Under the pieces are notes generated by a model. That model saw only the letters and a list, made by a program, of their open reading frames with translations, was not told the DNA's origin and searched no databases. A stretch of 64,000 nt of DNA, from the NCBI RefSeq assembly GCF_056746865.1, contig NZ_CM163382.1; one strand, 5' to 3'. This document shows, piece by piece, positions 1 through 64,000 of the stretch. The position numbers were made by a program, and so were the translations under genes. Numbering within the stretch: the first letter of the stretch is position 1; every line of letters starts with the position of its first letter.

Positions 1-121
1 TCACATTTTTATGGGTAATGATTCACAGCAATCTTTATTAAATGAAATGGAAAACTGGCCAACGTATTATCCATATCAGTTGAGTAGCGAAGAAGTGGTC
101 GAGGAAATGATGTCTCATTGA
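1..121 (+). CDS. zinT: C-terminal end of the periplasmic zinc/cadmium-binding protein ZinT; the gene starts upstream of the window
   Basis: The frame ending at TGA 119-121 translates to [39 protein letters not shown]. This matches my recollection of the ZinT (YodA) C-terminus. The position next to yodB agrees with K-12 synteny. Confidence 0.6.
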
Positions 122-463
122 GTATTCTCATGATAACGCCTCGATGCCGCTTTAGTAAGTCATCATAACTGCCACTGGTCCATCCACAAACGCCACTGAA
201 CGCAAGCTAGCTACAGACACGCTCATCACTATGACGTGTCTGTATATTAATAAGCTAACCCGCATTGAGTTAACCAATAACGGATTCCATACACAATACG
301 GCCAACAGAGAAAGATACCTGTGCTCACGCCATTGCTTATATTGGCTGGTTACAATGTGCACTATCAATTTTTTAAATAACAAATTCTTAAAACCACATC
401 TGTATAAGGATTTTTTAAGGTTCGTGGGATAGCTTGACTGTAAAAATTACAGGAGCTACAAAA

Positions 464-994
464 ATGAACCGATTCTCAAAAACTCAAATTTATTTACATT
501 GGATAACGCTGCTTTTCGTTGCAATAACCTATGCCGCGATGGAACTCCGTGGCTGGTTTCCTAAAGGTAGTAGTACTTATCTGCTGATGCGAGAAACACA
601 TTACAATGCGGGTATATTCGTTTGGGTGTTAATGTTTTCACGCCTGATTATAAAACACCGTTATAGTGATCCTTCTATTGTACCACCGCCACCTGCCTGG
701 CAAATGAAAGCGGCTTCGCTAATGCACATCATGCTTTATATAACCTTCCTTGCACTTCCTCTGCTGGGGATTGCTTTAATGGCTTACAGTGGAAAATCGT
801 GGAGTTTCCTTGGTTTCAATGTGTCTCCCTTTGTTACCCCAAACAGCGAAATTAAAGCACTGATAAAAAATATTCACGAAACCTGGGCAAATATAGGTTA
901 CTTTTTAATCGCAGCTCACGCTGGCGCAGCACTCTTTCATCACTACATTCAGAAAGATAATACTCTGTTACGAATGATGCCTCGCCGCAAATAA
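464..994 (+). CDS. yodB: Cytochrome b561 homolog, inner membrane
   Basis: ORF 434-994. The internal Met at 464 gives 176 aa starting MNRFSKTQIYLHWITLL. The protein is multi-TM and His-rich, as in cytochrome b561. Synteny zinT-yodB-serU. Confidence 0.85.
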   Translation: MNRFSKTQIYLHWITLLFVAITYAAMELRGWFPKGSSTYLLMRETHYNAGIFVWVLMFSRLIIKHRYSDPSIVPPPPAWQMKAASLMHIMLYITFLALPLLGIALMAYSGKSWSFLGFNVSPFVTPNSEIKALIKNIHETWANIGYFLIAAHAGAALFHHYIQKDNTLLRMMPRRK

Positions 995-1563
995 GTCGAT
1001 CCCCTGACAAGGAAATGTGAACCATAGACATCAACGCGTCATAAATGTTTACGCAAGTGCACAATGCACCCTTTCCACTATCAACAAGGAGGAGCAGAAA
1101 CTGTGTAAATCGTACAATGGTAAGACTTATCAAAAATACAGGTTAATTTTGGCATTTAAACCTTTTTTACTTGTTAGTATGATACAAAGGCTTTCAAAAA
1201 AGCTGGGAAATTCAACAACTCTTGGAAATTATGGACTTTGTCCCGCGGCTTTAATCTGACGGCCGCGTTCCTTTTTTGACTCAATTATTGACCCCTTCTC
1301 TACGCAACTTCAGTTCCCACCACCAACTTTGCGGCAGTTTCATAGGATGAATGTCTAAAAGAATAATGGTGAGCGATAAGAAAACGACTGAATAACTGCA
1401 CATTTTCGCTCGAAAGCTTCCTGTCAGATCCATAGCGAATCAAGTGCTGAATGTCACAGTATCGAACAGAAAACAGTGACGATCTAACCCTTCAAGAATA
1501 TTCTACGATTGTTCTGTTTAGGAAAAGCAAGGCGGGAAGTCGGGAGATAAGTCATTGATAAAG

Positions 1564-1653
1564 TGGCGGAGAGAGGGGGATTTGAACCCCCGGTAGAGTT
1601 GCCCCTACTCCGGTTTTCGAGACCGGTCCGTTCAGCCGCTCCGGCATCTCTCC
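1564..1653 (-). tRNA. serU: tRNA-Ser (anticodon CGA), 90 nt with long variable arm and encoded CCA
   Basis: The reverse complement reads GGAGAGATGCCGGAGCGGCTGAACGGACCGGTCTCGAAAACCGG...CCCCCTCTCTCCGCCA. This gives a cloverleaf with a CGA anticodon loop. Confidence 0.95.
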
Positions 1654-1746
1654 GTTCAGATGGTTGCCATGATGCCAGGAAATTTGGCATTTTAACAGTC
1701 CCTGTCCGTGCAATTTTGTTCAAGTGACGAGTTTGCGAGCAAAACG

Positions 1747-2544
1747 ATGATTAAGTGGCCCTGGAAAGTACAAGAATCAGCACATCAAACTGCCCTTCCC
1801 TGGCAGGAAGCACTATCGATCCCCCTTTTAACGTGTCTGACGGAACAGGAACAAAGCAAATTAGTCACTCTTGCCGAACGTTTTTTACAGCAAAAGCGGC
1901 TTGTTCCTTTACAGGGCTTTGAACTGGATTCATTAAGAAGCTGCCGGATAGCACTTCTATTTTGCCTACCCGTTCTGGAGTTAGGACTGGAATGGCTGGA
2001 TGGTTTTCATGAAGTCTTAATTTATCCTGCGCCATTTGTGGTCGATGATGAATGGGAAGACGATATCGGTCTGGTGCATAACCAACGTATTGTTCAGTCA
2101 GGTCAGAGCTGGCAGCAAGGGCCTATCGTTTTGAACTGGTTGGATATACAAGATTCTTTTGATGCTTCTGGTTTTAACCTGATTATTCATGAAGTCGCTC
2201 ATAAGCTGGACACCCGTAACGGCGATCGCGCCAGCGGAGTTCCCTTTATTCCGTTGCGTGAGGTTGCTGGCTGGGAACACGATCTTCATGCTGCAATGAA
2301 CAACATTCAGGAAGAAATCGAATTGGTTGGCGAGAATGCGGCGAGCATTGATGCTTATGCTGCCAGTGATCCTGCTGAATGTTTTGCCGTACTTTCTGAA
2401 TATTTCTTTAGCGCCCCAGAACTTTTTGCTCCTCGTTTCCCTTCATTGTGGCAACGTTTCTGCCAATTTTATCAACAAGATCCTTTGCAGAGACTGCATC
2501 GCACTAATGATACAGACTCGTTTTCGGCGACGAATGTTCATTAA
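1747..2544 (+). CDS. mtfA: Mlc titration factor A, zinc metallopeptidase (265 aa)
   Basis: Starts [19 protein letters not shown] and contains the HEVAH zinc-binding motif ([10 protein letters not shown]). Lies between serU and asnT as in K-12. Confidence 0.9.
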
Positions 2545-2597
2545 TTAACAACTTTGCAGATTAATTAACCAATTGAAATGACTTATGAAATTTAGTG

Positions 2598-2626
2598 TTG
2601 ACAGACAAGGTACCGCTAAGTAATAT
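2598..2626 (+). promoter_or_regulatory. asnT promoter
   Basis: TTGACA (2598-2603), 17-bp spacer, TAATAT (2621-2626), then the GC-rich discriminator GCGCCCC about 11 nt before the mature tRNA 5' end. The same -10, discriminator and leader are present at asnV. Confidence 0.6.
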
Positions 2627-2644
2627 GCGCCCCGTTCACACGAT

Positions 2645-2720
2645 TCCTCTGTAGTTCAGTCGGTAGAACGGCGGACTGTTAATCCGTATGTCACTGGTTC
2701 GAGTCCAGTCAGAGGAGCCA
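2645..2720 (+). tRNA. asnT: tRNA-Asn (GUU), 76 nt with CCA
   Basis: TCCTCTGTAGTTCAGTCGGTAGAACGGCGGACTGTTAATCCGTATGTCACTGGTTCGAGTCCAGTCAGAGGAGCCA. Identical to the three other copies in the window. Confidence 0.97.
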
Positions 2721-2882
2721 GATTCAAGTTTTCATGCTTATCTGTACGTTTATATTTGTTTACGATTCAGTAAGTTAGCGTGAAAATCCTTGCCGGTGCG
2801 TATCTGGTTTTATCTCCGCATCGGGATAATTTGGTGGTCAGATCTGGGGTCAGTTTGGTTCGATTCTGGAGTGACCCCCAAA

Positions 2883-4151
2883 ATGTCTTTAAACGATTCT
2901 AAAATCCGCAAGTTAAAATCTTCTTCCCGTCCGGTAAAACTCTCCGACTCTCACGGTCTGTATCTGCTCGTCAATCCGGGCGGTTCGCGCATCTGGTATC
3001 TCAAATATCGTTTCAACGGAAAAGAATCCAGAGTCAGTCTTGGCGCATACCCGCTGGTCTCACTGGCAGAAGCCAGGCAACAGCGCGACGGTATCCGCAA
3101 GTTACTGGCGCAGAATATCAACCCGGCGCAGCAGCGCATGGCAGAGAAAGCCGCCTGCTCCCCTGAAAAGTGCTTTAAAGCGGTGGCGGTGGCGCTGGCC
3201 TGGCACAAAACCAACAAAAAATGGTCGGCTGATTATGCCGCCCGTATTCTCGCCAGTATGGAAAACCATATCTTCCCGGCGGTTGGTCATTTGCCCGTTG
3301 CCAAACTTAAAACGCAGGATTTCACTGCCCTGCTGAGGGTTATTGAGGATAAGGGCTTTCTGGAAGTCGCGTCCCGCACGCGGCAGCAACTCAGCAACAT
3401 CATGCGCTATGCCGTATAGCAGGGGCTTACCGAAAGCAATCCGGCGCAGCATCTGGATGGCGTTGTCTCCTCCCCCGTAAAGAATCACTACCCCGCGTTA
3501 CCGCTGGAGCGGTTGTCCGAACTGCTTGGCCGCATCGGTGACTATCAGCAGGGCCGGGAGTTAACCCGGCTGGCGGAGGTGCTGACACTGCACCTGTTCA
3601 TCCGTTCCAGCGAACTGCGTTTCGCCCGCTGGAGCGAGATCGATTTCAGGCACAAAATCTGGACCATCCCCGCCACCCGCGAGGCCATCGACAAAGTTCG
3701 GTTTTCGGGGCGTGGCGCAAAAATGCGTACTCCGCATATCGTACCGCTCTCCCGCCAGGCGATTGCCCTTCTGAAACAGATACAGGAGCTTTCCGGCCAT
3801 CTGGATCTGGTGTTTCCCGGCGATCATAATCCGTACAAGCCAATGAGCGAAAACACAACCAACCGGGCGCTGCGCCTGATGGGGTATGACACGAAAACTG
3901 AAATCTGCGGGCATGGACTCAGGGCAATGGCCTGTAGCGCCCTGGTGGAGTCGGACCTGTGGTCACGCGATACGGTGGAGCGGCAAATGAGCCACCAGGA
4001 GCGCAACAGCGTGCGGGCGGCATATGTGCATAAAGCAGAGCATCTGGAGGCCAGAAAGGCCATGATGCAGTGGTGGTCGGATTATCTGGATGTGTGCCGC
4101 GAGGGGTATGTTGCGCCGTACATTTATGCCCGGCAGCATAAGGCAGCCTGA
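2883..4151 (+). pseudogene. P4-type tyrosine integrase adjacent to asnT, inactivated by an in-frame TAG at 3417-3419
   Basis: The N-terminus MSLNDSKIRKLKSSSRPVKLSDSHGLYLLVNPGGSRIWYLKYRFNGKESRVSLGAYP is typical of tRNA-associated P4 integrases. ORFs 2790-3419 and 3513-4151 share a frame and are separated only by the TAG. The C-terminal half carries the catalytic-domain signature (HGLRAMA..., RAAY). Confidence 0.85.
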
Positions 4152-4186
4152 ATCAGAAATAGCGTAAATCATTAAAACCGGAAAAG

Positions 4187-4217
4187 CAGATCCTGATTGA
4201 CCGGGATCTGTTTTTTT
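4187..4217 (+). terminator. Rho-independent terminator after the integrase
   Basis: Stem CAGATCC (4187-4193) pairs with GGATCTG (4204-4210), followed by T7. Confidence 0.6.
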
Positions 4218-4336
4218 GTATTGAGAGGTATTGTCGCTGTTTTTGTTATTATTAATTGGGAAGCACCGAAAATTATTCCAGTAGAATATTTGCAGTCGAT
4301 TGCCTATTAATAAATGCATTATTGATAGATAATTAC

Positions 4337-4623
4337 CTTCTGTGATTTGCCTGCAAATCACAGAAGATGAAAACCTATCAATACGGGATATTTTCACGAA
4401 AATACAAATTAATACTCCAGAATATCTGCACCAGAATATCTCCTGACCCTATACTCTGAAACCTGTAAGAACTGCATCAGATATTCAGAAACCAGACAGA
4501 TATAAGCCTGAAATTATTTGGCGTCCAATGATTTCAGGCGAAACCTATCAATGCATCTGTTTTCAACAGGCAGCCACCTTCCGTGATTCACATGTTAATC
4601 ATGGAAGGTGAAAAGCTATCAAT
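4337..4623. repeat. Three hairpin plus CTATCAAT-box modules
   Basis: Each inverted repeat is immediately followed by AAA(C/G)CTATCAAT.
- Module 1: repeat 4337-4350/4353-4366 (perfect 14 bp), box at 4371-4382.
- Module 2: repeat 4507-4514/4531-4538, box at 4541-4552.
- Module 3: repeat 4575-4588/4597-4610 (1 mismatch), box at 4612-4623.
Modules 1 and 3 stay about 70% similar for roughly 45 nt further. Confidence 0.5.
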
Positions 4624-5461
4624 AATCGACATTTCCACGGAATTACCACTTAATACATCCCCAAAAATGCGCCATAAAATACCGGACAATCTTTCCTGAT
4701 ACAGATTATCACTGCACCAGCTATACGGAGACAAAATAATCTGCACCCGTCCTGGATAATCTGCTATCTGCGCCAGCGTCCCGCCGCTCTACCTGTTCAG
4801 TGCTGCGCCAGTACCTGGCCCTTTAGTTTTTGGCCCTTTCAGGTCAGGCGCTGTTCCCCTTATCGCCCCCTTAACCTTTATGACCCTTTCCCTTTCTGGC
4901 GCAGCCAGTTTATTTGGAAATGCTCCATGACAGTCTGCACCAGACTGTATTTTCACCACAGGATAACAATCACAAAGTGCAAAAAATAACATGAAGCACC
5001 GAAGATTCTTAATTCATATGAAGCAGGTTATTATGCCAAAAACCGTCGCAGCATTTTTATAAAATCATGAGGCATCCTGAGACCATATAATATATGTCAC
5101 AGGATACGGAAAAACACAGAGAGAATTATTCAGATATAACCCTGTGCCAGAATTAATGTGATGCCCCGGTGAATTTACATTTTAAAATTTTCCCAGCCCT
5201 GTAGTATTGGTAAAAATGATTGAAACACCTGTTATTAACAGAGAGCATTTCGTGTGATTACAGGGGTAATCACTATAATATTCCGACAAACTATATTGGT
5301 TAAGCAGGAGAATCTGATCTGTTGATATTTATTCGTCATGCTGTAACGATATTTTCACAATATAAACCCGTTCGCCCCCTGCGCCAGATCCGGAACATAG
5401 GGTACGATAAATCGCTGTCGTTACGCAGTAACGTACTATTTTGCGACATTCATGAATTCAG

Positions 5462-6346
5462 TTATTCCTCCCTCCAGCGGTATCCATACACCTGTTTCAC
5501 CCAGCGACCGCGACCGTCGCCATGACCCAGATCCGTCGCCGTCAGCGCCAGGGATTCCTTTTCGCTGAATCCCTGCGCCAGATAATGGCGGATCGCATCC
5601 TGCGCCCAGGCATAGCGCAGGGAGTGAGGGGAAAATTCCCCCTTCAGCCCCACCTTAATGACCTGTTTGTGCCAGCTCTCCAGCGCCATTTTGAGATCAG
5701 GCTTGTCGATCAGCCTGCCATTGTGTCGATCCGCGACCAGTAAGGCCTTTTCCAGAGCCTTCCTGACTGCGCCAGTATCCAGAACTGTCGTATGGCGGGG
5801 ACGCCCACCTTTGGTGCCAAACACCACTTTCAGCCGGTTTTCCCCGCGCTCAATGGCTTTCAGCCACGTTTTCAGCGACAGTGAACTCTGTACCGCTTCC
5901 TGCGAGCGTAACCCCATCAGTCGCGCGATCTCCAGCGCCGCAGCCAGCCCCGCATCCTCAGCGCGGGCTTTCTCCATAACCTGCTGGTAATGTTCCGGCG
6001 TAATGGCGCGGCGCGTACCGTTGCGTGAAGCGCCCGACACTCCCAGCGCCTTATTGGTTAGGCGTGGATGCTCCACCACCTGCCTGCGTCCAGCCTGTCT
6101 CAGCACGGCCTGCAGTGCCGCCATGTCGTTTTGCAGCGTTCGTAAACCAATATCCTGCTCCAGCCGTTCCTCAATGTAGCATTCGATATGGCGAACCCTG
6201 ATCTGCTCCACCCGCTGGATCTGGATATTCAGCGCCCGTAAATGTTCACTGAACCGTTTTGTAATATGGATACGGTCATTCACTGTTTTAAAGCTGCCGC
6301 CCGCTTTCTTCGCCAGCGCCTTCATTTCACTGCTTAATTTACTCAT
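5462..6346 (-). CDS. Tyrosine recombinase / phage-integrase-family protein (294 aa), apparently intact
   Basis: The C-terminal region has box II HSLRYAWAQD and the Tyr-containing tail LGHGDGRGRWVKQVYGY. The N-terminal region resembles the proteobacterial prophage integrase N-terminal domain type. There are no internal stops. Confidence 0.7.
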   Translation of the reverse strand: MSKLSSEMKALAKKAGGSFKTVNDRIHITKRFSEHLRALNIQIQRVEQIRVRHIECYIEERLEQDIGLRTLQNDMAALQAVLRQAGRRQVVEHPRLTNKALGVSGASRNGTRRAITPEHYQQVMEKARAEDAGLAAALEIARLMGLRSQEAVQSSLSLKTWLKAIERGENRLKVVFGTKGGRPRHTTVLDTGAVRKALEKALLVADRHNGRLIDKPDLKMALESWHKQVIKVGLKGEFSPHSLRYAWAQDAIRHYLAQGFSEKESLALTATDLGHGDGRGRWVKQVYGYRWREE

Positions 6347-6919
6347 GAATCCCCTGCAACATAAACAAACAGTCTCCGGCGTGTGCTGTTTGGCTGCGCC
6401 AGAACGATACCTTCACGCCGGAGTGGCTGGTTGTTGAGGTTTAGGGAGTTTCAGGCTGTACGCGGTACAGACTGCCTGACGAAGCAGGGGTGTCTCCGGA
6501 GCATCGTGCCCCCCCTCGGTATCGATCTTTTTCTCCTTTACTCTGAGCTGACAGCGGCCCCAAAGGGCATGTCAGACGGCGGAAATATGGCGCAGGCCGG
6601 GACTGGCGCGGCTTGCGGCGGTATGTTGTGCAGCGTCACTTTGCCCTGTCGCTGGCGCGACCAGAGTGACACCTCGTCTGGTGCAGAGGGTAAACGTTGC
6701 GTTTCTGGTGCAGGGTGACGGTCACGCGGCAGCAAAGCCTGCTGTCTTTGCAGGCCGCAGCCCGTCAATGTAAGGCGCGGGTTGTCAGCAGAAGATAAAA
6801 CCCGGCAAAGCCAGAGTGCCAGCCCGTAAAGCCGGGTAAGCATGGCTACGAAGAAGAGAAGTGGAGAAAAAATAAATGACCGACAAATCTTATGCGGGAT
6901 GGGAATTAAACTACGCCGC

Positions 6920-9900
6920 TTAACTGCGGGTAACGGTGACCTTCACCATGCCACAGGACGTTGCGGCAAACTTTACCCTCGAAAATAACGGCATTGCCAT
7001 CACCCAAGCCAATGGGGAAGCGCATGTCACGCTGAAAGGTAAAAAAGCGGGTACGCATACGGTTACCGCAACGCTGGGTAATAACAATACCAGTGATTCG
7101 CAGCCGGTAACGTTTGTGGCGGACAAAACCTCGGCTCAGGTTGTCCTGCAGATGTCAAAAGATGAGATCACAGGTAATGGCGTCGATAACGCAACGCTAA
7201 CTGCAACGGTTAAAGATCAGTTCGACAATGAGGTGAATAATCTTCCGGTAACATTCAGCTCAGCCTCTTCAGGACTCACCCTGACCCCGGGAGTAAGTAA
7301 TACCAATGAGTCTGGCATCGCGCAGGCCACTCTCGCAGGCGTTGCCTTTGGTGAGCAGACGGTCACTGCATCACTGGCTAATAATGGTGCCAGCGACAAC
7401 AAAACTGTGCATTTTATTGGCGACACAGCAGCGGCAAAAATTATCGAGTTGACGCCTGTCCCAGACAGCATAATCGCCGGTACCCCGCAGAACAGCTCCG
7501 GCAGCGTCATCACCGCCACAGTCGTTGATAATAATGGCTTTCCGGTGAAAGGTGTGACTGTGAACTTCACCAGCAGAACAAACTCTGCCGAAATGACGAA
7601 TGGCGGCCAAGCCGTAACGAACGAACAGGGTAAGGCTACCGTCACTTATACCAATACCCGCTCCTCGATAGAATCAGGAGCGAGACCGCATACCGTTGAG
7701 GCCAGTCTGGAAAATGGTAGCTCCACGCTTAGCACATCAATTAATGTCAACGCTGATGCGTCTACGGCACATCTCACCTTGCTACAGGCACTTTTTGATA
7801 CAGTCTCCGCAGGCGACACTACCAATCTGTATATTGAGGTGAAGGATAATTACGGCAACGGTGTACCCCAGCAGGAGGTAACCCTCAGAGTATCACCAAG
7901 TGAAGGCGTGACCCCCAGTAATAACGCTATATATACTACCAACCACGACGGCAATTTTTACGCAAGCTTTACCGCTACAAAAGCCGGGGTTTATCAAGTG
8001 ACGGCAACCCTCGAAAATGGCGATTCGATGCAACAAACAGTGACCTATGTGCCGAACGTAGCGAATGCTGAAATCACGCTGGCAGCCTCGAAGGATCCGG
8101 TGATTGCCGACAATAACGATATCACGACACTAACAGCAACAGTCGCTGATACAGAGGGCAATGCGATAGCCAACACTGAGGTAACATTTACTCTGCCGGA
8201 AGATGTGAGGGCGAACTTCACGCTGAGCGATGGCGGTAAAGCGGTTACTGATGCCGATGGCAAAGCGAAAGTCACGCTGAAAGGTACAAAAGCAGGCGCT
8301 CATACTGTTACAGCATCGATGGCTGGCGGTAAGAGTGAGCAGTTGGTGGTGAACTTTATTGCGGATACACTCACTGCGCAGGTTAATCTTAACGTTACCG
8401 AGGACAATTTTATCGCTAATAACGTCGGGATGACCAGGCTGCAGGCAACAGTGACTGATGGAAACGGCAACCCGTTAGCCAATGAGGCGGTGACATTCAC
8501 GCTACCGGCAGATGTGAGCGCAAGCTTTACTCTCGGACAAGGCGGTTCCGCCATTACTGATATCAACGGCAAGGCTGAAGTTACACTGAGCGGTACAAAA
8601 TCCGGCACCTACCCCGTGACAGTTAGCGTGAACAATTATGGTGTCAGTGATACGAAACAGGTGACTTTGATTGCCGATGCTGGTACCGCAAAACTAGCCT
8701 CATTAACCTCTGTATACTCTTTCGTCGTCAGCACGACCGAGGGCGCGACCATGACTGCAAGCGTCACTGACGCTAACGGCAACCCGGTAGAAGGCATAAA
8801 AGTTAATTTCCGCGGAACCTCCGTCACGCTAAGCAGCACCAGCGTTGAAACGGATGATCGGGGTTTCGCTGAAATTCTTGTGACAAGCACCGAGGTCGGA
8901 CTGAAAACAGTTTCAGCCTCTCTGGCAGATAAACCTACTGAAGTCATCTCGCGATTACTGAATGCAAAAGCAGATATTAATTCTGCAACGATTACCAGTC
9001 TGGAGATACCTGAAGGTCAGGTCATGGTCGCACAAGACGTAGCAGTTAAAGCTCACGTCAACGACCAGTTTGGCAATCCGATTCTTAATGAATCTGTAAC
9101 ATTCAGTGCAGAGCCACCAGAGCACATGACCATCAGCCAAAATATTGTCTCTACTGATACGCATGGTATAGCCGAGGTCACTATGACGCCCGAAAGAAAC
9201 GGTTCGTATATGGTGAAAGCATCCCTGGCGAATGGATCCTCTTATGAGAAGGATCTGGTGGTAATCGATTAAAAACTGACACTCTCGGCGTCCAGCCCGC
9301 TTATCGGTGTCAATTCCCCAACAGGTGCAACTCTGACGGCAACGCTAACTTCTGCAAATGGCACTCCAGTGGAGGGTCAGGTCATCAACTTTAGCGTAAC
9401 GCCAGAAGGTGCGACGTTAAGTGGCGGAAAAGTGGGAACCAACTCTTCAGGTCAGGCTCCAGTCGTTCTGACCAGCAATAAAGTCGGTACATATACGGTG
9501 ACTGCATCGTTCCATAACGGCGTAACAATACAGACACAGACAACCGTGAAAGTCACTGGCAACTCAAGCACCGCCCATGTTGCTAGCTTTATCGCTGATC
9601 CATCGACTATCGCCGCCACCAACAGTGATTTAAGTACCTTAAAGGCAACGGTTGAGGATGGCAGTGGTAACCTGATCGAAGGTCTCACTGTGTACTTCGC
9701 CTTAAAAAGCGGCTCTGCCACATTAACGTCATTAACAGCGGTGACAGATCAAAACGGAATCGCGACAACAAGCGTGAGAGGAGCGATAACGGGGAGCGTC
9801 ACGGTAAGCGCAGTCACGACCGCTGGTGGAATGCAAACAGTAGATATAACGCTGGTGGCAGGCCCGGCAGACGCCTCAAAGTCAGTCCTTAAGAACAATC

Positions 9901-10775
9901 GGTCATCATTGAAAGGAGACTTTACCGATAGTGCTGAGCTACATCTTGTTCTGCACGATATATCAGGCAATCCGATCAAAGTTTCTGAAGGGCTGGAATT
10001 TGTGCAATCAGGTACTAACGTGCCCTATATGAAAATTAGCGCAATTGATTACAGTCAAAATATCAACGGTGATTACAAAGCCACCATTACAGGCGGCGGA
10101 GAGGGTATCGCAACGCTGATCCCTGTATTGAATGGTGTTCATCAAGCTGGTCTGAGTACCACAATACAATTCACTCGCGCAGAAGACAAAATAATGAGCG
10201 GTACAGTATCAGTCAATGGTACTGACCTACCGACAACTACATTCCCTTCGCAGGGGTTCACCGGGGCGTATTATCAGTTGAATAATGACAACTTTGCCCC
10301 AGGAAAAACGGCGGCTGATTATGAGTTTTCAAGCTCTGCCTCCTGGGTCGATGTTGATGCTACCGGTAAAGTGACATTTAAAAATGTCGGCAGCAATTGG
10401 GAAAGGATTACGGCGACGCCAAAATCAGGAGGCCCTAGCTATGTATACGAAATCCGTGTGAAGAGTTGGTGGGTGAACTCCGGCGATGCTTTCATGATAT
10501 ACAGCCTTGCTGAAAATTTTTGCAGTAGCAATGGCTACACACTTCCCCGTGCAGACCATTTAAACCATAGTCGTTCCCGAGGCATCGGGTCACTGTACAG
10601 TGAATGGGGAGATATGGGGCATTACACGACTGAAGCTGGTTTTCAATCAAATATGTATTGGTCATCTAGTCCCGCAAACTCAAGCGAACAATACGTAGTT
10701 TCCCTGGCAACAGGTGATCAAAGCGTATTTGAAAAGCTTGGGTTTGCTTATGCGACATGTGATAAAAACCTGTGA
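6920..10775 (+). pseudogene. yeeJ: Intimin/invasin-like adhesin YeeJ, 5'-truncated and carrying an in-frame TAA at 9270-9272
   Basis: Tandem bacterial Ig-like repeats recur through the sequence (for example TFTLPEDVRANFTL, VTLKGTKAGAHTVTA). ORFs 6936-9272 and 9369-10775 share a frame and are separated only by the TAA. Only about 1280 codons remain, and the N-terminal beta-barrel/LysM part is absent. Confidence 0.85.
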
Positions 10776-10795
10776 TTTTCCGTTATAATTTCTTA

Positions 10796-10826
10796 AAGAG
10801 TGCTCCATTCGGAGCACTCTTTTTTA
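10796..10826 (+). terminator. Rho-independent terminator after yeeJ
   Basis: Stem AAGAGTGCTCC, loop ATTC, stem GGAGCACTCTT, followed by a T-run. Confidence 0.7.
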
Positions 10827-11202
10827 CATTCCCTCTATAGAGCTTGCCCTTCTCTCACAGAAAATGAATAAATAAAACTGCTGCACCGCAAGAATCGCGT
10901 TCGATGTGACTATGATCGTATCCGGTGAGTACAGCTTTGATCCAAAGGCTGGTTTTCTGTGATGATTGACCAGCCTCAGAGTATTGATGACACCACCGTT
11001 CATAACAGATCGGCATTACTATGCATAAGTACTGTCTCATATTCTCGCCAAAACACTTTTTAATGCCTTTGCGAATTCATCCAGACTTATATTGTCAATT
11101 TTTTGCCCAACGACGACTGACTCCGAAACATCGGCCATTGCGGGCCATCGCGTTTTGTAATCAGCATAAATTGCAACAACGGGAGTATTATTGGATTTGC
11201 CC

Positions 11203-12108
11203 CTATATTTCCAGACACCTGTTATCACTTAACCCATTACTGGCCCGCTGCCGTAGATATTCCCGTGGCGAGCGATAACCCAGTGCACTATGCGGATGCC
11301 ATTCGTTATAATGCTCGAACGCCTCTGCAAGGTTCTTTGCTGCCGTTAACCCGTCTGGTTTAGGCATGATACTGATGTAGTCACGCTTTATCGTTTTCAC
11401 GAAGCTCTCTGCTATGCCGTTACTCTCCGGACTCCGCACCGCCGTGTTCTTCGGTTCAAGCCCCAACATCCGGGCAAACTGCCGTGTTTCATTAGCCCGG
11501 TAGCATGAACCATTATCCGTCAGCCACTCTACTGGAGACGCCGGAAGCTCGTTGCCGAAGCGGCGTTCCACCGCTCCCAGCATTACGTCCTGTACTGTTT
11601 CACTGTCGAAGCCGCCCGTAGTGACTGCCCAGTGCAGTGCCTCACGGTCACAGCAGTCCAGCGCGAACGTGACTCGCAGTTTTTCTCCGTTATCACAGCG
11701 GAACTCGAACCCGTCAGAGCACCATCGTTGATTGCTTTCTTTCACGGCCACTTTGCCAGTATGTGCCCGTTTCGATGGCGGTACAGCGGTTTTTCGCTCA
11801 AGCAACAGCGCATTCTGGCGCATGATCCGGTAAACACGTTTGGCATTGATCGCAGGCATACCATCAAGTTCGGCCTGTCTGCGAAGCAGCGCCCATACCC
11901 GACGATAACCATACGTGGGCAGCTCTCCGATAACATGGTGTATACGGAGAAGCACATCCGTATCATCTGAGTGACGGCTGCGGCGACCATCTTTCCAGTC
12001 ATCGGTTCGTCTGAGAATGACGTGCAACTGCGCACGCGACACCCGGAGACAACGGCTGACTAAGCTTACTCCCCATCCCCGGGCAATAAGGGCGCGTGCG
12101 CTATCCAC
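11203..12108 (-). CDS. insD: IS2 transposase OrfB (InsD), 301 aa
   Basis: The translation [38 protein letters not shown]... matches IS2 InsD. Confidence 0.95.
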
Positions 12109-12431
12109 TTTTTTGCACGCCCGTATTCAACGGCTTCTTTAAGGAGTTCATTTTCCATCGTTTTTTTGCCGAGCAGGCGCTGGAGTTCTTTAATCTGCTT
12201 CATGGCAGCAGCAAGTTCAGAGGCAGGAACGACCTGCTCTCCTGCGGCCACAGCAGTAAGACTTCCCTCCTGGTATTGCTTGCGCCAGAGAAATAACTGG
12301 CTGGCTGCCACACCGTGTTGCCGGGCAACAAGGGAGACCGTCATTCCCGGTTCAAAACTCTGCTGAACAATAGCGATCTTTTCCTGTGTAGTACGCCGTC
12401 TGCGTTTCTCCGGTCCTAAGACATCAATCAT
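12066..12431 (-). CDS. insC: IS2 OrfA (InsC), 121 aa
   Basis: [56 protein letters not shown]... The gene overlaps insD, the usual arrangement for -1 frameshifting. Confidence 0.95.
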
Positions 12432-13739
12432 CTGCTCTCCAATGACTAGTCTAAAAACTAGTATTAAGACTATCACTTATTTAAGTGATATTGGTTGTCT
12501 GGAGATTCAGGGGGCCAGTCTAATTATAGGCACTTGCCATATGTAATATTGAGGTGTCAGGAGTTATTGCGATATAAGCATCTTTTATGATTGCTGCTGA
12601 ACGTTTAATCGAGGGTGATAAGGATAAACGGTAGACATTATTATAACAATCCACTAATACCCTGGCTTTATCTTCCCCTTTTGGTCCATGAACGATCACT
12701 ATTGGTATATCTGTTTCACTTTGAATTTTTGCTATTAGATTTTCTGCAATCGATAATGAAAATGTACGTTCCTGCGAGCTACCTTCTAAATTAAGCGCAA
12801 TGTAAGATCCTAACGATCGCATTTCCTCGCGCACCTCATCGAGTACATCCTCACTTAGTGGCAATTCATATATTGGCCTGACTGCTGGAAAACCCGCCTC
12901 ACGCATCATAAATGCCCATGTCATGGGTACAGGAGCCCGGAGATTCTGATCCATCCGGGACGCGTTCTTGCACAAAGGGGAGTAGCACTTCATGGTTAAA
13001 CCAACAACCTGAAAATTCGTTTTTGCTTTTAACTGACTGATAAATATCATCGTTTTCAGGTTCTTTTTACGCATCGCCTCTATACAAAGATCCGGCGTAC
13101 CGTATTGCTGTGTTATGTTCTTTGCTAAATCTTTTATTTCTTTTAATGTTGCGTGATCCTGCATAGTCATTGTGACTAATGTTAATTTAGTCTTTTCAAG
13201 TTTAAGTGCATTAAACACTTCTAAATTAATTGTCGACGTAACAATTAAAAGATGCTTAATTTTATGCAATTCAAGCGCCCGAATAACAGGAAAGATGGCC
13301 ATAGCATCGCCAATCTGGTCGGGAATATGGATAACAACAAACTCTGTTTTTTCAATATTAAAATTATAAGCTTTATAATCGTAGTAACTAAATGCAATAC
13401 GTCTCAACAATGATGCTAAAAACATACCTAACCTCGCCTCCCTACTGGTTATAATGCATTGCAGTCTATCAGACTCATCATGGCGCAATTTTGTGCATAT
13501 GCGGACTTTTATGTTTCATATCTCGAACCTGTGGGTCCTCTGCTTAATCCTTAAACAACACCAGCAACTCCTGCGCTTTCATCTTCCAGCGAATTTTTCA
13601 TGTTGCCGTTAATCGGCCATAAAATCATTTGCAGATGCGCTCTGTCGAGGTAGTCTCATAAGGTTCGTTTATAGATCGACGGCAATGTGAGTTACCTTTT
13701 CCATACTAATTATAAAAAGACAGTACAAACAGGATCATT

Positions 13740-15056
13740 ATGGACTCCACGCTCATCTCCACTCGTCCCGATGAAGGGACGCTTTCGTTAAGTCGCGCCC
13801 GACGAGCTGCGTTAGGCAGTTTCGCTGGTGCCGTCGTCGACTGGTATGATTTTTTACTCTATGGCATTACCGCCGCACTGGTGTTTAATCGCGAGTTTTT
13901 CCCGCAAGTAAGCCCGGCGATGGGAACGCTCGCCGCATTTGCCACCTTTGGCGTCGGATTCCTTTTCCGTCCGCTCGGCGGTGTCATTTTCGGTCACTTT
14001 GGCGACCGACTGGGACGTAAGCGCATGTTAATGCTGACCGTCTGGATGATGGGCATCGCGACAGCCTTGATTGGTATTCTTCCTTCCTTCTCGACCATTG
14101 GGTGGTGGGCACCTATTTTACTGGTGACGCTGCGTGCCATTCAGGGATTTGCCGTCGGCGGCGAATGGGGAGGCGCGGCGTTGCTTTCCGTTGAAAGTGC
14201 ACCGAAAAATAAAAAAGCCTTTTACAGTAGCGGTGTACAAGTTGGCTACGGTGTAGGTTTACTGCTTTCAACCGGACTGGTTTCATTGATCAGTATGATG
14301 ACGACTGACGAACAGTTTTTAAGCTGGGGCTGGCGCATTCCTTTCCTGTTTAGCATCGTACTGGTACTGGGAGCATTGTGGGTGCGCAATGGCATGGAGG
14401 AGTCCGCGGAATTTGAACAACAGCAACATTATCAAGCTGCCGCGAAAAAACGCATCCCGGTTATCGAAGCGCTGTTACGACATCCCGGTGCTTTCCTGAA
14501 GATTATTGCGCTACGACTGTGCGAATTGCTGACGATGTACATCGTTACTGCCTACGCACTTAATTATTCAACCCAGAATATGGGGTTACCGCGCGAACTT
14601 TTCCTCAATATTGGTTTGCTGGTAGGTGGATTAAGCTGCCTGACAATTCCCTGTTTTGCCTGGCTTGCCGATCGTTTTGGTCGCCGCAGGGTTTATATCA
14701 CAGGCGCGTTAATCGGAACGTTGAGCGCATTTCCTTTCTTTATGGCGCTTGAAGCACAATCTATTTTCTGGATAGTTTTCTTCTCCATAATGCTGGCAAA
14801 CATTGCGCATGACATGGTGGTGTGTGTGCAACAACCGATGTTTACCGAAATGTTTGGTGCCAGTTATCGCTATAGTGGCGTTGGAGTCGGTTATCAGGTT
14901 GCCAGTGTGGTTGGCGGTGGATTTACACCTTTTATTGCCGCTGCACTCATCACTTACTTTGCCGGGAACTGGCATAGCGTCGCCATTTATTTGCTGGCTG
15001 GATGCCTGATTTCCGCAATGACCGCTTTGTTGATGAAAGACAGTCAACGCGCTTGA
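13740..15056 (+). CDS. shiA: Shikimate:H+ symporter (MFS), 438 aa
   Basis: 12-TM MFS protein starting MDSTLISTRPDEGTLSLSRARRAALGSFAG. K-12 synteny yeeL-shiA-amn. Confidence 0.9.
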   Translation: MDSTLISTRPDEGTLSLSRARRAALGSFAGAVVDWYDFLLYGITAALVFNREFFPQVSPAMGTLAAFATFGVGFLFRPLGGVIFGHFGDRLGRKRMLMLTVWMMGIATALIGILPSFSTIGWWAPILLVTLRAIQGFAVGGEWGGAALLSVESAPKNKKAFYSSGVQVGYGVGLLLSTGLVSLISMMTTDEQFLSWGWRIPFLFSIVLVLGALWVRNGMEESAEFEQQQHYQAAAKKRIPVIEALLRHPGAFLKIIALRLCELLTMYIVTAYALNYSTQNMGLPRELFLNIGLLVGGLSCLTIPCFAWLADRFGRRRVYITGALIGTLSAFPFFMALEAQSIFWIVFFSIMLANIAHDMVVCVQQPMFTEMFGASYRYSGVGVGYQVASVVGGGFTPFIAAALITYFAGNWHSVAIYLLAGCLISAMTALLMKDSQRA

Positions 15057-15157
15057 TAGCCTGGCGAAGATCATCCGATCTTCGCCTTACACTTTTGTTT
15101 CACATTTCTGTGACATACTATCGGATGTGCGGTAATTGTATGGAACAGGAGACACAC

Positions 15158-16612
15158 ATGAATAATAAGGGCTCCGGTCTGACCCCAGCTCAGGCACTGG
15201 ATAAACTCGACGCGCTGTATGAGCAATCTGTAGTCGCATTACGCAACGCCATTGGCAACTATATTACAAGTGGCGAATTACCTGATGAAAACGCCCGCAA
15301 ACAAGGTCTTTTTGTCTATCCATCACTGACCGTAACCTGGGACGGTAGCACAACCAATCCCCCCAAAACGCGCGCATTTGGTCGCTTTACCCACGCAGGC
15401 AGCTACACCACCACGATTACTCGCCCTACTCTCTTTCGTTCGTATCTTAATGAACAACTTACGTTGCTGTATCAGGATTATGGTGCGCATATCTCAGTGC
15501 AACCCTCGCAGCATGAAATCCCTTATCCTTATGTCATCGATGGCTCTGAATTGACACTTGATCGCTCAATGAGCGCTGGGTTAACTCGCTACTTCCCGAC
15601 AACAGAACTGGCGCAAATTGGCGATGAAACTGCAGACGGCATTTATCATCCAACTGAATTCTCCCCGCTATCGCATTTTGATGCGCGCCGCGTCGATTTT
15701 TCCCTCGCACGGTTGCGCCATTATACCGGTACGCCAGTTGAACATTTTCAGCCGTTCGTCTTGTTTACCAACTACACACGTTATGTGGATGAATTCGTTC
15801 GTTGGGGATGCAGCCAGATCCTCGATCCTGATAGTCCCTACATTGCCCTTTCTTGTGCTGGCGGGAACTGGATCACCGCCGAAACCGAAGCGCCAGAAGA
15901 AGCCATTTCCGACCTTGCATGGAAAAAACATCAGATGCCAGCATGGCATTTAATTACCGCCGATGGTCAGGGTATTACTCTGGTGAATATTGGCGTGGGA
16001 CCATCCAATGCTAAAACCATCTGCGATCATCTGGCAGTGCTACGCCCGGATGTCTGGTTGATGATTGGTCACTGTGGCGGATTACGTGAAAGTCAGGCCA
16101 TTGGCGATTATGTACTTGCACACGCTTATTTACGCGATGACCACGTTCTTGATGCGGTTCTGCCGCCCGATATTCCTATTCCGAGCATTGCTGAAGTGCA
16201 ACGTGCGCTTTATGACGCCACCAAGCTGGTGAGTGGCAGGCCCGGTGAGGAAGTCAAACAGCGGCTACGTACAGGTACTGTGGTAACCACAGATGACAGG
16301 AACTGGGAATTACGTTACTCAGCTTCTGCACTTCGTTTTAACTTAAGCCGGGCCGTAGCAATTGATATGGAAAGTGCAACCATTGCCGCGCAAGGATATC
16401 GTTTCCGCGTGCCATACGGGACACTACTGTGTGTTTCAGATAAACCGTTGCATGGCGAGATTAAACTTCCCGGTCAGGCTAACCGTTTTTATGAAGGTGC
16501 TATTTCCGAACACCTGCAAATTGGCATTCGGGCGATCGATTTGCTGCGCGCAGAAGGCGACCGACTGCATTCGCGTAAATTACGAACCTTTAATGAGCCG
16601 CCGTTCCGATAA
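15158..16612 (+). CDS. amn: AMP nucleosidase, 484 aa
   Basis: The Met at 15158 gives MNNKGSGLTPAQALDKLDALYEQSVVALRNAIGNY. The 52 upstream codons of the ORF overlap the shiA end and are not supported. Confidence 0.9.
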   Translation: MNNKGSGLTPAQALDKLDALYEQSVVALRNAIGNYITSGELPDENARKQGLFVYPSLTVTWDGSTTNPPKTRAFGRFTHAGSYTTTITRPTLFRSYLNEQLTLLYQDYGAHISVQPSQHEIPYPYVIDGSELTLDRSMSAGLTRYFPTTELAQIGDETADGIYHPTEFSPLSHFDARRVDFSLARLRHYTGTPVEHFQPFVLFTNYTRYVDEFVRWGCSQILDPDSPYIALSCAGGNWITAETEAPEEAISDLAWKKHQMPAWHLITADGQGITLVNIGVGPSNAKTICDHLAVLRPDVWLMIGHCGGLRESQAIGDYVLAHAYLRDDHVLDAVLPPDIPIPSIAEVQRALYDATKLVSGRPGEEVKQRLRTGTVVTTDDRNWELRYSASALRFNLSRAVAIDMESATIAAQGYRFRVPYGTLLCVSDKPLHGEIKLPGQANRFYEGAISEHLQIGIRAIDLLRAEGDRLHSRKLRTFNEPPFR

Positions 16613-16954
16613 TAAGTTCTGAACCTTCTCATCAGAAATAGATGTGAAGGATTAAGTAAGACATCTGGCAAATAGCCTGCAATCAACGCGGGCTGTTTGC
16701 TTCCTTGGGCAGATGCGAGTTTCATTATCGTCTTAATGATTTCCGCATATTAAAAGCATGTATGCTTTCAAAATATAATTATAAAAAATCCCGCCAACAA
16801 CATTAGTTTTTATAAAACAAAATATAAGATTATGGCTTTAGAATATTTTTATTTCTAATAGACGAGATTTTTCCTGTTATGATATAATATGCTGATTTAA
16901 CACATGTTAACGATTTACCAGTAATGTAAATAAATTTTCGAGGAGATCATTCCA

Positions 16955-17671
16955 GTGGGACGTAAATGGGCCAATATTGTTGCTAAAAAAACGGCTAAAG
17001 ACGGTGCAACGTCTAAAATTTATGCAAAATTCGGTGTAGAAATCTATGCTGCTGCTAAACAAGGTGAACCCGATCCAGAATTAAACACATCTTTAAAATT
17101 CGTTATTGAACGTGCAAAGCAGGCACAAGTTCCAAAGCACGTTATTGATAAAGCAATTGATAAAGCCAAAGGCGGCGGAGATGAAACGTTCGTGCAGGGC
17201 CGTTATGAAGGCTTTGGTCCTAATGGCTCAATGATTATCGCCGAGACATTGACTTCAAATGTTAACCGTACGATTGCTAACGTTCGCACAATTTTCAATA
17301 AAAAAGGCGGCAATATCGGAGCGGCAGGTTCTGTCAGCTATATGTTTGACAATACGGGTGTGATTGTATTTAAAGGATCAGACCCTGACCATATTTTTGA
17401 AATTTTACTTGAAGCTGAAGTTGATGTTCGTGATGTGACTGAAGAAGAAGGTAACATTGCTATTTATACCGAACCTACTGACCTTCATAAAGGAATCGCG
17501 GCTCTAAAAGCAGCTGGAATCACTGAGTTCTCAACAACAGAATTAGAAATGATTGCGCAATCTGAAGTTGAGCTTTCCCCAGAAGATTTAGAAATCTTTG
17601 AAGGGCTTGTTGATGCCCTTGAAGATGACGACGATGTACAAAAAGTTTATCATAACGTCGCAAATCTCTAA
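16955..17671 (+). CDS. yeeN: YebC/PmpR-family probable transcriptional regulator, 238 aa (GTG start)
   Basis: Starts [31 protein letters not shown]. An RBS GAGGAG lies upstream. Confidence 0.9.
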
Positions 17672-18123
17672 TTATATTTTAAAGAAATCTGTCTTTACGG
17701 CAGATTTCTTTAATCTCATATAACCCTTATAAAAAATATAATGTTCAACTCGTCATATTGATTATAAAAAATCCCCGTTCCCAGAGAAATAATATTTATT
17801 AAAATTCCAGTTCTTCTTTTTCTGATTACAGAAGGCAAAGTGGCAATTACGCATAGTTTCCCGATAAAGACGCGATAGCGACATCCCGCATAAGGCATTT
17901 TTCTCTTTATCTTTGTACGGTACTTCATGGAACAGAGTTTTTGACCTTGCGAATCGTGATGTCTGTTGGGGGGCAACTTGCTCACTGAAGCGTGAGACTC
18001 GATTAAGCGCACGAAACACAGAAATCAAAAAAACCGGTCACTTTTTTACAAGGTAACCGGGTAAAAATAATTTTTATTTTTTAACTGTTTTGAGACTCAT
18101 AGAGATGTCTCAAAACTAAAATT

Positions 18124-18199
18124 TGGCTCCTCTGACTGGACTCGAACCAGTGACATACGGATTAACAGTCCGCCGTTCTACCGACTGAACTACAGAGGA
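18124..18199 (-). tRNA. asnW: tRNA-Asn (GUU)
   Basis: The reverse complement is identical to asnT. A promoter lies on the minus strand: TTGACA (18241-18246), 17-bp spacer, TAATAT (18218-18223). Confidence 0.97.
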
Positions 18200-18299
18200 A
18201 TCGTGAGAACGAGGCGAATATTAGCGATGCCCACCCACAATGTCAAAGCCTGTTTTTTAAATTTGAAATCGTTTGCTGAAATAATCTGCATTTTGTCGT

Positions 18300-19787
18300 T
18301 TATTCCGACACAACTGGCTTTTTTTCACACTTTTGCGGCTCGGGTCGAGGGTATTTCCATAGCCAACGTCCAGTAACCATTCGCCAGTAAAACAGCACGG
18401 CCCGCACAGCCCAGTCGGCAAACATTCCCATCCAGACACCAACCACACCCCAGCCAAGCATGATTCCCAGCACATAACCGACTACAACCCGACAACCCCA
18501 CATGCTCAACATCGAAACCCACATGGCGTAACGGGCATCACGAGCACCTTTAAATCCAGCGGGTAGCACCCATGAGGCGGACCAAATAGGCATAAATAAA
18601 GCATTTAGCCAAATCAGAATCACAACGACATGTTTAACCTGTGGATCCTGGGTGTAAAACGATGCCATAACCCCGGCAAAGGGAGCCGTTAGCCAGGCGA
18701 TGGCCGTTAATCCAAGAGTGGAAAGCCAGAACACATGCCGCAACTGAATCTCTGCTTGCGCTATCTGCCCTACCCCCAACCTTCGGCCTGTAATGATCGT
18801 AGAAGCAGAGCCGAGCGCACTTCCGGGTAAGTTGATAAGAGCCGCAATTGAAAACGCGATAAAATTTCCGGCAATAACACTGGTCCCCATCCCGGCAACG
18901 AACATTTGGGTTAATAACCGACCACTGGTAAATAACACTGATTCGACACTCGCGGGAATACCAATCCCCATGACTTCCCAGATAATGCTAAAATTCAGCG
19001 GTTTAAAATAGCTCTTTAACGAAATCCTTAGCGCAGGATTAAAACCAATCGCCAGCACCCACAAAATTGCAACTGCGCCAATATAACGAGAAATGGTTAA
19101 ACCCAGCCCTGCCCCGACAAATCCCAGTCCCGGCCAGGAGAAAAGGCCGTAAATCAATATGCCGCTAATAATAATATTAAGAATATTCAGGCTACCGTTA
19201 ATCAATAGCGGTATTTTCGTATTCCCTGCACCACGAAGTGCCCCGCTACCAATAAGAGTGATGGCAGCTGCTGGATAACTGAGTACCGTCAGCTCCAGAT
19301 AAGTCAACGCCAGTGCTTTAACTTCTGTCGTGGCATCACCCGCGACGAAATCAATAATTTGTTCGCCAAAATGATGAATAAGCGTTGCCAACAGTACGGC
19401 AAACAACGTCATGATCACCAATGACTGCCGCGTCGCCACCCTCGCTCGTCGTCGATCCCGCTTACCGAGACTAAATGCCACAACGACAGTAGTACCAAGA
19501 TCGATAGCAGCAAAAAAAGCCATAATGACCATATTGAAGCTGTCCGCCAATCCCACGCCGGCCATCGCATCTTTTCCCAGCCAGCTGACCAGAAAAGTGC
19601 TCAGAACCCCCATCAACAGGACACAGGCATTCTCCATGAAGATAGGAACAGCAAGCGGGGTTATCTCGCGCCAGAACAACACTTTGTAGCTCTTGCGTTT
19701 AGCGTGCCAGCGAGTGCCGTGAACAACCTGGCGTAAAGCAGAGGAGATATTCAAAGCCGACCTTAATTGCAGAAAGTGAAACCACAT
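18300..19787 (-). CDS. yeeO: MATE-family efflux transporter, 495 aa from the internal Met
   Basis: Multi-TM MATE protein. The ORF extends to 19943, but that extension runs into the asnU promoter region. Start MWFHFLQLRSALN chosen to match the 495-aa K-12 form as I recall it. Confidence 0.85.
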   Translation of the reverse strand: MWFHFLQLRSALNISSALRQVVHGTRWHAKRKSYKVLFWREITPLAVPIFMENACVLLMGVLSTFLVSWLGKDAMAGVGLADSFNMVIMAFFAAIDLGTTVVVAFSLGKRDRRRARVATRQSLVIMTLFAVLLATLIHHFGEQIIDFVAGDATTEVKALALTYLELTVLSYPAAAITLIGSGALRGAGNTKIPLLINGSLNILNIIISGILIYGLFSWPGLGFVGAGLGLTISRYIGAVAILWVLAIGFNPALRISLKSYFKPLNFSIIWEVMGIGIPASVESVLFTSGRLLTQMFVAGMGTSVIAGNFIAFSIAALINLPGSALGSASTIITGRRLGVGQIAQAEIQLRHVFWLSTLGLTAIAWLTAPFAGVMASFYTQDPQVKHVVVILIWLNALFMPIWSASWVLPAGFKGARDARYAMWVSMLSMWGCRVVVGYVLGIMLGWGVVGVWMGMFADWAVRAVLFYWRMVTGRWLWKYPRPEPQKCEKKPVVSE

Positions 19788-19947
19788 TTCAAATAATGAG
19801 GGAGAATCAGCAAAGCTGCAAAGATTTTCGCCAACAAATTGTCTGCAAATGCAACAAACTGTTGATAGAAACGGCAAACAGTTGGGGAATTTAAAAATCG
19901 GGTTTGACAAAAGATTTTTCGCCGTTAAGATGTGCCTCAACAACGAT

Positions 19948-20023
19948 TCCTCTGTAGTTCAGTCGGTAGAACGGCGGACTGTTAATCCGTATGTCACTGG
20001 TTCGAGTCCAGTCAGAGGAGCCA
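19948..20023 (+). tRNA. asnU: tRNA-Asn (GUU)
   Basis: Identical to asnT. Promoter TTGACA (19904-19909), 16-bp spacer, TAAGAT (19926-19931). A hairpin with T-run lies at about 20033-20059. Confidence 0.97.
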
Positions 20024-20060
20024 AATTCCTGAAAAGCCCGCTTTTATAGCGGGATTTTTG

Positions 20061-21011
20061 CTATATCTGATAATCAATTTCCTCTTCACTGCTTTCCATC
20101 ACCTGCCGCTTGATATCCTCAACTGACAGTCCTGCATTACAAAGTTCCAGAAAGCGCCAGACATAGTTACGCTGAAGTTGTCCTCGCTTCAGTCCCAACC
20201 AGACAGTATTAGCATCAAAAAGATGCCGCGTATCCAGGCGGATTAAATTCTCTTCCTCTTGTTCGCCACTGGATTGCTCGGCAACTAATCCGATCCCAAG
20301 CCCAAGAGCAACATAGGTTTTAATGACATCAGAATCCTGCGCACTTAATACAATATCTGCCAGCAAACCTTTGCGGGCAAATGCGTCATCAATACGTGAG
20401 CGCCCCGTAATCCCCTGTCGGTAAGTGATTAACGGCCACTTCGCTATTGATTCCAGCGTCAATGGTGAAATTTGCGTCAAGGGATGATCGTGTGGAACAA
20501 GCAAACTATGGTGCCAACGAAACCACGGGAAGGCGACGAGCTGCGGGTCATTACTCAAACGCTCGCTGGCGATACCAATATCAGCTTCGCCATTTTGCAA
20601 CAATGTCGCAATTTCCTGTGGCGTCCCCTGGATTAGCTCGAGCCGAACCTCCGGGAAAAGTTCGCGAAAAGCTTTAATGACCTCTGGCAAGCTATAACGT
20701 GCCTGAGTATGCGTCGTTGCAATAGTGAGAACGCCAGACGTATCGTTGGTAAACAGGTCTGCAAGCCGACGAACATTACTGGCTTCATTCAGAATACGTT
20801 CTGCAATGACCAGTAATGCTTTGCCCGGTTCAGTCATGCCCAGCAGTCGCTTACCTCGTCGAACAAATATTTCGATGCCAAGTTCATCCTCCAGTTCCCG
20901 AATATGACGGCTGACGCCTGACTGTGAGGTAAAAAGCATATTCGCAACCTCTGTCAGGTTGTAATCCTGACGTGCAGCCTCGCGGATTATCTTTAGTTGT
21001 TGGAAATTCAC
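20061..21011 (-). CDS. cbl: LysR-type regulator of sulfonate-sulfur utilisation, 316 aa
   Basis: Starts MNFQQLKIIREAARQDYNLTEVANMLFTSQSGVSRHIRELEDELG (CysB-like). Adjacent to nac. Confidence 0.9.
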   Translation of the reverse strand: MNFQQLKIIREAARQDYNLTEVANMLFTSQSGVSRHIRELEDELGIEIFVRRGKRLLGMTEPGKALLVIAERILNEASNVRRLADLFTNDTSGVLTIATTHTQARYSLPEVIKAFRELFPEVRLELIQGTPQEIATLLQNGEADIGIASERLSNDPQLVAFPWFRWHHSLLVPHDHPLTQISPLTLESIAKWPLITYRQGITGRSRIDDAFARKGLLADIVLSAQDSDVIKTYVALGLGIGLVAEQSSGEQEEENLIRLDTRHLFDANTVWLGLKRGQLQRNYVWRFLELCNAGLSVEDIKRQVMESSEEEIDYQI

Positions 21012-21112
21012 GGTAAACTCCGGGCAGTTCAGATTTCCCGTTATTGTTAAAGTCTAATGCCCGGCATAACAAATAATAAAAACCCGCATCTTATTCCATC
21101 CCGATATAACAC

Positions 21113-22030
21113 TTAGCTCACCAATTGCCACTGCCTTTTTTCCATCACTGGAGAACTAATCACTGACATTAACAACTCTTTCACTGCCTGTGCCTGTGGC
21201 GATAAGTTCGCTCTGGCGGGTAAATTTAATGACAAAGAGAGACTCATGGAAGGAGTGGTAATGCGTGACATCCACCCATTTACTGCGCCACATAACGAAC
21301 GCGCGGCCGATTCGGGTAATACTGCAACGCCCATGCCGCTGGCAATCGCTGCGGTAAGCGTGGCAATAGACTCAATTTCACCAATAACTTTTGCCGTGAG
21401 TCGCCGTAGGGAAAAAGCCTCATCAACACGAAGTCTAATAGCACTGTAATCACTGGGGAGAAAGAGGTTCATTTGCGCAATAGCATTCACATCAACGCTT
21501 TGCCCCGGGCAATCTTGAGTTCCTACCAGAAAAAGATCTTCTTTCAGCAAAGCCTGACTGGATACACCAGCCACAGGGGAATGCTCATAAATCACCGCCA
21601 TATCGAGTTGGTGATTTATCAATTTTTCGTTAAGCACTGCACCACTATTTTCATGAAGATAGATAACGATCTCCGGAAATTCAGCGCGAACCGCCTGTAA
21701 TAAGGGCATGGTGATGGATGACGCAGCGGTTCCTGGTGCAAAGCCAATCGAGACTTGCCCCGATAATGCCTGACCAACGTTATGCACCGCCAGTTGGGCC
21801 TGTTCACACTGACGTAAAATGGCCCGCGCATGGGTATAGAGAATTTTTCCGGCGTCTGTTGGTGTAACGCCCCGCTTTGTACGGATCAAAAGTTGTTGAT
21901 TTAACTCACCTTCCAGTGTGGCAACCTGCTGGCTGAGCGCTGGTTGTGCGATATGCAATACTTCAGCAGCCTGGGTCAGGCTACCAATATCTACAATTTT
22001 TACGAAGTATTTCAGGCGTCTGAAGTTCAT
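21113..22030 (-). CDS. nac: Nitrogen assimilation control LysR-type regulator, 305 aa
   Basis: The Met at 22030 gives MNFRRLKYFVKIVDIGSLTQAAEVLHIAQPALSQQVATLEGE. Confidence 0.9.
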   Translation of the reverse strand: MNFRRLKYFVKIVDIGSLTQAAEVLHIAQPALSQQVATLEGELNQQLLIRTKRGVTPTDAGKILYTHARAILRQCEQAQLAVHNVGQALSGQVSIGFAPGTAASSITMPLLQAVRAEFPEIVIYLHENSGAVLNEKLINHQLDMAVIYEHSPVAGVSSQALLKEDLFLVGTQDCPGQSVDVNAIAQMNLFLPSDYSAIRLRVDEAFSLRRLTAKVIGEIESIATLTAAIASGMGVAVLPESAARSLCGAVNGWMSRITTPSMSLSLSLNLPARANLSPQAQAVKELLMSVISSPVMEKRQWQLVS

Positions 22031-22309
22031 GTTGCCTCCGGTTTTTAAGAATCGGCCCAAGTGCCGCCATTACTTACAACCAGATTGCAAGATGCTTGCC
22101 AGTTTTATTTTGGTGTTGATGTACAAGCTAACCAACTGTCAAATAAGAGATTATGATAGATTCGTCATTGGCTCTTTTTATCTGCAGTCGCATTCACCTG
22201 CCCTATAAAAGGAGGGTATGCACCACGATGGTTCATTACCCAATAAGATTGAAAGCTCACCACTTTGTTGAAATTGGCAGCAAACAAACAAAAAAATGCA
22301 TTTCACCCT

Positions 22310-22338
22310 TTGACATCACCATGCACTGCCATTAATAT
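22310..22338 (+). promoter_or_regulatory. asnV promoter
   Basis: TTGACA (22310-22315), 17-bp spacer, TAATAT (22333-22338). The following GCGCCCCGTTCACACGA leader is identical to asnT. Confidence 0.6.
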
Positions 22339-22366
22339 GCGCCCCGTTCACACGATTCCTCTGTAG

Positions 22367-22442
22367 TTCAGTCGGTAGAACGGCGGACTGTTAATCCGTA
22401 TGTCACTGGTTCGAGTCCAGTCAGAGGAGCCAAATTCAAAAA
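22367..22442 (+). tRNA. asnV: tRNA-Asn (GUU)
   Basis: Identical to asnT. Confidence 0.97.
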
Positions 22443-22450
22443 AGCCTGCT

Positions 22451-22476
22451 TTCGAGCAGGCTTTTTACTTTCTAAT
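22451..22476 (+). terminator. Terminator after asnV; could also serve the convergent ldtA
   Basis: AGCCTGC, loop TTTCGA, GCAGGCT, followed by a T-run. Confidence 0.7.
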
Positions 22477-22487
22477 TATCAACGCTC

Positions 22488-23423
22488 TTAAAACATCTGT
22501 CTTGAACCAGAACTAATTTGCACAGGCATTCCCGATCGACGTTGCAACGCAGCATTTGCGCGATTTACATCAACTTCTTGCCCGTTGATAAACGCCCGCA
22601 AAGATGGGGTTACCGGCAATGGCACTTTTCGGTCAGACTCATATTCTGCACGATTGCGCGACAGCGGCTCATGAACTTCCAGCCACTTTGAACCATCCGG
22701 TTCCGTTGTGTATTTCACTGGCTGATCAATAATTTGTACACGAGTGCCTACAGGAACATTATCAAACAGATATTTGATATCGTCATTACGCAGACGAATA
22801 CAGCCCTGACTTACACGGAGCCCAATACCAAAATTGGCATTGGTACCGTGGATGGCATACAACCTGCCAATATAAATCGCGTACAGCCCCATGGGGTTAT
22901 CGGGCCCCGCAGGAACAAATGCGGGCAAACTCTCCCCTCGTTTCGCATATTCGCGCCGGGTGTTCGGCGTTGGCGTCCAGGTTGGTGCTTCTTGTTTACG
23001 TTCAACGGTAGTCACCCAGTTACGCGGGGTTTCTCGCCCAGCCTGGCCGATACCAATAGGAAAGACTTCCACTGTATTACTGTCTGGCGGATAGTAATAA
23101 AGACGCATTTCAGCGACGTTAACCACAATCCCTTTACGAACAGTGGCGGGCAAAATCAGTTGCTGCGGAATGGTGAGTTGTGAGCCAGGCTTCGGCAAAA
23201 AAACATCAGCGCCCGGATTCGCTTCCAGCATATTACTTAACCCTTGCCCGTATTGTGCGGCAAAAGTCTCCAGCGGCTGAGTATTGTGATCAGGAACAGT
23301 TACAGTAAGCGACTGCCCCACTAAACGGCTACCCTCTGGAGGTAATGGATAAGTTACCGCCAGGCTATTTTGGCTGGCAAAAAGCAGAGCAAATGAGCAA
23401 AAAATATTTACACGACGCATCAT
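22488..23423 (-). CDS. ldtA: L,D-transpeptidase (YkuD domain) with signal peptide
   Basis: Starts [22 protein letters not shown] and contains the catalytic motif AIHGT...SQGCIRL. Confidence 0.9.
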
Positions 23424-23484
23424 GTCCCTTTCCTAAGTCGCGAAAGCTATCCGTTAAGTATAGCTTTTATCAGACTTTTCGTTT

Positions 23485-24564
23485 TTAACTGTTCAAATCA
23501 GAAGTCGTATTCCCCGGTAGAACAATATTACTGGCAGCAAGTTCGCCCATGTTGTTATATATCGCACAGGCAGCTTCGATGATGGGCATCGCCAGAGCTG
23601 CGCCACTCCCCTCACCTAAACGCATCTCCATATTGAGATAAGGCTCCAGCCCCAAATGCGACAGCGCAATACGCGCCCCTTTTTCTGCCGACAGGTGAGA
23701 AGGAATGAGATACGGTTTGATTGCAGGAGACATCTGGCAGGCTGCGAGCGCGGCAGCATAAGAAAGAAATCCATCCAGCAACACGGGTAAACCGCAGGAA
23801 GCAGCGCCTAACATCACGCCAGCCATTCCGACCAAATCAAATCCACCCACTTTTGCCAGGACATCAACGCCATCCTGCGGATTTGGTTGATTCAACGTAA
23901 TCGCCCGGCGCACAACATCAATTTTATTAGCCAGTTTATCTGTCGGCAGGTTTGCGCCAATCCCAACCACTTCTTCAGGATCCCGGCCAGTGATTGTGCT
24001 GACTATTGCCGCTGCCGGTGTCGTGTTTGCCATCCCCAGTTCACCTACACCAAACAGCGTGACACCGTTTTTTGCCAGCTCCCGCGTATAACATATGACG
24101 TCCAAAAGCAACTTTTCAGCCTGACGGCGACTCATTGCCGGAGCTGAAGCAATATTGCCGCTACCTCGTGCGACACGCATGTTGATAAGCCCGGGGATAG
24201 GCTCAGCACTATCAATACCAACATCAACTACGTGGACGTTAGCGCCCGCTTGTGCTGCCAGCACACACACGCCGGTTGTTCCGCGGGTCATATTTTCAGC
24301 CTGAATGGCTGTCACTTCTTTTGGGGAAATAGCGACCCCTTCCTCCCAGACGCCGTGATCGGCACACATAACCAGTACCGCTTTTTTGCCCACATGCGGT
24401 ATGCCATTCAACCCCGGCATTCCCGCCAGTTGTATGGCAAGCGCCTCCAGCCTTCCCAGGCTACCAACAGGTTTGAGTAACCCGTCAATATGCCGTTGTG
24501 CACGCGACATAGCGGCAGGATCGATAGCAGGGATCGTATTCAGTAAATCGGCAAGTGTTTGCAT
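23485..24564 (-). CDS. cobT: Nicotinate-nucleotide:dimethylbenzimidazole phosphoribosyltransferase, 359 aa
   Basis: Starts [40 protein letters not shown]. Part of the cobUST operon. Confidence 0.9.
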
Positions 24565-24575
24565 GTCACGTCTCT

Positions 24576-25319
24576 TTATAGCAGTGCCAGCAGGAAGACC
24601 AGTTCACCAAGCTCTATAGCAGCTCCCAGCGTATCGCCGGTTTGCCCGCCCAGCGTACGTTTGAGAAGCTGACCGAGGATGAAAATCGCCACCATCGTCA
24701 CCACCATAGCAGCCACACCATGCATACCCGGCAATAATACGGCAGCAAAAATAGCGGCTAAGCCGAGTGTGACGCAGGTTTGTCGCCCATCAATTTTGCC
24801 AATGAACACATTGCCAAGCCCTTCTTCCCGCGCATAACGATGACGATACATCAATAATGCGGCAGTCCCGCGGCTGACCGCACATGCTGCCGCCAGCGAT
24901 GCAAGGATCGGTTCGCCACGCAGAGCCAACTCGCTTAATACCAGAATCTTTGCCAGTACAACAAAAATCAATGCCAGACCGCCATGGGTGCCTAAACGGC
25001 TATCACGCATGATTTCCAACATGCGATCGCGGCTACGTGCAGAAAATACGCCATCACAGGTATCGGCGAGGCCGTCCAGGTGGAATCCCCCGGTCATCAG
25101 CGCCAGCACAAGTACGCTAAACAGTGCCGCCAGTGGTACGCCACACCATGCCTGCAGCACCATGAAGACCAGCCCGCTAATCGCGCCAAGCAATAATCCA
25201 ATTAAAGGAAAAGTAATAATACCGCGAGAATAATGCTCGAAATCCAGTCCCTGGGACCAGCGACGCGGTACAGGCAGACGCGTAATAAATGAGAGCATCG
25301 CCCAAAATAATTTACTCAT
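24576..25319 (-). CDS. cobS: Cobalamin (adenosylcobinamide-GDP ribazoletransferase) synthase, 247 aa
   Basis: The Met at 25319 gives [18 protein letters not shown]. Membrane protein. Its start overlaps the cobU stop by 4 nt. Confidence 0.9.
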
Positions 25320-25861
25320 TTGATTTTTACTCCAATACCCGAAACCACCAGCCATACTTCATTTGCCGCAGCGGCCAACTGCTGATTTACCCGCCCGGCA
25401 ATATCACGAAAATGTCGTGCCAGACGACTCTCCGGCACAATCCCCATTCCCACTTCGTTAGTCACTAATACAACCTTTGCGGGGCAACGTTGGCAGGCAG
25501 CAATCAACGACTGAATCTCAGCATTAATCGCCTGTTCCATCGCCTGATAATCCCATTCATCAGGGTCTTTATCGCCGCCATAATCAAACAACAGATTAGT
25601 CACCATTGTGGTAACGCATTCCAGCAACACAACCTCATTCGGGTTAATGTCTGCATGAATTAATTCATCAAGATGTTGCCAGCGCTCCACTGTGCGCCAG
25701 TGCTCCGGGCGGCCTTGCCGATGATGTTCTATCCGTGCAGCCATCTCATCATCAAGGATTTGCGAGGTAGCGATATACAGAACCTGTGAAGAGTCCCCAA
25801 TAAGCGCCTCTGCGTGGCGACTCTTCCCGCTCCGTGCGCCCCCCGTCACCAAAATCATCAT
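25316..25861 (-). CDS. cobU: Adenosylcobinamide kinase / adenosylcobinamide-phosphate guanylyltransferase, 181 aa
   Basis: Starts [18 protein letters not shown], which contains a P-loop. Confidence 0.9.
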
Positions 25862-27134
25862 ACCGACTCCTGATTCAAATGTATGATGGTATTCATTGAA
25901 CAGAACAATGGATCCCCCACCGTTGCTGACCGCAAAACATTTACGCGATTAATACTGCGCGTAATATAATTAAAAATCCAGCATTCTCAATCCATTACGA
26001 AATAAGATGGCATTACGGAATAGCCAGACTTTCTCGTGTTAACGTCCGACAAAATGTGTCATTGACAGCGGTTTCTGTGGATTGACACATTTCATTCAGA
26101 TAATGAATTAATGCTACTGCCGGACCAACCAGCAAACGGGCATTGTGTTCTGAAATCCAGGCTATTGATTCAACGTCAGCGACAGTTCTGCGCTGTAAAA
26201 GAACTTGTAAAACAACGCAATAGAATTATCCGGAATGGTGGCGACTATGCACTAGAACACCACAATTTCGCTCTCTCGGTAAGGCACTGTCACAGCATTC
26301 AACAGAATGTGACTTGCCAGATTTATTAGCGCCACCAGATGTTTAACCGGGTAACCACGACCCAGTCGGGGATATATTCCATCTTCTCGCTGACATCATC
26401 AAGAATAAAAAGGTTTATCACACTCAGAGCAACGTTCTTCAGCAGGCGGGATAATTCTTCAACATTTAAAAGATGTGTTATTAAAGGCATACAAACTGGA
26501 CGTATTGTATTTTCTTTTGGTGGTTGACCTAAGGTAGCAGTTTATCCTGATGCGCTGAGATTTCTGTAATATCTACGTCAACATTCTCCTCGAATAGAAA
26601 ATGCAGCCCCGGCAAGTGATTCACATTTTTTAACAAAACGTTGTTAGCGTGCCATTTTCAGAAGCTCTCCAAGAAAGCGAATTCTTTTCTCAAATTCTGC
26701 ATTCTCAGACACAGCTTTCTACTCCATGGCAATGGCCCAAATACGAAGTTGCTCAGGATCATTAGTGGTGCTGAGAAGTTAAATAACCATGCGGAGTACC
26801 ACTCGTCATCACGTATTTATATATCATGAAGCTATTGTTGTGTTTTGTACATCAGTAGATGTATTCTGATATACTCCTTTTGCTAGACATAACCTTTCAC
26901 CTGCTTGCAAAGCTTCTGTGTTCTGACATTGCCAAATTGTTGCAATTCTGTATCCAGCCTTCTTTCAGTCATAGCTTCGGGCCGCGATAAGACTCACTGA
27001 TCTGACCCTGATTCCTCTTGCAGACTTTATAGACCAATTAAAATGCAGTTTCTGCAGGTCAACGTCTGACCATCATTGTCATCACTCTGGCCATTAGAGT
27101 AACCTTCTGCATTCATCCTTTTGTAAAAAGTTTA

Positions 27135-27400
27135 TAGACTGGCCCCCTGAATCTCCAGACAACCAATATCACTTAAATAAGTGATAGTCCTGATACAAGT
27201 TTTTAGAGTAGTCATTAGTGAACAGATAATTGTTAACTTAGAACCAGTAAAATGCAAACGACGCACCACGCTGGGAAAATCGCTGCTATTCAGCAGAGTT
27301 TTGTACCGAGAATTGTGGCCAGCCACTTATTGCTCTCGCGTAAGCAGGTATCCCCATCGTTTACCAGTCCAGCACATCTTGTGGTCAGGCAGAAGAAGAG
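27135..27400 (+). mobile_element. IS2-like left-end fragment
   Basis: Positions 27135-27189 are identical to the IS2 end at 12468-12522 in inverted orientation. Similarity then falls to roughly 80% over a degenerate insC-like frame. No intact ORF and no right end are present. Confidence 0.7.
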
Positions 27401-27803
27401 CAAACTGTTACTGGACTCACTGCATGCATGGTGGAGAAAAATGCCACGCTATCCAAAAATCCAGACTGGGAGAATGGTTCAGCTGTGTACTGAATCAGTG
27501 GGGCGCACTCTGTTATTACAGTGTTGACGGTCAGGCGGAGGCAGACATAATGCCGCGGAAAAAGCCCTTTGTGCCATCTGTCTCGGAAATAAAAACTTTA
27601 TGTTCTTCGGCGGCGAGCGCAGTGCACTGTTGTATGGGCTTATCGGCACTTGCCTTCTGAACGACATTGATCCGGAAGCGTATCTGCGCCATATCCTGAG
27701 CGTACTGCCGGAATAACCTTCCAACCGTATTGATGAACTCCTGCCATGGAACGTAGTTCTCACCAATAAATAAGCATCAATATGATTCTCCATTAACGCT
27801 TAC
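27400..27803 (+). mobile_element. IS66-family transposase C-terminal remnant with terminal inverted repeat
   Basis: The degenerate translation ...LNQWGALCYYSVDGQAEAD..KNFMFFGGERSALLYGLIGTCLLNDIDPEAYLRHILSVLPE*PSNRIDELLPWNVVLTNK parallels the C-terminus of the IS66 transposase at 39286 onward. It ends with ...CGCTTAC (27797-27803), the complement of the GTAAGCG terminus. Confidence 0.7.
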
Positions 27804-27911
27804 CTTTTCTCAGGCTATTTTTGCTTTTTTTTGCTTTTCCCCGCCACTTTATGGTGATTATCACATCAATATACATCGATAGATATTAACGTAACTGAAG
27901 TGAGGTGAAGC

Positions 27912-29126
27912 ATGAAATTTGAACGCCATCATGAAATATTGAAACGACTCAGTAAATTCGGTTCTGTAAAAGTATCCGATCTGTCCAATAGCCTCAATGT
28001 AACGAAAGAAACTATTAGTTCAGATCTTAATGAACTTGCCAGGCTTGGCTATCTGACTCGATGTCATGGCGGTGCTTTTATCGTCCTAGACTCGCTTGAT
28101 ACTATTGCGAAAAATGAAATCGCTTATGCGCTTGAAAATTATGATACAGCCCAGGGAATAAAAAAAGGCCACTCAACTATGAAAAGTCAAGTATGCGTTA
28201 TTGGTTCGTTTAATGTTGATATCATCAGTTATTTGCCGAGGCTTCCCACTATCGGAGAATCGCTTCTGGCAAGTAATTTTATATTTTCACCGGGGGGAAA
28301 AGGCTGTAACCAGGCGCTGGCAGCAAGCTTTGCCGATACTGATGTTTATTTCATAACAAAAGTAGGTACAGATCACTTTAGTGATTATGCGATCAACTTT
28401 ATGAATTCGTCTAAGATTTATAAAAGTATAATTTATCAAACGAAAGAAACGCAAACCGGAACTGCCACGATCCTTGTTAATGAAGGTACTGGCGATAATG
28501 TTATTGCGATCTATCCCGGTGCCAACATGACAATGTCGTCCGATGAAATAACTATTCAGAAAGAAGCGATTATTAATTCTGATGTCATACTTCTGCAGCT
28601 CGAAACAAATTATACCGCTCTGCAACAAGCGATCACATTGGCGCAAAAAAACAGTATCCCGGTCATTATTAACCCGGCACCCTATAATGATATCGTCAAC
28701 GAACTTATTCAGGATGTTGATTATATCACCCCCAATGAAACAGAAGCTGGTTTACTGTCCGGCATAGACGTACACGATCTTGAATCAGCTAAACGAGCTG
28801 CAGAAGCTATCCACAATAAAGGGGTAAAAAACACGGTTATCACGCTCGGTAGCAAGGGCTCGCTCGCATTTGATGGCAAAAAATTCATTCATTCGCCAGC
28901 GTTTCCAGCGGTCGTTAAAAATACGGCAGGAGCCGGGGATGCGTTTAACGGCTCTCTGGCATCAGGACTTGCGAAAGGAAAATCACTGGAATCAGCACTG
29001 TGTTATGCCAGCGCCTTTGCATCCCTAGCGGTGGAGACAAGCAATGCTTCCGACATGCCTGAACATGAATCTGTGATACATCGAATTCAGAGTATACATT
29101 ATCAGCAAACTATTTTTACGCATTAA
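27912..29126 (+). CDS. Fusion protein: DeoR-type HTH domain plus ribokinase/PfkB sugar kinase, 404 aa
   Basis: The N-terminus HEILKRLSKFGSVKVSDLSNSLNVTKETISSDLNEL is a DeoR HTH. The kinase part has GGKGCNQA and the anion-hole motif NTAGAGDAFNG. Confidence 0.75.
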   Translation: MKFERHHEILKRLSKFGSVKVSDLSNSLNVTKETISSDLNELARLGYLTRCHGGAFIVLDSLDTIAKNEIAYALENYDTAQGIKKGHSTMKSQVCVIGSFNVDIISYLPRLPTIGESLLASNFIFSPGGKGCNQALAASFADTDVYFITKVGTDHFSDYAINFMNSSKIYKSIIYQTKETQTGTATILVNEGTGDNVIAIYPGANMTMSSDEITIQKEAIINSDVILLQLETNYTALQQAITLAQKNSIPVIINPAPYNDIVNELIQDVDYITPNETEAGLLSGIDVHDLESAKRAAEAIHNKGVKNTVITLGSKGSLAFDGKKFIHSPAFPAVVKNTAGAGDAFNGSLASGLAKGKSLESALCYASAFASLAVETSNASDMPEHESVIHRIQSIHYQQTIFTH

Positions 29127-29139
29127 GAAGGGACAGAGA

Positions 29140-29898
29140 ATGAATAACACCAAAAAATCACTAAAAGTGCTCTTTATTGGGGAATCCTGGCATATTCATA
29201 TGATTCATTCAAAAGGATATGACAGTTTTACCTCAAGTAAATATGAAGAAGGTGCGACCTGGTTACTCCAGTGTCTGAAAAATAGTCAGGTAGATGTCAC
29301 CTATATGCCAGCACATACGGTACAAATTGCCTTCCCTGAAGATGTGGCACAGTTAGAACAATATGATGCCATCGTTATTAGTGATATTGGTAGTAATACT
29401 TTCCTGCTACAAAATGATACTTTTTATCAGCTTCGCATAAAACCAAACGCTCTCGAACTGATTAAAGAATATGTGAATAACGGTGGTGGGTTATTGATGA
29501 TTGGCGGCTATCTCTCATTCATGGGAATTGAAGCAAAAGCCAATTATAAAAATACAGTTCTGGCTGATGTGCTCCCGGTTACGATGTTAGATGGTGACGA
29601 TCGTGTCGAAAAACCAGAGGGTGTTATTGCACAGCCATCACAACCTGAACATCCAGTTATTAAAGGGTTCTCTGAATATCCTTTTTTCCTAGGTTATAAC
29701 CGGGCGATCGCTAAAGAAAATGCTGAGGTGGTATTAACAATAAACAACGCTCCATTACTGGTCTTTGGTAACTATCACAACGGGAAAATAGCCTGCTTTA
29801 TGAGTGACTGTTCACCGCACTGGGGTACACAGCAGTTTATGTCCTGGCCGTTCTATACCGCGTTGTGGGTAAATATACTGACTCATATTGCAAGATAA
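29140..29898 (+). CDS. Class-I glutamine-amidotransferase-like (DUF1355/ThuA-like) cytoplasmic protein, 252 aa
   Basis: The pattern KVLFIGESW...YDAIVISDIG...GGGLLMIGGYLSF is typical of the GATase1-like fold. The family assignment is from memory and is not verified. Confidence 0.45.
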   Translation: MNNTKKSLKVLFIGESWHIHMIHSKGYDSFTSSKYEEGATWLLQCLKNSQVDVTYMPAHTVQIAFPEDVAQLEQYDAIVISDIGSNTFLLQNDTFYQLRIKPNALELIKEYVNNGGGLLMIGGYLSFMGIEAKANYKNTVLADVLPVTMLDGDDRVEKPEGVIAQPSQPEHPVIKGFSEYPFFLGYNRAIAKENAEVVLTINNAPLLVFGNYHNGKIACFMSDCSPHWGTQQFMSWPFYTALWVNILTHIAR

Positions 29899-29954
29899 TA
29901 ATAATAATGGGGTAACTCCAGTTACTCCATTTACTATAATAGAAGGATTGATGT

Positions 29955-30920
29955 ATGAAAAAGAATAAGTACTCAACTCCCTTATGGATGCTTGCCACGA
30001 TTCTTGCGGGTATGCTCTCCCCTATGCAATCAGCGGTGAATGGTCAATTAGGTCACTGGTTACAGGACGGTAATGCATGCGCAGTTATCTCCTTTGCCAG
30101 TGGTTTAGTCGTGATGTTTTTTATTATTATGGCGCGAAAAGAAACCCGGCAACAATTTGCGGCAATTCCTTCTCTGATTAAAAACCGAAAAGTTCCTCTC
30201 TGGAACTGGTTTGCCGGTCTCTGTGGAGCGATGGTGGTATTTTCTGAAGGCGCATCAGCCAGCGCACTCGGGGTCGCAACGTTTCAGACCGCACTGATCT
30301 CCGCGCTATTGCTGTCTGGTTTACTTTGCGATCGCTTTGGTATCGGTGTCGACGAGAAAAAATACTTTACCCCTTATCGCATCATCGGTGCATTATTTGC
30401 GGTTATTGCTACGATTTTTGTTGTGTCACCGCAGTGGCATTCTACCTCTTTCATTTTACTTGCCATTCTTCCGTTCTTAGCTGGTTTGCTTGCAGGATGG
30501 CAGCCCGCTGGAAATGCAAAAGTAGCTGAAGCTACGGGATCCATGCTGGTTTCAATCACCTGGAATTTCATCGTTGGATTTTGTGTTTTAGGCACAGCGC
30601 TAGCTATTCGTGTCGCATTAGGGCACGTCACTGTTCAATTACCAGATGTCTGGTGGATGTATCTTGGCGGCCCGCTTGGACTAATGTCTATCGGTTTAAT
30701 GGCCATTTTGGTCAGAGGTCTTGGGTTACTGATGCTGGGGGTTGCTTCAACGGCGGGCCAGTTACTGGGATCAGTATTGATTGACGTATTAATTCCATCG
30801 CTGGGCAATACCGTTTATCTGGTCACGATCATCGGAACACTGTTTGCACTGGTCGGTGCAATTGTTACCACTATTCCGGAATACAGAGCCTCGAAAACAA
30901 TGAAGAAAATGGAGGTATAA
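29955..30920 (+). CDS. DMT-superfamily membrane transporter (duplicated YdcZ/DUF606-like), 321 aa
   Basis: About 10 predicted hydrophobic segments, with two internally similar halves. Confidence 0.55.
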   Translation: MKKNKYSTPLWMLATILAGMLSPMQSAVNGQLGHWLQDGNACAVISFASGLVVMFFIIMARKETRQQFAAIPSLIKNRKVPLWNWFAGLCGAMVVFSEGASASALGVATFQTALISALLLSGLLCDRFGIGVDEKKYFTPYRIIGALFAVIATIFVVSPQWHSTSFILLAILPFLAGLLAGWQPAGNAKVAEATGSMLVSITWNFIVGFCVLGTALAIRVALGHVTVQLPDVWWMYLGGPLGLMSIGLMAILVRGLGLLMLGVASTAGQLLGSVLIDVLIPSLGNTVYLVTIIGTLFALVGAIVTTIPEYRASKTMKKMEV

Positions 30921-30922
30921 TC

Positions 30923-31957
30923 ATGAAAGATTATCTACAAACTGTGACGGGCCCCGTCGCCCGTGAAGATATGGGGCTAACACTTCCTCATGAACATCTG
31001 TTCAACGATCTTTCCTCTGTTGTGGATGCTCCTTGCTATCCTTTTTCACAACGGCTTGTTGATAAAAAAGTCACGGCAGAAATCCAGTGGGCATTAAAAC
31101 ACGATCCTTATTGCTGCGCTGATAATATGGACCGCAAACCTATTGAAGATGTGATCTTCGAAATTAATAACTTTATCTCGCTCGGTGGTCGCACCATTGT
31201 TGATGCCACAGGGTCTGAGTCTATCGGACGAGATGCGCAGGCATTACGAGAAGTCGCATTAAAAACAGGTCTGAATATTGTTGCTTCCTCCGGTCCCTAC
31301 CTGGAAAAATTTGAAAGCCAGAGAATTCATAAAACGGTTGATGAACTGGCGACAACGATCGATAAAGAATTGAATCAAGGGATTGGCGATACGGATATTC
31401 GTGCCGGAATGATCGGTGAAATAGGTGTCTCACCGACATTTACCGAAGCCGAGCATAACAGCTTGCGGGCTGCCTCGCTGGCACAGATTAACAATCCTCA
31501 TGTGGCGATGAATATTCACATGCCGGGCTGGCTTCGTCGCGGTGATGAAGTACTCGACATTGTGTTAGGTGAAATGGGCGTCTCGCCAAATAAAGTCTCT
31601 CTCGCACACTCGGATCCGTCAGGAAAAGACGTGGCGTATCAGCGGAAAATGCTTGATAAAGGTGTCTGGCTGGAATTCGACATGATTGGCCTAGACATTA
31701 CCTTCCCGAAAGAGGGAATAGCGCCAGGGGTGCAGGAGACTGCCGATGCCGTCGCTCATCTCATTGAGTTGGGATACGCCGATCAGCTTGTTCTCAGCCA
31801 CGATGTCTTCCTTAAACAAATGTGGGCTAAAAATGGCGGTAATGGCTGGGGATTTGTTCCAGATGTTTTTCTGGCCTATCTGGCGGAGCGCGGCGTCGAT
31901 AAAACGATCCTCAAAAAACTCTGTATCGATAATCCCGGACGATTATTGACCGCATAA
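30923..31957 (+). CDS. Phosphotriesterase-homology (Php-type amidohydrolase) protein, 344 aa
   Basis: Metal-ligand pattern: LPHEHLF (H-x-H), GMIGEIGVS (Glu bridge as in E. coli Php), NIHMPG, LAHSD, LSHDVF. Confidence 0.75.
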   Translation: MKDYLQTVTGPVAREDMGLTLPHEHLFNDLSSVVDAPCYPFSQRLVDKKVTAEIQWALKHDPYCCADNMDRKPIEDVIFEINNFISLGGRTIVDATGSESIGRDAQALREVALKTGLNIVASSGPYLEKFESQRIHKTVDELATTIDKELNQGIGDTDIRAGMIGEIGVSPTFTEAEHNSLRAASLAQINNPHVAMNIHMPGWLRRGDEVLDIVLGEMGVSPNKVSLAHSDPSGKDVAYQRKMLDKGVWLEFDMIGLDITFPKEGIAPGVQETADAVAHLIELGYADQLVLSHDVFLKQMWAKNGGNGWGFVPDVFLAYLAERGVDKTILKKLCIDNPGRLLTA

Positions 31958-31966
31958 AACCATTAT

Positions 31967-31989
31967 CCCCCGGCACATTGCGCCGGGGG
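31967..31989. terminator. GC-rich hairpin between the convergent PTE-like gene and the ggt fragment
   Basis: CCCCCGGC (31967-31974) pairs with GCCGGGGG (31982-31989). Confidence 0.5.
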
Positions 31990-31996
31990 ATGTCAA

Positions 31997-32334
31997 TTAA
32001 TACCCCGCCGTTAAATCATCCACCAAGCGCGAGTCGGATGCGCCGTACAACTCACCATCCGACCCAACCATAATGCTTTGCGTGCTGCCCATCGCCTCAT
32101 TCAGCGCCACTTTCTGACCTTTTGCTTCCAGCAGCTTGAGCGTATCCGGACTAAACCCTTTTCAACACGCAGCTCGTCCGGCAACCACTGATGGTGGAAA
32201 CGAGGCGCATTGGTCGCTTCGGCAACATTCATTCCACAATTGATGCTGTTCACCACCATTTGCGGCACGGTAGTGATGATCCAGCTACCGGTAACAAAGT
32301 GAGTACATAAAGGCCATACTGTCACGAACAGTGC
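31997..32334 (-). pseudogene. ggt: 3' fragment of a gamma-glutamyltranspeptidase gene, frameshifted and truncated by the ISL3 element
   Basis: Minus-strand translations read ...IITTVPQMVVNSINCGMNVAEATNAPRFHHQWLPDELRVEKG and, in another frame, ...GSTQSIMVGSDGELYGASDSRLVDDLTAGY*. Confidence 0.8.
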
Positions 32335-34068
32335 AAAAGTGGCTCTTCCTCAACCTAGGTGAAGATTTTCATGCCAGTGGACTCATTACCCTCCGCCTAA
32401 GTAGTTCAAGTCCGGCTCGACCATACATCTGGCGTATCAGCACCTTCAGGCGATTTACATGACCTTCGACAACACCAGTACTCCAGCGACTGCTGATTGC
32501 CTCACATATAGCCGCAGCATCAGCTTCCATCCCCGCAGCTACGCACCGAAGTTCTGCTGAGCCGCTTTCGTGGACCCGAGTGAACCAGCTGCTTAGCTGT
32601 GATTTATTTTAGGTTTTCAGAATACGGTAGAACTCGAGTACCAGTTGCTGCGCTATTTTCAACTCCGGTTCTTTTTCACACATCAGACTAATAAATCGGA
32701 AAGCATAATTTTCTTCACCCCTGATTATTCTCCAGGGCATCAACCAGCGGCTTACCCGTGACACTGAAGGAAGTCTTGCGGCAGTAGTAACCGGTGGGAT
32801 CCAGCCTTTATGCCATTTGGCAACAGCATCCCTGACGATGGTTTCACTGCCTGTAACCCCCCTGGCCACCATTTCCCGCCATATCCGGCCGGAGTTATAA
32901 TTACCACATTCTCGTTGCTCTTTTAACCACTCCCTCCATGGGTCCAGAAGCCCTCGCTTTGGAGGCCTGGTTGACATTTCAGGGAATGTTCCTGAACCCA
33001 CCCAGCGACTGACTGTCACTCGCGACAGGCCTGTAATACGGGATATTTCCCTGAAACTACATCCCTTGTTATGCAGGGCCATAACCTCTGTCCAACGCTG
33101 ATGCCGTTTTTTGCGGATGTGCTGTTTAAGGCGTTCCAGACGACGGAGCGATGCTACAGGCACAGATATTTCTGGCTCAGGTGATTTCTTCAGTGATAAC
33201 TCTCTGACAACAAGACGTATCAGAGGCATATGTCTGTACATCATTCGTTCAGGCTCATCACCAATATTTTTTAGCAGGTGCCATCGATCGGCCACCTGTC
33301 TGGCCTGAGGTGCACCTTCACGTGCTGCTGTCGCATAGACTCCACTGCGATCACGCGAGACAACCTGTATTTCCGGATATTTTCTGAACCAGGTCGCCAG
33401 CGTACGCTGATCACGGCCGGGAAGCAGGACGAGGGGACGGTGAGTATCAGGATTGACTATTAACATACCGCAGCAGTGGCCCCGATGCCACGCCCACTCA
33501 TCAATACCGACATGAGGCGCGCCTGACTGTTTCGTCTCCGGGGTATTGATAAGCCTGCGAAGAAGAGTATCAGCACTGCAACGGAGACCCACTGCCGTTG
33601 CAGCCCGTTTTCCAGCCTCACCTCCAGCTATTAATCCCAGTTGACGTTGTTAATTTTGTAACGCCTGTGAAGACTGCTGGTGTGAACTGGCGAAGGGAGC
33701 AAGCGACTCGGCAAAAATTTTACGTGAACAAGCCGGGTTACGGCAGTACCAGTGGCGGACGGAAAATACAAGCCATAGCGTCTGCCCTGAGCAGGGTAGA
33801 TGCTGTATCCGGCGCCGACGACAACTATGAACAGAGTCGCTACGCTTAAAGCATTCAGGACATTGTGCTGTTTTGCGTTTTCCGTGGAGATGGAGGGTTA
33901 TACCGTCAGAGCTAATAATTTGTCGACTGCATCGCCATCCGCAAGGTAACTGTAGAAGTGTCTTAAGAGAGTGCATTGCGTTGCCCATAACTTAAAACAG
34001 CTTAGATCCTTGTTCGCCAGAAAGTTTCATCCATTTTCTTCCACCCAGGTTGCGGAAGAACCACTTTT
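32335..34068 (-). mobile_element. ISL3-family insertion sequence (about 1734 bp), decayed
   Basis: Imperfect terminal inverted repeats: AAAAGTGGCTCTTCCTCAACCTAGGTG (32335 onward) versus AAAAGTGGTTCTTCCGCAACCTGGGTG (complement of 34068 downward). The flanks AACAGTGC and CATCCGTC differ, so there is no target duplication. Confidence 0.75.
32369..33988 (-). pseudogene. ISL3 transposase broken into at least three frames
   Basis: An N-terminal zinc-finger piece lies at 33650-33988 (CPECFKRSDSVHS). The DDE core lies at 32609-33592. The C-terminal piece ...STGVVEGHVNRLKVLIRQMYGRAGLELLRRRVMSPLA* ends at 32369. Confidence 0.8.
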
Positions 34069-34271
34069 CATCCGTCGTTGACAGATGTGAAGTATGCGGG
34101 AGAAAAAGTGAATATCTAACTGTAATAACTCAGACCGGTACGAGTACTCGGGACGTCTACAATCATTCAGGGCAAAGTGCTAAAATTTCTCTATCCCGGG
34201 ATGCCCCTACCAACGCAGCACTCCCGGAGATATCATTACAGCTCTGCAACTGATTTCCGCGACTGAACCGC

Positions 34272-34679
34272 TCAGTTCCTATCCTTCCAGTTGCCCTCCT
34301 GCCCCCCCTCCCTGCTGTATACCCCGGTACCACAACTCGGGCAGCACTTTTCCCCCTCATAATTTTCGTCACACATCACACAAAACCACTTTCTCACCTT
34401 CACCGTATAATCCGGAACCGTCATACCCTGCAGATGCAAACGACGGGCCTCTTTCTCTGCCGGGTCAAGCCAGGTGCATCGCAGCAGGATTTTCTCAGCG
34501 ACAGTCATCTGGTCATGTTCAAACCACGGTGGTTGTCCGTCATTGCCCCGCTGAAGTGTTAACGGGCATCCACAGGACACACAGCACAAAACGTCCTGGC
34601 GGTTGTGCTTCGCTGCTTCTTTCGCCGTAACAAAATGGCCTTTGCTGTCATTCGCCATATAACAGTTCAGAATTCGCAT
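34272..34679 (-). CDS. Zinc-ribbon protein, paralog B (135 aa)
   Basis: The ATG at 34679 is preceded by AGGAGG. Motifs are CVSC...PPWFEH...C and WFCVMC...YEGEKCCPSCGTG. Confidence 0.65.
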   Translation of the reverse strand: MRILNCYMANDSKGHFVTAKEAAKHNRQDVLCCVSCGCPLTLQRGNDGQPPWFEHDQMTVAEKILLRCTWLDPAEKEARRLHLQGMTVPDYTVKVRKWFCVMCDENYEGEKCCPSCGTGVYSREGGQEGNWKDRN

Positions 34680-35074
34680 ATTTCCTCCTGAGTTGTCCGG
34701 GGAATACTGAATCCTCCGGTCTGGCAGTGTGTGCAGTACCGCTCCCCATAATAATCGTGGTGACATTGTCTGCAGTGCCAGCTGGCTTTACGCACCACGG
34801 GTAAGGCATCCGGTACGAATTGCTGCAGACGTTTAATCAACTGTATTTCTCTGCGCTCCGGCCTGACATAAGGGCACTGTTGACCGTGCTCTGTCAGCCT
34901 GTCGTCAGTGTGTTCAAACCAGGGAAGTTCAGTGTCGTATTGCGGATGGTATCTGAGTGCACTGCCACACAAGTGGCAGGTGTAGTTAGCATAAGGTGCG
35001 GCCTGTGCAGTACGGGCGCCCGTCAGACGTCCGTTGCCATCAAGAGCGATAAAGGATTTTGCGTACATAGTCAT
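34667..35074 (-). CDS. Zinc-ribbon protein, paralog A (135 aa)
   Basis: Motifs are CHLC...LPWFEH...C and WHCRQC...YYGERYCTHCQTG. Its 3' end overlaps the start of paralog B by 13 nt. Confidence 0.65.
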   Translation of the reverse strand: MTMYAKSFIALDGNGRLTGARTAQAAPYANYTCHLCGSALRYHPQYDTELPWFEHTDDRLTEHGQQCPYVRPERREIQLIKRLQQFVPDALPVVRKASWHCRQCHHDYYGERYCTHCQTGGFSIPRTTQEEICEF

Positions 35075-35327
35075 ATTCCTCAGCCGCCAGACGACACGCA
35101 GGCAACAGCCGTCCCGGTACGGGCAGCGTGGTCAGGGTGTGAATGGCGGTTCAGTTAAAATCTGGACTGGAGTTTGGGTAAAGCAGGCTGGTTGCTGTTA
35201 CAGCACTGTGGTTGTCACACAATGGAACACTGACGTAAAAAACAGTCAGTGGGCGAGTGGATACATCGTTGCCGCCAGACAACAACCCATACTTTTGGTT
35301 TGCCGGGTATTGGCGCGCCAGTCGTGC

Positions 35328-35897
35328 TCAACTCCGGCTACAGCCAAAATTGCGCTCACCGGTGCAGTGAGCTTTGGTATGTTCCTTCGCCAGATAGTCA
35401 GCACGTTCCAGCACCTGCTGAAAGCCAGTGTCATCATCGCGTTCCAGCCACACCGCCGGCCAGGCCGGGAAATGCACCAGCGTGGCATGGCACCCGACAT
35501 CCACTCCCAGGGCACTGCACCACGCCTGTTTAATCATCCCGGCCAGTGATCCCGGAGCACGGTAATCACCGGCACGACACCAGGTATCCCGGTTAACCAG
35601 CAGCATCAGGTGATAGTGTTTTTTACCTTTGCACTCCCCAAACTCCCGGGCCCAGACGTAATGCAGGGTTGTGGGATGCACGCGTTTACCTTCCCGATGC
35701 TTACGTTTCTGGTAAGCGTCGATTCGGGCTTTCAGGGCATTGATGAAGCGGGATATCACAGCTGCGTCCGTTGCTGCCGGTACATCCGGGAAACGCAGGT
35801 CAACCCGCAATGCCGTCAGGCGGGGATGAACATTCAGTGCGTGCCGCACCGTCTCACGAATACGTTGCTGCCAGAAGGGGTTGTATTTGTAGGTCAT
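35328..35897 (-). CDS. YfjJ/YagK-family (inovirus Gp2-type) protein, about 189 aa
   Basis: MTYKYNPFWQQRIRETVRHALNVHPRLTALRVDLRFPD...KKHYHLMLLVN is typical of the family found in CP4-57/CP4-6-type islands. Start chosen at the Met with the RBS GGAGAT. Confidence 0.7.
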   Translation of the reverse strand: MTYKYNPFWQQRIRETVRHALNVHPRLTALRVDLRFPDVPAATDAAVISRFINALKARIDAYQKRKHREGKRVHPTTLHYVWAREFGECKGKKHYHLMLLVNRDTWCRAGDYRAPGSLAGMIKQAWCSALGVDVGCHATLVHFPAWPAVWLERDDDTGFQQVLERADYLAKEHTKAHCTGERNFGCSRS

Positions 35898-36096
35898 GGT
35901 TAAATCTCCGTATGGTTCATACGGAATAGCCACGTCGTAAAAAATGCGCAGAGTCCCTGAAGTGACCTCCGGCAGGACACTGTCTCAGGCACTCTGTGAT
36001 AACCCGAACGGTCGTCTCCGGACTGACGGTTGAATTTTCAGCGTTGTTTTTTTAATGTAAAAAACCGGTTACGGGTAAGGCTGTGAGGAGGGAGTG

Positions 36097-36297
36097 ATGG
36101 TGATACGCAAAAAGAAGTGCAGGGACTGTGGAAACGCGATTACTCATAATACAGTGTGTTGCCCGTATTGTGGTTCTGTCGACCCCTTCGGCTATTACCG
36201 GAATACAGACCGTATCGTTACCATACTGCTGGCACTGATTATTGTGGTCCTGCTGACTACTGTCAGCGTCAGTGTGTATATACTGTGTAGCTGGTGA
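36097..36297 (+). CDS. Small zinc-ribbon protein with C-terminal TM helix (66 aa)
   Basis: CRDCGN...CCPYCGS is followed by IVTILLALIIVVLLTTVSVSVYIL. An RBS GAGGAGGGA lies upstream. Confidence 0.5.
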   Translation: MVIRKKKCRDCGNAITHNTVCCPYCGSVDPFGYYRNTDRIVTILLALIIVVLLTTVSVSVYILCSW

Positions 36298-37248
36298 GAT
36301 AACGGTTCATGTATCCCCTGAGCTGACAGTGTACCGGGTATATTAAGCGTAACCGACAGGTTCTCCTTCATACCATATTAAATTTTTCCAGGTATTGCCG
36401 CTGCCTTATTTCGTCCCATACAGGAAAACTCGTCTGGGTTTCTGACAAATACGCGAAACTCACAGCCCCTCAATATCAACCACACGCTGTAAGCCGGTAA
36501 TACCTGAAAATCAGCCTATTACCGCCCGCGCCTCCGTTACCGAACGCTCAGGTGACCAGACTGAAGCCCAGCACGCACTCGTAAAATTTGCGGTCAGTTC
36601 CGTCAGTCAGTGGGCAACCGCAGAGTTACGGGCTTCCAGGTCCACAGGAGTGAGTCTATAACGCGTGTGGGAAATCATTTTTTCTGGCGTTGACAGAACG
36701 CCTTACGGGCTGCTACTTACCCGGTGTCCCGCAATACAGCCTTAGTGTTCCGTTATCGGGGATCCGGACGCACCGCAACAACCGGGGAAGTATTTCTGGT
36801 TAGAGCTGTGTCAAGAGGGATTTCTCAGCCCCTCACTCACCGGCTCAGTCTCAGGGCAGAAGCATTAATACACTCAGTTCATGTCTTATACAGGAATGGG
36901 CATAGGGGGAGCTGGCGTGTCACTGCTGATTTTACGCATCAGCGTTCATGTATCTGCACTCTGATACAGAATGCTTCACAGCGCTCTGTTACCGGAGAGA
37001 TTTACTCTCTTAGGTTATTCTGGCAAATCCTTTACGTTACTCTCTGATGACTTCTTATATTTATAATACCAATCAGACAACCTTATCCCATCGGTGATAT
37101 CAGTCTCCTGCTCGCCAGGAACGGGCTGACTCACTGTAACCACCTCCGAAAACAACTCTGCAATTATCAGAACGCCTGCTTCTCTCCCTGTCCTCACGAA
37201 AACTATCCCCTCTTTATCGCGCGTGCGTGCGGAAGCATCTTTTCGCAA

Positions 37249-37259
37249 CCCCCCCCCCC
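37249..37259. repeat. Homopolymeric C11 tract
   Basis: Eleven consecutive C residues, 165 bp upstream of the alpA-like start codon. Confidence 0.95.
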
Positions 37260-37423
37260 GGGATTCCGCTACGGCTCTGCCATCGCAATCCCCCCGTTTA
37301 TCTCCGGACAGCCACATTCCCGATTATTTTTTACGTTTCTCCCCGGTTGTTATGCCGGTGAAGGTGGCGCGCTGTTTTCATGACCACACCGGCTGGTTTA
37401 ACAACATCCGGAGGAACATTCTC

Positions 37424-37630
37424 ATGGCTACCCCAGTTTCGCTGATGGATGACCAGATGGTCGACATGGCGTTTATCACTCAACTGACCGGCCTTACCGA
37501 TAAGTGGTTTGACAAACTCATCAAAGATGGGGGCTTTCCTGCGCCCATCAAAATGGGGCGCAGCTCCCGCTGGCTGAAAAGTGAAGTGGAAGCCTGGCTG
37601 CAGGCGCGTATTGCACAGTCCCGTCTGTAA
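37424..37630 (+). CDS. alpA: AlpA-family (prophage CP4-57 regulatory) DNA-binding protein, 68 aa
   Basis: MATPVSLMDDQMVDMAFITQLTGLTDKWFDKLIKDGGFPAPIKMGRSSRWLKSEVEAWL. An RBS GGAGGA lies upstream. Confidence 0.8.
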   Translation: MATPVSLMDDQMVDMAFITQLTGLTDKWFDKLIKDGGFPAPIKMGRSSRWLKSEVEAWLQARIAQSRL

Positions 37631-37708
37631 TTTTTAACCACTAACCCTTCGCCCACAGCAGACGCAATCTCCGGCCTGCCGGCGGCGCTCTGCTGCCTGT
37701 TATCCCCC

Positions 37709-38326
37709 GTGAGGAATATGAAAATGAAACAACAGTATCAGACCCGTTACGAGCTGCTCCATGAAAACTACCAGAAATGGCTGACCGGCTTCACCCGGCA
37801 CGCCGTATCATGGGGCGTGTGTCATCCGAATATCTACTATTTCCATAATCTGACGCCCGGGTGGGTGTCATTCAATGGCGAAAAACCGGAGATTGCCATC
37901 GTTCCCCAGAGTCTGCACCGGCTGATTTATGGTCCGGACAAACGGAGCTCCCCGTCCCTGGATGATGATCTGGTGGTGAATTTATGCACCAGCGAACACC
38001 TGCTGGTTCATCATCCGATGCTGGAAGGGATCCTGCTGTCTGAATGTGAGCGCCTGAAGCAACATTCTCTGGCAAACAAACTGATCAGCCTCTTCCGTCA
38101 GTTTGGCGGCACGGAGTTACGTCTCAAACTGGTCTGGCTCTGCTGGCTTGACTTAATGACCGGAAACAGCCTTGACGACTGGACGAAAAACCTGAAACAC
38201 AAATCAGAAAAAGATCTGGAGCAATGGATCATTGCACGTCAGGGTCAGAGTGAACCACTGACAAATCTGATGGATCAGTACGTGCTTATGGCATACCGTA
38301 CATCGGTTGATGCCGCTCACAGTTGA
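37709..38326 (+). CDS. Hypothetical protein downstream of alpA (about 200 aa; start uncertain among 37709, 37718 and 37724)
   Basis: Intact ORF co-oriented with alpA. No motif recognised. Confidence 0.5.
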   Translation: MRNMKMKQQYQTRYELLHENYQKWLTGFTRHAVSWGVCHPNIYYFHNLTPGWVSFNGEKPEIAIVPQSLHRLIYGPDKRSSPSLDDDLVVNLCTSEHLLVHHPMLEGILLSECERLKQHSLANKLISLFRQFGGTELRLKLVWLCWLDLMTGNSLDDWTKNLKHKSEKDLEQWIIARQGQSEPLTNLMDQYVLMAYRTSVDAAHS

Positions 38327-39285
38327 TGTCTGAGAACCACAGGGCTGGCAGCAGAAAACCAGCCCTGTGGTAAAATACAGTAATAGCGGCGTACATCAGG
38401 CACGCCGCTCACTCGTCCACAGATCATATACGTCATTATACTGCGCGATAACGGAGGGCTTCAGCACCCGGTCATTTCTGAGCGGGTATGAATACCATTG
38501 ATGATGCGAAGCAGCCACGGGCAGAAACGTTCTTCACAACCAGGTGCCTCCATCTTCACTGCAGTCTGAATGTGCCGGCTTGTTATCCACCAGAAATGGT
38601 ATGCTCCGGTACATGCATACCCCGGAGACTATAAACGCACTGAATCATAGCCTCCCACCTCAGCAGGAGGCAGTCAGCTTTCAGGCGGAAAAACGTTGCA
38701 GTTAAAGATCGTGAGAATCGCTGTTTCGTTGCATAGCAACCCGAACAGTTGTAGTGAAACATTTTACCTGCATCAGCACATGGTCAGGCGCCGTCTGTAT
38801 GGCGTGGAATACTGATGTTTCGGCTGATGGCAAGCCTCATTCTCTGTGGAAACAGGGGCGCGCATTAGCTTCTCAACCAAGAGAGTGTCACAAAGACAAA
38901 TATTGCTGAAAATCGCATTCATCGTTCAGGCGTGAATGCCCGGAGACAAAAGCCGCTGTCCACACAGTCCCCCTCTGACCTGAACAAAAAGCATACACAC
39001 AACAGGCTCACCTGACCCCGAAAAACCATAACTTCAGCAATACCAGTGACACCAGCACGTTACCTCAGTGCCACATCTTCAGACCGCGATCAATCTGAAA
39101 TGTGACTATCGGGGCAATATCCCTGCTTTGTGGTACACGATAACCAGAAAACATCCCCTGAACCGCCAGCCAGAAAGACTGGCCACAAAAGGGGTAAGCT
39201 GAAATCGTTTATGGATTACATCGACATATGCCTGGCAGAGAATGGTAAGCGTGCAGTGAGAACCGTATTGACGAAGTGAAGCTGG

Positions 39286-40822
39286 TCAGGCGGGCAGAGT
39301 AACCCGCCACGGGAGCAGAGCACCCACCCGGTTCACAGGCCAGTCGGCGATGACATCAAGTACATGATGCAGATAGCGTTCCGGATCCACGCCGTTTAAT
39401 TTGCACGTCCCGATAAGACTGTACAGTGACGCACCGCGCTCACCACCATGATCCGAGCCGAAGAACAGCCAGTTTTTTCTCCCCAGACTGACCAGTCGTA
39501 GGGCGTTTTCGGCAATGTTATTATCCACCTCCACCCAGCCATCTTCTGCATAGCGGGTCAGCGCCGGCCACTGGTTCAGCGCATACCCGAACGCCTTCGC
39601 CAGTTCTGAGTGCCTTGAGAGGGTTTTCTGTTTCTCCCGCAGCCACCCCTCCAGTGACGCCAGCAGCGGCAGCACTTTTTGGTGCCGGACTGCCTGCCGT
39701 TCCTCTGCTCTTTTACCTCTGAGCTCCGACTCGATGGCATACAGCTCGCCGATCCGTTTCAGCGCCTCCTCCGTCAGGGCTGACGGGGTACGGACGTGAA
39801 CATCGTGGATTTTTCGGCGGGCATGGGCCCAGCACGCGGCTTCCTTTATATGGCCGTCGCGGTAGAGCTCGTTGAACCCGGCGTAGGCATCAGCCTGCAG
39901 TACGCCACTGAAGCCTGCAAGATGGGTCTGAGGGTGGATACCTTTTCTGTCCGGGCTGTAAGCGAACCACACTGCGGGGGCCAGCGCTGATCCGGCGTTG
40001 CGGTCGTCTCGAACGTACGTCCATAAGCGCCCGGTCTTCGTCTTCTTATTGCCCGGCAACAGCACCGGGACAGGCATATCGTCAGCATGGAGTTTGCCGT
40101 CGGTCAGGACATAGTGCTGAAGGGCTTCATCCAGCGGTGCCAGCAGACGACAACACGCATCCACCCAGCCCGACAGTACAGAACGACTCAACACTACACC
40201 CTGGCGGGCATAGATCTCCGACTGGCGATACAGCGGTATGTGCTCTGCATACTTTGAGGTCAGCACTCGGGCCAGCAGCCCCGGTCCGGCGATCCCCCGT
40301 TCGATGGGGCGCGAAGGAGCCGGGGCCTGAACGATGCGATCGCACCGACGGCAGGCATGCTTTTCACGGACTGTCCGGATAACCCGGAAGGCGCTGCGCA
40401 TCAGCTCCAGCTGTTCGGCGGCATCCTCACCCAGGTAACTCAGCGAACCACCGCACTCCGGGCAACACGGCTCAGTCGGCAGCAGCCGCTTCTCATCCCG
40501 TGGGAGTGACTCAGGGAACGGTTTGCGGGTGCGGGTCTGACGCAGCGGGCGCTGCACTGCCGGGTCATCCACCCGGCCGGTCAGCGTATCGCTTTCCTGC
40601 TGCAGCAGGTTCAGGTCAGCTTCCATTTGCGCGATACGGCGGGATACCTTTTCGGAACGACTGCCGAAGTTCATCCGGCGCAGCTTATCCAGTTGCGCCT
40701 GCAGATGGTCTATTTCGCGTTCCCGGTTGCTCAGCTTTTCCTGCAGGGCGTGGATCAACGCTTCCTGGTTCGGCCAGGCGCTGTTTCAGCAGAAGGATGT
40801 CGTCAGAAGAGGTGTCGTTCAT
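39286..40822 (-). pseudogene. IS66 transposase (TnpC) with an N-terminal frameshift
   Basis: The main ORF 39286-40758 starts ...IHALQEKLSNREREIDHLQAQLDKLRRMNFGSRSEK. The natural start MNDTSSDDILLLKQRLAE (ATG at 40822) is in another frame. A single-base indel near 40768 separates the two. Confidence 0.75.
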
Positions 40823-40871
40823 AAGCCTGTATTTTACCAGGCTTATTCTGCGACAACCAGGATAAAGAGCG

Positions 40872-41219
40872 CTACAACATGGTCAGGGATGTCAGTAACC
40901 GCTTTGGCTGTCGCCAGTCGATACCTTCCATCAGCATCGCCAGTTGCGCCGGCGTCAGGAACACTTTGCCATCGCGGGCTGAGGGCCAGGCGAAGCGACC
41001 ACGTTCTAGTCGCTTTGTCAGCAGGCACAGACCATCGCCGGTGGACCAGAGCAGTTTTACCTGACTGCCGCTGCGTCCCCGGAAGATGAAGACGTGGCCG
41101 GACATCGGGTCATCTTTCAGCGCGGTCTGCACCTTTGCGGCGAGGCCATTGAAGCCGTTGCGCATATCGGTGATACCGGCAACCAGCCAGATTTTTGTGC
41201 CTGCGGGAAGATTTATCAT
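40872..41219 (-). CDS. IS66 OrfB (TnpB), 115 aa
   Basis: MINLPAGTKIWLVAGITDMRNGFNGLAAKVQTALKDDPMSGHVFIFRGRSG... Confidence 0.9.
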   Translation of the reverse strand: MINLPAGTKIWLVAGITDMRNGFNGLAAKVQTALKDDPMSGHVFIFRGRSGSQVKLLWSTGDGLCLLTKRLERGRFAWPSARDGKVFLTPAQLAMLMEGIDWRQPKRLLTSLTML

Positions 41220-41599
41220 ACAGGCCCCCGCATCAGTTCGCGCAGGACAGTGCTCATGAGTTCAGCAGAGGGATGAGTCAGTGTTATTTCTCCTCCCCGA
41301 CATTTTATGTGGCAGGTAGCGGGAGGAGAGCAGGATGGTAGTTCGAAGGTTGGGAGAGAAGAGCCCGCCTGAAGCTGCACGGGTATCAGGGCAGGAAGCG
41401 ACGATGAGTTTTTTCGGGGCCGACAGACCCGCCCTTCACGCTGCCAGAGCCTTATCCATTTAAAGAGCAGGTTATCATTGACGTCATGTTTCCGGGCCAG
41501 TGCGGCAATACTGCCTTCTTCTTCAAGAGCCAGCCTGACCAGTTCCATTTTGAATTCAGGGGAATAGTGTTTCCGGGGAAGTCTTTCTTTAGCGCGCAT
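41216..41599 (-). CDS. IS66 OrfA (TnpA, HTH), 127 aa
   Basis: MRAKERLPRKHYSPEFKMELVRLALEEEGSIAALARKHDVNDNLLFKWIRLWQREG. It has a 4-nt overlap with orfB. Confidence 0.85.
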   Translation of the reverse strand: MRAKERLPRKHYSPEFKMELVRLALEEEGSIAALARKHDVNDNLLFKWIRLWQREGRVCRPRKNSSSLPALIPVQLQAGSSLPTFELPSCSPPATCHIKCRGGEITLTHPSAELMSTVLRELMRGPV

Positions 41600-43154
41600 G
41601 AGGTGTCCACCTGCAAAATAAGTGGGTGCTTAAGTTACAGGATCCTGGATTCGGGACCAGACGGTACTCAGACGACGCTTACAGAGAATGTCCGGAATGA
41701 CGAGGTTATCTTTGCGGAGATTAAGGCAATGGTATACGGGCCGACGTTCCATGCCGCGTTACTACATTCAGCCCGGACGTAAAATGCGCCCGTCAAAAAG
41801 AACGGTTCGCTTCGAAACTCAGCCAGGATACCACCTCTCCGCCACACCCGGGAAGAAGTTGATATGGTGGTTGCCGGACAACAGCGCTCCTGGATTGACT
41901 GCTGCATCACTCAACCACGCTGAATATCAAAGGAGAGCGTTACCGGTTAAAAGAGAAACGTAAAGCTGTGGTGATGACCCAAAACGCAACGCCTGTCAGT
42001 GAGGATGAAATGGTGAAAAGCGGACAGCATCAGTAACGGAAGTATCTTAGCGGGTACGAAAATGGCAGGATCGTGACATTGACAGAATATCTCCTGATCA
42101 TCCTGAATGACTGCAGTTGCTGTAGAAAAGTAAGCTGTCTCCACCCACGGCACCACTTAACAGGCATTCCGTAACTTCCCCCAGACTTACTATGACGCAT
42201 TATCGGTGCACTGAAAACGGGAGAGTGCGCTTAAAACCGCAGACCGCATGCGGGTGTTACTGCATGACAGTCTGGCCGTATTGTGAGATGTCGGCAGGAA
42301 CCGATGTCCGCGCAGGGGGGAACTTCCTGCAGTACCTGACGCTTCAAATGGTATTAACCGTAGGGTGTTGTTGGTTCCGGATCGCGGAAATGGGAGCACA
42401 GGTCTGCTACGGGGTGTACCTCTGACAGTATATCCGGCTCGCTCATCTGACAGCCTCTCTCCCGGAAAAGACCAAAAATGAGATCGTCTCCTCAACAGCA
42501 GAGAAGAGGTCTTGACAGACAGGCTATATTGCATACGATTTATGAAGAAAAAGACAGCAAATATGGAGGTTATAGCGGAGAATACCCTACGAAATTCCTA
42601 TGAAAAACGATTGAAAAAAATATCAAATTCGATTCGTTTTTATATGCTTTTTGGGAGCGTGGCGATGACGAACTGTTGCATGTGCAGAGGAGAATGCACC
42701 CGGAAGCACCAGAATCATCCAGAAAGGCAGAACGATTACGCATCAAACCAGGAGACAGCAATATCAAGGTAATATACTGATTTAAAATGAATTTACAGCA
42801 ATACGTGAAAACATTTTTTACTTAAAGGAGACAGATGCGCTGAAGAGAGTGCAAGTATTTTTATATAAAAATGAGAAGTTTACGGGATGTATATCCGGCA
42901 CACTATGACCGGAGAATATCAGTCAAGCTTAAAAAGACAATAAATACAGTGAGTTAAATACACAGAGAAAACGTAGTATCAGAGGGTACATCTTACAACA
43001 GAGACTGAATTTCCGGTTTTTCATAACCGGCGCATTCCGGAAAGTGCAGGCGGCCCGGAGGTTTTCTGACGCCACTACCTGGTAGATTGTTCTGTACATC
43101 ATGTACGGAGGTTTTTGTTTGCTTTTTTAAAATCTGCAAATGTGAGAAAAGCAG

Positions 43155-44318
43155 GTGAGGTGTATTGTGGGAAAGGAACTGGATGATATCTGCACCAGCT
43201 GTCCGTATATCGATGCTGTAAAACGGCACAAACAACAGCTCGGTGCCATAGAGGAATATACACAGTGGTTAAAAAAAGAACCACGGGCATCTTATTTTTT
43301 TCTGTTCCAGCTGTATACCCGCATTCACAATACATTTTTCTCCCAAAAGCAACAACTCCCGTTCACTCCCGGTGGCACTCACTGCCCGGAACCTGATGTC
43401 ACCCTTCGGGACTTAACGCTTTCCCCTGGCTACCACAGTGATTATGCCCCTCAACCCATTCCGGAGATGGACAGTTCTGCTGTTGTTCCCCCAACTAATG
43501 AAAACACCTCGCCTCCGGAAGATACTCCCGACAACACTCCGGCCGGAGGCAATACCGGACAAGCGGAAAAGACCAGAAACGCAGGACTCACACCCATTCC
43601 TGAAAAACGTTCAGGAATGCCCCCGGAACATCTGCGGTTTGCCACGGGGTTTCCATCGCAACCGAAGATTGCCGGTCCCAGAGAAAAGCCGATGCGCACC
43701 GTGCATCCGGATAAAATCTACCGTGAAATTATATGGTTCTGCTCCAGTTACCTGCTGAAATCCGGACCAGAGGCTACGAGGACGATTATCAACTCAGTAT
43801 TCTCTGAATGGGCCAGCATAAACAATGATTACCCCTCCCCCTTTTCGTGGGTGGACAGCAGGGACAGTGAACAGTGTGACTGGTTATGGAACGCCATGCA
43901 GGTCCGGTGTGTGGGAACCCCGCTGAATCCCCTTACCCCGGAGCAGAAATACTGGTTTGCCTGCGCCACGTTTGATAACTGGGAGGGCTGGAATGAGCAA
44001 CAGGTACAGTTTTTACTGGAAAGTAATCCCAGACGGAACAGAGCGAAGTTTACGCAGGTCTCCTTCCAGGCCCCCAGGATTCAGCATAAAGCGATTCTTC
44101 TTGATGAGCTGAAAAGTGCCCGGGAGCAACAAAAAAGGCGTGATGAACGTGCTGATGGTTCCGTCCCTCTGAAACTGTCCGGAAAAATCCACAAACAGCT
44201 TGAAAGTATTGCCCGAAGTCGTGGTGTCCTCCCAAAAAAACTGCTGAATGAAATGATTGAGCAGGCGTACCATGATTTGGTGGCAACCAGGCAGAACAGC
44301 CAAATCGATTCCAGATAA
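43155..44318 (+). CDS. Hypothetical protein with a Pro/Thr/Asn-rich linker and a C-terminal ribbon-helix-helix-like segment (up to 387 aa; start uncertain)
   Basis: Long intact ORF. The central low-complexity stretch is VVPPTNENTSPPEDTPDNTPAGGNTGQ. The C-terminus VPLKLSGKIHKQLESIARSRGVLPKKLLNEMIEQAYHDL has a strand-helix-helix pattern. Confidence 0.5.
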   Translation: MRCIVGKELDDICTSCPYIDAVKRHKQQLGAIEEYTQWLKKEPRASYFFLFQLYTRIHNTFFSQKQQLPFTPGGTHCPEPDVTLRDLTLSPGYHSDYAPQPIPEMDSSAVVPPTNENTSPPEDTPDNTPAGGNTGQAEKTRNAGLTPIPEKRSGMPPEHLRFATGFPSQPKIAGPREKPMRTVHPDKIYREIIWFCSSYLLKSGPEATRTIINSVFSEWASINNDYPSPFSWVDSRDSEQCDWLWNAMQVRCVGTPLNPLTPEQKYWFACATFDNWEGWNEQQVQFLLESNPRRNRAKFTQVSFQAPRIQHKAILLDELKSAREQQKRRDERADGSVPLKLSGKIHKQLESIARSRGVLPKKLLNEMIEQAYHDLVATRQNSQIDSR

Positions 44319-44839
44319 TTTCAGACAGATATTATTTCCGTGAATCCCCCGCCACCTTTCCGGTGCGCGGGGTTTTGTCTTTTTTCACCGGGAATACATG
44401 TATGAATCCGTCTGATGCCATTGAGGCAATTGAAAAACCGCTCTCCTCCCTGCCTTACTCACTTTCCCGTCACATCCTGGAACATCTGCGCAAACTCACC
44501 AGTCACGAACCCGTGCCTGGCATTATGGGTAAAAGCGGGGCCGGTAAATCCTCACTCTGTAATGCGCTGTTTCAGGGGGAGGTCACCCCGGTCAGTGATG
44601 TTCACGCCGGCCCCCGGGAAGTGCAGCGCTTCCGTCTTGCAAAATGGCATCTGAATCGATCGCAGTTTGGCATTCGAATCGATCATGATTTGGCATCCAT
44701 CTCCGATCACAGTTTGGCATCACAATCGATCACGATTTGGCATGCTTCCGATCATTGATTGGCATCCTGCCAGTCACTCCGGGAATTAACTCTTTTCACC
44801 ACAGTCTCCATTGCCGTGTTTAAACCAGTGGAGACGTCA

Positions 44840-46405
44840 ATGTCCAGAAAGAGAAAATCCAGGAGCACTATGGAAACCTGTTTTAAGATTCTTCAGCTCA
44901 AGTTCGACAAGAAGCTGACTAACCGTTGTATCGGACTGACGTTACACATCAGCGCCTCAACCGTTTTTGAGGTTCTTGCCCGCTTCAAAGCCTCTTCTCT
45001 GTCATGGCCATTACCTGCTGATATATCCCATGACACGCTGGAGAAACTCATTTTTCCGCCCAAAGACACCTTTGCATCAGAGCTTGTAATGCCTGACATG
45101 TTGTACCTCGATACGGAAATGAGAAAACCAGGTGTGACGCGGCAACTGTTGTGGATGGAATACAAGGCACAGGCGGGTAACAAAGCGATGGGATACTCGC
45201 ACTTCTGCCGTTGCTACCGGGAGTGGAAAAAAACGCGACGTCTCTCCATGCGCCAGGAGCATCGTGCCGGCGAAAAGCTTTTTATCGACTTCTGTGGTCC
45301 TACGGTTCCTGTTATTAATCCGGACACCGGTGAGATACGCCGCGTGGCAATCTTCGTGGCCGTAATGGGGGCGTCCAACTATACCTACGTTGAAGCGTGC
45401 GAAGGTCAGGACATGATGTCATGGTTAAATGCCCACAGCCGTTGCCTGACCTTCCTGGGCGGCGTACCGAAGCTGCTCATCCCCGATAACCTCAGAAGCG
45501 CAGTGAAAAAGGCCGATCGATATGAGCCTGTCATCAACGACAGTTATCAGGCACTGGCTGAGCACTATGGCACGGTTATCATCCCGGCCCGACCACGCAA
45601 ACCTAAAGATAAACCAAAAGCAGAAAACGGCGTCCTCATCGTCGAACGATGGCTTCTTGCCCGCATCCGTAATGAAACCTTCCACACGCTCAGGGCGCTG
45701 AATGCGCGCCTTAGGGAGTTACTGACAGACATGAATAACCGGCCAATGAAGGGGTACGGCAATCAAACCCGTGCAGAACGCTTCCGCATACTGGATGCGC
45801 CAGCACTCTCTCCGCTGCCTCTGGCACCTTATGAATACACGGAATACAAAGCTGTGAAGGTTGGCCCTGACTACCACGTTGAATATGCCCGTCACTGGTA
45901 CTCCGTTCCACACGAACTGGTCGGTCAGCGTCTGTCACTGAAGGCGGGGCAGTCGGTGGTACAGCTCTGGCACAAGGGGCAGTGTGTGGCGCAACATCCG
46001 CGCAGCACACATGAATATAAACACACAACCAATCCGCTTCACATGCCAGAGCGCCACCGGCAGCACGGGACATGGACACCGGAACGCCTGATCGAGCAGG
46101 GAAAACGTACGGGCCCGTCCACAGGCCGGGTGGTTGAATCCATGCTGAAGGCAAAACCCCATCCGGAACTGGCTTATCGTGCAGTTCTGGGGCTGCTGGC
46201 ACTTCAGAAAAAATACGGCCCGGAACGGCTGGAAAAGGCCTGTTACGTTGCCCTGCACTATAACGCCCCTGACAGACGCTTTATCGACAATCTGCTGCGT
46301 CACCATCGGGAGAACCTGGAGCTTCCATTATCCCGCCAGGGCGAACAACATCCGGCATATGCTTCAGAGCATGAAAACCTGCGTGGTCCGGGCTACTACC
46401 ACTGA
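44840..46405 (+). CDS. istA: IS21-family transposase IstA
   Basis: HTH N-terminus and DDE core (...LFIDFCGPTVPVINPDTGEIRRVAIFVAVMGASNYTYVEA...). The ATG at 44840 follows GGAGACG. Confidence 0.85.
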   Translation: MSRKRKSRSTMETCFKILQLKFDKKLTNRCIGLTLHISASTVFEVLARFKASSLSWPLPADISHDTLEKLIFPPKDTFASELVMPDMLYLDTEMRKPGVTRQLLWMEYKAQAGNKAMGYSHFCRCYREWKKTRRLSMRQEHRAGEKLFIDFCGPTVPVINPDTGEIRRVAIFVAVMGASNYTYVEACEGQDMMSWLNAHSRCLTFLGGVPKLLIPDNLRSAVKKADRYEPVINDSYQALAEHYGTVIIPARPRKPKDKPKAENGVLIVERWLLARIRNETFHTLRALNARLRELLTDMNNRPMKGYGNQTRAERFRILDAPALSPLPLAPYEYTEYKAVKVGPDYHVEYARHWYSVPHELVGQRLSLKAGQSVVQLWHKGQCVAQHPRSTHEYKHTTNPLHMPERHRQHGTWTPERLIEQGKRTGPSTGRVVESMLKAKPHPELAYRAVLGLLALQKKYGPERLEKACYVALHYNAPDRRFIDNLLRHHRENLELPLSRQGEQHPAYASEHENLRGPGYYH

Positions 46406-46421
46406 CAGAAGGAACAACAGT

Positions 46422-47177
46422 ATGAGTGATAACCTGTTAAACAAACTGACCCAACTGAAACTCCCGGCGATGGCCGGGAGCCTGATACGGCAGCGGGAAA
46501 CGCCTCAGACCTACGACGAACTGTCGTTCGAGGAAAGGCTGACGCTGCTGGTTGATGACGAGCTTCTGAGCAGGGAAAACAGCCGTGTGGCACGGTTGAG
46601 AAAAAATGCCGGCCTGAAATACCAGGCAACACCGGAAGGGCTGCGCTATCCGGCCTCAAGAGGTCTGCGGGCTGAACAGATGAGAGAACTGCTGAACGGC
46701 CACTACATAACCCACAGGAAAAACCTGCTGATAACCGGTCCGACAGGATGTGGCAAGAGCTGGATAGCCAATGCGCTGGGCGAACAGGCATGTCGACAGA
46801 AACACAGCGTCCGGTACTGTAGAACCGGGCGATTACTGGAACAACTGGCTCAGGGACGTGTTGATGGCAGCTGGCTGAAATATCTGAAACAGTTGCAAAA
46901 AATACAGGTTCTAATCCTGGACGATCTGGGGCTGGAACAGTTAAGTAACGCCCAGTGTAATGACCTTCTGGAGCTCATAGAGGATCGTTACGGACAAAGC
47001 AGCACGATAGTGGTAAGCCAGTTCCCGGTAGATAAATGGCATGGTCTGATGGAGAACCCAACAACAGCAGATGCCATCCTGGACAGACTGGTACATAACT
47101 CACACCGGGTGGTCCTTCAGGGAGAGTCACTGAGGAAAAATCCCCCGGTAGTGGAAAGCAGCGAAAAAACGCGTTAA
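46422..47177 (+). CDS. istB: IS21-family helper ATPase IstB, 251 aa
   Basis: Starts MSDNLLNKLTQLKLPAMAGSL and has the Walker A motif GPTGCGKSWIANALG. The upstream in-frame extension to 46179 overlaps istA and is rejected. Confidence 0.9.
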   Translation: MSDNLLNKLTQLKLPAMAGSLIRQRETPQTYDELSFEERLTLLVDDELLSRENSRVARLRKNAGLKYQATPEGLRYPASRGLRAEQMRELLNGHYITHRKNLLITGPTGCGKSWIANALGEQACRQKHSVRYCRTGRLLEQLAQGRVDGSWLKYLKQLQKIQVLILDDLGLEQLSNAQCNDLLELIEDRYGQSSTIVVSQFPVDKWHGLMENPTTADAILDRLVHNSHRVVLQGESLRKNPPVVESSEKTR

Positions 47178-48007
47178 AAAGCGGTAGAAAAAGTTAAGTT
47201 CCCGGTTGATCGAATGGATGCGAATCGCTGATCGGACTTCGATGCCAATCCGTGATCGAATAGAGCGGAATACGCATCCGTCTGAATGGCCATGGTCACA
47301 GCATGGTTATCACTGACCTGCCCGGGGTGGGCGAGAGCCGGGACAGGGATGCAGAGTATGAAGCCCTGTACCGTGACATTCTGCTCGAACTGGACCTGGT
47401 ACTGTGGCTGATTAAAGCCGATGACCGTGCCCTGTCTGTGGATGAGTATTTCTGGCGACACATCCTGCACCGGGGACATCAGCGGGTACTGTTTGTGGTG
47501 ATGCAGGCCGATAAAACGGAGCCCTGCCATGAATGGGATATGGCCGGTATTCAGCCTTCTCCCGCACAGGCACAGAACATTCGCGAAAAAACGGAGGCGG
47601 TATTCCGTCTGTTCCGGCCCGTACATCGGGTTGTTGCCGTATCGGCCCGCACCGGCTGGGAACTGGATACGCTGGTCAGTGCGCTCATGACAGCACTTCC
47701 CGACCATGCCGCCAGTCCCCTGATGACCCGCCTGCAGGACGAGCTGCGCACGGAGTCTGTCCGGTCTCAGGCCCGTGAACAGTTTACCGGTGCGGTGGAC
47801 CGGATATTTGACACGGCGGAGAGCGTCTGCATTGCCTCTGTTGCACGCACGGTTCTGCGCGCCGTCCGTGACTCGGTGGTCTCTGTTGCCCGCGCGGTAT
47901 GGAACTGGATTTTCTTCTGAACCCGGTGGTGATGTACCAGGCTGTTGTTACAGATTTTTAACTCCATGAAAACACTATGCAAACGCAGCCATACCCGGGT
48001 TGTCCCC

Positions 48008-48036
48008 TTGCGTTGTGTTTCTCAAGTTAATAGAAT
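48008..48036 (+). promoter_or_regulatory. Predicted sigma70 promoter of the dynamin-like/patatin operon
   Basis: TTGCGT (48008-48013), 17-bp spacer, TAGAAT (48031-48036). The predicted transcription start is about 48043. Confidence 0.5.
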
Positions 48037-48038
48037 AC

Positions 48039-48076
48039 ATCGATCGTTACTATCATATCGATCGTTATAAACGATC
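48039..48076. promoter_or_regulatory. OxyR-like operator carrying three Dam GATC sites
   Basis: The sequence ATCGatcgttaCTATcatatcgATCGttataaaCGAT matches 13 of 16 core positions of the OxyR consensus ATAGntnnnanCTAT-N7-ATAGntnnnanCTAT at 11-bp phasing. GATC sites lie at 48042-45, 48060-63 and 48073-76, each inside CGATCGTT. The 12-bp palindrome AAACGATCGTTT lies at 48069-48080. Confidence 0.55.
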
Positions 48077-48137
48077 GTTTGTAGTAAATGACCTCCTCCG
48101 TGGTTGTCATGAAAATGCGTCTTAGGAAGGTTAAATA

Positions 48138-50534
48138 ATGCACGAAAAGAACATCGCCCTGCTTTGTGATGAAGCCGACCGACTTTTGCAACTGAACATT
48201 AATCTGCTCCGGCAAATGGTTGAGGAGCCAGATGTGTTATCTGACAGTAAGAACGAAAACAGACTGCTTTTTGATAAACAGAAAGCACTGAAAAGAATTG
48301 AGGAGCTGGAGGGCGAACAAATCAAAACCGCCCGCAGGGAGATGGTGCTGGCTGTTGTCGGCACGATGAAAGCAGGCAAATCAACCACCATCAACGCCAT
48401 TGTGGGGCAGGAAATTCTGCCTAACCGTAACCGCCCCATGACCTCTGTACCGACGCTCATCCGCCACGTTCCCGGAAAAACTGAGCCGGTTCTCCATCTG
48501 GAACATATTCAGCCTGTCCGCAATTTATTAATCACACTGCAGGAAAAACTCGCCACCCCGGCAGGACAGCAGGTCGCACAGACCCTGCAGCAAACCGGGG
48601 ATACCCGCGAACTGCTGGATATTCTGACGGATGATGGCTGGCTCAAAAATGAATACCACGGGGAGGAGGAAATCTTTACCGGACTGGCATCGTTAAACGA
48701 TCTGGTTCGTCTTGCTGCGGCAATGGGGACTGAATTTCCTTTTGATGAATACGCAGAAGTGCAGAAACTGCCGGTGATCGACGTGGAATTCAGCCATCTG
48801 GTGGGGATGGATGCATGCCAGGGAACACTCACACTGCTGGATACCCCCGGCCCTAATGAGGCCGGACAACCGCAGATGGAAGTGATGATGCGGGATCAAC
48901 TGCAGAAAGCCTCTGCGGTTCTGGCTGTGATGGATTACACCCAGATGAACTCAAAAGCGGATGAAGACGTCCGTAAAGAGCTTAATGCCATTGCTGACGT
49001 ATCAGCCGGCCGCCTGTTTGTACTGGTCAATAAATTTGATGAGAAAGACCGCAATGGCGATGGGGCAGATGCCGTACGCCAGAAAGTTCCGGCAATGCTG
49101 AACAGCGATGTGCTGCCCGCCTCCCGCGTTTATCCCGGATCCTCACGCCAGGCATACCTGGCTAACCGTGCGCTTCATGAGTTACGGAAAAACGGAACCC
49201 TTCCTGTTGATGAAGCCTGGGTCGATGATTTTATCAGAGGTGCCTTCGGTTGCATGAAAAAAGAATACGTCTGTAAAGACAGTGAACTGGCAACTGAAGG
49301 GGCGACAGACCTGTGGGAAGGCTCACTTATCGATCAACTGATAACGGAAGTCATACAGAGCTCACATTCCAGAGCTGCGGCACTGGCGGTTGACTCTGCC
49401 GCCGCAAAACTGATGCAGAATGCAGAAAATATCAGTGAATACCTGTTGTTACGCCATCAGGGGCTACAGCAAAGCATTCAGTCACTGCAGTCGCATATCA
49501 CCAGCCTGCTTGCGGATATCCGGGAAATCGCGGACTGTCAGGAGCAGATGACCACTGATGTCAGAATGGCCATGGAGGAGATCGATACTAAAACCCGGGA
49601 ATTACTGACGGGGGTCTGCACCTCACTGGAAGAGGAGCTGAATGACTATTTCAGAAGCGGTAAACGCAAAGAACAGCAAATGCTGGAGGAAGAAGACGCA
49701 GAACAACGAAGGTCTCAGTCCGGATTATGGGGGAAAATTTCTCAATGGTCCGGTATCAACAACCAGGGCCGGGAGGATTACAGGAAACGAGATTTTGCCC
49801 CGGACAGCCCCGAAATAAAATTCAGTGATCGCAGGGAAGCCCTTGAACTGATGACGCAAATCGAATCGACCGTGACCAGCCTGCACCGTGAGGCTGAAGC
49901 ACAGTTCCGGCCTGAGCTGGAGAAAATCGTCAGCGGGATTGAAACAGGTTTTCGTGGCACGGCCCTGTACGCCACAGAAAACATTGCCGGTCGCATCAAT
50001 GCCCGCCTGGAGGATGAGGGCTTTACCGTAAAAATCAGTTTTCCGGCAGTCAGCCAGTTACAGACCCGGCTCGCGGTAAAAATAAATCTGAGTGCGCTTA
50101 TGGAGGAAAGAACGGAGACCGTCACCCGTCGCCGTCGGCAGAGTGGCGTATGGGGAACCGTTTGTCGATGGTTTGGCACCAGTGACCTGGGCTGGGAAAA
50201 CTATGACGAGGATGTGAGTCGCAGCGTGATCAATATCAACAAGGTCAGAGAGGAAGTTATGTCACTGACCCGGGCATATTTCGGGGAGCTGCAGGCATCC
50301 ATTGAGCAGGATATTAACCAGCCCGTCCGCCAGGAAATCGATGCCTTTTTCTGCGCATTCAGGGAGAAAGTTGAACAACTGCGTAACACGCTGATTCAGA
50401 GCTCTGAAGATCATAAACGCGATCAGCAGGCGCAGGAACGGCTTACCGGGCGACTTCAGGCATTAAATGAAAGGGTTCCTGAGCTCATTACTGACAGTAA
50501 GGCGCTGAGGGAAGAGCTGGAGACAATGCTGTGA
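48138..50534 (+). CDS. Bacterial dynamin-like GTPase, CrfC/YjdA type (798 aa)
   Basis: GTPase motifs: G1 GTMKAGKST (res 75-83), G3 DTPG (235-238), G4 NKFD (298-301). The block EMVLAVVGTMKAGKSTTINAIVGQEILPNRNRPMTSVPTLIRHVPG closely resembles my recollection of E. coli CrfC. A long helical/coiled-coil C-terminal half follows. RBS AGGAAGG. Confidence 0.8.
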   Translation: MHEKNIALLCDEADRLLQLNINLLRQMVEEPDVLSDSKNENRLLFDKQKALKRIEELEGEQIKTARREMVLAVVGTMKAGKSTTINAIVGQEILPNRNRPMTSVPTLIRHVPGKTEPVLHLEHIQPVRNLLITLQEKLATPAGQQVAQTLQQTGDTRELLDILTDDGWLKNEYHGEEEIFTGLASLNDLVRLAAAMGTEFPFDEYAEVQKLPVIDVEFSHLVGMDACQGTLTLLDTPGPNEAGQPQMEVMMRDQLQKASAVLAVMDYTQMNSKADEDVRKELNAIADVSAGRLFVLVNKFDEKDRNGDGADAVRQKVPAMLNSDVLPASRVYPGSSRQAYLANRALHELRKNGTLPVDEAWVDDFIRGAFGCMKKEYVCKDSELATEGATDLWEGSLIDQLITEVIQSSHSRAAALAVDSAAAKLMQNAENISEYLLLRHQGLQQSIQSLQSHITSLLADIREIADCQEQMTTDVRMAMEEIDTKTRELLTGVCTSLEEELNDYFRSGKRKEQQMLEEEDAEQRRSQSGLWGKISQWSGINNQGREDYRKRDFAPDSPEIKFSDRREALELMTQIESTVTSLHREAEAQFRPELEKIVSGIETGFRGTALYATENIAGRINARLEDEGFTVKISFPAVSQLQTRLAVKINLSALMEERTETVTRRRRQSGVWGTVCRWFGTSDLGWENYDEDVSRSVININKVREEVMSLTRAYFGELQASIEQDINQPVRQEIDAFFCAFREKVEQLRNTLIQSSEDHKRDQQAQERLTGRLQALNERVPELITDSKALREELETML

Positions 50535-51436
50535 CTTCACCATTTATTCAACAAATTGCTGATAACCGGGTATGTCAGGTACTCACCTGTCTTCCTGAAA
50601 AATTTGTGGTTGATTTCGCAAACGGAATCGATGTTGCACAGGAGCATATCCGCACGGCCGGAGAGCGCACGTTCTTCCGGCGTTTAAAAGAGGGGCTGAC
50701 CGGCGAAGGCGCTGCACGGCAGAATGCCATCAATGCGTCGCTTGCACAGGGCGTTGAGGCGTCCCTGCGCTGGCTGACGGAGATGACAACGTCACTTGCC
50801 ACCACAAACTACGCGATTACCCGGGTAAACGACAGGGTCAGTTCACTGGTCAGTGATACAGCCAGGCTGGCGCATTATTCCGCAGATACGCGGGAGCAGT
50901 TACTCACCCTGGCCGATCAGGTTCACCATAAACTGAATCATCTTGAAGAAAAACTCCACCGTGTTGACCAGGTTCAGCGGGCGCAGTTACATCTTGAGCA
51001 GATATTCTCATGGTGGAGCGCCGGGCGATATGCGTCATTTTCCCCTGCCGGACGTTGTTATGTGGCACTTGAAGAGCTTCGCTGGGGCGCGTTTGGTGAT
51101 GTGATACGTCAGAGCGAAACAGGCCAGGTTAACCAGCTACTGGATATTCTCAGACATAAAGCATTAACGCAGATGGCACAGGAGAGTGGCGGTAGTGCAA
51201 CCGTGCGTCTGAACACTCTGGACTGGCTTGGTGGTCAGGGCCGGGAGCAGGCAGATAACGAGTGGCATGACGCGATTAACTGGCTGGGAGACTGGTGCAG
51301 TGAAGAGCAGCATCCGGTGATCTGGTCAACCACGCAGGCTGCAGAACACTTACCGGTTCGCATGCCTCGCCTCTGCTCTGCAGAACGCCTCTCTGAAAGT
51401 ATGGTCGATGAAATATTTCAGAAGGGGGCTGCATGA
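50531..51436 (+). CDS. Helical protein of unknown function, translationally coupled partner of the dynamin-like GTPase (301 aa); positional equivalent of yjcZ
   Basis: The GTG start overlaps the upstream stop (GTGA at 50531-50534). No catalytic motif recognised. The coiled-coil-like stretch is LTLADQVHHKLNHLEEKLHRVDQVQRAQLHLEQ. Confidence 0.6.
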   Translation: MTSPFIQQIADNRVCQVLTCLPEKFVVDFANGIDVAQEHIRTAGERTFFRRLKEGLTGEGAARQNAINASLAQGVEASLRWLTEMTTSLATTNYAITRVNDRVSSLVSDTARLAHYSADTREQLLTLADQVHHKLNHLEEKLHRVDQVQRAQLHLEQIFSWWSAGRYASFSPAGRCYVALEELRWGAFGDVIRQSETGQVNQLLDILRHKALTQMAQESGGSATVRLNTLDWLGGQGREQADNEWHDAINWLGDWCSEEQHPVIWSTTQAAEHLPVRMPRLCSAERLSESMVDEIFQKGAA

Positions 51437-52503
51437 GTACAGAAATGAAAACGGGGCTGGTGCTGTCCGGTGGCGGGGCGGTGGGCGCTTATCAGGCGGG
51501 AGTGGTTAAGGCACTGGCAGAGTGTGGTACACAGATCAGCATGGTTTCAGGGGCCAGCATTGGCGCATTCAATGGTGCCATTATCGCGGCCTCTCCCGAT
51601 CTGTCAGAAGCTGCCGTACGCCTGGAGGCGCTCTGGGATCATCTGGGGAATAATCAGGTGCTGTCGGTAAACAGATTGGTTTACTTTTCATTGCTGAAAA
51701 AATTGTTCCAGGCAATGAACCTCTGCCAGATCCCCGGACGTGCAGGAGCACTGCTTACGACGCTTCTTCGCCATATATCGACAATCAACGGGTTTGACAA
51801 TCTGATGGCTCAGCCGTTGTTGTCAGATGAGCCCCTGACAGCGCTGATGGATCATTATCTTGATACTGATGCTCTGGCAGACGGGCTACCGCTGTATGTG
51901 TCGCTGTACCCCACAGAAGGGGGCATGCAGGATATTATTGACTGCATTCGTGCTGAACTGGGTGTCGGAACCACGAAAAACGCCGTTTTTCAGCATATCC
52001 AGAGCCTGCCCCGCGGACAGCAGAAAGAGGCTCTGCTTGCGTCAGCCGCGCTGCCCCTGCTGTTCCGTCCCCGTGAGGTTCAGGGGACAATGTTCGGTGA
52101 TGGTGGTATGGGAGGATGGCGAAATATGCAGGGAAATACCCCTGTGACGCCTCTGGTCGATGCCGGATGCAATATGGTGATTGTGACGCATCTGAGTGAG
52201 GGTTCTTTATGGGATCGCCAGGCTTTTCCGGACACCACAATCCTTGAGATCCGTCCCCGGAAAAGGCTGAAATATGCAGGTGATGGTGGCAACAGCGGCG
52301 GTCTGCTCAGTTTTACATCGGCACATACCGACGCCTGGCGTCAGCAGGGCTATGAAGACACGATGCTGGCGATGGAGCATATCCGGAAACCGCTGGCAGC
52401 ACGTCAGGCACTGACCCGGTCAGAGGCGGTATTGCAGAAAAGCCTGGATATAACGGAAGAGGCAGATTTGGCACTGAGAAACGCGATGGCCCGGATTAAA
52501 TAA
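51433..52503 (+). CDS. Patatin-like phospholipase (356 aa)
   Basis: The ATG overlaps the upstream stop (ATGA at 51433-51436). Motifs: oxyanion GGGAVG (13-18), nucleophile elbow G-A-S42-I-G, catalytic D223-G-G. Confidence 0.85.
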   Translation: MSTEMKTGLVLSGGGAVGAYQAGVVKALAECGTQISMVSGASIGAFNGAIIAASPDLSEAAVRLEALWDHLGNNQVLSVNRLVYFSLLKKLFQAMNLCQIPGRAGALLTTLLRHISTINGFDNLMAQPLLSDEPLTALMDHYLDTDALADGLPLYVSLYPTEGGMQDIIDCIRAELGVGTTKNAVFQHIQSLPRGQQKEALLASAALPLLFRPREVQGTMFGDGGMGGWRNMQGNTPVTPLVDAGCNMVIVTHLSEGSLWDRQAFPDTTILEIRPRKRLKYAGDGGNSGGLLSFTSAHTDAWRQQGYEDTMLAMEHIRKPLAARQALTRSEAVLQKSLDITEEADLALRNAMARIK

Positions 52504-52519
52504 AGACGCCCCAAAGAAA

Positions 52520-52545
52520 CGCCACCGCCTGTGGTGGTGTTTTTC
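52520..52545 (+). terminator. Rho-independent terminator of the three-gene operon
   Basis: CGCCACC (52520-52526) pairs with GGTGGTG (52633 is not used; pairing partner is 52533-52539), loop GCCTGT, followed by T5. Confidence 0.7.
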
Positions 52546-52833
52546 CTGTCTGGTGTTATTGAAAATATTTTCATATATATATTACCTGAGAGAAAGTTTT
52601 ACCCCTCACCTGTCAATTCACTCACTGGAAATTTAATTATGAAATTACCTGTAAAGTTATTAATGAGCCTTATATCTCTGGTCAGCGTTATTGCACGTGC
52701 CGGGGAATATAAAAATTACAGCCGGGATGAAATAAAATACTGGCGATATACATCATACAAGGGGGGGAAACTTCCGGAAGGTTTCACTGATGAGAAATTT
52801 TCCAGCGCCATTTACAACGGAAGAATATTTACA

Positions 52834-53322
52834 ATGAAACGTTTACATACCCTTATGTTATTTCTGGCGGTTCTGTTCACGGGCTTTAACTTTAACGCAG
52901 AAGCGGCTACCGTAAAACAAGCTCTTAGTTGTAACCCGGAAGCCTGGGCTGAACAACCTGGAGCGTGTCCATCAACGTACGAGTTGTACGAAGGTGACGC
53001 TACCTACAAAGCCGCTATCGACAAAGCATTAAAACCGGTCGGACTGAGCGGCATGTTCGGTAAAGGCGGCTATATGGATGGCCCTGGTGGAGGTATCACG
53101 CCAGTAAACATTAACGGTACAGTCTGGTTCCAGGGCGACGGTTGCAAAGCCAATACCTGCGGCTGGGACTTTATCGTAACACTCTATAACCCAAAAACCC
53201 ATGAAGTTGTTGGCTACCGTTACTTTGGTTTAGATGACCCGGCCTACCTGGTTTGGTTCGGTGAAATTGGCGTGCATGAATTCGCGTATCTGGTGAAAAA
53301 CTACGTAGCTGCGGTTAACTAA
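52834..53322 (+). CDS. Secreted Ivy-family-like protein (putative lysozyme inhibitor), 162 aa
   Basis: Signal peptide MKRLHTLMLFLAVLFTGFNFNAEA. The loop GCKANTCGWDFIVTLYNPKTHEVVG parallels the Ivy CKPHDCG loop and its following strands. The ORF is open upstream to 52531, so the start is uncertain. Confidence 0.5.
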   Translation: MKRLHTLMLFLAVLFTGFNFNAEAATVKQALSCNPEAWAEQPGACPSTYELYEGDATYKAAIDKALKPVGLSGMFGKGGYMDGPGGGITPVNINGTVWFQGDGCKANTCGWDFIVTLYNPKTHEVVGYRYFGLDDPAYLVWFGEIGVHEFAYLVKNYVAAVN

Positions 53323-53337
53323 TTTAAGGAGTCTATC

Positions 53338-53748
53338 ATGAAAACTTTTATCAAAACTTTACTCGTTGCTGTAACTATTCTGTTCTCTGTCTTCGCTACT
53401 GCGAAACAAGTAAAACTGCCAAATAACATCAAATACGTTAATACTACAGAAGCGTTTTCCTGTACCGAAATTGACGGTATGAATTGCCAGACAAAGAATC
53501 AGTTCAACTATAAAGATAACAGCTATGTTTTCGTGCTTGAACGTGGTGGTGCCTGGTGCTACGACTACACTGTCTCGGTAGTTAACCTGAAAACCGGGAA
53601 AGCACAAATGATTGAATACGGGGACAATCAACTGTGCTCAGGTAGCAACAAACCGTTCTTCGAAATCAAAAATGGCGTACCGACGGTAGGAGTCATCGAC
53701 ACATCCGGAAAACCTGTCGTTGTAGCCCAGGACAAACTTAAAATCTAA
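53338..53748 (+). CDS. Small secreted Cys-containing protein of unknown function, 136 aa
   Basis: Signal peptide MKTFIKTLLVAVTILFSVFATA. An RBS AAGGAG lies 6 nt upstream. The gene starts 15 nt after the previous stop. Confidence 0.6.
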   Translation: MKTFIKTLLVAVTILFSVFATAKQVKLPNNIKYVNTTEAFSCTEIDGMNCQTKNQFNYKDNSYVFVLERGGAWCYDYTVSVVNLKTGKAQMIEYGDNQLCSGSNKPFFEIKNGVPTVGVIDTSGKPVVVAQDKLKI

Positions 53749-53891
53749 GGAGTAAACCATGCGTTTCTCTGCACATTATTAATATCAAAGGTAAATACAG
53801 CCCCAGCCATTGTTACCGGAAAGCCGCTTAATGCGTGGCTCGCCAGTGAAAGGCCTCTCAGACAATAAACCTTATTCATTTCACCCGTCAG

Positions 53892-53923
53892 GCCGCGTCT
53901 TCTCCGGGAGACGCGGCTTTTTT
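53892..53923 (+). terminator. Rho-independent terminator
   Basis: GCCGCGTCT (53892-53900) pairs with AGACGCGGC (53909-53917), followed by T6. Confidence 0.75.
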
Positions 53924-53968
53924 CATTTATTGCACCAGTAAATCTTAACCACCGATAAGGAGCAAAGT

Positions 53969-54790
53969 ATGCGATTAGCAAGTCGTTTTGGTTATGCTGC
54001 AAACCAGATACGCCGTGACCGTCCGCTGACACATGAAGAACTGATACGCCATGTACCCAGTATTTTTGGGGAAGACCGGCACACCTCCCGCAGTGAACGG
54101 TATGCGTACATTCCCACCATTACCGTCCTGGAAAATCTGCAGCGGGAAGGCTTTCAGCCGTTCTTCGCCTGCCAGACCCGTGTGCGCGACCCGGGCCGCC
54201 GGGGATACACAAAACACATGCTGCGTCTGCGGCGGGCCGGAGAGATAAACGGAGAACATGTCCCTGAAATTATTCTGCTCAACTCTCATGACGGTACCTC
54301 CAGCTACCAGATGCTGCCGGGTTACTTCAGGTTCGTCTGCCAGAACGGGTGCGTCTGTGGCCAGTCTCTGGGGGAAGTGCGTGTTCCACACCGGGGAAAT
54401 GTAGTGGAGAAAGTTATCGAAGGGGCTTACGAGGTGGTGGGCGTGTTTGACCGGATAGAGGAGAAGCGTGATGCCATGCAGTCGCTGGTCCTGCCGCCAC
54501 CGGCACGCCAGGCGCTGGCACAGGCGGCACTGACTTACCGTTATGGTGACGAACATCAGCCCGTCACCACCGCCGACATTCTGACGCCGCGACGCCGGGA
54601 GGATTACGGTAAGGACCTGTGGAGCGCATATCAGACCATCCAGGAGAATATGCTGAAAGGCGGGATTTCCGGTCGCAGTGCAAAAGGAAAACGTATCCAT
54701 ACCCGGGCCATTCACAGCATTGATACCGACATTAAGCTCAATCGCGCATTGTGGGTGATGGCAGAAACGATGCTGGAGAGCCTGCGCTGA
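53969..54790 (+). CDS. DUF932-family protein (YfjQ/YkfF... island core), 273 aa
   Basis: MRLASRFGYAANQIRRDRPLTHEELIRHVPSIFGEDRHTSRSERYAYIPT... This is typical of the gene preceding the antirestriction gene in CP4-type islands. Confidence 0.8.
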   Translation: MRLASRFGYAANQIRRDRPLTHEELIRHVPSIFGEDRHTSRSERYAYIPTITVLENLQREGFQPFFACQTRVRDPGRRGYTKHMLRLRRAGEINGEHVPEIILLNSHDGTSSYQMLPGYFRFVCQNGCVCGQSLGEVRVPHRGNVVEKVIEGAYEVVGVFDRIEEKRDAMQSLVLPPPARQALAQAALTYRYGDEHQPVTTADILTPRRREDYGKDLWSAYQTIQENMLKGGISGRSAKGKRIHTRAIHSIDTDIKLNRALWVMAETMLESLR

Positions 54791-54871
54791 TGCCGTTTCC
54801 CTGAGTGAGGGAATCATTCAGCTTTCGTTCCTGAAAAACACACATTTATTTGTTATTTAAGGAGTTATCTC

Positions 54872-55351
54872 ATGAAAACCGTTTCTCAGAATACCCCCAC
54901 AATTTATTCAGCTACAACACCAGAGAATAATCCGCCTCAGTTGGTTGCCAGCCTCGTCCCTGATGAACAGCGCATCAGCTTCTGGCCGCAGCATTTTGGC
55001 CTCATTCCACAGTGGGTGACCCTGGAGCCCCGTGTCTTCGGCTGGATGGACCGTCTGTGCGAAGACTACTGCGGTGGTATCTGGAATCTGTACACCCTGA
55101 ACAACGGCGGGGCATTTATGGCACCCGAACCGGATGACGATGATGACGAAACATGGGTACTGTTCAATGCCATGAACGGTAACCGCGCAGAAATGAGCCC
55201 GGAAGCCGCCGGTATTGCCGCCTGTCTGATGACGTACAGTCATCATGCCTGTCGTACGGAGAATTATGCCATGACGGTCCATTATTACCGGTTGCGGGAT
55301 TACGCCCTGCAGCATCCGGAATGCAGCGCCATTATGCGCATCATCGACTGA
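54872..55351 (+). CDS. Antirestriction protein (ArdB/KlcA-like; YfjX/YafX family), 159 aa
   Basis: Contains ...RISFWPQHFGLIPQWVTLEPRVFGWMDRLCEDYCGGIWNLYTLNNGGAFMAP with an acidic DDDDDE run. Confidence 0.8.
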   Translation: MKTVSQNTPTIYSATTPENNPPQLVASLVPDEQRISFWPQHFGLIPQWVTLEPRVFGWMDRLCEDYCGGIWNLYTLNNGGAFMAPEPDDDDDETWVLFNAMNGNRAEMSPEAAGIAACLMTYSHHACRTENYAMTVHYYRLRDYALQHPECSAIMRIID

Positions 55352-55366
55352 ATGGAGAGAAGCACA

Positions 55367-55843
55367 ATGCAACAACTTTCCTTTCTGCCCGGAGAGATGA
55401 CGCCCGGCGAGCGCAGCCTCATTCAACGGGCCCTGAAAACCCTGGACCGCCATCTTCATGAACCCGGCGTGGCCTTCACCTCCACCCGTGCAGCACGGGA
55501 ATGGCTGATTCTGAACATGGCGGGACTGGAGCGTGAAGAATTCCGGGTGCTGTATCTGAACAACCAGAATCAGCTGATTGCCGGTGAAACCCTCTTCACC
55601 GGCACCATCAACCGCACGGAAGTCCATCCCCGTGAAGTGATTAAACGCGCCCTGTATCACAATGCCGCTGCTGTGGTGCTGGCACACAATCACCCGTCCG
55701 GTGAAGTCACACCCAGCAAGGCAGACCGCCTTATCACGGAACGTCTGGTACAGGCACTGGGCCTGGTGGATATCCGGGTGCCGGACCATCTGATAGTCGG
55801 TGGCAGCCAGGTTTTCTCCTTTGCCGAACATGGTCTGCTTTAA
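55367..55843 (+). CDS. yeeS: RadC-like JAB-domain protein (YeeS/YfjY/YkfG family)
   Basis: JAMM motif VLAHNHPSGEVTPSKAD. The Met at 55367 has the RBS GGAGAG. An alternative start lies at 55352. Confidence 0.85.
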   Translation: MQQLSFLPGEMTPGERSLIQRALKTLDRHLHEPGVAFTSTRAAREWLILNMAGLEREEFRVLYLNNQNQLIAGETLFTGTINRTEVHPREVIKRALYHNAAAVVLAHNHPSGEVTPSKADRLITERLVQALGLVDIRVPDHLIVGGSQVFSFAEHGLL

Positions 55844-55905
55844 CCCGTCACAACCACATCACACCTGTTTTCACTTTTATCTTCTGTCTTCAGAGGTATC
55901 CCACT

Positions 55906-56127
55906 ATGAAAATCATCACCCGTGGCGAAGCCATGCGTATTCACCGTCAGCATCCGGCATCCCGTCTTTTTCCGTTCTGTACCGGTAAATACCGCTGGCA
56001 CGGCAGTGCTGAAGCGTATACCGGTCGTGAAGTGCAGGATATTCCCGGTGTGCTGGCCGTGTTTGCTGAACGCCGTAAGGACAGTTTTGGCCCGTATGTC
56101 CGGCTGATGAGCGTCACTCTGAACTGA
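55906..56127 (+). CDS. yeeT: DUF987 protein YeeT, 73 aa
   Basis: MKIITRGEAMRIHRQHPASRLFPFCTGKYRWHGSAEAYTGREVQDIPGVLAVFAERRKDSFGPYVRLMSVTLN. Confidence 0.9.
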   Translation: MKIITRGEAMRIHRQHPASRLFPFCTGKYRWHGSAEAYTGREVQDIPGVLAVFAERRKDSFGPYVRLMSVTLN

Positions 56128-56206
56128 GTCAGTAAGGGCATTCTGATGAGCAGAATTATCGCCATTACCGGACCGTTCTTAACCGATTTTCTGTAAGGAT
56201 TTTATC

Positions 56207-56575
56207 GTGTCAGACACACTCCCCGGGACAACACTTCCCGACGACAATCACGACCGCCCCTGGTGGGGGCTGCCCTGCACCGTGACGCCCTGTTTCGGGG
56301 CACGTCTGGTGCAGGAGGGTAACCGGTTGCATTACCTTGCCGACCGCGCCGGTATCAGAGGCCTGTTCAGCGATGCAGATGCGTACCACCTGGACCAGGC
56401 CTTTCCGCTGCTGATGAAACAACTGGAACTCATGCTCACCAGCGGTGAACTGAATCCCCGCCATCAGCATACCGTCACGCTGTATGCAAAAGGGCTGACC
56501 TGCAAAGCCGATACCCTCAGCAGTTGTGGTTACGTTTATCTGGCTGTTTATCCGACGCCCGAAATGAAAAATTAA
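56207..56575 (+). CDS. cbeA: Type IV toxin-antitoxin system antitoxin CbeA (YeeU), 122 aa, intact
   Basis: MSDTLPGTTLPDDNHDRPWWGLPCTVTPCFGARLVQEGNRLHYLADRAG... Confidence 0.9.
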   Translation: MSDTLPGTTLPDDNHDRPWWGLPCTVTPCFGARLVQEGNRLHYLADRAGIRGLFSDADAYHLDQAFPLLMKQLELMLTSGELNPRHQHTVTLYAKGLTCKADTLSSCGYVYLAVYPTPEMKN

Positions 56576-56663
56576 CTCTCCAGAATAGCCTTCTGCTACG
56601 GCCTGGTGTTTTCACCACGCCACTTTTCCATTTTTATATCTGCATATCAGGAAAATCTTCAGT

Positions 56664-57037
56664 ATGAAAACATTACCTGTATTACCCGGGCAGGCGGCCA
56701 GTTCTCGCCCGTCTCCTGTTGAAATCTGGCAGATACTGCTGTCCCGACTGCTGGACCAGCACTATGGCCTCACACTGAATGACACACCTTTTGCCGATGA
56801 ACGTGTGATTGAGCAGCATATTGAGGCAGGCATTTCACTGTGTGATGCGGTGAACTTTCTCGTGGAAAAATACGCGCTGGTGCTACCGACCAGCCGGGAT
56901 TCAGCGCCTGTACCCGCTCTCAGTTAATAAACAGCATCGATATCCTCCGGGCTCGCAGGGCGACCGGCCTGATGACCCGCGACAATTACAGAACGGTAAA
57001 TAACATTACCCTGGGTAAGTATCCGGAGGCGAAATGA
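56664..57037 (+). pseudogene. cbtA: CbtA (YeeV) toxin gene with a 1-bp deletion frameshift
   Basis: The first 73 codons read [73 protein letters not shown]. The frame is then lost near 56881 and a stop occurs at 56925-56927. The rest, ...INSIDILRARRATGLMTRDNYRTVNNITLGKYPEAK*, is readable in the -1 frame to 57037. The total length of 374 nt equals 125 codons minus 1 nt. Confidence 0.85.
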
Positions 57038-57228
57038 TGACACTGGAAGCCGACAGCGTTAACGTACAGGCGCTGGATATGGGGCACATTGTCGTTGACA
57101 TTGATGGTGTTAATATCACTGAACTGATTAATAAGGCCGCTGAAAACGGTTATTCACTCCGCGTGGTGGATGACCGTGACTCTACCGAAACACCGGCAAC
57201 TTATGCCAGCCCTCACCAGTTGCTGTAA
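57034..57228 (+). CDS. yeeW: YeeW, 64 aa
   Basis: MMTLEADSVNVQALDMGHIVVDIDGVNITELINKAAENGYSLRVVDDRDSTETPATYASPHQLL. Confidence 0.8.
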   Translation: MMTLEADSVNVQALDMGHIVVDIDGVNITELINKAAENGYSLRVVDDRDSTETPATYASPHQLL

Positions 57229-57512
57229 GACAATGCAGTGATGCAGGGTATAGTGCCATTAACCACAGAAACAGCACTGTTGTCCTGTATTAAGCAGGCA
57301 AGAGAAGATGTCCTTACCCTGCGCCATCTGCAGCTTCTGCACCAGAACCGGTGAATCTCACTCAACAGGCTTCATTTCCCCTGACGCCAGCCTGAATACA
57401 GCTGGCGTTTTCATTTATAAACAGAAAGGAAAACCGATAATAATGGAATGGACGCCCCGACCATGAAGCAACGGTAGGATATTACTGATAAACCTTCCAG
57501 TGGAGGTGCGTT

Positions 57513-57593
57513 ATGGCCGTTTTAACGATTAGCATTGACCTGACAAAAAATGAATTCCAAATCCACGGTCTGGGTAGGAACAGAAAAATCTAA
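57513..57593 (+). pseudogene. N-terminal stub of an IS110-family transposase
   Basis: MAVLTISIDLTKNEFQIHGLGRNRKI* resembles the GIDLAKNxFQVHG start of IS110-family transposases. Confidence 0.45.
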
Positions 57594-57614
57594 GCTCAGA
57601 AAACGGATTAAAGT

Positions 57615-57775
57615 AAGCGTCAACGGAGCACCGTATTGACGCTTATTTATTGGTGAGAACTACGTTCCATGGCAGGAGTTCGTCAACACGGTTGGAGGGC
57701 CATTCCGGCAGTATGCTCAGAATATGGCGCAGATACGCTTCCGGATCGATACCGTTCAGACGGCAGGTGCCTGCT
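57615..57775 (-). mobile_element. IS66-family right-end fragment, inverted relative to the fragment at 27400-27803
   Basis: Begins at the GTAAGCG terminus (57615). The minus strand encodes ...GTCRLNGIDPEAYLRHILSILPEWPSNRVDELLPWNVVLTNK*. It is about 88% identical by eye to 27650-27803. Confidence 0.75.
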
Positions 57776-57799
57776 TTTCCGGCAACAAGCAGGAATCTC

Positions 57800-58025
57800 A
57801 GCGCTGAAGCAGGAATTAGAGGTAAAAACGCCCTACCGGGCCATGAATCACCCGGTCATTGGAGTAGTAACCAAAGCAGATTTAGCCAGCATGGAACAAA
57901 TATCTTTGGTGAAAAGTTGGTTACGGGAAGCTGGAGCGCACAACGTGTTAGTAACCAGTGCAGTTAATAACAATGGAGTTACAGAACTTTTTGCCTTGCT
58001 GCATACAGAAGAAGGCTGTTGTTAA
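57800..58025 (+). pseudogene. yoeF: C-terminal fragment of an EutP/PduV-family GTPase gene
   Basis: Reads ...PVIGVVTKADLASMEQISLVKSWLREAGAHNVLVTSAVNNNGVTELFALLHTEEGCC*. The 5' part is replaced by the IS66 fragment. Confidence 0.65.
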
Positions 58026-58125
58026 TTTCGATTGGTTCTCAGATGAGAATGATGACGGTGATACACAGATAAGAATCAATGAGCAATGAGGGTTACCGGG
58101 CAACCCTCATTGAATAAAACGGGAA

Positions 58126-58455
58126 TTACTTCGCTTCGCCGTTTTTCATTTCGCCCATAGCTTTCAGCTTTTTGGAGATATCGCGGCGTTCTTTGGAGAG
58201 CTCGGCATTTTTGATGATGTAATCGTCAACGCGATCTTCATAGTCACCTTTCATGCTGGCGATGATGCCCTGGATTGCTTCAACGCTCATCCCTGGCTTG
58301 ATGTAATCGCTCAGGTTGTCCAGCAACAGGACGCGCTTCTGGTTGTCACGGATCTTTTTCTCAACGTCCTGAATTTCACGTTGCAGTTTGTTCTTACGAC
58401 GGAACAGACGAACAAATTCCAGTACGTCCTGGAATGAAGGCTTGGTAGTTTCCAT
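58126..58455 (-). CDS. yeeX: UPF0265 protein YeeX, 109 aa
   Basis: [57 protein letters not shown]... Confidence 0.9.
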
Positions 58456-58626
58456 TTTTATACCCCTGATAATGTGAGAGTCGGATTCGTTTAAGCAACC
58501 GCTATTCGTTAGGGCCAACATTACTCATAGCTGCCGCAGATGACAATGCTTTTATCCCTTTTCACTATCATACCCTTTATCCTTGCTGAATCGAAGCAGC
58601 AGCAAGATGATTCTGAAGTTCAGGAA

Positions 58627-59685
58627 TTATTTGCGCAAGGCCCGGCAAATCAGATTCGATAGCAACTCAAGCTGATGTGCCGTTTCCATGTTCAGCCACA
58701 CATAACCATAGATTGGTGTTTCCACAACCTTCAGGTCATGGTGGTTATCGAGCAACTGACGCAGCTCTTCCACAGCATCGTTCAATTTTTCCGTATTGGC
58801 AAAAACCGGCTGCGGATTACCTTCGTACAGCGCATGAACAAGGCTCAGCAGTATTTGCTGCATCATGTGCTGGGTATCACGAAGTTTTTGCGCGTTCAAT
58901 AACACGAAATGGCTGGGGCGCGTGGCCCAGTACGCATTGATTTGCAACTCCAGCATACAAACCAGATTGCGGTTAATGGTCTGGATACCTTCATATATCG
59001 ATTTGGGAATACGGGTTTCTTTGCTGGCGGGCGCAATCAGCCCACGCATTTTCACGGCATCGGTCAGCAGTTTTTGTAGATGGCTTTCCAGACGTGGGCG
59101 TTCGAGTAAGTTCGGTGAGAATGCAGATTGATAGACCCGATTATACTCGGTCAGACTTTTCGCCAGTTGAATGCGCCAGTGGATGAACGCCCGTTGTGGC
59201 CAGATACCGGTAAACAACATTGCCAGTAAAGAGCCGAGGATCACATCGCCGCTTCGCCATAACGCCGTATCAATTTCACCTGTCGGGGAACCCACAACAA
59301 TTGCCAGCGTCACCCCAATCAATAATCCTTGATACGGTTTCTTGCCCAGCGCCAGCCAACCGCAAAGAAACATCGCCGCCGCGCACCAGACTAACATCAG
59401 CGGTAACGAAATTAACTCCAGTTGCAGAGCGATAAGACCTAAAATCGACCCCAACACCGTACCGCCAATACGTTCGAAGGCACGAGGGACAACGTTCCCC
59501 CAGAACGAGATTGGCCCCATAATCACCACCATGGTGACCAGCGGCCAGGTGCTTTCCGGGATAGTAAACAGGCGGATAATGAGAAAAGTGAGCAGGAATG
59601 CCAGCGCGACCCGAGTACCATGCACAATGCGGTAATGGCGGTATACCCGGATTTCAAACGGGCTTAATGACTTATCGGCACGCAC
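58627..59685 (-). CDS. yeeA: Inner-membrane FUSC-family protein YeeA, 352 aa
   Basis: Starts MRADKSLSPFEIRVYRHYRIVHGTRVALAFLLTFLIIRLF. The N-terminal half is multi-TM. Confidence 0.9.
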   Translation of the reverse strand: MRADKSLSPFEIRVYRHYRIVHGTRVALAFLLTFLIIRLFTIPESTWPLVTMVVIMGPISFWGNVVPRAFERIGGTVLGSILGLIALQLELISLPLMLVWCAAAMFLCGWLALGKKPYQGLLIGVTLAIVVGSPTGEIDTALWRSGDVILGSLLAMLFTGIWPQRAFIHWRIQLAKSLTEYNRVYQSAFSPNLLERPRLESHLQKLLTDAVKMRGLIAPASKETRIPKSIYEGIQTINRNLVCMLELQINAYWATRPSHFVLLNAQKLRDTQHMMQQILLSLVHALYEGNPQPVFANTEKLNDAVEELRQLLDNHHDLKVVETPIYGYVWLNMETAHQLELLSNLICRALRK

Positions 59686-59882
59686 TCAGAAACTCCGTAA
59701 TGAAGATGAAAAGCGCTCATAACACATCTGTCGGCCAGAAGGCGCGCCTCTGAGTTATCCGACGGACATACCGGGAACAGTGTAATTTCCCGGCAGGAGC
59801 GAAAAATTTGAAAGGCGCATCTTACTCTTTTCGCTTTCAAAAAAAGAGTGGTCTTCGCGTTAACACACCGCCCTGAGATGAA

Positions 59883-60356
59883 TTAGTGATGTTTTGGCTG
59901 CACCGCAACATACATTTCGATATCCCAGTACCCATCTTCCGCGCCATTGTTCAAGTAAACCTCGAAGCAGGGCTTTGGTAACATTTCATAAGCACTGTCC
60001 TGCAAGAGGCTATTAAAGAACTGATACCAGGGTTTAGCAAAATCATCACCGACTACACGAGCCACCGCCACCGCATATTGACCACCTGAAATTTCTGTCA
60101 GAATGACGCCCTCACTGTTTTCGGGGAGCGTAAAGTTATTCGGTACCGTCACGACGGTGTCGCAGCGTAATTTTTCGGCGGGTGTTTCATCCGGATTGTC
60201 GTAATAGACAGCAACCCACTCCTTCGGCACAATATTTTTGCTATCTACCCACATCATCAACTGCTCAAAACCTTTCTTTACCGTCTGTTCCCACGGGCCA
60301 ACGAGATGGAAACCTGCAACGGTACGTTTCTCTTCCTGCTTAATCTCGTAGTTCAT
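59883..60356 (-). CDS. sbmC: DNA gyrase inhibitor SbmC (GyrI), 157 aa
   Basis: [66 protein letters not shown]... Confidence 0.9.
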
Positions 60357-60474
60357 GACGCCTCCATTGATGCTGTTTTTATATACAGTATAGTTGCAAA
60401 ATTAAAACCACAAGGAATGAGTGTTGATTATGCGAGCAGACTCGCACTCCTGCCAGTCTGCTGCAAAAGAAAGG

Positions 60475-61647
60475 TCAGGCCTTATGGTGGAAATAATCAC
60501 TCAGGCGAGAAAACATGCTGCCTTCCCCGACAGATTCCAGGGTAACCAGCGGCCAGTGCGCCACCTGTTTATCACGGTCGTAAAGTTCAATTTCCCCTAC
60601 CCGCTGATGGGCGCTAATTGGCGCGGTGAGCTCTTTACCATCAAGGGTATATTTGGCTTTGATATGTGGAATTTCGGCTTTCGGTAGCACCATCCAGAAC
60701 TCTTGTTCCGTTCCCAGGTCGATATTTTCTTTATCGCCATACCAGATGCGTTCCGTTCCGACCTTTTTCCCACGGTGCAAAATTTGCACCGTAGTAAAGT
60801 TTTGTTGCCCCCAACGCAGTAATTTTCTTGCCTCTTCCTCACGACCTTTTGCACTGTCAGCCCCCATTACCACTGCAATGAGACGACGCTGCCCATCTAC
60901 AGCCGAAGCAATGAGATTAAACCCGGCACCAGAAGTATGACCCGTTTTCAGGCCGTCAACATTCATGGTTTTATCCCACAACAACCCGTTACGGTTTTGC
61001 TGGGTGATACCGTTCCAGGTGAGACTTTTCTCACTGTACATATGATAAAACTCGGGCTCGCCGTGGATGATAGCGCGAGAAAGCACAGCTAAATCATAAG
61101 CCGAGCTATGCTGGCCAGGTGCATCCAGACCATGCACTGTTTCAAAATGCGTATCCTTGAGATGCAACTTCTCGGCATAGTTGTTCATCATTTCAACAAA
61201 CTGCCGTTGCCCACCGGCAATATAGTCAGCCAATGCAACACAAGCGTCATTTCCGGAATCCACAATTAAACCACGGCTTAAATCACGTACCGATACGCGA
61301 TCGCCCTCTTTCAAAAACATCAGTGAAGAACCGACAAACACCGGATTATCTTTCGCCCACGCATCGCGCCCCACGGTGACAATATCGTCTGGCGTAATGC
61401 GATGACTATCGATAGCGCGATCCACGACATAGCCCGTCATCAGCTTTGTCAGGCTGGCGGGATTGCGCTGTTGATGCTCATTACCCGCGGTGAGGATCTG
61501 TCCGGTGGTGTAATCCATCAGTACCCAGGACCCGGCATGAATCTCTGGAGGCTGAGGTGAAAAAGGAATGTTTTCCGCCGCAAAACCAGACGATAAGTTA
61601 AAAACGAACAAAGAAGCAGCAATAATAAGACGGCGTTTCAACAGCAA
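60475..61647 (-). CDS. dacD: D-alanyl-D-alanine carboxypeptidase PBP6b
   Basis: Signal peptide, SLTK active-site motif (PASLTKLMT), SGN, KTG (LKTGHT). The start is uncertain: TTG at 61647 or TTG at 61641. Confidence 0.9.
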   Translation of the reverse strand: MLLKRRLIIAASLFVFNLSSGFAAENIPFSPQPPEIHAGSWVLMDYTTGQILTAGNEHQQRNPASLTKLMTGYVVDRAIDSHRITPDDIVTVGRDAWAKDNPVFVGSSLMFLKEGDRVSVRDLSRGLIVDSGNDACVALADYIAGGQRQFVEMMNNYAEKLHLKDTHFETVHGLDAPGQHSSAYDLAVLSRAIIHGEPEFYHMYSEKSLTWNGITQQNRNGLLWDKTMNVDGLKTGHTSGAGFNLIASAVDGQRRLIAVVMGADSAKGREEEARKLLRWGQQNFTTVQILHRGKKVGTERIWYGDKENIDLGTEQEFWMVLPKAEIPHIKAKYTLDGKELTAPISAHQRVGEIELYDRDKQVAHWPLVTLESVGEGSMFSRLSDYFHHKA

Positions 61648-61849
61648 ACCCTCAGGAGTTTCAAATAGCTGTTCTTTTTACGGAAATACTTATGAACTGG
61701 CTGGAATAAAGTGCAAGAAAATGTGACTACCCTCTCATTTTCATCTGACATGATCTGTTGCTACTCGCTGTCAAATTGTCGCGCTAAAGCTGATTAGCAC
61801 GGTGATATTTGATACTCTGGCAGACAGCAGAAATAACGGATTTAACCTA

Positions 61850-63277
61850 ATGATGAATGACGGTAAGCAACAATCTACCTTTTTGTTTCACGATTACGAA
61901 ACCTTTGGCACGCACCCCGCGTTAGATCGCCCTGCACAGTTCGCAGCCATTCGCACCGATAGCGAATTCAATGTCATCGGCGAACCCGAAGTCTTTTACT
62001 GCAAGCCCGCGGATGACTATTTACCCCAGCCTGGAGCCGTATTAATTACAGGTATTACCCCGCAGGAAGCACGGGCGAAAGGAGAAAACGAAGCCGCGTT
62101 TGCCGCCCGTATTCACTCGCTTTTTACCGTACCGAAGACCTGTATTCTGGGCTACAACAATGTGCGTTTCGACGACGAAGTCACACGCAACGTTTTTTAT
62201 CGTAATTTCTACGATCCTTACGCCTGGAGCTGGCAGCATGATAACTCGCGCTGGGATTTACTGGATGTTATGCGTGCCTGTTATGCCCTGCGCCCGGAAG
62301 GAATAAACTGGCCTGAAAATGATGACGGTCTACCGAGCTTTCGCCTTGAGCATTTAACCAAAGCGAATGGAATTGAACATAGCAACGCCCACGATGCGAT
62401 GGCTGATGTGTACGCCACTATTGCGATGGCGAAACTGGTAAAAACGCGTCAGCCACGTCTGTTTGAATATCTCTTTACCCATCGTAATAAACACAAACTG
62501 ATGGCGTTGATTGATGTTCCGCAGATGAAACCCCTGGTTCACGTTTCCGGAATGTTTGGGGCATGGCGCGGCAATACCAGCTGGGTGGCACCGCTGGCGT
62601 GGCATCCTGAAAATCGCAATGCCGTAATTATGGTGGATTTGGCAGGAGACATTTCGCCATTACTGGAGCTGGATAGCGACACATTGCGCGAGCGTTTATA
62701 TACCGCAAAAGCCGATCTTGGCGATAACGCCGCCGTTCCGATTAAGCTGGTGCACATCAATAAATGTCCGGTACTGGCCCAGGCGAATACGCTACGCCCG
62801 GAAGATGCCGACCGACTGGGAATTAATCGTCAGCATTGCCTCGATAACCTAAAAATTCTGCGTGAAAATCCGCAAGTGCGTGAAAAAGTGGTGGCGATAT
62901 TCGCGGAAGCCGAACCGTTTACGCCTTCAGATAACGTGGATGCACAGCTTTATAACGGCTTTTTCAGTGACGCCGATCGTGCAGCAATGAAAATTGTGCT
63001 GGAAACCGAGCCGCGTAATTTACCGGCACTGGATATCACTTTTGTTGATAAACGAATTGAAAAACTGTTGTTCAATTATCGGGCGCGCAACTTCCCGGGG
63101 ACGCTGGATTATGCCGAGCAGCAACGCTGGCTTGAGCACCGCCGCCAGGTCTTCACGCCAGAGTTTTTGCAGGGCTACGCTGATGAATTGCAGATGCTGG
63201 CACAACAGTATGCCGATGACAAAGAGAAAGTGGCGCTGTTAAAAGCGCTTTGGCAGTACGCGGAAGAGATCGTCTAA
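61850..63277 (+). CDS. sbcB: Exodeoxyribonuclease I, 475 aa
   Basis: The Met at 61850 gives MMNDGKQQSTFLFHDYETFGTHPALDRPAQFAAIRTD, which includes the DEDDh exonuclease motif I. Confidence 0.92.
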   Translation: MMNDGKQQSTFLFHDYETFGTHPALDRPAQFAAIRTDSEFNVIGEPEVFYCKPADDYLPQPGAVLITGITPQEARAKGENEAAFAARIHSLFTVPKTCILGYNNVRFDDEVTRNVFYRNFYDPYAWSWQHDNSRWDLLDVMRACYALRPEGINWPENDDGLPSFRLEHLTKANGIEHSNAHDAMADVYATIAMAKLVKTRQPRLFEYLFTHRNKHKLMALIDVPQMKPLVHVSGMFGAWRGNTSWVAPLAWHPENRNAVIMVDLAGDISPLLELDSDTLRERLYTAKADLGDNAAVPIKLVHINKCPVLAQANTLRPEDADRLGINRQHCLDNLKILRENPQVREKVVAIFAEAEPFTPSDNVDAQLYNGFFSDADRAAMKIVLETEPRNLPALDITFVDKRIEKLLFNYRARNFPGTLDYAEQQRWLEHRRQVFTPEFLQGYADELQMLAQQYADDKEKVALLKALWQYAEEIV

Positions 63278-63319
63278 TTTGAAGCCTCCGCCGCTGGTAC
63301 GGCGGAGGACAATGTTGAG

Positions 63320-63547
63320 TCAGGCTTTTTGAACGGTGATGCTCCACGCTGCATCGCCAATCTGCTGATAATCGGTGATGGCATGTCCTTCTTCTGCCGC
63401 CCACTGTGGGATTGCTTCAGTTGCCTGGGTGCAATCAAACTCAATTACCAACTCATCGCCGCTGGCCATTTCTGCCAGTGCTGCTTTTGCTTCTATGAGT
63501 GGAAACGGACAGACCTGCGTCACCACATCCAGCTTTTTAATCGCCAT
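63320..63547 (-). CDS. yeeD: TusA-family sulfurtransferase-like protein YeeD, 75 aa
   Basis: Starts MAIKKLDVVTQVCPFPLIEAKAALAEMASGDELVIEFD, which contains the CPxP motif. Confidence 0.9.
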   Translation of the reverse strand: MAIKKLDVVTQVCPFPLIEAKAALAEMASGDELVIEFDCTQATEAIPQWAAEEGHAITDYQQIGDAAWSITVQKA

Positions 63548-63560
63548 CTTTACACCTTAC

Positions 63561-64000
63561 TTAATTTGCCGCAGCAGTTGCCAGTCGCGCCTTACGCTGC
63601 GGTCGAACATACACAAGCCAGGACGCAGTCCAGACTCCGAGAATCATAAATACAAGGCCAATCCAGCCCTGCCAGGTCATCATTGCAGTCATGACCAGTC
63701 CATTACCGATAGAGCAACCACCTGCAATGCTGGCACCGAAGCCCATCAGTACACCACCTAACCCGCTACGTAATGTTGTTTGTGCATCAGCAGCGCGAAC
63801 GCGGAACTCACGGCTCGCTTTGGCGGCAATAAATGACCCCACGAAGATCCCTAACACCAGGAAAACGCCCCAGTTAATGTATTTCACGTCACCCGCGACC
63901 AGAAATTGCAGAATATTGGCCGTTGGGGAAGTGATGCCTAACCCAAACATACGTCCGGTTGCTTCACTCAGGGGCCAGGCTAAAAGCGCAATCAAACCGA
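63561..64000 (-). CDS. yeeE: Thiosulfate-uptake membrane protein YeeE, C-terminal part only; the gene continues past the window end
   Basis: Hydrophobic translation ...GGCSIGNGLVMTAMMTWQGWIGLVFMILGVWTASWLVYVRPQRKARLATAAAN*. The frame is open to position 64000. Confidence 0.85.
   Translation of the reverse strand, partial: GLIALLAWPLSEATGRMFGLGITSPTANILQFLVAGDVKYINWGVFLVLGIFVGSFIAAKASREFRVRAADAQTTLRSGLGGVLMGFGASIAGGCSIGNGLVMTAMMTWQGWIGLVFMILGVWTASWLVYVRPQRKARLATAAAN

What the first reader, a model, noticed from the sequence alone, without database searches (positions are those of the whole stretch)
48008..52545. Coupled operon of a CrfC/YjdA-type dynamin-like GTPase, a helical partner and a patatin-like phospholipase: candidate undescribed membrane-attacking or defence system
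What the sequence shows:
- Three co-oriented ORFs (798, 301 and 356 aa) are joined by 4-nt start/stop overlaps: GTGA at 50531-50534 and ATGA at 51433-51436.
- One predicted promoter (48008-48036) and one clean terminator (52520-52545) bracket them.
- ORF1 has complete GTPase motifs: GTMKAGKST 75-83, DTPG 235-238, NKFD 298-301. About 480 aa of helical sequence follow.
- ORF3 has every patatin catalytic element: GGGxxG 13-18, G-x-S42-x-G and D223-G-G.
- ORF2 has no motif I can recognise.

Established knowledge:
- E. coli K-12 carries the dynamin-like crfC (yjdA) next to yjcZ, with no lipase.
- Bacterial dynamin-like proteins remodel or repair membranes (BDLP, DynA, LeoA).
- The LeoA/LeoBC pair has been reported as an anti-phage system (Eleos).
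- Patatin phospholipases are membrane-destroying effectors in CBASS (CapV-type) and other abortive-infection systems.

Inference:
- A GTPase-gated or GTPase-localised phospholipase module is likely.
- It lies in an island full of defence and counter-defence cargo (antirestriction, RadC, a TA pair, a YeeP GTPase) and in the slot that holds flu in K-12.
- I do not know of a described dynamin plus YjcZ-like plus patatin system.
Basis: partly seen in the sequence, partly recalled or inferred. Interest (0 to 1): 0.9.

Follow-up and report, generated by a model that had tools for sequence, protein, structure and literature searches.

The report
Dynamin-like GTPase, partner, phospholipase cassette
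A three-gene cassette found in nearly half of complete E. coli genomes and in at least six bacterial phyla sits among known anti-phage genes; it is probably an untested defence system in which a GTP-driven switch controls a membrane-degrading enzyme.

Summary
Three translationally coupled genes (48138-52503, + strand) encode:
- a dynamin-type GTPase, 33% identical over its full length to E. coli RdcA/CrfC;
- a YjcZ/RdcB-family helical protein;
- a cytoplasmic patatin phospholipase.

All GTPase and lipase catalytic motifs are present.

The cassette is common and mobile:
- At least 80% of it is present in 2443 of 5426 complete E. coli genomes.
- The same gene order occurs in Pseudomonas, Vibrio, Acinetobacter, epsilonproteobacteria, cyanobacteria, Firmicutes, Acidobacteriota and Binatota.
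- It is an autonomous unit inserted in islands. Its neighbours include BREX, McrBC, Zorya, Gabija-like helicases, Mrr, and often a WYL regulator.
- Neighbours of unrelated patatin genes almost never match defence profiles.

None of the three proteins meets a PADLOC model or a curated NCBIfam defence model. No paper in the searchable library tests the cassette. A 2026 transcriptomics paper noticed the operon and found it strongly induced in a lysogen.

My best reading (about 0.5) is an abortive-infection-type defence system. The GTPase and its partner would gate the lipase.

A simple tree also places the core RdcA within the lipase-linked family, which hints that RdcA/RdcB is a domesticated derivative.

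No function has been shown experimentally.

The parts
48008..48056 (+). Promoter-like region.
   Evidence: Both are weak consensus matches, and their number is no higher than in shuffled sequence. The 220-nt upstream region is conserved in a diverged E. coli copy, L096.
48039..48079 (+). Three copies of CGATCGTT (at 48042, 48060 and 48072), including a 19-nt palindrome at 48059-48077. This is a possible operator that overlaps or follows the -10 element.
   Evidence: Read directly. The hairpin was also flagged. The motif is nearly identical in L096. Its function was not tested.
48138..50534 (+). ORF1, 798 aa: a dynamin-like GTPase and paralogue of RdcA/CrfC. It has an N-terminal G domain and about 480 aa of helical sequence. 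It also carries a conserved basic, Trp-rich motif (RRRRQSGVWGTVCRWFG..DLGWENY, about aa 665-693).
   Evidence: G1, switch I, G3 and G4 are invariant or nearly so across 23 family members. It is 33% identical to K-12 RdcA over the full length. The NCBIfam CrfC equivalog scores 556 bits, below its 1146-bit cut-off.
50531..51436 (+). ORF2, 301 aa: a YjcZ/RdcB-family helical partner protein.
   Evidence: Pfam YjcZ 4.1e-70, covering profile positions 1-272 of 272. It is 30% identical to K-12 RdcB. The AlphaFold2 model has pLDDT 78 and shows a helix of about 105 residues (59-163) plus a small C-terminal part. No informative fold match was found.
51433..52503 (+). ORF3, 356 aa: a cytoplasmic patatin-like phospholipase. 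It has the oxyanion-hole motif GGGAVG, the nucleophile Ser42 and Asp223. A variable insert spans 95-123, and residues 296-355 form a single long C-terminal helix.
   Evidence: The catalytic residues are invariant in 21 homologues of 47-91% identity. The closest solved folds are PlpD, the CBASS effectors CapV and CapE, VipD and ExoU. There is no signal peptide or transmembrane segment.
52520..52549 (+). Intrinsic-terminator-like hairpin plus T-run, directly after the ORF3 stop codon.

Best explanation
The region is a self-contained, horizontally mobile three-gene cassette. It is most likely an anti-phage defence system of the abortive-infection type.

Proposed mechanism:
1. ORF1, an RdcA-like dynamin-type GTPase, and ORF2, its RdcB/YjcZ-like helical partner, form the sensor/switch complex.
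2. ORF3, a soluble patatin phospholipase, is the effector and is held inactive until triggered.
3. A trigger changes the nucleotide state or assembly of the GTPase. Candidate triggers are an infection-linked fall in GTP, a membrane perturbation or a phage protein.
4. The complex then brings the lipase to the inner face of the cytoplasmic membrane, or unlocks it there. A conserved basic, Trp-rich motif in ORF1 may help with membrane contact.
5. Phospholipid hydrolysis then collapses the membrane before phage progeny mature.

What is shown:
- the gene architecture and translational coupling;
- intact, conserved catalytic motifs in both enzymes;
- conserved three-gene synteny across phyla;
- mobile-island and defence-island context;
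- paralogy to RdcA/RdcB;
- a patatin fold close to the CBASS effectors.

What is taken from the literature: RdcA binds RdcB, and the GTP state of RdcA gates its action on a membrane partner.

What is inferred: the ORF1-ORF2-ORF3 complex, the trigger, lipase activation and the anti-phage outcome.
For: - Anatomy: 4-nt overlaps and ribosome-binding sites. All three Pfam domains score above threshold.
- Conservation: the GTPase motifs are conserved in 23 family members down to 22% identity. The patatin GGG motif, Ser42 and Asp223 are invariant. dN/dS is 0.10-0.34.
- Synteny: every locus from 185,579 species genomes that had a close ORF3 homologue (phmmer E<=1e-43) and upstream DNA carried dynamin-YjcZ-patatin in the same order. 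That was 20 loci across Gamma-, Beta- and Epsilonproteobacteria, Cyanobacteria, Firmicutes, Acidobacteriota and Binatota. One stand-alone clade in Synergistaceae is the exception. The same order also occurs in Pseudomonas, Vibrio, Enterobacter, Plesiomonas, Pectobacterium, Morganella, Allochromatium and Methylomonas.
- Context: neighbours include BREX BrxL and PglZ, McrBC, SIR2, BrxR, Mrr, PDDEXK_4, Uma2 and Fic, integrases and a relaxase.
- Neighbour scan: the +-4 genes around 16 triad loci hit 102 PADLOC families at E<=1e-10, including ZorA2 at 2.5e-188, ZorE2, GajB twice and WYL four times. The +-4 genes around 14 control patatin loci hit 4 families. The Pfam scans agree.
- Regulators: a WYL regulator lies within about 4 kb in 8 distinct triad loci and in none of the control loci.
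- Paralogy: ORF1 is 33% identical to RdcA and ORF2 is 30% identical to RdcB. In PMC6510439, RdcA binds RdcB, docks on a membrane domain of DgcE, and its GTP-bound form appears inactive.
- Effector fold: PlpD, CapV, CapE, VipD and ExoU. The VipD hits include entry 4kyi, in which VipD is bound to the GTPase Rab5.
- Not phage-borne: there is no homologue in 50,697 phage genomes.
Against: - There is no experimental test of phage resistance, toxicity or lipase activity anywhere in the searchable literature.
- No PADLOC model matches convincingly. The system is either unknown or not a defence system.
- Some loci have non-defence neighbours. In Methylomonas the cassette lies between FecIR and TonB-receptor genes. 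In Pectobacterium it lies next to biosynthetic genes.
- The only characterised relatives, RdcA and RdcB, are signalling proteins, not immune proteins.
- Known dynamin-based defences (DynA, Eleos) do not use a lipase.
- High expression in lysogens is evidently tolerated, so activation would have to be post-translational.
- The ORF1-ORF2-ORF3 interaction was not modelled, because no multimer tool and no deep ORF1 alignment were available.
- The neighbour comparison counts redundant PADLOC families. It is a contrast between two sets, not a formal enrichment statistic.
Confidence: 0.5

Rival explanations
1. The cassette is a membrane repair or remodelling module, not a suicide module. Like B. subtilis DynA or LeoABC, the dynamin-like protein would seal, tether or vesiculate damaged membrane. 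The patatin would supply local lipid remodelling, producing lysolipids and curvature or clearing damaged lipids. Any phage effect would then be delayed lysis rather than abortive infection.
For: - ORF1 belongs to the dynamin family.
- It has a conserved basic, Trp-rich motif at about 85% of its length. From my own knowledge, this is roughly where BDLP carries its membrane paddle.
- DynA is reported to protect by maintaining membrane integrity, and LeoABC is linked to vesicle formation (cited in PMC12922286 and 10.1101/2022.05.11.491447).
- The PMC12922286 authors favour a model in which the dynamin-like protein is the active component.
Against: - RdcA-type proteins are described as soluble (PMC6510439).
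- ORF1 has no hydrophobic segment.
- The closest solved relatives of ORF3 are toxin-type or effector-type lipases (CapV, CapE, VipD, ExoU, PlpD), not housekeeping lipid-turnover enzymes.
- A housekeeping repair function would not predict carriage on islands, WYL regulators or patchy distribution.
Confidence: 0.17
2. The cassette is an accessory signalling paralogue of RdcA/RdcB. The island-encoded pair would act on host MASE1-type or other membrane signalling proteins, affecting c-di-GMP, biofilm or motility. The patatin would be a lipid-signal or membrane-composition output, giving the island's host a lifestyle benefit rather than immunity.
For: - The full-length paralogy to RdcA and RdcB. 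RefSeq names ORF2 a 'diguanylate cyclase regulator RdcB family protein'.
- The cassette is carried on islands that also encode adhesins such as cah and flu.
- Expression responds to lysogeny and growth medium.
Against: - The triad occurs in phyla where DgcE is not expected, and it always keeps the lipase with an intact catalytic dyad.
- Identity to RdcA and RdcB is only 30-33%.
- The neighbourhood is dominated by defence and mobile-element genes, not signalling genes. GGDEF and two-component genes appear in the control set, not in the triad set.
Confidence: 0.1
3. The cassette is an addiction (toxin-antitoxin-like) or competition module of the mobile element. The patatin would be a toxin restrained by the GTPase and its partner, stabilising the island or acting against competing elements. 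Alternatively it is a virulence-associated lipase.
For: - It is carried as cargo on CP4-44-type integrative elements alongside CbtA/CbeA toxin-antitoxin pairs and antirestriction genes.
- Up to 5 places per E. coli genome match the 4.7-kb query.
- The patatin relatives ExoU, VipD and PlpD are virulence lipases.
Against: - There is no signal peptide or secretion-system linkage (contexts).
- It is present in commensal and environmental bacteria, including cyanobacteria.
- It also occurs as an isolated cassette between core genes, for example ileS-lspA in Allochromatium. There, stabilising an island makes little sense.
- A two-protein, 1100-residue antitoxin would be unusual.
Confidence: 0.1

Closest known systems
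RdcA (YjdA/CrfC) and RdcB (YjcZ) of E. coli K-12, the GTPase partner system that activates the diguanylate cyclase DgcE
   Same: - ORF1 and ORF2 are full-length, collinear paralogues, 33% and 30% identical.
- The gene order and overlapping gene junction are the same.
- The G-domain motifs are the same, including the switch I threonine.
- A GTP-state-gated action on a membrane-associated partner is therefore likely.
   Different: - K-12 rdcAB has no lipase gene. proP follows it.
- ORF1 scores 556 bits against the CrfC equivalog, which requires 1146.
- ORF1 has an extra variable charged insert at about aa 505-560.
- The cassette is island-borne, not core.
- In a bootstrapped NJ tree, RdcA falls inside the lipase-linked family in 476 of 500 replicates. 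RdcAB may therefore be the derived form.
Eleos (LeoA/LeoBC), the two-dynamin anti-phage system
   Same: - A dynamin-superfamily GTPase that is enriched in defence islands.
- An intact P-loop is required in Eleos (10.1101/2022.05.11.491447).
   Different: - Eleos is two consecutive dynamin-like proteins with no YjcZ partner and no lipase.
- The PADLOC LeoBC model matches ORF1 only over about 60 residues around the P-loop, at E=8.6e-5.
CBASS patatin effectors (CapV, CapE)
   Same: - ORF3 has the same fold and the same Ser-Asp dyad.
- CapV and CapE are among its best structural matches, at E about 1e-8 to 1e-6.
- By analogy, ORF3 may play the same role as a latent membrane-degrading effector.
   Different: - There is no CD-NTase cyclase in or near the operon.
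- The NCBIfam CBASS_lipase model scores 18 bits against a 200-bit cut-off.
- Sequence identity is 13-16%.
- ORF3 has its own long C-terminal helix and a variable insert.
- The activator would be a protein complex, not a cyclic nucleotide.
VipD of Legionella, a patatin lipase that binds the GTPase Rab5, and ExoU, which is ubiquitin-activated
   Same: - Both have the patatin fold.
- PDB entry 4kyi shows VipD in complex with Rab5, a precedent for a patatin lipase binding a GTPase. That the binding activates VipD is from my own knowledge.
   Different: - VipD and ExoU are secreted effectors that act in eukaryotic hosts.
- Their C-terminal domains differ from that of ORF3.
- Rab5 is a small GTPase, not a dynamin-like one.
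B. subtilis DynA and Nostoc BDLP
   Same: - All are bacterial dynamin-like proteins.
- BDLP is the only PDB sequence match to the ORF1 family, and only over the G1/switch I region (E=7e-9 with a profile).
- DynA contributes to phage tolerance (PMC8844932, cited).
   Different: - No similarity is detectable beyond the P-loop region.
- DynA is a housekeeping, two-headed fusion protein.
- Neither is linked to a YjcZ partner or a lipase.

Membership tests
Dynamin superfamily (bacterial dynamin-like proteins) | Large GTPase domain with G1-G4 motifs that matches Pfam Dynamin_N above the gathering score | tested here: met
   Dynamin_N scores 66.9 bits against a 27-bit cut-off, covering profile positions 1-167 of 168. 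GTMKAGKST, NRNRPMT..PT, DTPGPNE and NKFD are conserved across the family.
Dynamin superfamily (bacterial dynamin-like proteins) | Helical stalk or bundle with a membrane-binding paddle, and nucleotide-dependent self-assembly | tested here: inconclusive
   About 480 aa follow the G domain and show weak spectrin, apolipoprotein and syntaxin-like helical matches. A conserved basic, Trp-rich motif lies at aa 665-693. There is no hydrophobic segment. No structure model of ORF1 could be made, because the homologue list gave only 93-100% identical sequences.
CrfC/RdcA equivalog (NCBIfam NF007368) | Whole-protein score at or above the curated cut-off of 1146 bits | tested here: not met
   The score is 556 bits over model positions 1-736 of 742. 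Identity to K-12 RdcA is 33%. ORF1 is a paralogue, not the same protein.
YjcZ/RdcB family (Pfam PF13990) | Full-length match above the gathering score, encoded directly downstream of an RdcA-type GTPase | tested here: met
   The score is 236.7 bits against a 27-bit cut-off, covering profile positions 1-272 of 272. ORF2 overlaps ORF1 by 4 nt. Identity to RdcB is 30%.
RdcA/RdcB functional system (activator of DgcE) | Physical interaction with the MASE1 domain of DgcE and control of c-di-GMP and curli | not testable with these tools
   This is known only from genetics in PMC6510439. Nothing in the sequence addresses it.
Patatin-like phospholipases (Pfam PF01734) | The GGGxxG oxyanion motif, the GxSxG nucleophile and the DGG/A aspartate on a patatin fold | tested here: met
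   Patatin scores 86.7 bits against a 27.7-bit cut-off. The motifs are invariant in 21 homologues. The AlphaFold2 model matches PlpD, CapV, VipD, ExoU and patatin itself.
Eleos (LeoA/LeoBC) defence system | Two adjacent dynamin-like genes that match the LeoA and LeoBC models | tested here: not met
   There is only one dynamin-like gene. LeoBC matches at E=8.6e-5 over residues 29-89 only, and there is no LeoA hit.
CBASS | A CD-NTase cyclase plus an effector that binds a cyclic nucleotide | tested here: not met
   There is no cyclase in the operon or its flanks. The CBASS_lipase model scores 18.3 bits against a 200-bit cut-off. PADLOC phospholipase effector models match only the N-terminal 60-70 residues, at E>=1e-4.
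Anti-phage defence systems in general | Preferential location next to known defence genes or on mobile islands | tested here: met
   Neighbours hit 102 PADLOC families, against 4 for controls. WYL regulators lie in 8 triad loci and in no control locus. This is a contrast between two sets, not a genome-wide statistic.
Anti-phage defence systems in general | Reduces phage plating or causes infection-dependent cell death when expressed | not testable with these tools
   No experimental report was found.

The most novel reading that the evidence does not exclude
The cassette is a previously unrecognised class of immune or stress-suicide system. In it, an RdcA-type dynamin-like GTPase, with its YjcZ partner, reads the cell's GTP pool or membrane state and licenses a patatin phospholipase to destroy the membrane. 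The chromosomal RdcA/RdcB pair, which switches on E. coli biofilm matrix production, would then be a domesticated offshoot of this mobile system that has lost the lipase.
Probability: 0.3. Interest if true: 0.85.

Novelty: new variant of a known kind. Interest (0 to 1): 0.7.

Why it matters
- Prevalence: the cassette is one of the most common uncharacterised operons in E. coli. It is at least 80% complete in 2443 of 5426 complete genomes. It occurs in O157:H7 strains and, per PMC12922286, on PAI-CFT073-aspV of strain MP1, and it recurs across phyla.
- New wiring for defence: if it is a defence system, a dynamin-like GTPase switch would control a phospholipase. That links two themes so far seen separately, the dynamin-based defences (Eleos, DynA) and the patatin effectors (CBASS).
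- Mechanism: it would give a tractable model for how RdcA/CrfC-type GTPases transmit nucleotide state to a partner. No structure of this subfamily exists.
- Evolution: it may explain the origin of the RdcA/RdcB input into E. coli's master biofilm cyclase.
- Practical relevance: it may affect phage therapy and phage typing of pathogenic E. coli.

Tried and rejected
- Eleos and CBASS membership were rejected on PADLOC and NCBIfam scores and on missing components.
- The YeeP-type GTPase upstream is not a fourth component. It is found only in E. coli and in one Pseudomonas island, not in other triad loci.
- The cassette is not phage-borne. There is no ORF2 homologue in 50,697 phage genomes, and only 3 IMG/VR contigs carry one, two of them at 84-99% identity to the window's ORF2.
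- The metagenome scan returned only near-identical (98-100%) copies, several from gut metagenomes, and added no diversity.
- The ORF1 homologue search listed only sequences 93-100% identical to the query. No deep alignment could be made, so ORF1 was not modelled.
- PDB sequence and profile searches found no solved relative of ORF2. For ORF1 they found only the BDLP P-loop region.
- Rfam found nothing in 47000-54000.
- The NJ analysis of YjcZ proteins had saturated distances (NaN), so its bootstrap figure is not used. An earlier Biopython bootstrap timed out.
- I first assumed the window equals NZ_CP091773 throughout. That is false. Only parts are collinear, and the insertion sequence in the GTPase gene differs.
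- The Synergistaceae patatins closest to ORF3 stand alone in a metabolic context. That clade is not part of the system.


Full report

Yes.
- The + strand carries three ORFs at 48138-50534 (798 aa), 50531-51436 (301 aa, GTG start) and 51433-52503 (356 aa).
- They are joined by the 4-nt overlaps GTGA and ATGA. Each start is preceded by a purine-rich ribosome-binding site.
- Pfam assigns Dynamin_N (2.8e-18), YjcZ (4.1e-70, full profile length) and Patatin (3e-24). All three are above the curated cut-offs.
- A hairpin with a T-run at 52520-52549 directly follows the last stop codon.
- The promoter is the weak point. Such sites are no more frequent here than in shuffled sequence.
- RefSeq annotates the same three genes as 'dynamin family protein', 'diguanylate cyclase regulator RdcB family protein' and 'patatin-like phospholipase family protein'.

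**2. What are the proteins?**

ORF1
- It aligns over its full length with E. coli K-12 RdcA (= YjdA/CrfC) at 33% identity.
- It reaches only 556 bits on the CrfC equivalog model, which requires 1146. It is a paralogue, not CrfC.

ORF2
It is a clear YjcZ/RdcB-family member, 30% identical to K-12 RdcB.
- In K-12 the rdcA-rdcB pair is followed by proP, with no lipase gene.
- According to PMC6510439, RdcA binds RdcB and docks on the membrane-embedded MASE1 domain of the diguanylate cyclase DgcE. [quoted passage not shown]
- Its AlphaFold2 model (pLDDT 78) is all-helical. It has one helix of about 105 residues and a small C-terminal part.

ORF3
- The model (pLDDT 75, pTM 0.76) has a patatin core, a low-confidence variable insert (95-123) and one long C-terminal helix (296-355).
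- Its best solved matches are PlpD, the CBASS effectors CapV and CapE, VipD and ExoU. The VipD matches include the VipD-Rab5 GTPase complex.

All three proteins
- None has a transmembrane segment or a signal peptide.

Conserved features in the ORF1 family
- The G1, switch I, G3 and G4 motifs are conserved down to 22% identity.
- So is a basic, Trp-rich motif at residues 665-693. This could be a membrane-contact element, but that is inference.

**3. How widespread is it, and is the three-gene unit conserved?**

Within E. coli
- 2621 of 5426 complete genomes have a match, and 2443 carry at least 80% of the region. Up to five places per genome match.
- Two diverged copies give dN/dS of 0.10-0.34 for all three genes.

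Outside E. coli
- ORF3 homologues of 47-69% identity keep the GGG motif, Ser42 and Asp223 invariant.
- I scanned one genome for each of 185,579 species and then searched the hits with phmmer.
  - Every locus with a close ORF3 homologue (E<=1e-43) and available upstream DNA had dynamin-YjcZ-patatin in the same order and on the same strand. That was 20 loci.
  - They come from Gamma-, Beta- and Epsilonproteobacteria, two cyanobacteria, two Firmicutes, Acidobacteriota and Binatota.
- One clade is an exception. The Synergistaceae patatins lack the C-terminal helix region and stand alone among metabolic genes.
- More distant patatins never have these partners, so I used them as controls.
- Nine further look-ups gave the same triad. 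They were in Pseudomonas, Vibrio, a JGI metagenome, Pectobacterium, Plesiomonas, Enterobacter, Allochromatium, Methylomonas and Morganella.
- The YjcZ family is small. It has 441 clusters at 50% identity among 1.84 billion representatives.

**4. Where does it sit?**

It always appears as an intact cassette, in very different places.

In E. coli
- It is cargo of CP4-44-type integrative elements. These carry a YeeP-type GTPase, cargo genes, then DUF932, an antirestriction gene, RadC, YeeT, CbeA/CbtA and DUF4942.
- The elements sit at several tRNA sites.
- In this window the upstream YeeP-type GTPase gene is split by an IS21-family element.
- In strain ETEC1747 the cassette follows the Ag43-like gene cah. 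It therefore co-exists with a flu-type gene rather than replacing it.
- In strain 95_0274 a DEAD-box helicase and a DNA methyltransferase lie just upstream.

Elsewhere, its neighbours include:
- BREX BrxL and PglZ plus a WYL regulator in Vibrio;
- McrBC, WYL and PDDEXK_4 in a metagenome contig;
- SIR2, BrxR, an ADP-ribosylglycohydrolase and an integrase in Pseudomonas;
- an integrase, WYL, Mrr and PDDEXK_4 in Enterobacter;
- Uma2 and Fic, wedged between ileS and lspA, in Allochromatium.

A controlled comparison
- I took the four genes on each side of 16 triad loci (110 proteins) and of 14 control patatin loci (110 proteins).
- At E<=1e-10 the triad neighbours hit 102 PADLOC families. These included ZorA2 at 2.5e-188, ZorE2, GajB twice, WYL four times and DRT-type helicases.
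- The control neighbours hit 4 families.
- The Pfam scans tell the same story. WYL, WCX, DEAD, ResIII and UvrD appear around triads, against response regulators and GNAT domains around controls.
- A WYL regulator lies within about 4 kb in 8 distinct triad loci, often directly upstream on the same strand. It lies in none of the control loci.
- Not every locus looks like a defence island.
- The PADLOC family count is inflated by redundant models. This is a strong contrast, not a formal statistic.
- The cassette is not carried by sequenced phages.

**5. Is it already known?**

- None of the three proteins meets a PADLOC v2 model or a curated NCBIfam defence model.
- It fails the tests for Eleos, which needs a second dynamin-like gene and LeoA/LeoBC matches. 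It also fails the tests for CBASS, which needs a cyclase and a CapV-type effector.
- Full-text searches found no paper that tests or names a dynamin plus YjcZ plus patatin system. The searches covered DefensePredictor and two recent domain-centric discovery papers.
- One paper has noticed it. [quoted passage not shown] - The authors note about 30% identity to the core RdcAB proteins.
  - They say they found no literature link between phospholipases and bacterial dynamins.
  - They speculate about population-level phage defence.
- The operon is therefore recorded but uncharacterised.

**6. How does it most likely work?**

- The facts are translational coupling, strict three-gene synteny, conserved catalytic sites in both enzymes, cytoplasmic location and the published RdcA/RdcB behaviour.
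- These point to a switch-plus-effector design. The GTPase and its partner would form the regulatory complex and the patatin would be the output.
- The defence-island context, the WYL regulators, the CapV-like fold and the induction in a lysogen make an abortive-infection defence system the best reading. I put it at about 0.5.
- The trigger is unknown. By analogy with RdcA, a fall in GTP during infection is an attractive and testable candidate.
- Rival readings are:
  - a DynA-like membrane-repair module that uses the lipase for remodelling (about 0.17);
  - an accessory RdcAB-like signalling module (about 0.1);
  - an addiction or virulence module (about 0.1).

**7. An evolutionary side result**

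- Identities of K-12 RdcA to lipase-linked GTPases are 23-36%. That is the same range as among the lipase-linked proteins themselves (22-42%).
- RdcA is closer to the gamma- and betaproteobacterial lipase-linked proteins than those are to the epsilonproteobacterial or cyanobacterial ones.
- In 476 of 500 NJ bootstraps, RdcA groups with the gamma- and betaproteobacterial lipase-linked proteins. It groups away from the epsilonproteobacterial, cyanobacterial, Acidobacteriota and Binatota ones.
- This suggests that the core RdcA/RdcB pair descends from the three-gene system by loss of the lipase.
- The analysis is simple: a distance method, one RdcA sequence and no outgroup. It needs a proper maximum-likelihood phylogeny.

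**8. Verdict**

- I rate it a new variant of a known kind. Defence systems with patatin effectors and dynamin-type GTPases in defence are both known, but this wiring is not described.
- Interest is 0.7. The cassette is very common in E. coli, conserved across phyla and cleanly testable. It also bears on the unexplained biology of RdcA/CrfC-type GTPases.
- Against that, it is one of many guilt-by-association candidates and has no phenotype yet.

Noticed in passing
window 48039-48079: Three copies of CGATCGTT lie between the promoter-like site and the ORF1 ribosome-binding site. One forms a perfect 19-nt palindrome (CGATCGTTATAAACGATCG). The repeats are nearly unchanged in a copy of the cassette that is about 96% identical (L096). 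This is a possible operator for an unidentified regulator. The E. coli loci examined here show no WYL regulator, unlike several triad loci in other genera.
   Followed up: partly
window 44759-47177 and 47303-47920: An IS21-family element (IstA-like 44759-46405, IstB-like ending at 47177) interrupts the YeeP-type GTPase gene just upstream of the cassette. Residues encoded at 47303-47920 are the GTPase's C-terminal remnant. The best-matching genome record has IS100 at the equivalent place, and the window is collinear with that record only in parts.
   Followed up: partly
window 52639-53322 and 53338-53748: Two small genes lie downstream of the terminator. Both have N-terminal signal peptides and no Pfam match. 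The first contains a second, internal signal-like segment (MKRLHTLMLFLAVLFTGFNFNAEA), so it may be two genes or a fusion. They are absent from the equivalent position in two other E. coli copies of the island.
   Followed up: partly
L091 5136-8239 (K-12 rdcA-rdcB) compared with triad loci L003-L056: The core RdcA groups inside the diversity of patatin-linked GTPases in 476 of 500 NJ bootstraps. This suggests that the RdcA/RdcB biofilm regulators derive from the three-gene cassette by loss of the lipase.
   Followed up: partly
L004 5682-6650; L090 5744-6619; L018 882-1814; L022 3996-4898; L009 4126-5268; L031 3355-4245; L003 3752-4624; L006 13964-14983: WYL-domain (BrxR/CapW-like) regulators lie next to the cassette in eight distinct loci from different genera. 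In four (L004, L090, L018, L022) the regulator abuts the cassette on the same strand. In L009 it is separated by one ORF. None is found near the control patatin genes.
   Followed up: yes
L022 4891-9039; L178 8617-8916: Two architectural variants were seen. Acinetobacter chengduensis has two tandem dynamin-like ORFs before the YjcZ gene. Methylomonas koyamae has an extra 99-aa ORF between the GTPase and YjcZ genes.
   Followed up: no
L021 9665-10957 (also L023-L025): Synergistaceae carry a patatin closely related to ORF3 (E about 1e-60) but with no GTPase or YjcZ genes. It lacks the C-terminal helix region and sits among formate dehydrogenase, FdhD and AcrB genes. It could serve as a natural partner-free comparator for the lipase.
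   Followed up: partly
L177 6551-13623: In Allochromatium the cassette, together with Uma2 and Fic genes, is wedged between ileS and lspA. From my own knowledge, these two are normally adjacent core genes. This is a small insertion hotspot.
   Followed up: no
window 49650-49820 (ORF1 residues about 505-560): ORF1 has a highly charged, poorly conserved insert that is absent from K-12 RdcA. It contains a degenerate copy (QSGLWGKISQWSG) of the conserved downstream Trp-rich motif (QSGVWGTVCRWFG).
   Followed up: partly
proteins P0004, P0028, P0054, P0057, P0071, P0123: Public protein sets contain many chimeric E. coli entries that fuse parts of the three genes (YjcZ+patatin, dynamin+patatin, YjcZ+dynamin). 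They also contain misleading names for family members, such as 'ferredoxin reductase', 'chemotaxis protein', 'dGTPase' and 'putative vimentin'. The chimeras are probably frameshifts, deletions or assembly artefacts.
   Followed up: no

Follow-up and report, generated by a model that had tools for sequence, protein, structure and literature searches.

The window, a stretch of 64 kb, contains an island in which a yeeP-like GTPase gene is followed by a 217-bp intergenic region (47921-48137) and by three genes encoding a dynamin-family GTPase, a YjcZ/RdcB-like protein and a patatin-like phospholipase. The genes and accompanying elements were assigned as follows:

44402-44637, plus strand: 5' fragment of the yeeP-like GTPase gene, from blastn against a related locus with an intact 873-bp gene; homology breaks off at 44637
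44638-47272, plus strand: IS21-family insertion (istA, istB), with Pfam rve/Mu-transposase C-terminal and IstB_IS21 matches, bounds from blastn against the intact locus
47273-47920, plus strand: 3' fragment of the yeeP-like GTPase gene; homology resumes at 47273, with a 3' end almost the same as that of K-12 yeeP
48138-50534, plus strand: dynamin-family GTPase of 798 aa, Pfam Dynamin_N, P-loop GTMKAGKS
50531-51436, plus strand: YjcZ/RdcB-like protein of 301 aa, Pfam PF13990 (4e-70), 30% identity to K-12 RdcB
51433-52503, plus strand: patatin-like phospholipase of 356 aa, Pfam Patatin (3e-24), motifs GGG(13), GASIG(40) and DGG(223) intact
52520-52539, plus strand: terminator-like hairpin and T-run, from a promoter/terminator scan

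The stop codon of the yeeP-like gene, annotated in the related locus as a GTPase family protein, marks the start of the intergenic region. The IS21-family element splits this gene about 650 bp upstream of the regulatory site described below, and thus belongs to its context. The dynamin-like product scored 1e-166 and 556 bits against the NCBIfam CrfC model, below the cut-off of 1146, and showed 33% identity to K-12 RdcA (YjdA/CrfC), so the gene is considered a paralogue and not an orthologue. Four-base overlaps between stop and start codons join the dynamin gene to the RdcB-like gene and the latter to the patatin gene, and the hairpin at 52520-52539 is the likely end of the operon. Beyond it lie two small ORFs with signal peptides, a DUF932 gene, an antirestriction gene and yeeS, yeeT, cbeA, cbtA, yeeW, tmaR and yeeA. 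The flank from cbeA and cbtA through yeeW and tmaR to yeeA places the island at the site of K-12 CP4-44, where K-12 carries yeeP-isrC-flu-yeeR, and in this way the position directly after yeeP, which an earlier note on this DNA had equated with that of flu, proved correct. No Ag43 gene was present in the 64-kb window, the first gene after the regulatory site being that of the dynamin-family GTPase.

Several alternative identities for the cargo were tried and rejected. K-12 YeeR showed no similarity to the dynamin protein of which it might have been a remnant, and of the two ORFs after the patatin gene, considered as YeeR and IrmA, the first showed no similarity to YeeR and the second no match to any solved structure, IrmA included. 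A search with PADLOC for a known defence system gave negligible matches. For the Eleos system (LeoA/LeoBC), only a 60-residue match of the P-loop region to LeoBC was obtained (E 9e-5), with no stretch passing alone, and the RdcB-like protein did not match the LeoA/LeoBC profiles. In the protein search for distant homologues of the dynamin beyond Escherichia, the relatives listed were all at least 93% identical.

The intergenic region itself presented the following features:

47958-48085, plus strand: similarity to the O157:H7 yeeP-cah regulatory region (blastn, 66% over 129 bp, E 7e-14)
48008-48013, plus strand: -35-like hexamer TTGCGT, from sequence and alignments; the same hexamer is found in the cah-type switch
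48031-48036, plus strand: -10 hexamer TAGAAT, inside the invariant block TAATAGAAT and kept in 11 switches from 5 genera
48039-48075, plus strand: predicted operator of the OxyR-tetramer type, 37 bp, with two palindromic half-sites, ATCGATCGTTACTAT and ATCGTTATAAACGAT
48042-48045, no strand assigned: GATC-I, Dam target, aligning with GATC-I of K-12
48060-48063, no strand assigned: GATC-II, Dam target, invariant in the 11-copy alignment and missing from 2 of 43 sampled natural copies
48073-48076, no strand assigned: GATC-III, Dam target, invariant in the 11-copy alignment and in all 43 sampled copies
48086-48137, plus strand: 3' half of the leader, resembling neither the leaders of agn43/cah nor the cah-dynamin spacer of O157, and with hardly any variation across 43 copies

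The anatomy proposed in the earlier note could be reproduced at every coordinate. The TTGCGT and TAGAAT hexamers are separated by 17 bp and followed by three GATC sites within 35 bp, all of them inside the 37-bp predicted OxyR site and none elsewhere in 47921-48137. Each GATC lies within the repeated word CGATCGTT (48041, 48059 and 48072), of which only one further occurrence was found in the whole 64 kb. The tetranucleotides ATCG, CTAT, ATCG and CGAT start at 48039, 48050, 48061 and 48072, that is, in steps of 11 bp, and both direct reading and a consensus scan gave 13 matches at the 16 core positions of the OxyR consensus. As the TAGAAT hexamer ends at 48036 and the operator begins at 48039, the latter is placed directly 3' of the -10 box, in a repressor geometry. 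The 5' end of isrC in the K-12 annotation is the G of GATC-I, on the basis of which transcription here probably starts at about 48042, at or beside GATC-I; the operator would then likely cover roughly -4 to +33 of the predicted start, in agreement with the extent originally suggested for it. The simple promoter scanner that we used did not call the TTGCGT/TAGAAT pair, because the -35 hexamer matches at only 3 of 6 positions, a weakness shared with the proven agn43 promoter of K-12 (TTGTCC, 17 bp, TAGAAT). The 3' half of the leader includes a Shine-Dalgarno sequence (AGGAAGG, 48124-48130) and, from its comparisons, is specific to the arrangement in which the switch directly precedes the dynamin gene. 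An Rfam search of the leader matched no family, and isrC is therefore missing here.

In order to evaluate how unusual this site is, the OxyR consensus ATAGnTnnnAnCTATn7ATAGnTnnnAnCTAT (37 bp, 20 specified positions, 16 of them core) was slid along the 64-kb window. The site at 48039 matched 16 of the 20 specified positions and was the single best among around 64,000 positions, the runner-up reaching 13/20, or 11/16 for the core; by a binomial estimate, around 0.03 matches this good would be expected per window. Three GATCs within 35 bp are not rare by themselves, given 189 GATCs in the window and about 0.7 triple clusters expected by chance. Another such cluster, at 5695-5728, was considered as a second switch and discarded, as it is intragenic and has no OxyR match. 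What is non-random is that the repeated 8-mer and the phasing occur together, right after the -10 box and with homology to agn43.

The chance expectation for GATC clusters bears on one alternative explanation, to which we grant hardly any likelihood, namely that the palindrome CGATCGTT-ATA-AACGATCG (48059-48077) forms a leader RNA hairpin or attenuator, or that the GATC cluster is meaningless. Indeed, the terminator scanner flagged 48059-48077 as terminator-like, with an 8-bp stem, and the leader folded somewhat better than shuffled sequences (z = -1.7). However, 11 of 200 shuffles folded equally well, which deprives the fold of significance, the stem is followed by a poor T-run (TTTGTAG), the leader belongs to no Rfam family, and a palindrome of this kind is the typical look of a half-site for OxyR, a LysR-type protein. 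As for the meaningless cluster, chance is excluded by the homology and the conservation across genera presented below.

Comparison with the K-12 yeeP-flu region, an alignment that the earlier note had proposed as a check, gave a positive result. The two sequences agree almost completely at the end of yeeP and diverge over roughly the following 100 bp; then the TAATAGAAT block with the -10 box and the three GATCs align, and beyond the GATCs similarity stops. Local alignment yielded 78% identity over 51 bp (E 3e-8; core 48028-48077) with K-12, and 85% over 52 bp with the Citrobacter copy. The segment from the -10 box to GATC-III could be aligned with K-12 flu, O157 cah, other Ag43 alleles and the copies from Citrobacter and Enterobacter. 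Thus, by sequence comparison, the element represents a diverged, homologous copy of the agn43/cah switch, and the agn43-type identity first proposed for it is supported by its homology to the regulatory regions of both K-12 flu and O157 cah. In agn43, three GATCs lie in the OxyR site, the methylated state being ON and the OxyR-bound state OFF; loss of dam locks the switch OFF, and loss of oxyR locks it ON (PMC2909390, PMC3764049, PMC4872104).

A pattern scan for the switch, carried out on one genome per bacterial species, retrieved nine enterobacterial records: two from E. coli and one each from Shigella flexneri, E. ruysiae, E. albertii, Citrobacter amalonaticus, C. braakii, Enterobacter wuhouensis and Yersinia similis. 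Three further matches, in metagenome-assembled genomes of unrelated taxa, look like chance. When 11 copies from Escherichia, Shigella, Citrobacter, Enterobacter and Yersinia were aligned, only TAATAGAAT..CGATC..TCGATCGTT..CGATCG was invariant, and both flanks of this block were unalignable. The neighbouring GTPase of the Citrobacter and Enterobacter loci showed an identity of only around 58%, and their cargo consists of two small signal-peptide proteins followed by DUF932. This footprint across genera constitutes the strongest computational evidence for a functional module, which would have been kept independently of its cargo.

The same alignments are relevant to the proposal that the region is a plain OxyR promoter, subject to repression or to an oxidative-stress response, with no role for Dam and no heritable states, where the GATCs are by-products of the ATCG and CGAT words. 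In its favour, the GATCs do fall within the OxyR tetranucleotides, and many genes that are not phase variable are under OxyR control. However, the consensus words are ATAG and CTAT and not ATCG and CGAT, and the departures from them are exactly those that create a GATC, three times over, as in agn43. In addition, agn43 is bound by reduced as well as oxidised OxyR, and its repression does not vary with oxidation state (PMC2909390). We consequently rate this proposal as very improbable.

Compared with the agn43 and cah switches, the copy in the window presents a different spacing: its GATCs are 18 and 13 bp apart (18/13), whereas every copy linked to Ag43 or Cah shows 19/13. With one base missing between GATC-I and GATC-II, the first ATCG enters the 11-bp OxyR register, which raises the score to 16/20; the experimentally validated site of K-12 reaches 14/20 under the same scoring. 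Because of this higher consensus score, the allele looks tuned and not decayed, and its better match may bias the state towards OFF. The association between spacing and cargo was surveyed in 121 loci that a pattern scan had retrieved from metagenome and viral contigs. The 18/13 spacing was located in front of a dynamin gene in 29 of 29 loci, and the 19/13 spacing in front of Ag43 or Cah in 87 loci and in front of a Citrobacter-type small secreted protein in two. The three remaining loci were all 19/13, two of them too short downstream to be classified and the third a contig from the viral collection, with a cah-type switch adjoining prophage genes. The correlation between spacing and cargo was perfect within this survey. 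E. albertii also carries the same 18/13 switch, before a dynamin gene 93% identical to that of the window. By these comparisons, the 18/13 switch is a distinct allele, nearest to the cah type, and its spacing was treated as a property of the allele and not as family-defining.

As the pattern scans required the GATCs, they could not be used as evidence of GATC conservation. Conservation within the class was therefore assessed on 43 full-length upstream regions, representing 18 alleles, collected by BLAST or by exact look-up of the dynamin protein. Three GATCs at 18/13 were present in 39 of these copies, one lacked GATC-I, two lacked GATC-II, and one, from UPEC clone D, showed 17/13, so the architecture is not inviolable. 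Polymorphism was concentrated in the spacer and the switch. These copies are closely related and constitute weak evidence either way; likewise, the identity of at least 95% shared by most E. coli copies of the intergenic region means that conservation within the species says little about selection. The variants with a lost GATC or altered spacing are natural mutants useful for experiments.

These data also have to be weighed against the possibility that the region is a relic, derived from an agn43/cah switch that has lost phase variation, with OxyR binding either too weakly (constitutively ON) or too strongly (almost always OFF), so that a plain or a silenced promoter would remain. The spacing unlike that of every Ag43-linked copy, the existence of the four variants just described, and polymorphism within the intergenic region peaking in the switch would all agree with such decay. 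In contrast, the 18/13 allele is nearer to the OxyR consensus than that of K-12, the three GATCs were retained in most of the 43 copies, a sample free of the scan's bias, and in E. albertii, and the core is under constraint across genera, and we regard decay into a relic as unlikely.

The distribution of the 217-bp intergenic region was analysed in 5426 complete E. coli genomes. Counted as present at a coverage of at least 80%, it was detected in 1983-1985 of them, and in every case inspected it was flanked by the GTPase and dynamin genes. The dynamin gene was found in 2476 genomes, and a junction in which it follows Ag43 or Cah in 635; in O157:H7, among others, the GTPase gene is followed by the switch, cah, and the dynamin, rdcB-like and patatin genes in turn. 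When the 1985 direct and the 635 Ag43/Cah-linked cases are set against the 2476 carriers, practically every copy of the operon lies behind the switch or behind a switched gene of the Ag43 family. The 110-bp spacer between cah and dynamin in O157 showed neither a promoter-like nor a terminator-like site in our scan. The last 44-52 bp or so before the dynamin start are unrelated between the O157 cah arrangement and the direct one, and a clean excision of cah was discarded as the origin of the latter, as this stretch in ordinary O157 islands has no similarity to the leader of the window. In O157 strain TR01, which at first pointed to such an origin, the 3' flank of cah is joined directly to the 44 bp found before the dynamin gene in the window; this junction was found in that single genome, a unique hybrid.

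These arrangements modify the proposal of the earlier note that the flu coding region had been swapped for the three-gene operon while the switch was kept. The dynamin operon does occupy the flu position at the CP4-44 site, but it is not foreign to these islands, as it trails Ag43 or Cah in 635 genomes, and the difference is captured as well by an absent autotransporter as by a swap. Similarly, a homologous switch is indeed present, but as a separate, cah-nearest allele that is tied to the dynamin operon (29/29), and not simply as the flu switch retained. In islands of the yeeP...DUF932 type, the switch seems to belong to the backbone and to drive a cargo that varies.

Taking these results together, we consider it likely that 48008-48137 is a functional relative of the agn43/cah regulatory region, imposing Dam/OxyR phase variation on the three-gene operon. 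A weak sigma-70 promoter (TTGCGT-17-TAGAAT) would be followed by an OxyR operator that is carried by the first 35 or so transcribed bases and contains the three Dam sites. After replication, OxyR could take the un- or hemimethylated operator, blocking RNA polymerase and shielding the GATCs, which would give a heritable OFF state; alternatively, Dam could methylate the GATCs first and thereby exclude OxyR, giving a heritable ON state. The unit switched would be the translationally coupled operon for the dynamin-like GTPase, the RdcB-like protein and the patatin (48138-52503), up to the terminator-like hairpin. As an element of the island backbone located right after the GTPase gene, the switch would drive whatever cargo follows, be it Ag43/Cah, Ag43-YeeR-IrmA, the dynamin operon with or without Cah before it, or the small secreted proteins of Citrobacter and Enterobacter. 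From the homology to agn43, we infer for the locus in the window OxyR binding, methylation dependence, heritable ON and OFF states and co-transcription of the operon, and expression would consequently be heterogeneous, in a bet-hedging manner, as the earlier note had suggested. Neither measurements of methylation, OxyR binding or expression at this locus nor a methylome table resolved to single sites for a strain with the locus were retrieved from the searchable literature.

As taught, Dam/OxyR phase variation in E. coli belongs to a single family of adhesin genes. The present analysis places a conserved switch allele of its own before a different operon, which does not encode a surface protein, in 37% of complete E. 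coli genomes, and when the Cah-linked arrangement is included, the operon lies behind a switch in around 46% of them. In strains with the direct arrangement, the operon is probably subject to heritable switching. The switch can thereby be viewed as a portable module with which a widespread family of islands equips its variable cargo. More tentatively, and as a possibility that we put somewhat short of an even chance, it could constitute, rather than an agn43 promoter, a cargo-independent slot for epigenetically bistable expression in CP4-44-type islands throughout the Enterobacteriaceae, which would hold an RdcA/RdcB-like plus patatin module under heritable ON/OFF control in nearly half of E. 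coli and, in islands of the O157 type, would co-express this module with Cah. RdcA and RdcB (YjdA and YjcZ) promote curli and cellulose production through activation of the diguanylate cyclase DgcE (PMC6510439), so the module could make a c-di-GMP, matrix or membrane state inherited by lineage and coupled to aggregation. Speculatively, an RdcA/RdcB-like role would suit the biofilm and aggregation theme of Ag43 and Cah.

If the switch works, bulk RNA-seq, mutant phenotypes and Tn-seq of the operon are averages over ON and OFF lineages, a type of averaging against which the Ag43 literature warns (PMC3764049), and the function of the dynamin/patatin module becomes accessible by sorting natural ON and OFF cells. 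In the full-text literature that is searchable without subscription, no paper tied Dam/OxyR or phase variation to the operon, and no single paper combined dynamin, oxyR, antigen 43 and E. coli. The mechanism and the type of element are known, and, as far as can be told, the cargo, the allele and the view of a portable slot are new.

Among known systems, agn43 (flu) of K-12 shares with the locus described here the CP4-44 site directly after yeeP, the TAATAGAAT block, three GATCs in an OxyR operator that begins at about +1, and the spacing of 13 between GATC-II and GATC-III. They differ in the spacing between GATC-I and GATC-II (19 in K-12, 18 here) and in the -35 hexamer (TTGTCC in K-12, TTGCGT here), and the rest of the K-12 leader, with isrC, is absent here. 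Their products differ too, agn43 encoding an autotransporter adhesin and the operon in the window cytoplasmic GTPase and phospholipase-type proteins. The closest sequence relative is the cah region of O157:H7, with the shared TTGCGT and 66% identity over 129 bp, and the same dynamin/RdcB-like/patatin operon is present in its island. In this case, however, the autotransporter gene separates the switch from the dynamin operon, and the spacing is 19/13.

The agn43-yeeR-irmA unit, which CFT073, EC958 and 83972 transcribe as one RNA under OxyR repression (Moriel et al. 2016, PMC4807369), provides a precedent for read-through from the switch into downstream cargo. Its logic, with non-adhesin genes co-transcribed behind the switch and repressed by OxyR, is that proposed here, although agn43 is still the first gene of that unit and YeeR has no similarity to the dynamin. 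Competition between Dam and OxyR at OxyR half-sites containing GATCs, resulting in heritable ON and OFF lineages, is also described for Salmonella gtr and opvAB and for mom of phage Mu (PMC2909390; PMC4856963). The gtr/opvAB type has four GATCs in two pairs and three to four OxyR half-sites upstream of the promoter, with alternative positions for activation and repression (PMC2909390), whereas here three GATCs lie in one full repressor site downstream of the -10 box. The Dam/Lrp switch of pap differs too, with two GATC boxes around 102 bp apart in Lrp sites and a PapI-like co-regulator (PMC2909390), in contrast to the spacings of 18 and 13 bp in the window. Finally, the rdcAB operon of K-12 shows the same gene order as the dynamin and RdcB-like genes, with overlapping stop and start codons and identities of 33% and 30%. 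However, the genes described here are island-borne and followed by a patatin phospholipase gene, and the K-12 operon is under FlhDC/FliA flagellar control and not under that of Dam and OxyR.

Among the upstream regions of the 43 dynamin-linked copies of the switch, polymorphic sites were concentrated between the -35 element and GATC-II, including recurrent polymorphisms such as C/T at the base preceding GATC-II and within CTAT(C/T)A; the 52 bp preceding the dynamin start codon were nearly invariant. Changes in the GATC sites themselves or in their spacing were also detected in switches upstream of the dynamin gene. GATC-I was changed to TATC in locus L019 and GATC-II to AATC in loci L152 and L166, and a 1-bp deletion in L174 (CP002211, UPEC clone D) resulted in a 17/13 spacing (in bp, GATC-I to -II and -II to -III). 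These natural variants may represent locked or re-tuned alleles.

A hybrid junction was found in the O157:H7 strain TR01 (L003, 8222-8331), in which the 3' flank of cah is fused to the 44-bp stretch that, in direct switch-dynamin arrangements, lies just ahead of the dynamin gene. This junction was present in only 1 of 5426 genomes, and thus it is probably a recombinant of two islands within one cell.

Other genes were also found behind the switch. In Citrobacter amalonaticus (L008, 4897-6075), a switch of 19/13 spacing lies downstream of a GTPase gene (58% identical) and is followed by two small ORFs of 154 and 157 aa, both with signal peptides and without a Pfam family, and then by DUF932. 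The same arrangement of 19/13 switch, GTPase gene, small ORFs, and DUF932 was observed in loci L015, L016, L083, and L140, and the signal-peptide ORF pair is a third kind of cargo behind the switch. In a contig from a viral collection (L144, 769-2065), a cah-type switch with approximately the first 100 bp of its leader abuts DUF968 and antiterminator-Q genes, with more ORFs downstream of them; this is a prophage junction immediately behind a cah-type switch. Finally, Yersinia similis showed a switch-like element with 18/13 spacing (L009, 688-733), with no ORF of at least 100 aa downstream on the same strand over about 2.9 kb, in an island that also holds YagK/YfjJ and a yeeP-like GTPase elsewhere; therefore, this element may be a remnant.

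Regarding the island in the window, the yeeP-like GTPase gene is split about 650 bp before the switch by an IS21-family element (istA, istB; 44638-47272). A related IS21 element in strain KMi025 is instead inserted in the dynamin gene itself (L145, 14242-16549). Beyond the patatin gene and its terminator, the following features were found:

52639-53322, ORF beginning with a signal-peptide-like sequence
53338-53748, ORF beginning with a signal-peptide-like sequence
53890-53919, terminator-like hairpin downstream of the second ORF, stronger than the one behind patatin

Neither ORF was assigned to a Pfam family; the first showed no similarity to YeeR, and the second had no match among solved structures. 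Upstream of the island, the first third of the window contains a tRNA-Asn cluster region (1564-22432), with one tRNA-Ser and four tRNA-Asn genes.

Three GATCs fall within 35 bp at just one further place in the window (5695-5728). This cluster had no OxyR-like match; from its sequence, it looks to be inside a coding region, and it is probably due to chance. At the switch, positions 48059-48077 form a perfect inverted repeat with 8-bp arms (CGATCGTT ATA AACGATCG) corresponding to GATC-II and GATC-III, which was called terminator-like by the scanner. The equivalent stem in K-12 is of only 6 bp, in contrast to the 8 bp found here.

What the first reader, a model, noticed from the sequence alone, without database searches (positions are those of the whole stretch)
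52531..53923. Secreted Ivy-like putative lysozyme inhibitor and a second small secreted protein directly downstream of the patatin operon
What the sequence shows:
- A two-gene unit has matching RBS architecture: AAGGAG followed by ATG at 53338, and the same again at 53761.
- Both products have classical signal peptides.
- The first product carries GCKANTCGWDFIVTLYNPKTHEVVG. This is laid out like the Ivy inhibitory loop CKPHDCG followed by beta strands. An upstream KAA...KGG pattern also aligns by eye with E. coli Ivy.

Oddities:
- The ORF is open for 101 codons upstream of the likely start (52834). That extension contains a second signal-peptide-like segment, MKLPVKLLMSLISLVSVIARA, from 52639. 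It may be a fused remnant of another small secreted gene.
- A third gene start with a good RBS at 53761 encodes only MRFSAHY* before the terminator. This suggests a truncated array of small periplasmic proteins.

Inference: these may be periplasmic inhibitors of lysozymes, lytic transglycosylases or phage endolysins. A functional link to the neighbouring operon is speculative.
Basis: partly seen in the sequence, partly recalled or inferred. Interest (0 to 1): 0.5.

Follow-up and report, generated by a model that had tools for sequence, protein, structure and literature searches.

The report
Divergent Ivy-like periplasmic protein cassette
Downstream of a patatin operon on an E. coli genomic island sits a decayed, phage-related cassette of small exported proteins; its first intact gene is a divergent relative of the lysozyme inhibitor Ivy that lacks Ivy's key histidine, and a 2024 preprint had already flagged this same gene as Ivy-like and reported that knocking it down lets phage T7 plaque.

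Summary

- GeneA (52834-53322, 162 aa) is a real, selected gene (dN/dS 0.12-0.24) and a divergent Ivy-family member. Pfam and NCBIfam do not call it directly. However, its profile retrieves relatives of which 25 of 30 aligned sequences hit Pfam Ivy. It matches a PGAP-annotated 'Ivy family' plasmid protein at E=8e-11. The eight best PDB fold matches of its AlphaFold model are all Ivy.
- The disulfide loop is kept, but Ivy's His is Asn (CKANTC), so its target may differ from C-type lysozyme.
- GeneB (53338-53748, 136 aa) is an exported all-beta protein (phrog_8968) with jumbo-phage homologs and no assignable function.
- Both 'oddities' are gene relics. 52639-52833 is the 5' end of a 180-aa secreted-protein gene fused in frame by a ~714-bp deletion, and it shows no coding constraint. 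MRFSAHY* is the stub of a 129-aa gene.
- The order 128-aa gene, A, B, C matches a contig collinear with a jumbo phage.
- Prior art: the PHAGEPACK preprint's 'Hypo_04657' is this locus. Its sgRNA matches 52703-52722 exactly, and knockdown made E. coli O121 permissive to T7.
- The biochemical target remains untested.

The parts
52523..52545 (+). Intrinsic-terminator-like hairpin plus T-run ending the dynamin/RdcB-like/patatin operon
   Evidence: stem 52523-52539 (7 pairs, 5 GC) followed by TTTTTCC. The region 52402-52586 is 96.8% identical to the same position in L003.
52639..52833 (+). Relic: the 5' 63-65 codons (signal peptide plus the start of the mature part) of a 180-aa secreted-protein gene, fused in frame to geneA. 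RefSeq annotates it as the N-terminus of a 227-aa protein
   Evidence: 49% identity over 63 aa to the N-terminus of the intact 180-aa gene in L003, E=4e-18. No coding constraint: 0 synonymous versus 1-7 nonsynonymous differences between alleles. Diverged homologs of 160-161 aa start at the second Met.
52703..52722 (-). Target of the PHAGEPACK CRISPRi guide for 'hypo_04657' (spacer GCTGTAATTTTTATATTCCC; PAM CGG on the minus strand, 52700-52702 on plus = CCG)
   Evidence: sgRNA oligos in the preprint's supplement. Exact and unique match in the window.
52821..52826 (.). Deletion junction: about 714 bp present in L003 (5280-5993: the rest of the 180-aa gene plus a frameshifted phrog_9424 pseudogene) are missing here
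   Evidence: blastn blocks: window 52766-52820 = L003 5225-5279, and window 52827-53307 = L003 5994-6468. Pseudogene detected by tblastn.
52834..53322 (+). geneA: divergent Ivy-family periplasmic protein, 162 aa. Predicted signal peptide covers residues 1-24 (AEA|AT). The mature part has 4 invariant Cys (C33, C45, C104, C109)
   Evidence: conserved start and Cys; fold; profile link to PF08816; alignment to K-12 Ivy; E=8e-11 to an annotated Ivy-family protein; dN/dS 0.12-0.24.
53143..53160 (+). Codons for the C-K-A-N-T-C loop, the counterpart of Ivy's inhibitory CKPHDC loop, with Asn in place of His
   Evidence: Searches align it to CKPHDC. tabulates the loop in relatives: the E. coli island subfamily has mostly N, with H in P0014/P0016 and D in P0006, while outgroup relatives mostly have H.
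53326..53331 (+). Shine-Dalgarno AAGGAG of geneB, 6 nt before the ATG
   Evidence: Read directly.
53338..53748 (+). geneB: exported all-beta protein, 136 aa, 4 conserved Cys, phrog_8968, function unknown
53747..53782 (+). Relic: Shine-Dalgarno plus the first 7 codons (MRFSAHY*) of geneC, a 129-aa secreted protein (phrog_5248) that is intact in L006
   Evidence: Window homology to L006 runs through 53778 and then stops. L006 geneC starts MRFICALAFF. The same breakpoint is seen in L003, L009 and L010. PHROG assignment.
53890..53925 (+). Strong intrinsic-terminator-like hairpin (13 pairs, 8 GC) plus T-run, closing the cassette before the DUF932 gene (53969-54790)
   Evidence: Conserved in L003 (window 53838-54000 = L003 6720-6882, 93.9%).

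Best explanation
The region is the eroded remainder of a phage-related cassette of small Sec-exported, disulfide-bonded periplasmic proteins. It is carried as cargo of a CP4-44-type E. coli island. Two genes remain intact.

GeneA is translated from ATG 52834, not from the annotated 52639. It is exported and its signal peptide is cleaved. It folds like Ivy: N-terminal helices, a five-stranded antiparallel sheet, a C-terminal helix, and a Cys-x4-Cys disulfide loop protruding from the hairpin between strands 2 and 3. By analogy with Ivy, it most likely works by inserting that loop into the substrate cleft of an enzyme that cleaves the peptidoglycan glycan strand. The catalytic-site-binding His of Ivy is Asn here. 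The preferred target is therefore probably not vertebrate C-type lysozyme but another muramidase or lytic transglycosylase, bacterial or phage-borne.

GeneB is a co-transcribed exported beta-rich protein. It is translationally well signalled and its role is unknown.

The upstream 65 codons and the MRFSAHY stub are dead remnants of two neighbouring cassette genes.

Shown here: gene reality, export signals, Ivy homology and fold, loop substitution, relic status, cassette synteny with a jumbo phage, and identity with PHAGEPACK Hypo_04657.

Inferred: the translation start, periplasmic location, inhibitor mechanism and target class.
For: Homology and fold:
- the profile reaches proteins that pass Pfam Ivy.
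- E=8e-11 to a PGAP-annotated Ivy-family protein.
- hhalign to K-12 Ivy, E=4.3e-4 over 81 columns.
- AlphaFold model with pLDDT 71.7. The top 8 PDB hits are all Ivy (probability 1.00, TM normalised to target 0.56-0.67), and the next hit has E>1.

Loop. C104 and C109 are invariant. His is replaced by N, D or H within the subfamily.

Start codon and relic:
- the 160-161-aa homologs start at MKRLHTLM.
- the relic has Sd=0 and Nd=1-7, whereas the Ivy part has dN/dS 0.17-0.24 in the same alleles.
- homology of the relic to a 180-aa gene, and the deletion junction.
- Topology argument (inference): starting at 52639 would place a second hydrophobic segment before the Ivy domain and leave that domain in the cytoplasm. 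That is incompatible with purifying selection on a 4-Cys exported fold.

Cassette and phage link.

Expression and phenotype: the PHAGEPACK preprint (bioRxiv 10.1101/2024.04.20.590424) targeted 52703-52722 and reports T7 EOP of 1.0-1.5 versus 0 for the control in E. coli O121.

Mechanism of Ivy-type inhibitors: a loop between antiparallel strands is inserted into the lysozyme active site (PMC7677548 discussion).

Ivy proteins also inhibit lytic transglycosylases, weakly or strongly depending on the study (PMC10139938; PMC10746161).
Against: - GeneA itself fails the curated Ivy thresholds.
- The model confidence is only moderate and rests on 8 sequences.
- The His that, to my knowledge (Abergel et al. 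2007, not held in the library), is central to lysozyme binding is absent. The loop may no longer inhibit anything, and the protein could have another role; K-12 Ivy is also annotated as a periplasmic chaperone.
- No sigma-70-type promoter was found on the + strand upstream. The Shine-Dalgarno before ATG 52834 (GGAAG, 10 nt away) is weaker than in L003 or L006.
- The CRISPRi phenotype is polar on geneB and is not complemented. It is as large as loss of O-antigen genes, and unrelated guides (rclR, csgD, coaE) gave EOP of ~0.4-1.2, three or more orders of magnitude above the weakest knockdowns. It may not reflect geneA activity.
Confidence: 0.6

Rival explanations
1. Anti-phage barrier similar to superinfection exclusion. 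GeneA, alone or with geneB, sits in the periplasm and blocks the peptidoglycan-cleaving enzyme carried by incoming virions (for T7, the gp16 lytic transglycosylase), so the genome cannot enter. The cassette would have been taken from a jumbo phage that uses it to exclude competitors.
For: - The PHAGEPACK knockdown at 52703-52722 turns non-permissive O121 into a T7-permissive host.
- The cassette is collinear with a jumbo-phage region, and geneB and geneC belong to PHROG families.
- T4 Spackle is a precedent: a phage-encoded periplasmic inhibitor of a virion lysozyme (PMC7677548).
- T7 gp16 is a virion lytic transglycosylase (PMC5380687).
- Ivy proteins can inhibit lytic transglycosylases.
Against: - GeneA has no match in 50,697 phage records. 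In the sequenced Erwinia phage the geneA slot holds a non-Ivy paralog.
- There is no PADLOC match.
- To my knowledge, the gp16 transglycosylase activity is dispensable for T7 under standard plating conditions (Moak and Molineux 2000, cited but not read). Inhibiting it should not take EOP to 0.
- The phenotype equals that of O-antigen/ECA knockdowns and lacks complementation, so off-target effects or secondary rough mutants are not excluded.
Confidence: 0.25
2. A classical host-defence lysozyme inhibitor: a second Ivy that protects the cell against vertebrate C-type lysozyme when the outer membrane is breached.
For: Ivy homology, fold and a conserved disulfide loop. One allele class keeps His in the loop (CKAHAC in P0014/P0016). 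Ivy contributes to lysozyme tolerance (PMC2267010).
Against: The window allele and most alleles have Asn or Asp instead of His. E. coli already carries ivy as a chromosomal gene. The gene travels with phage-type genes rather than with virulence genes.
Confidence: 0.12
3. The annotated 227-aa fusion protein (52639-53322) is the real product: a membrane-anchored two-domain protein, as modelled in the preprint.
For: The frame is open. RefSeq calls it. It is retained in four diverged alleles. The preprint modelled a helical 'transmembrane' part plus an Ivy-like part.
Against: - The extension shows 7 of 7 nonsynonymous differences between the most different pair. The expected probability is about 0.003 if it evolved like the Ivy part and about 0.19 if neutral (my calculation from the sites).
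- The extension is the 5' end of a different gene, joined by a deletion.
- All more distant homologs lack it.
- The predicted topology would leave the Cys-rich domain in the cytoplasm (inference).
Confidence: 0.1
4. Functionless, decaying island cargo.
For: Two of the four cassette genes are already destroyed here. GeneB is deleted in the L003-type islands. IS elements and pseudogenes surround the locus.
Against: dN/dS is 0.12-0.31 for both intact genes over dS>1. The architecture is present in about 1,877 complete genomes. A knockdown phenotype has been reported.
Confidence: 0.05

Closest known systems
E. coli Ivy (YkfE, b0220; PDB 1GPQ, 1XS0) and Pfam PF08816 / NCBIfam NF007443
   Same: Exported protein of ~130 mature residues. 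Same fold by Foldseek (E 5e-3 to 4e-2, probability 1.00). Alignable over 81 columns, including the K-A-A helix, the K-G-G turn and the Cys-x4-Cys hairpin loop.
   Different: - About 20-26% identity, and below both curated thresholds.
- Loop is CKANTC instead of CKPHDC.
- An extra conserved N-terminal Cys pair (C33/C45).
- Encoded on a mobile island inside a phage-type cassette rather than as a core gene.
P. aeruginosa Ivyp1 (PA3902; PDB 1UUZ, 4PS6) and Ivyp2 (PA5481)
   Same: These are the best structural matches (1uuz_A E=2.2e-3; 4ps6 E=2.6e-3, TM normalised to target 0.65). Ivyp2 is a precedent for an Ivy paralog with a debated lysozyme activity and a proposed role against lytic transglycosylases.
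   Different: They are chromosomal Pseudomonas genes. The papers read here disagree on whether Ivyp2 inhibits lysozyme. I could not read the primary papers.
Plasmid-borne 'Ivy family c-type lysozyme inhibitor' WP_228706714.1 of Klebsiella (312 aa) and relatives P0088/P0090
   Same: These are the closest recognised Ivy-family members: 33% identity over 96% of geneA, E=8e-11. They sit in the same kind of cargo slot, next to a GTPase-family gene and a DUF905 gene. P0088 passes the Pfam Ivy cutoff.
   Different: They keep His or Asn in a C-E-A-H/N-N-C loop and carry a ~160-residue C-terminal extension that geneA lacks.
'Hypo_04657' of E. coli O121 in the PHAGEPACK preprint (bioRxiv 10.1101/2024.04.20.590424)
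   Same: It is the same locus. The sgRNA matches 52703-52722 exactly, the loop is the same CKANTC, and the preprint makes the same Ivy-like assignment.
   Different: The preprint treats the 227-aa annotation as a two-domain protein with a transmembrane part. Here that part is shown to be a gene relic plus geneA's own signal peptide. The guide is polar on geneB, which the preprint does not discuss.
T4 Spackle (superinfection exclusion)
   Same: A small, exported, disulfide-bonded, phage-encoded periplasmic protein that inhibits a virion peptidoglycan glycosidase. This is a possible functional analogue.
   Different: Spackle is an alpha-helical bundle that acts allosterically. It has an unrelated fold and mechanism. 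It is not a homolog.
phrog_8968 / phrog_5248 / phrog_9424 (jumbo-phage small secreted proteins)
   Same: GeneB is a full-length phrog_8968 member (E=2.6e-45). The geneC stub and the L003 pseudogene correspond to phrog_5248 and phrog_9424.
   Different: All three families have unknown function. GeneB shows no MliC/PliC-type or other specific fold match.

Membership tests
Ivy family (Pfam PF08816; NCBIfam NF007443) | Match to the curated family profile above its cutoff | tested here: not met
   Pfam: no hit at E<=1. NCBIfam NF007443: 11.6 bits, E=0.19, against a cutoff of 180.
Ivy family (Pfam PF08816; NCBIfam NF007443) | Statistically significant sequence relationship to recognised members | tested here: met
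   tblastn E=8e-11 to a PGAP-named Ivy-family protein. The family profile hits P0088 and P0092 at E about 1e-21 to 1e-20, and both pass the Pfam Ivy cutoff (22.9 and 22.0 bits against 21). 25 of 30 aligned sequences hit PF08816. hhalign to K-12 Ivy gives E=4.3e-4.
Ivy family (Pfam PF08816; NCBIfam NF007443) | Ivy fold: five-stranded antiparallel sheet flanked by helices | tested here: met
   AlphaFold model with H48-54, H56-69, five strands between 88 and 143, and H147-161. Foldseek PDB ranks 1-8 are all Ivy chains and rank 9 has E=1.2. Caveat: pLDDT is 71.7 and the alignment is shallow.
Ivy family (Pfam PF08816; NCBIfam NF007443) | Sec signal peptide / periplasmic location | tested here: inconclusive
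   A heuristic n/h/c-region check with an AEA|AT site is positive. No dedicated predictor or experiment was available.
Ivy family (Pfam PF08816; NCBIfam NF007443) | Disulfide-closed Cys-x4-Cys loop on the hairpin between strands | tested here: met
   C104 and C109 are invariant in the subfamily and at least 90% conserved in the wider alignment. They lie between E96-104 and E112-119 of the model. The disulfide itself is inferred.
Ivy family (Pfam PF08816; NCBIfam NF007443) | Canonical inhibitory loop CKPHDC with the active-site-binding His | tested here: not met
   The window allele has CKANTC. Other alleles have CKSNAC, CKSDAC, CKANAC and CKAHAC. This feature defines the lysozyme-inhibiting subgroup, not the fold family.
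Ivy family (Pfam PF08816; NCBIfam NF007443) | Inhibition of C-type lysozyme and/or lytic transglycosylase | not testable with these tools
   Requires purified protein and enzyme assays.
MliC/PliC, PliG, PliI lysozyme inhibitors (considered for geneB) | Family profile match or beta-barrel/sandwich fold match to solved inhibitors | tested here: not met
Known anti-phage defence systems (PADLOC-DB 2.0) | Match of geneA or geneB to any defence-protein model | tested here: not met
   No family at E<=0.01 for geneA, geneB, the 180-aa protein or geneC.
T4 Spackle-type superinfection exclusion | Spackle alpha-helical bundle fold / homology | tested here: not met
   The geneA model is alpha/beta and Ivy-like, and geneB is all-beta. 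Spackle is a helical bundle. Only a functional analogy remains possible.
phrog_8968 (geneB) | Full-length profile match | tested here: met
   E=2.6e-45, residues 1-131 on profile positions 1-133 of 135. tblastn finds homologs in 40 phage records.

The most novel reading that the evidence does not exclude
GeneA, possibly together with geneB, is a periplasmic anti-phage barrier of a kind not in current defence catalogues. In this reading, an Ivy-fold protein was captured from a jumbo-phage superinfection-exclusion cassette. It neutralises the peptidoglycan-cleaving enzymes of incoming virions and so contributes to the natural T7 resistance of wild E. coli such as O121.
Probability: 0.2. Interest if true: 0.75.

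Novelty: new member of a known kind. Interest (0 to 1): 0.45.

Why it matters
If the protein is an active inhibitor with a shifted target, it would extend the Ivy family from host-lysozyme and autolysin control to a mobile, phage-derived module present in about a third of complete E. coli genomes.

It would also give a concrete biochemical hypothesis for a striking but unexplained CRISPRi phenotype, in which T7 goes from no plaques to full plating on O121.

There are two practical points:
- The RefSeq model WP_000775500.1 (227 aa) probably starts 65 codons too early, so structure-based interpretation of a 'transmembrane domain' is misleading.
- Any knockdown at that site also silences geneB, so the published phenotype cannot yet be assigned to the Ivy-like gene.

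Tried and rejected
- Direct Pfam scan of geneA, the long form and the relic: no hits.
- PHROGs and PADLOC for geneA: nothing.
- tblastn of geneA against 50,697 phage records: no match, so a phage origin of geneA itself rests only on the metagenomic contig L006.
- Whether the phage gene in the geneA slot of pEa_SNUABM_29 is Ivy-like: it is not. It resembles the B/C type.
- Promoter search upstream of 52639 and 52834 on the + strand: no consensus site. Reading the sequence by eye gives only a TATATT at 52578-52583 without a good -35.
- An obligate functional link to the patatin operon was rejected, because the cassette occurs without it in L006 and a terminator intervenes.
- The primary Ivy papers (Clarke 2010, PMC2865275; Abergel 2007, PMC1847508) are not held. 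A search for 'His60' returned nothing relevant. Statements on the role of the loop His therefore rest on my own knowledge and on secondary citations.
- The third homolog search was left unused because it would not have added functional information.
Full report
**Setting.** The window region belongs to a CP4-44-type E. coli island. RefSeq records identical to the window over 52400-54000 annotate the following genes in order:
- a dynamin-family protein (window 48138-50534);
- an RdcB/YjcZ-family protein (50531-51436);
- a patatin-like phospholipase (51433-52503);
- two 'hypothetical proteins';
- a DUF932 protein (53969-54790);
- an antirestriction protein, yeeS, yeeT and cbeA/cbtA.

The island lies next to yeeA, sbmC and dacD. 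At least 80% of 52400-54000 is present in 1,877 of 5,426 complete E. coli genomes.

**Observation.**
- AAGGAG lies 6 nt before ATG 53338, and again 6 nt before the ATG at 53759-53761.
- The peptide GCKANTCGWDFIVTLYNPKTHEVVG is present.
- The frame is open for 101 codons upstream of ATG 52834.
- MKLPVKLLMSLISLVSVIARA starts at 52639.
- The MRFSAHY* mini-ORF is present (53759-53782).
- Terminator-like hairpins lie at 52523-52545 and 53890-53925.
- A heuristic check supports signal peptides in geneA, geneB and the upstream segment, and in every other cassette member examined. All of these have 2 or 4 Cys in the mature part.

**Which start codon, and what is the upstream extension?** Homologs fall into two length classes. 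The 223-227-aa forms are all at least 77% identical to the window. The 160-161-aa forms are 58-81% identical and begin exactly at MKRLHTLM, which is ATG 52834 in the window.
- In islands of the L003 type, an intact 180-aa secreted-protein gene follows patatin. Its first 63 residues are 49% identical to the window's extension (E=4e-18).
- blastn places the junction between window 52820 and 52827. About 714 bp of L003 (5280-5993) are missing. That stretch holds the rest of the 180-aa gene and a frameshifted copy of a 128-aa gene (phrog_9424).
- Between four long-form alleles, the 65-codon extension has 0 synonymous and 1-7 nonsynonymous differences. The Ivy part of the same alleles has dN/dS 0.17-0.24, with dS up to 1.17.
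- From the site counts, seven of seven nonsynonymous changes has a probability of about 0.003 if the extension evolved like the Ivy part, and about 0.19 if it evolved neutrally (my calculation).

The relic is nearly identical among alleles whose geneA parts differ by dS>1, which indicates recombination between island copies.

**The downstream stub.** The window is collinear with the metagenomic contig L006 from 52823 to 53778. That span covers geneA, geneB and the first 18 nt of a third gene. In L006 the third gene encodes a 129-aa secreted protein beginning MRFICALAFF (phrog_5248). The same breakpoint is seen in L003, L009 and L010, so the truncation is old.

**GeneA is an Ivy-family protein.** Direct curated-profile searches fail: Pfam gives no hit, and NCBIfam's Ivy model gives 11.6 bits against a cutoff of 180. 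Five independent lines nevertheless converge.
1. A profile of eight subfamily members, searched against 1.84 billion representative proteins, finds 57 proteins at E<=1e-3. When 27 full-length outgroup hits are aligned with three subfamily members, 25 of the 30 sequences match PF08816 (best E=7.6e-12). The two nearest outgroup hits (E=3.2e-21 and 4.2e-20) pass Pfam's gathering cutoff.
2. GeneA alone hits Klebsiella plasmid genes that PGAP names 'Ivy family c-type lysozyme inhibitor' (33% identity over 96% of the query, E=8e-11).
3. A PDB profile search places 1gpq and 1xs0 second and third, although not significantly (E about 1).
4. BLASTP gives E=0.001.
5. The AlphaFold model (pLDDT 71.7, pTM 0.68) has two N-terminal helices, five antiparallel strands and a C-terminal helix. 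Its eight best Foldseek matches among 350,542 PDB chains are all Ivy (1uuz, 4ps6, 1xs0, 1gpq; probability 1.00; TM normalised to target 0.56-0.67). Rank 9 has E=1.2.

**What differs from Ivy.**
- The loop Cys pair (C104/C109) is invariant, but the residue aligned with Ivy's His is Asn in the window (CKANTC).
- Across alleles that position is N, D or H: CKSNAC, CKSDAC, CKANAC and CKAHAC. Most outgroup relatives keep His in C-E/K/Q-x-H-x-C.
- A second Cys pair (C33/C45) is conserved.
- Ivy-type inhibitors insert a loop between antiparallel strands into the lysozyme active site (PMC7677548). To my knowledge the loop His makes the key contacts, but I could not read the primary papers.
- Ivy proteins have also been reported to inhibit lytic transglycosylases. 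One paper summarises P. aeruginosa Ivyp1 and Ivyp2 as inhibiting MltB. For E. coli Ivy against MltA/MltB the effect is weak (PMC10139938). The papers I read disagree on whether Ivyp2 inhibits lysozyme.

The loop change therefore argues for a shifted target rather than against an inhibitor mechanism, but this is inference.

**Origin of the cassette.** L006 is collinear with Erwinia jumbo phage pEa_SNUABM_29 over seven genes:

| L006 gene | Phage gene | Identity |
|---|---|---|
| 193 aa | 182 aa | 30% |
| 128 aa | 136 aa | 51% |
| B | 136 aa | 35% |
| C | 128 aa | 50% |
| 158 aa | 167 aa | 38% |
| 202 aa | 210 aa | 46% |
| 834 aa | 839 aa | 60% |

The E. coli islands carry the same order (128-aa pseudogene, A, B, C stub). 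In the sequenced phage, however, the slot between the 128-aa gene and B holds a non-Ivy paralog, and geneA has no match in the phage collection. The cassette is thus phage-related, and the Ivy-like gene is a variable occupant of it. The cassette occurs without the dynamin/patatin operon in L006, and geneB is deleted in L003-type islands. Linkage to patatin is therefore not obligate.

**Prior art.** The PHAGEPACK preprint (bioRxiv 10.1101/2024.04.20.590424) describes E. coli O121 'Hypo_04657'. It reports an Ivy-like domain (superposed on 1XS0) with a 'CKANTC' loop, plus a putative helical transmembrane part, and proposes that the protein inhibits phage lysozyme.
- The validation sgRNA (spacer GCTGTAATTTTTATATTCCC) is the exact reverse complement of window 52703-52722 and is unique in the window. 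A CGG PAM lies on the minus strand. It is the same locus.
- Reported T7 efficiency of plating after knockdown is 1.09, 1.5 and 1.0, relative to permissive BW25113. The O121 control gives 0.
- The guide sits in the relic, 112 bp upstream of geneA's conserved start. If the phenotype is on target, it implies transcription entering from upstream of 52703.
- The knockdown must be polar on both geneA and geneB.
- The 'transmembrane domain' in the preprint is the relic's signal peptide plus geneA's own signal peptide.
- The effect is as large as for wecA, galE and rfaH. Unrelated guides (rclR, csgD, coaE) also give EOP of about 0.4-1.2, at least three orders of magnitude above the weakest knockdowns. 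No complementation is reported in the text I read. I therefore treat the phenotype as a lead, not as proof.

**Mechanism.**
- Best supported (confidence about 0.6): geneA is an exported Ivy-fold protein that uses its disulfide loop to block a glycan-strand-cleaving enzyme, with specificity shifted away from C-type lysozyme. GeneB is a co-expressed periplasmic partner or an independent factor.
- The most interesting variant (about 0.2-0.25) is an exclusion function analogous to T4 Spackle, the phage-encoded periplasmic inhibitor of the gp5 tail lysozyme. It would act on virion enzymes such as the T7 gp16 lytic transglycosylase. Against this, to my knowledge the gp16 transglycosylase activity is not essential for plating under standard conditions, so it would not explain an EOP of 0.
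- A classical anti-host-lysozyme role, a genuine 227-aa membrane protein, and functionless cargo are each less likely, for the reasons given under rival explanations.

**Verdict.**
- The gene is a new, divergent member of a known family and fails the curated thresholds.
- Its Ivy-likeness has already been noted in a preprint, which lowers novelty.
- This analysis adds the corrected gene model, the relic and deletion map, the family-level proof of homology, the jumbo-phage synteny, and the point that the published knockdown cannot distinguish geneA from geneB.
- Interest is moderate (0.45). It would be high only if the anti-phage reading is confirmed.

Noticed in passing
window 48138-52503: Three translationally coupled genes: dynamin-family (798 aa), RdcB/YjcZ-family (301 aa) and patatin-like phospholipase (356 aa). 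The stop and start codons overlap at 50531-50534 and 51433-51436. PADLOC gives only weak hits: LeoBC (E=8.6e-5) for the dynamin and phospholipase 'Effector' (E=1e-4) for the patatin. It looks like an island-borne paralog of rdcA-rdcB joined to a lipase. Whether it is a defence or membrane-remodelling system was not examined. In strain 4/2-1 the RdcB-like gene carries an internal stop.
   Followed up: partly
L006 4598-5551 (metagenomic contig collinear with a jumbo phage): Two tandem genes carry precomputed Pfam YfjT (PF27224) hits. They encode 151- and 152-aa proteins with signal peptides and lie just upstream of the 128-aa gene, A, B, C cassette. My own hmmscan at E<=0.1 did not list YfjT for them. 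By its name, this family would link the cassette to the small secreted protein YfjT of the K-12 CP4-57 prophage (my knowledge).
   Followed up: no
L015 3998-4936 (Klebsiella sp. plasmid NZ_CP017451.1): A 312-aa 'Ivy family c-type lysozyme inhibitor' with a ~160-residue C-terminal extension, also seen in P0088, P0090 and P0129. It sits between WYL-domain/GTPase-family genes and a DUF905 gene, the same kind of cargo slot as in CP4-type islands. The C-terminal domain is uncharacterised.
   Followed up: no
window 52402-52833 versus 52834-53748: Mosaic divergence. The patatin 3' end, the intergenic region and the relic are nearly identical among island alleles (relic dS=0). GeneA and geneB of the same alleles differ by dS of 0.2-1.2 and 0.2-0.55, and different allele pairs are close in A and in B. 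This suggests frequent recombination or gene conversion between the multiple CP4-type islands of E. coli. For 52400-54000 there is a median of 2 and up to 15 matching places per genome.
   Followed up: partly
window 56664-56927: The gene downstream of cbeA is open for only 87 codons in the window. RefSeq marks cbtA as frameshifted in genomes whose match to the query (window 52400-54000) is 100% identical. The toxin of this type IV toxin-antitoxin pair therefore appears to be inactivated.
   Followed up: no
L003 6560-6700: In L003-type islands, where geneB is deleted, about 170 bp of unrelated sequence lie between the geneC stub and the terminator. This sequence is not in the window (blocks). 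Its origin was not determined.
   Followed up: no
PHAGEPACK supplement, Table S6: In the clonal validation, knockdowns of functionally unrelated genes (rclR, csgD, coaE, gspA_3) restore T7 plating on O121 to within a few-fold of the level seen for O-antigen/ECA genes and for hypo_04657. This raises the possibility of a common indirect cause, such as selection of rough variants. The possibility was not tested here.
   Followed up: no
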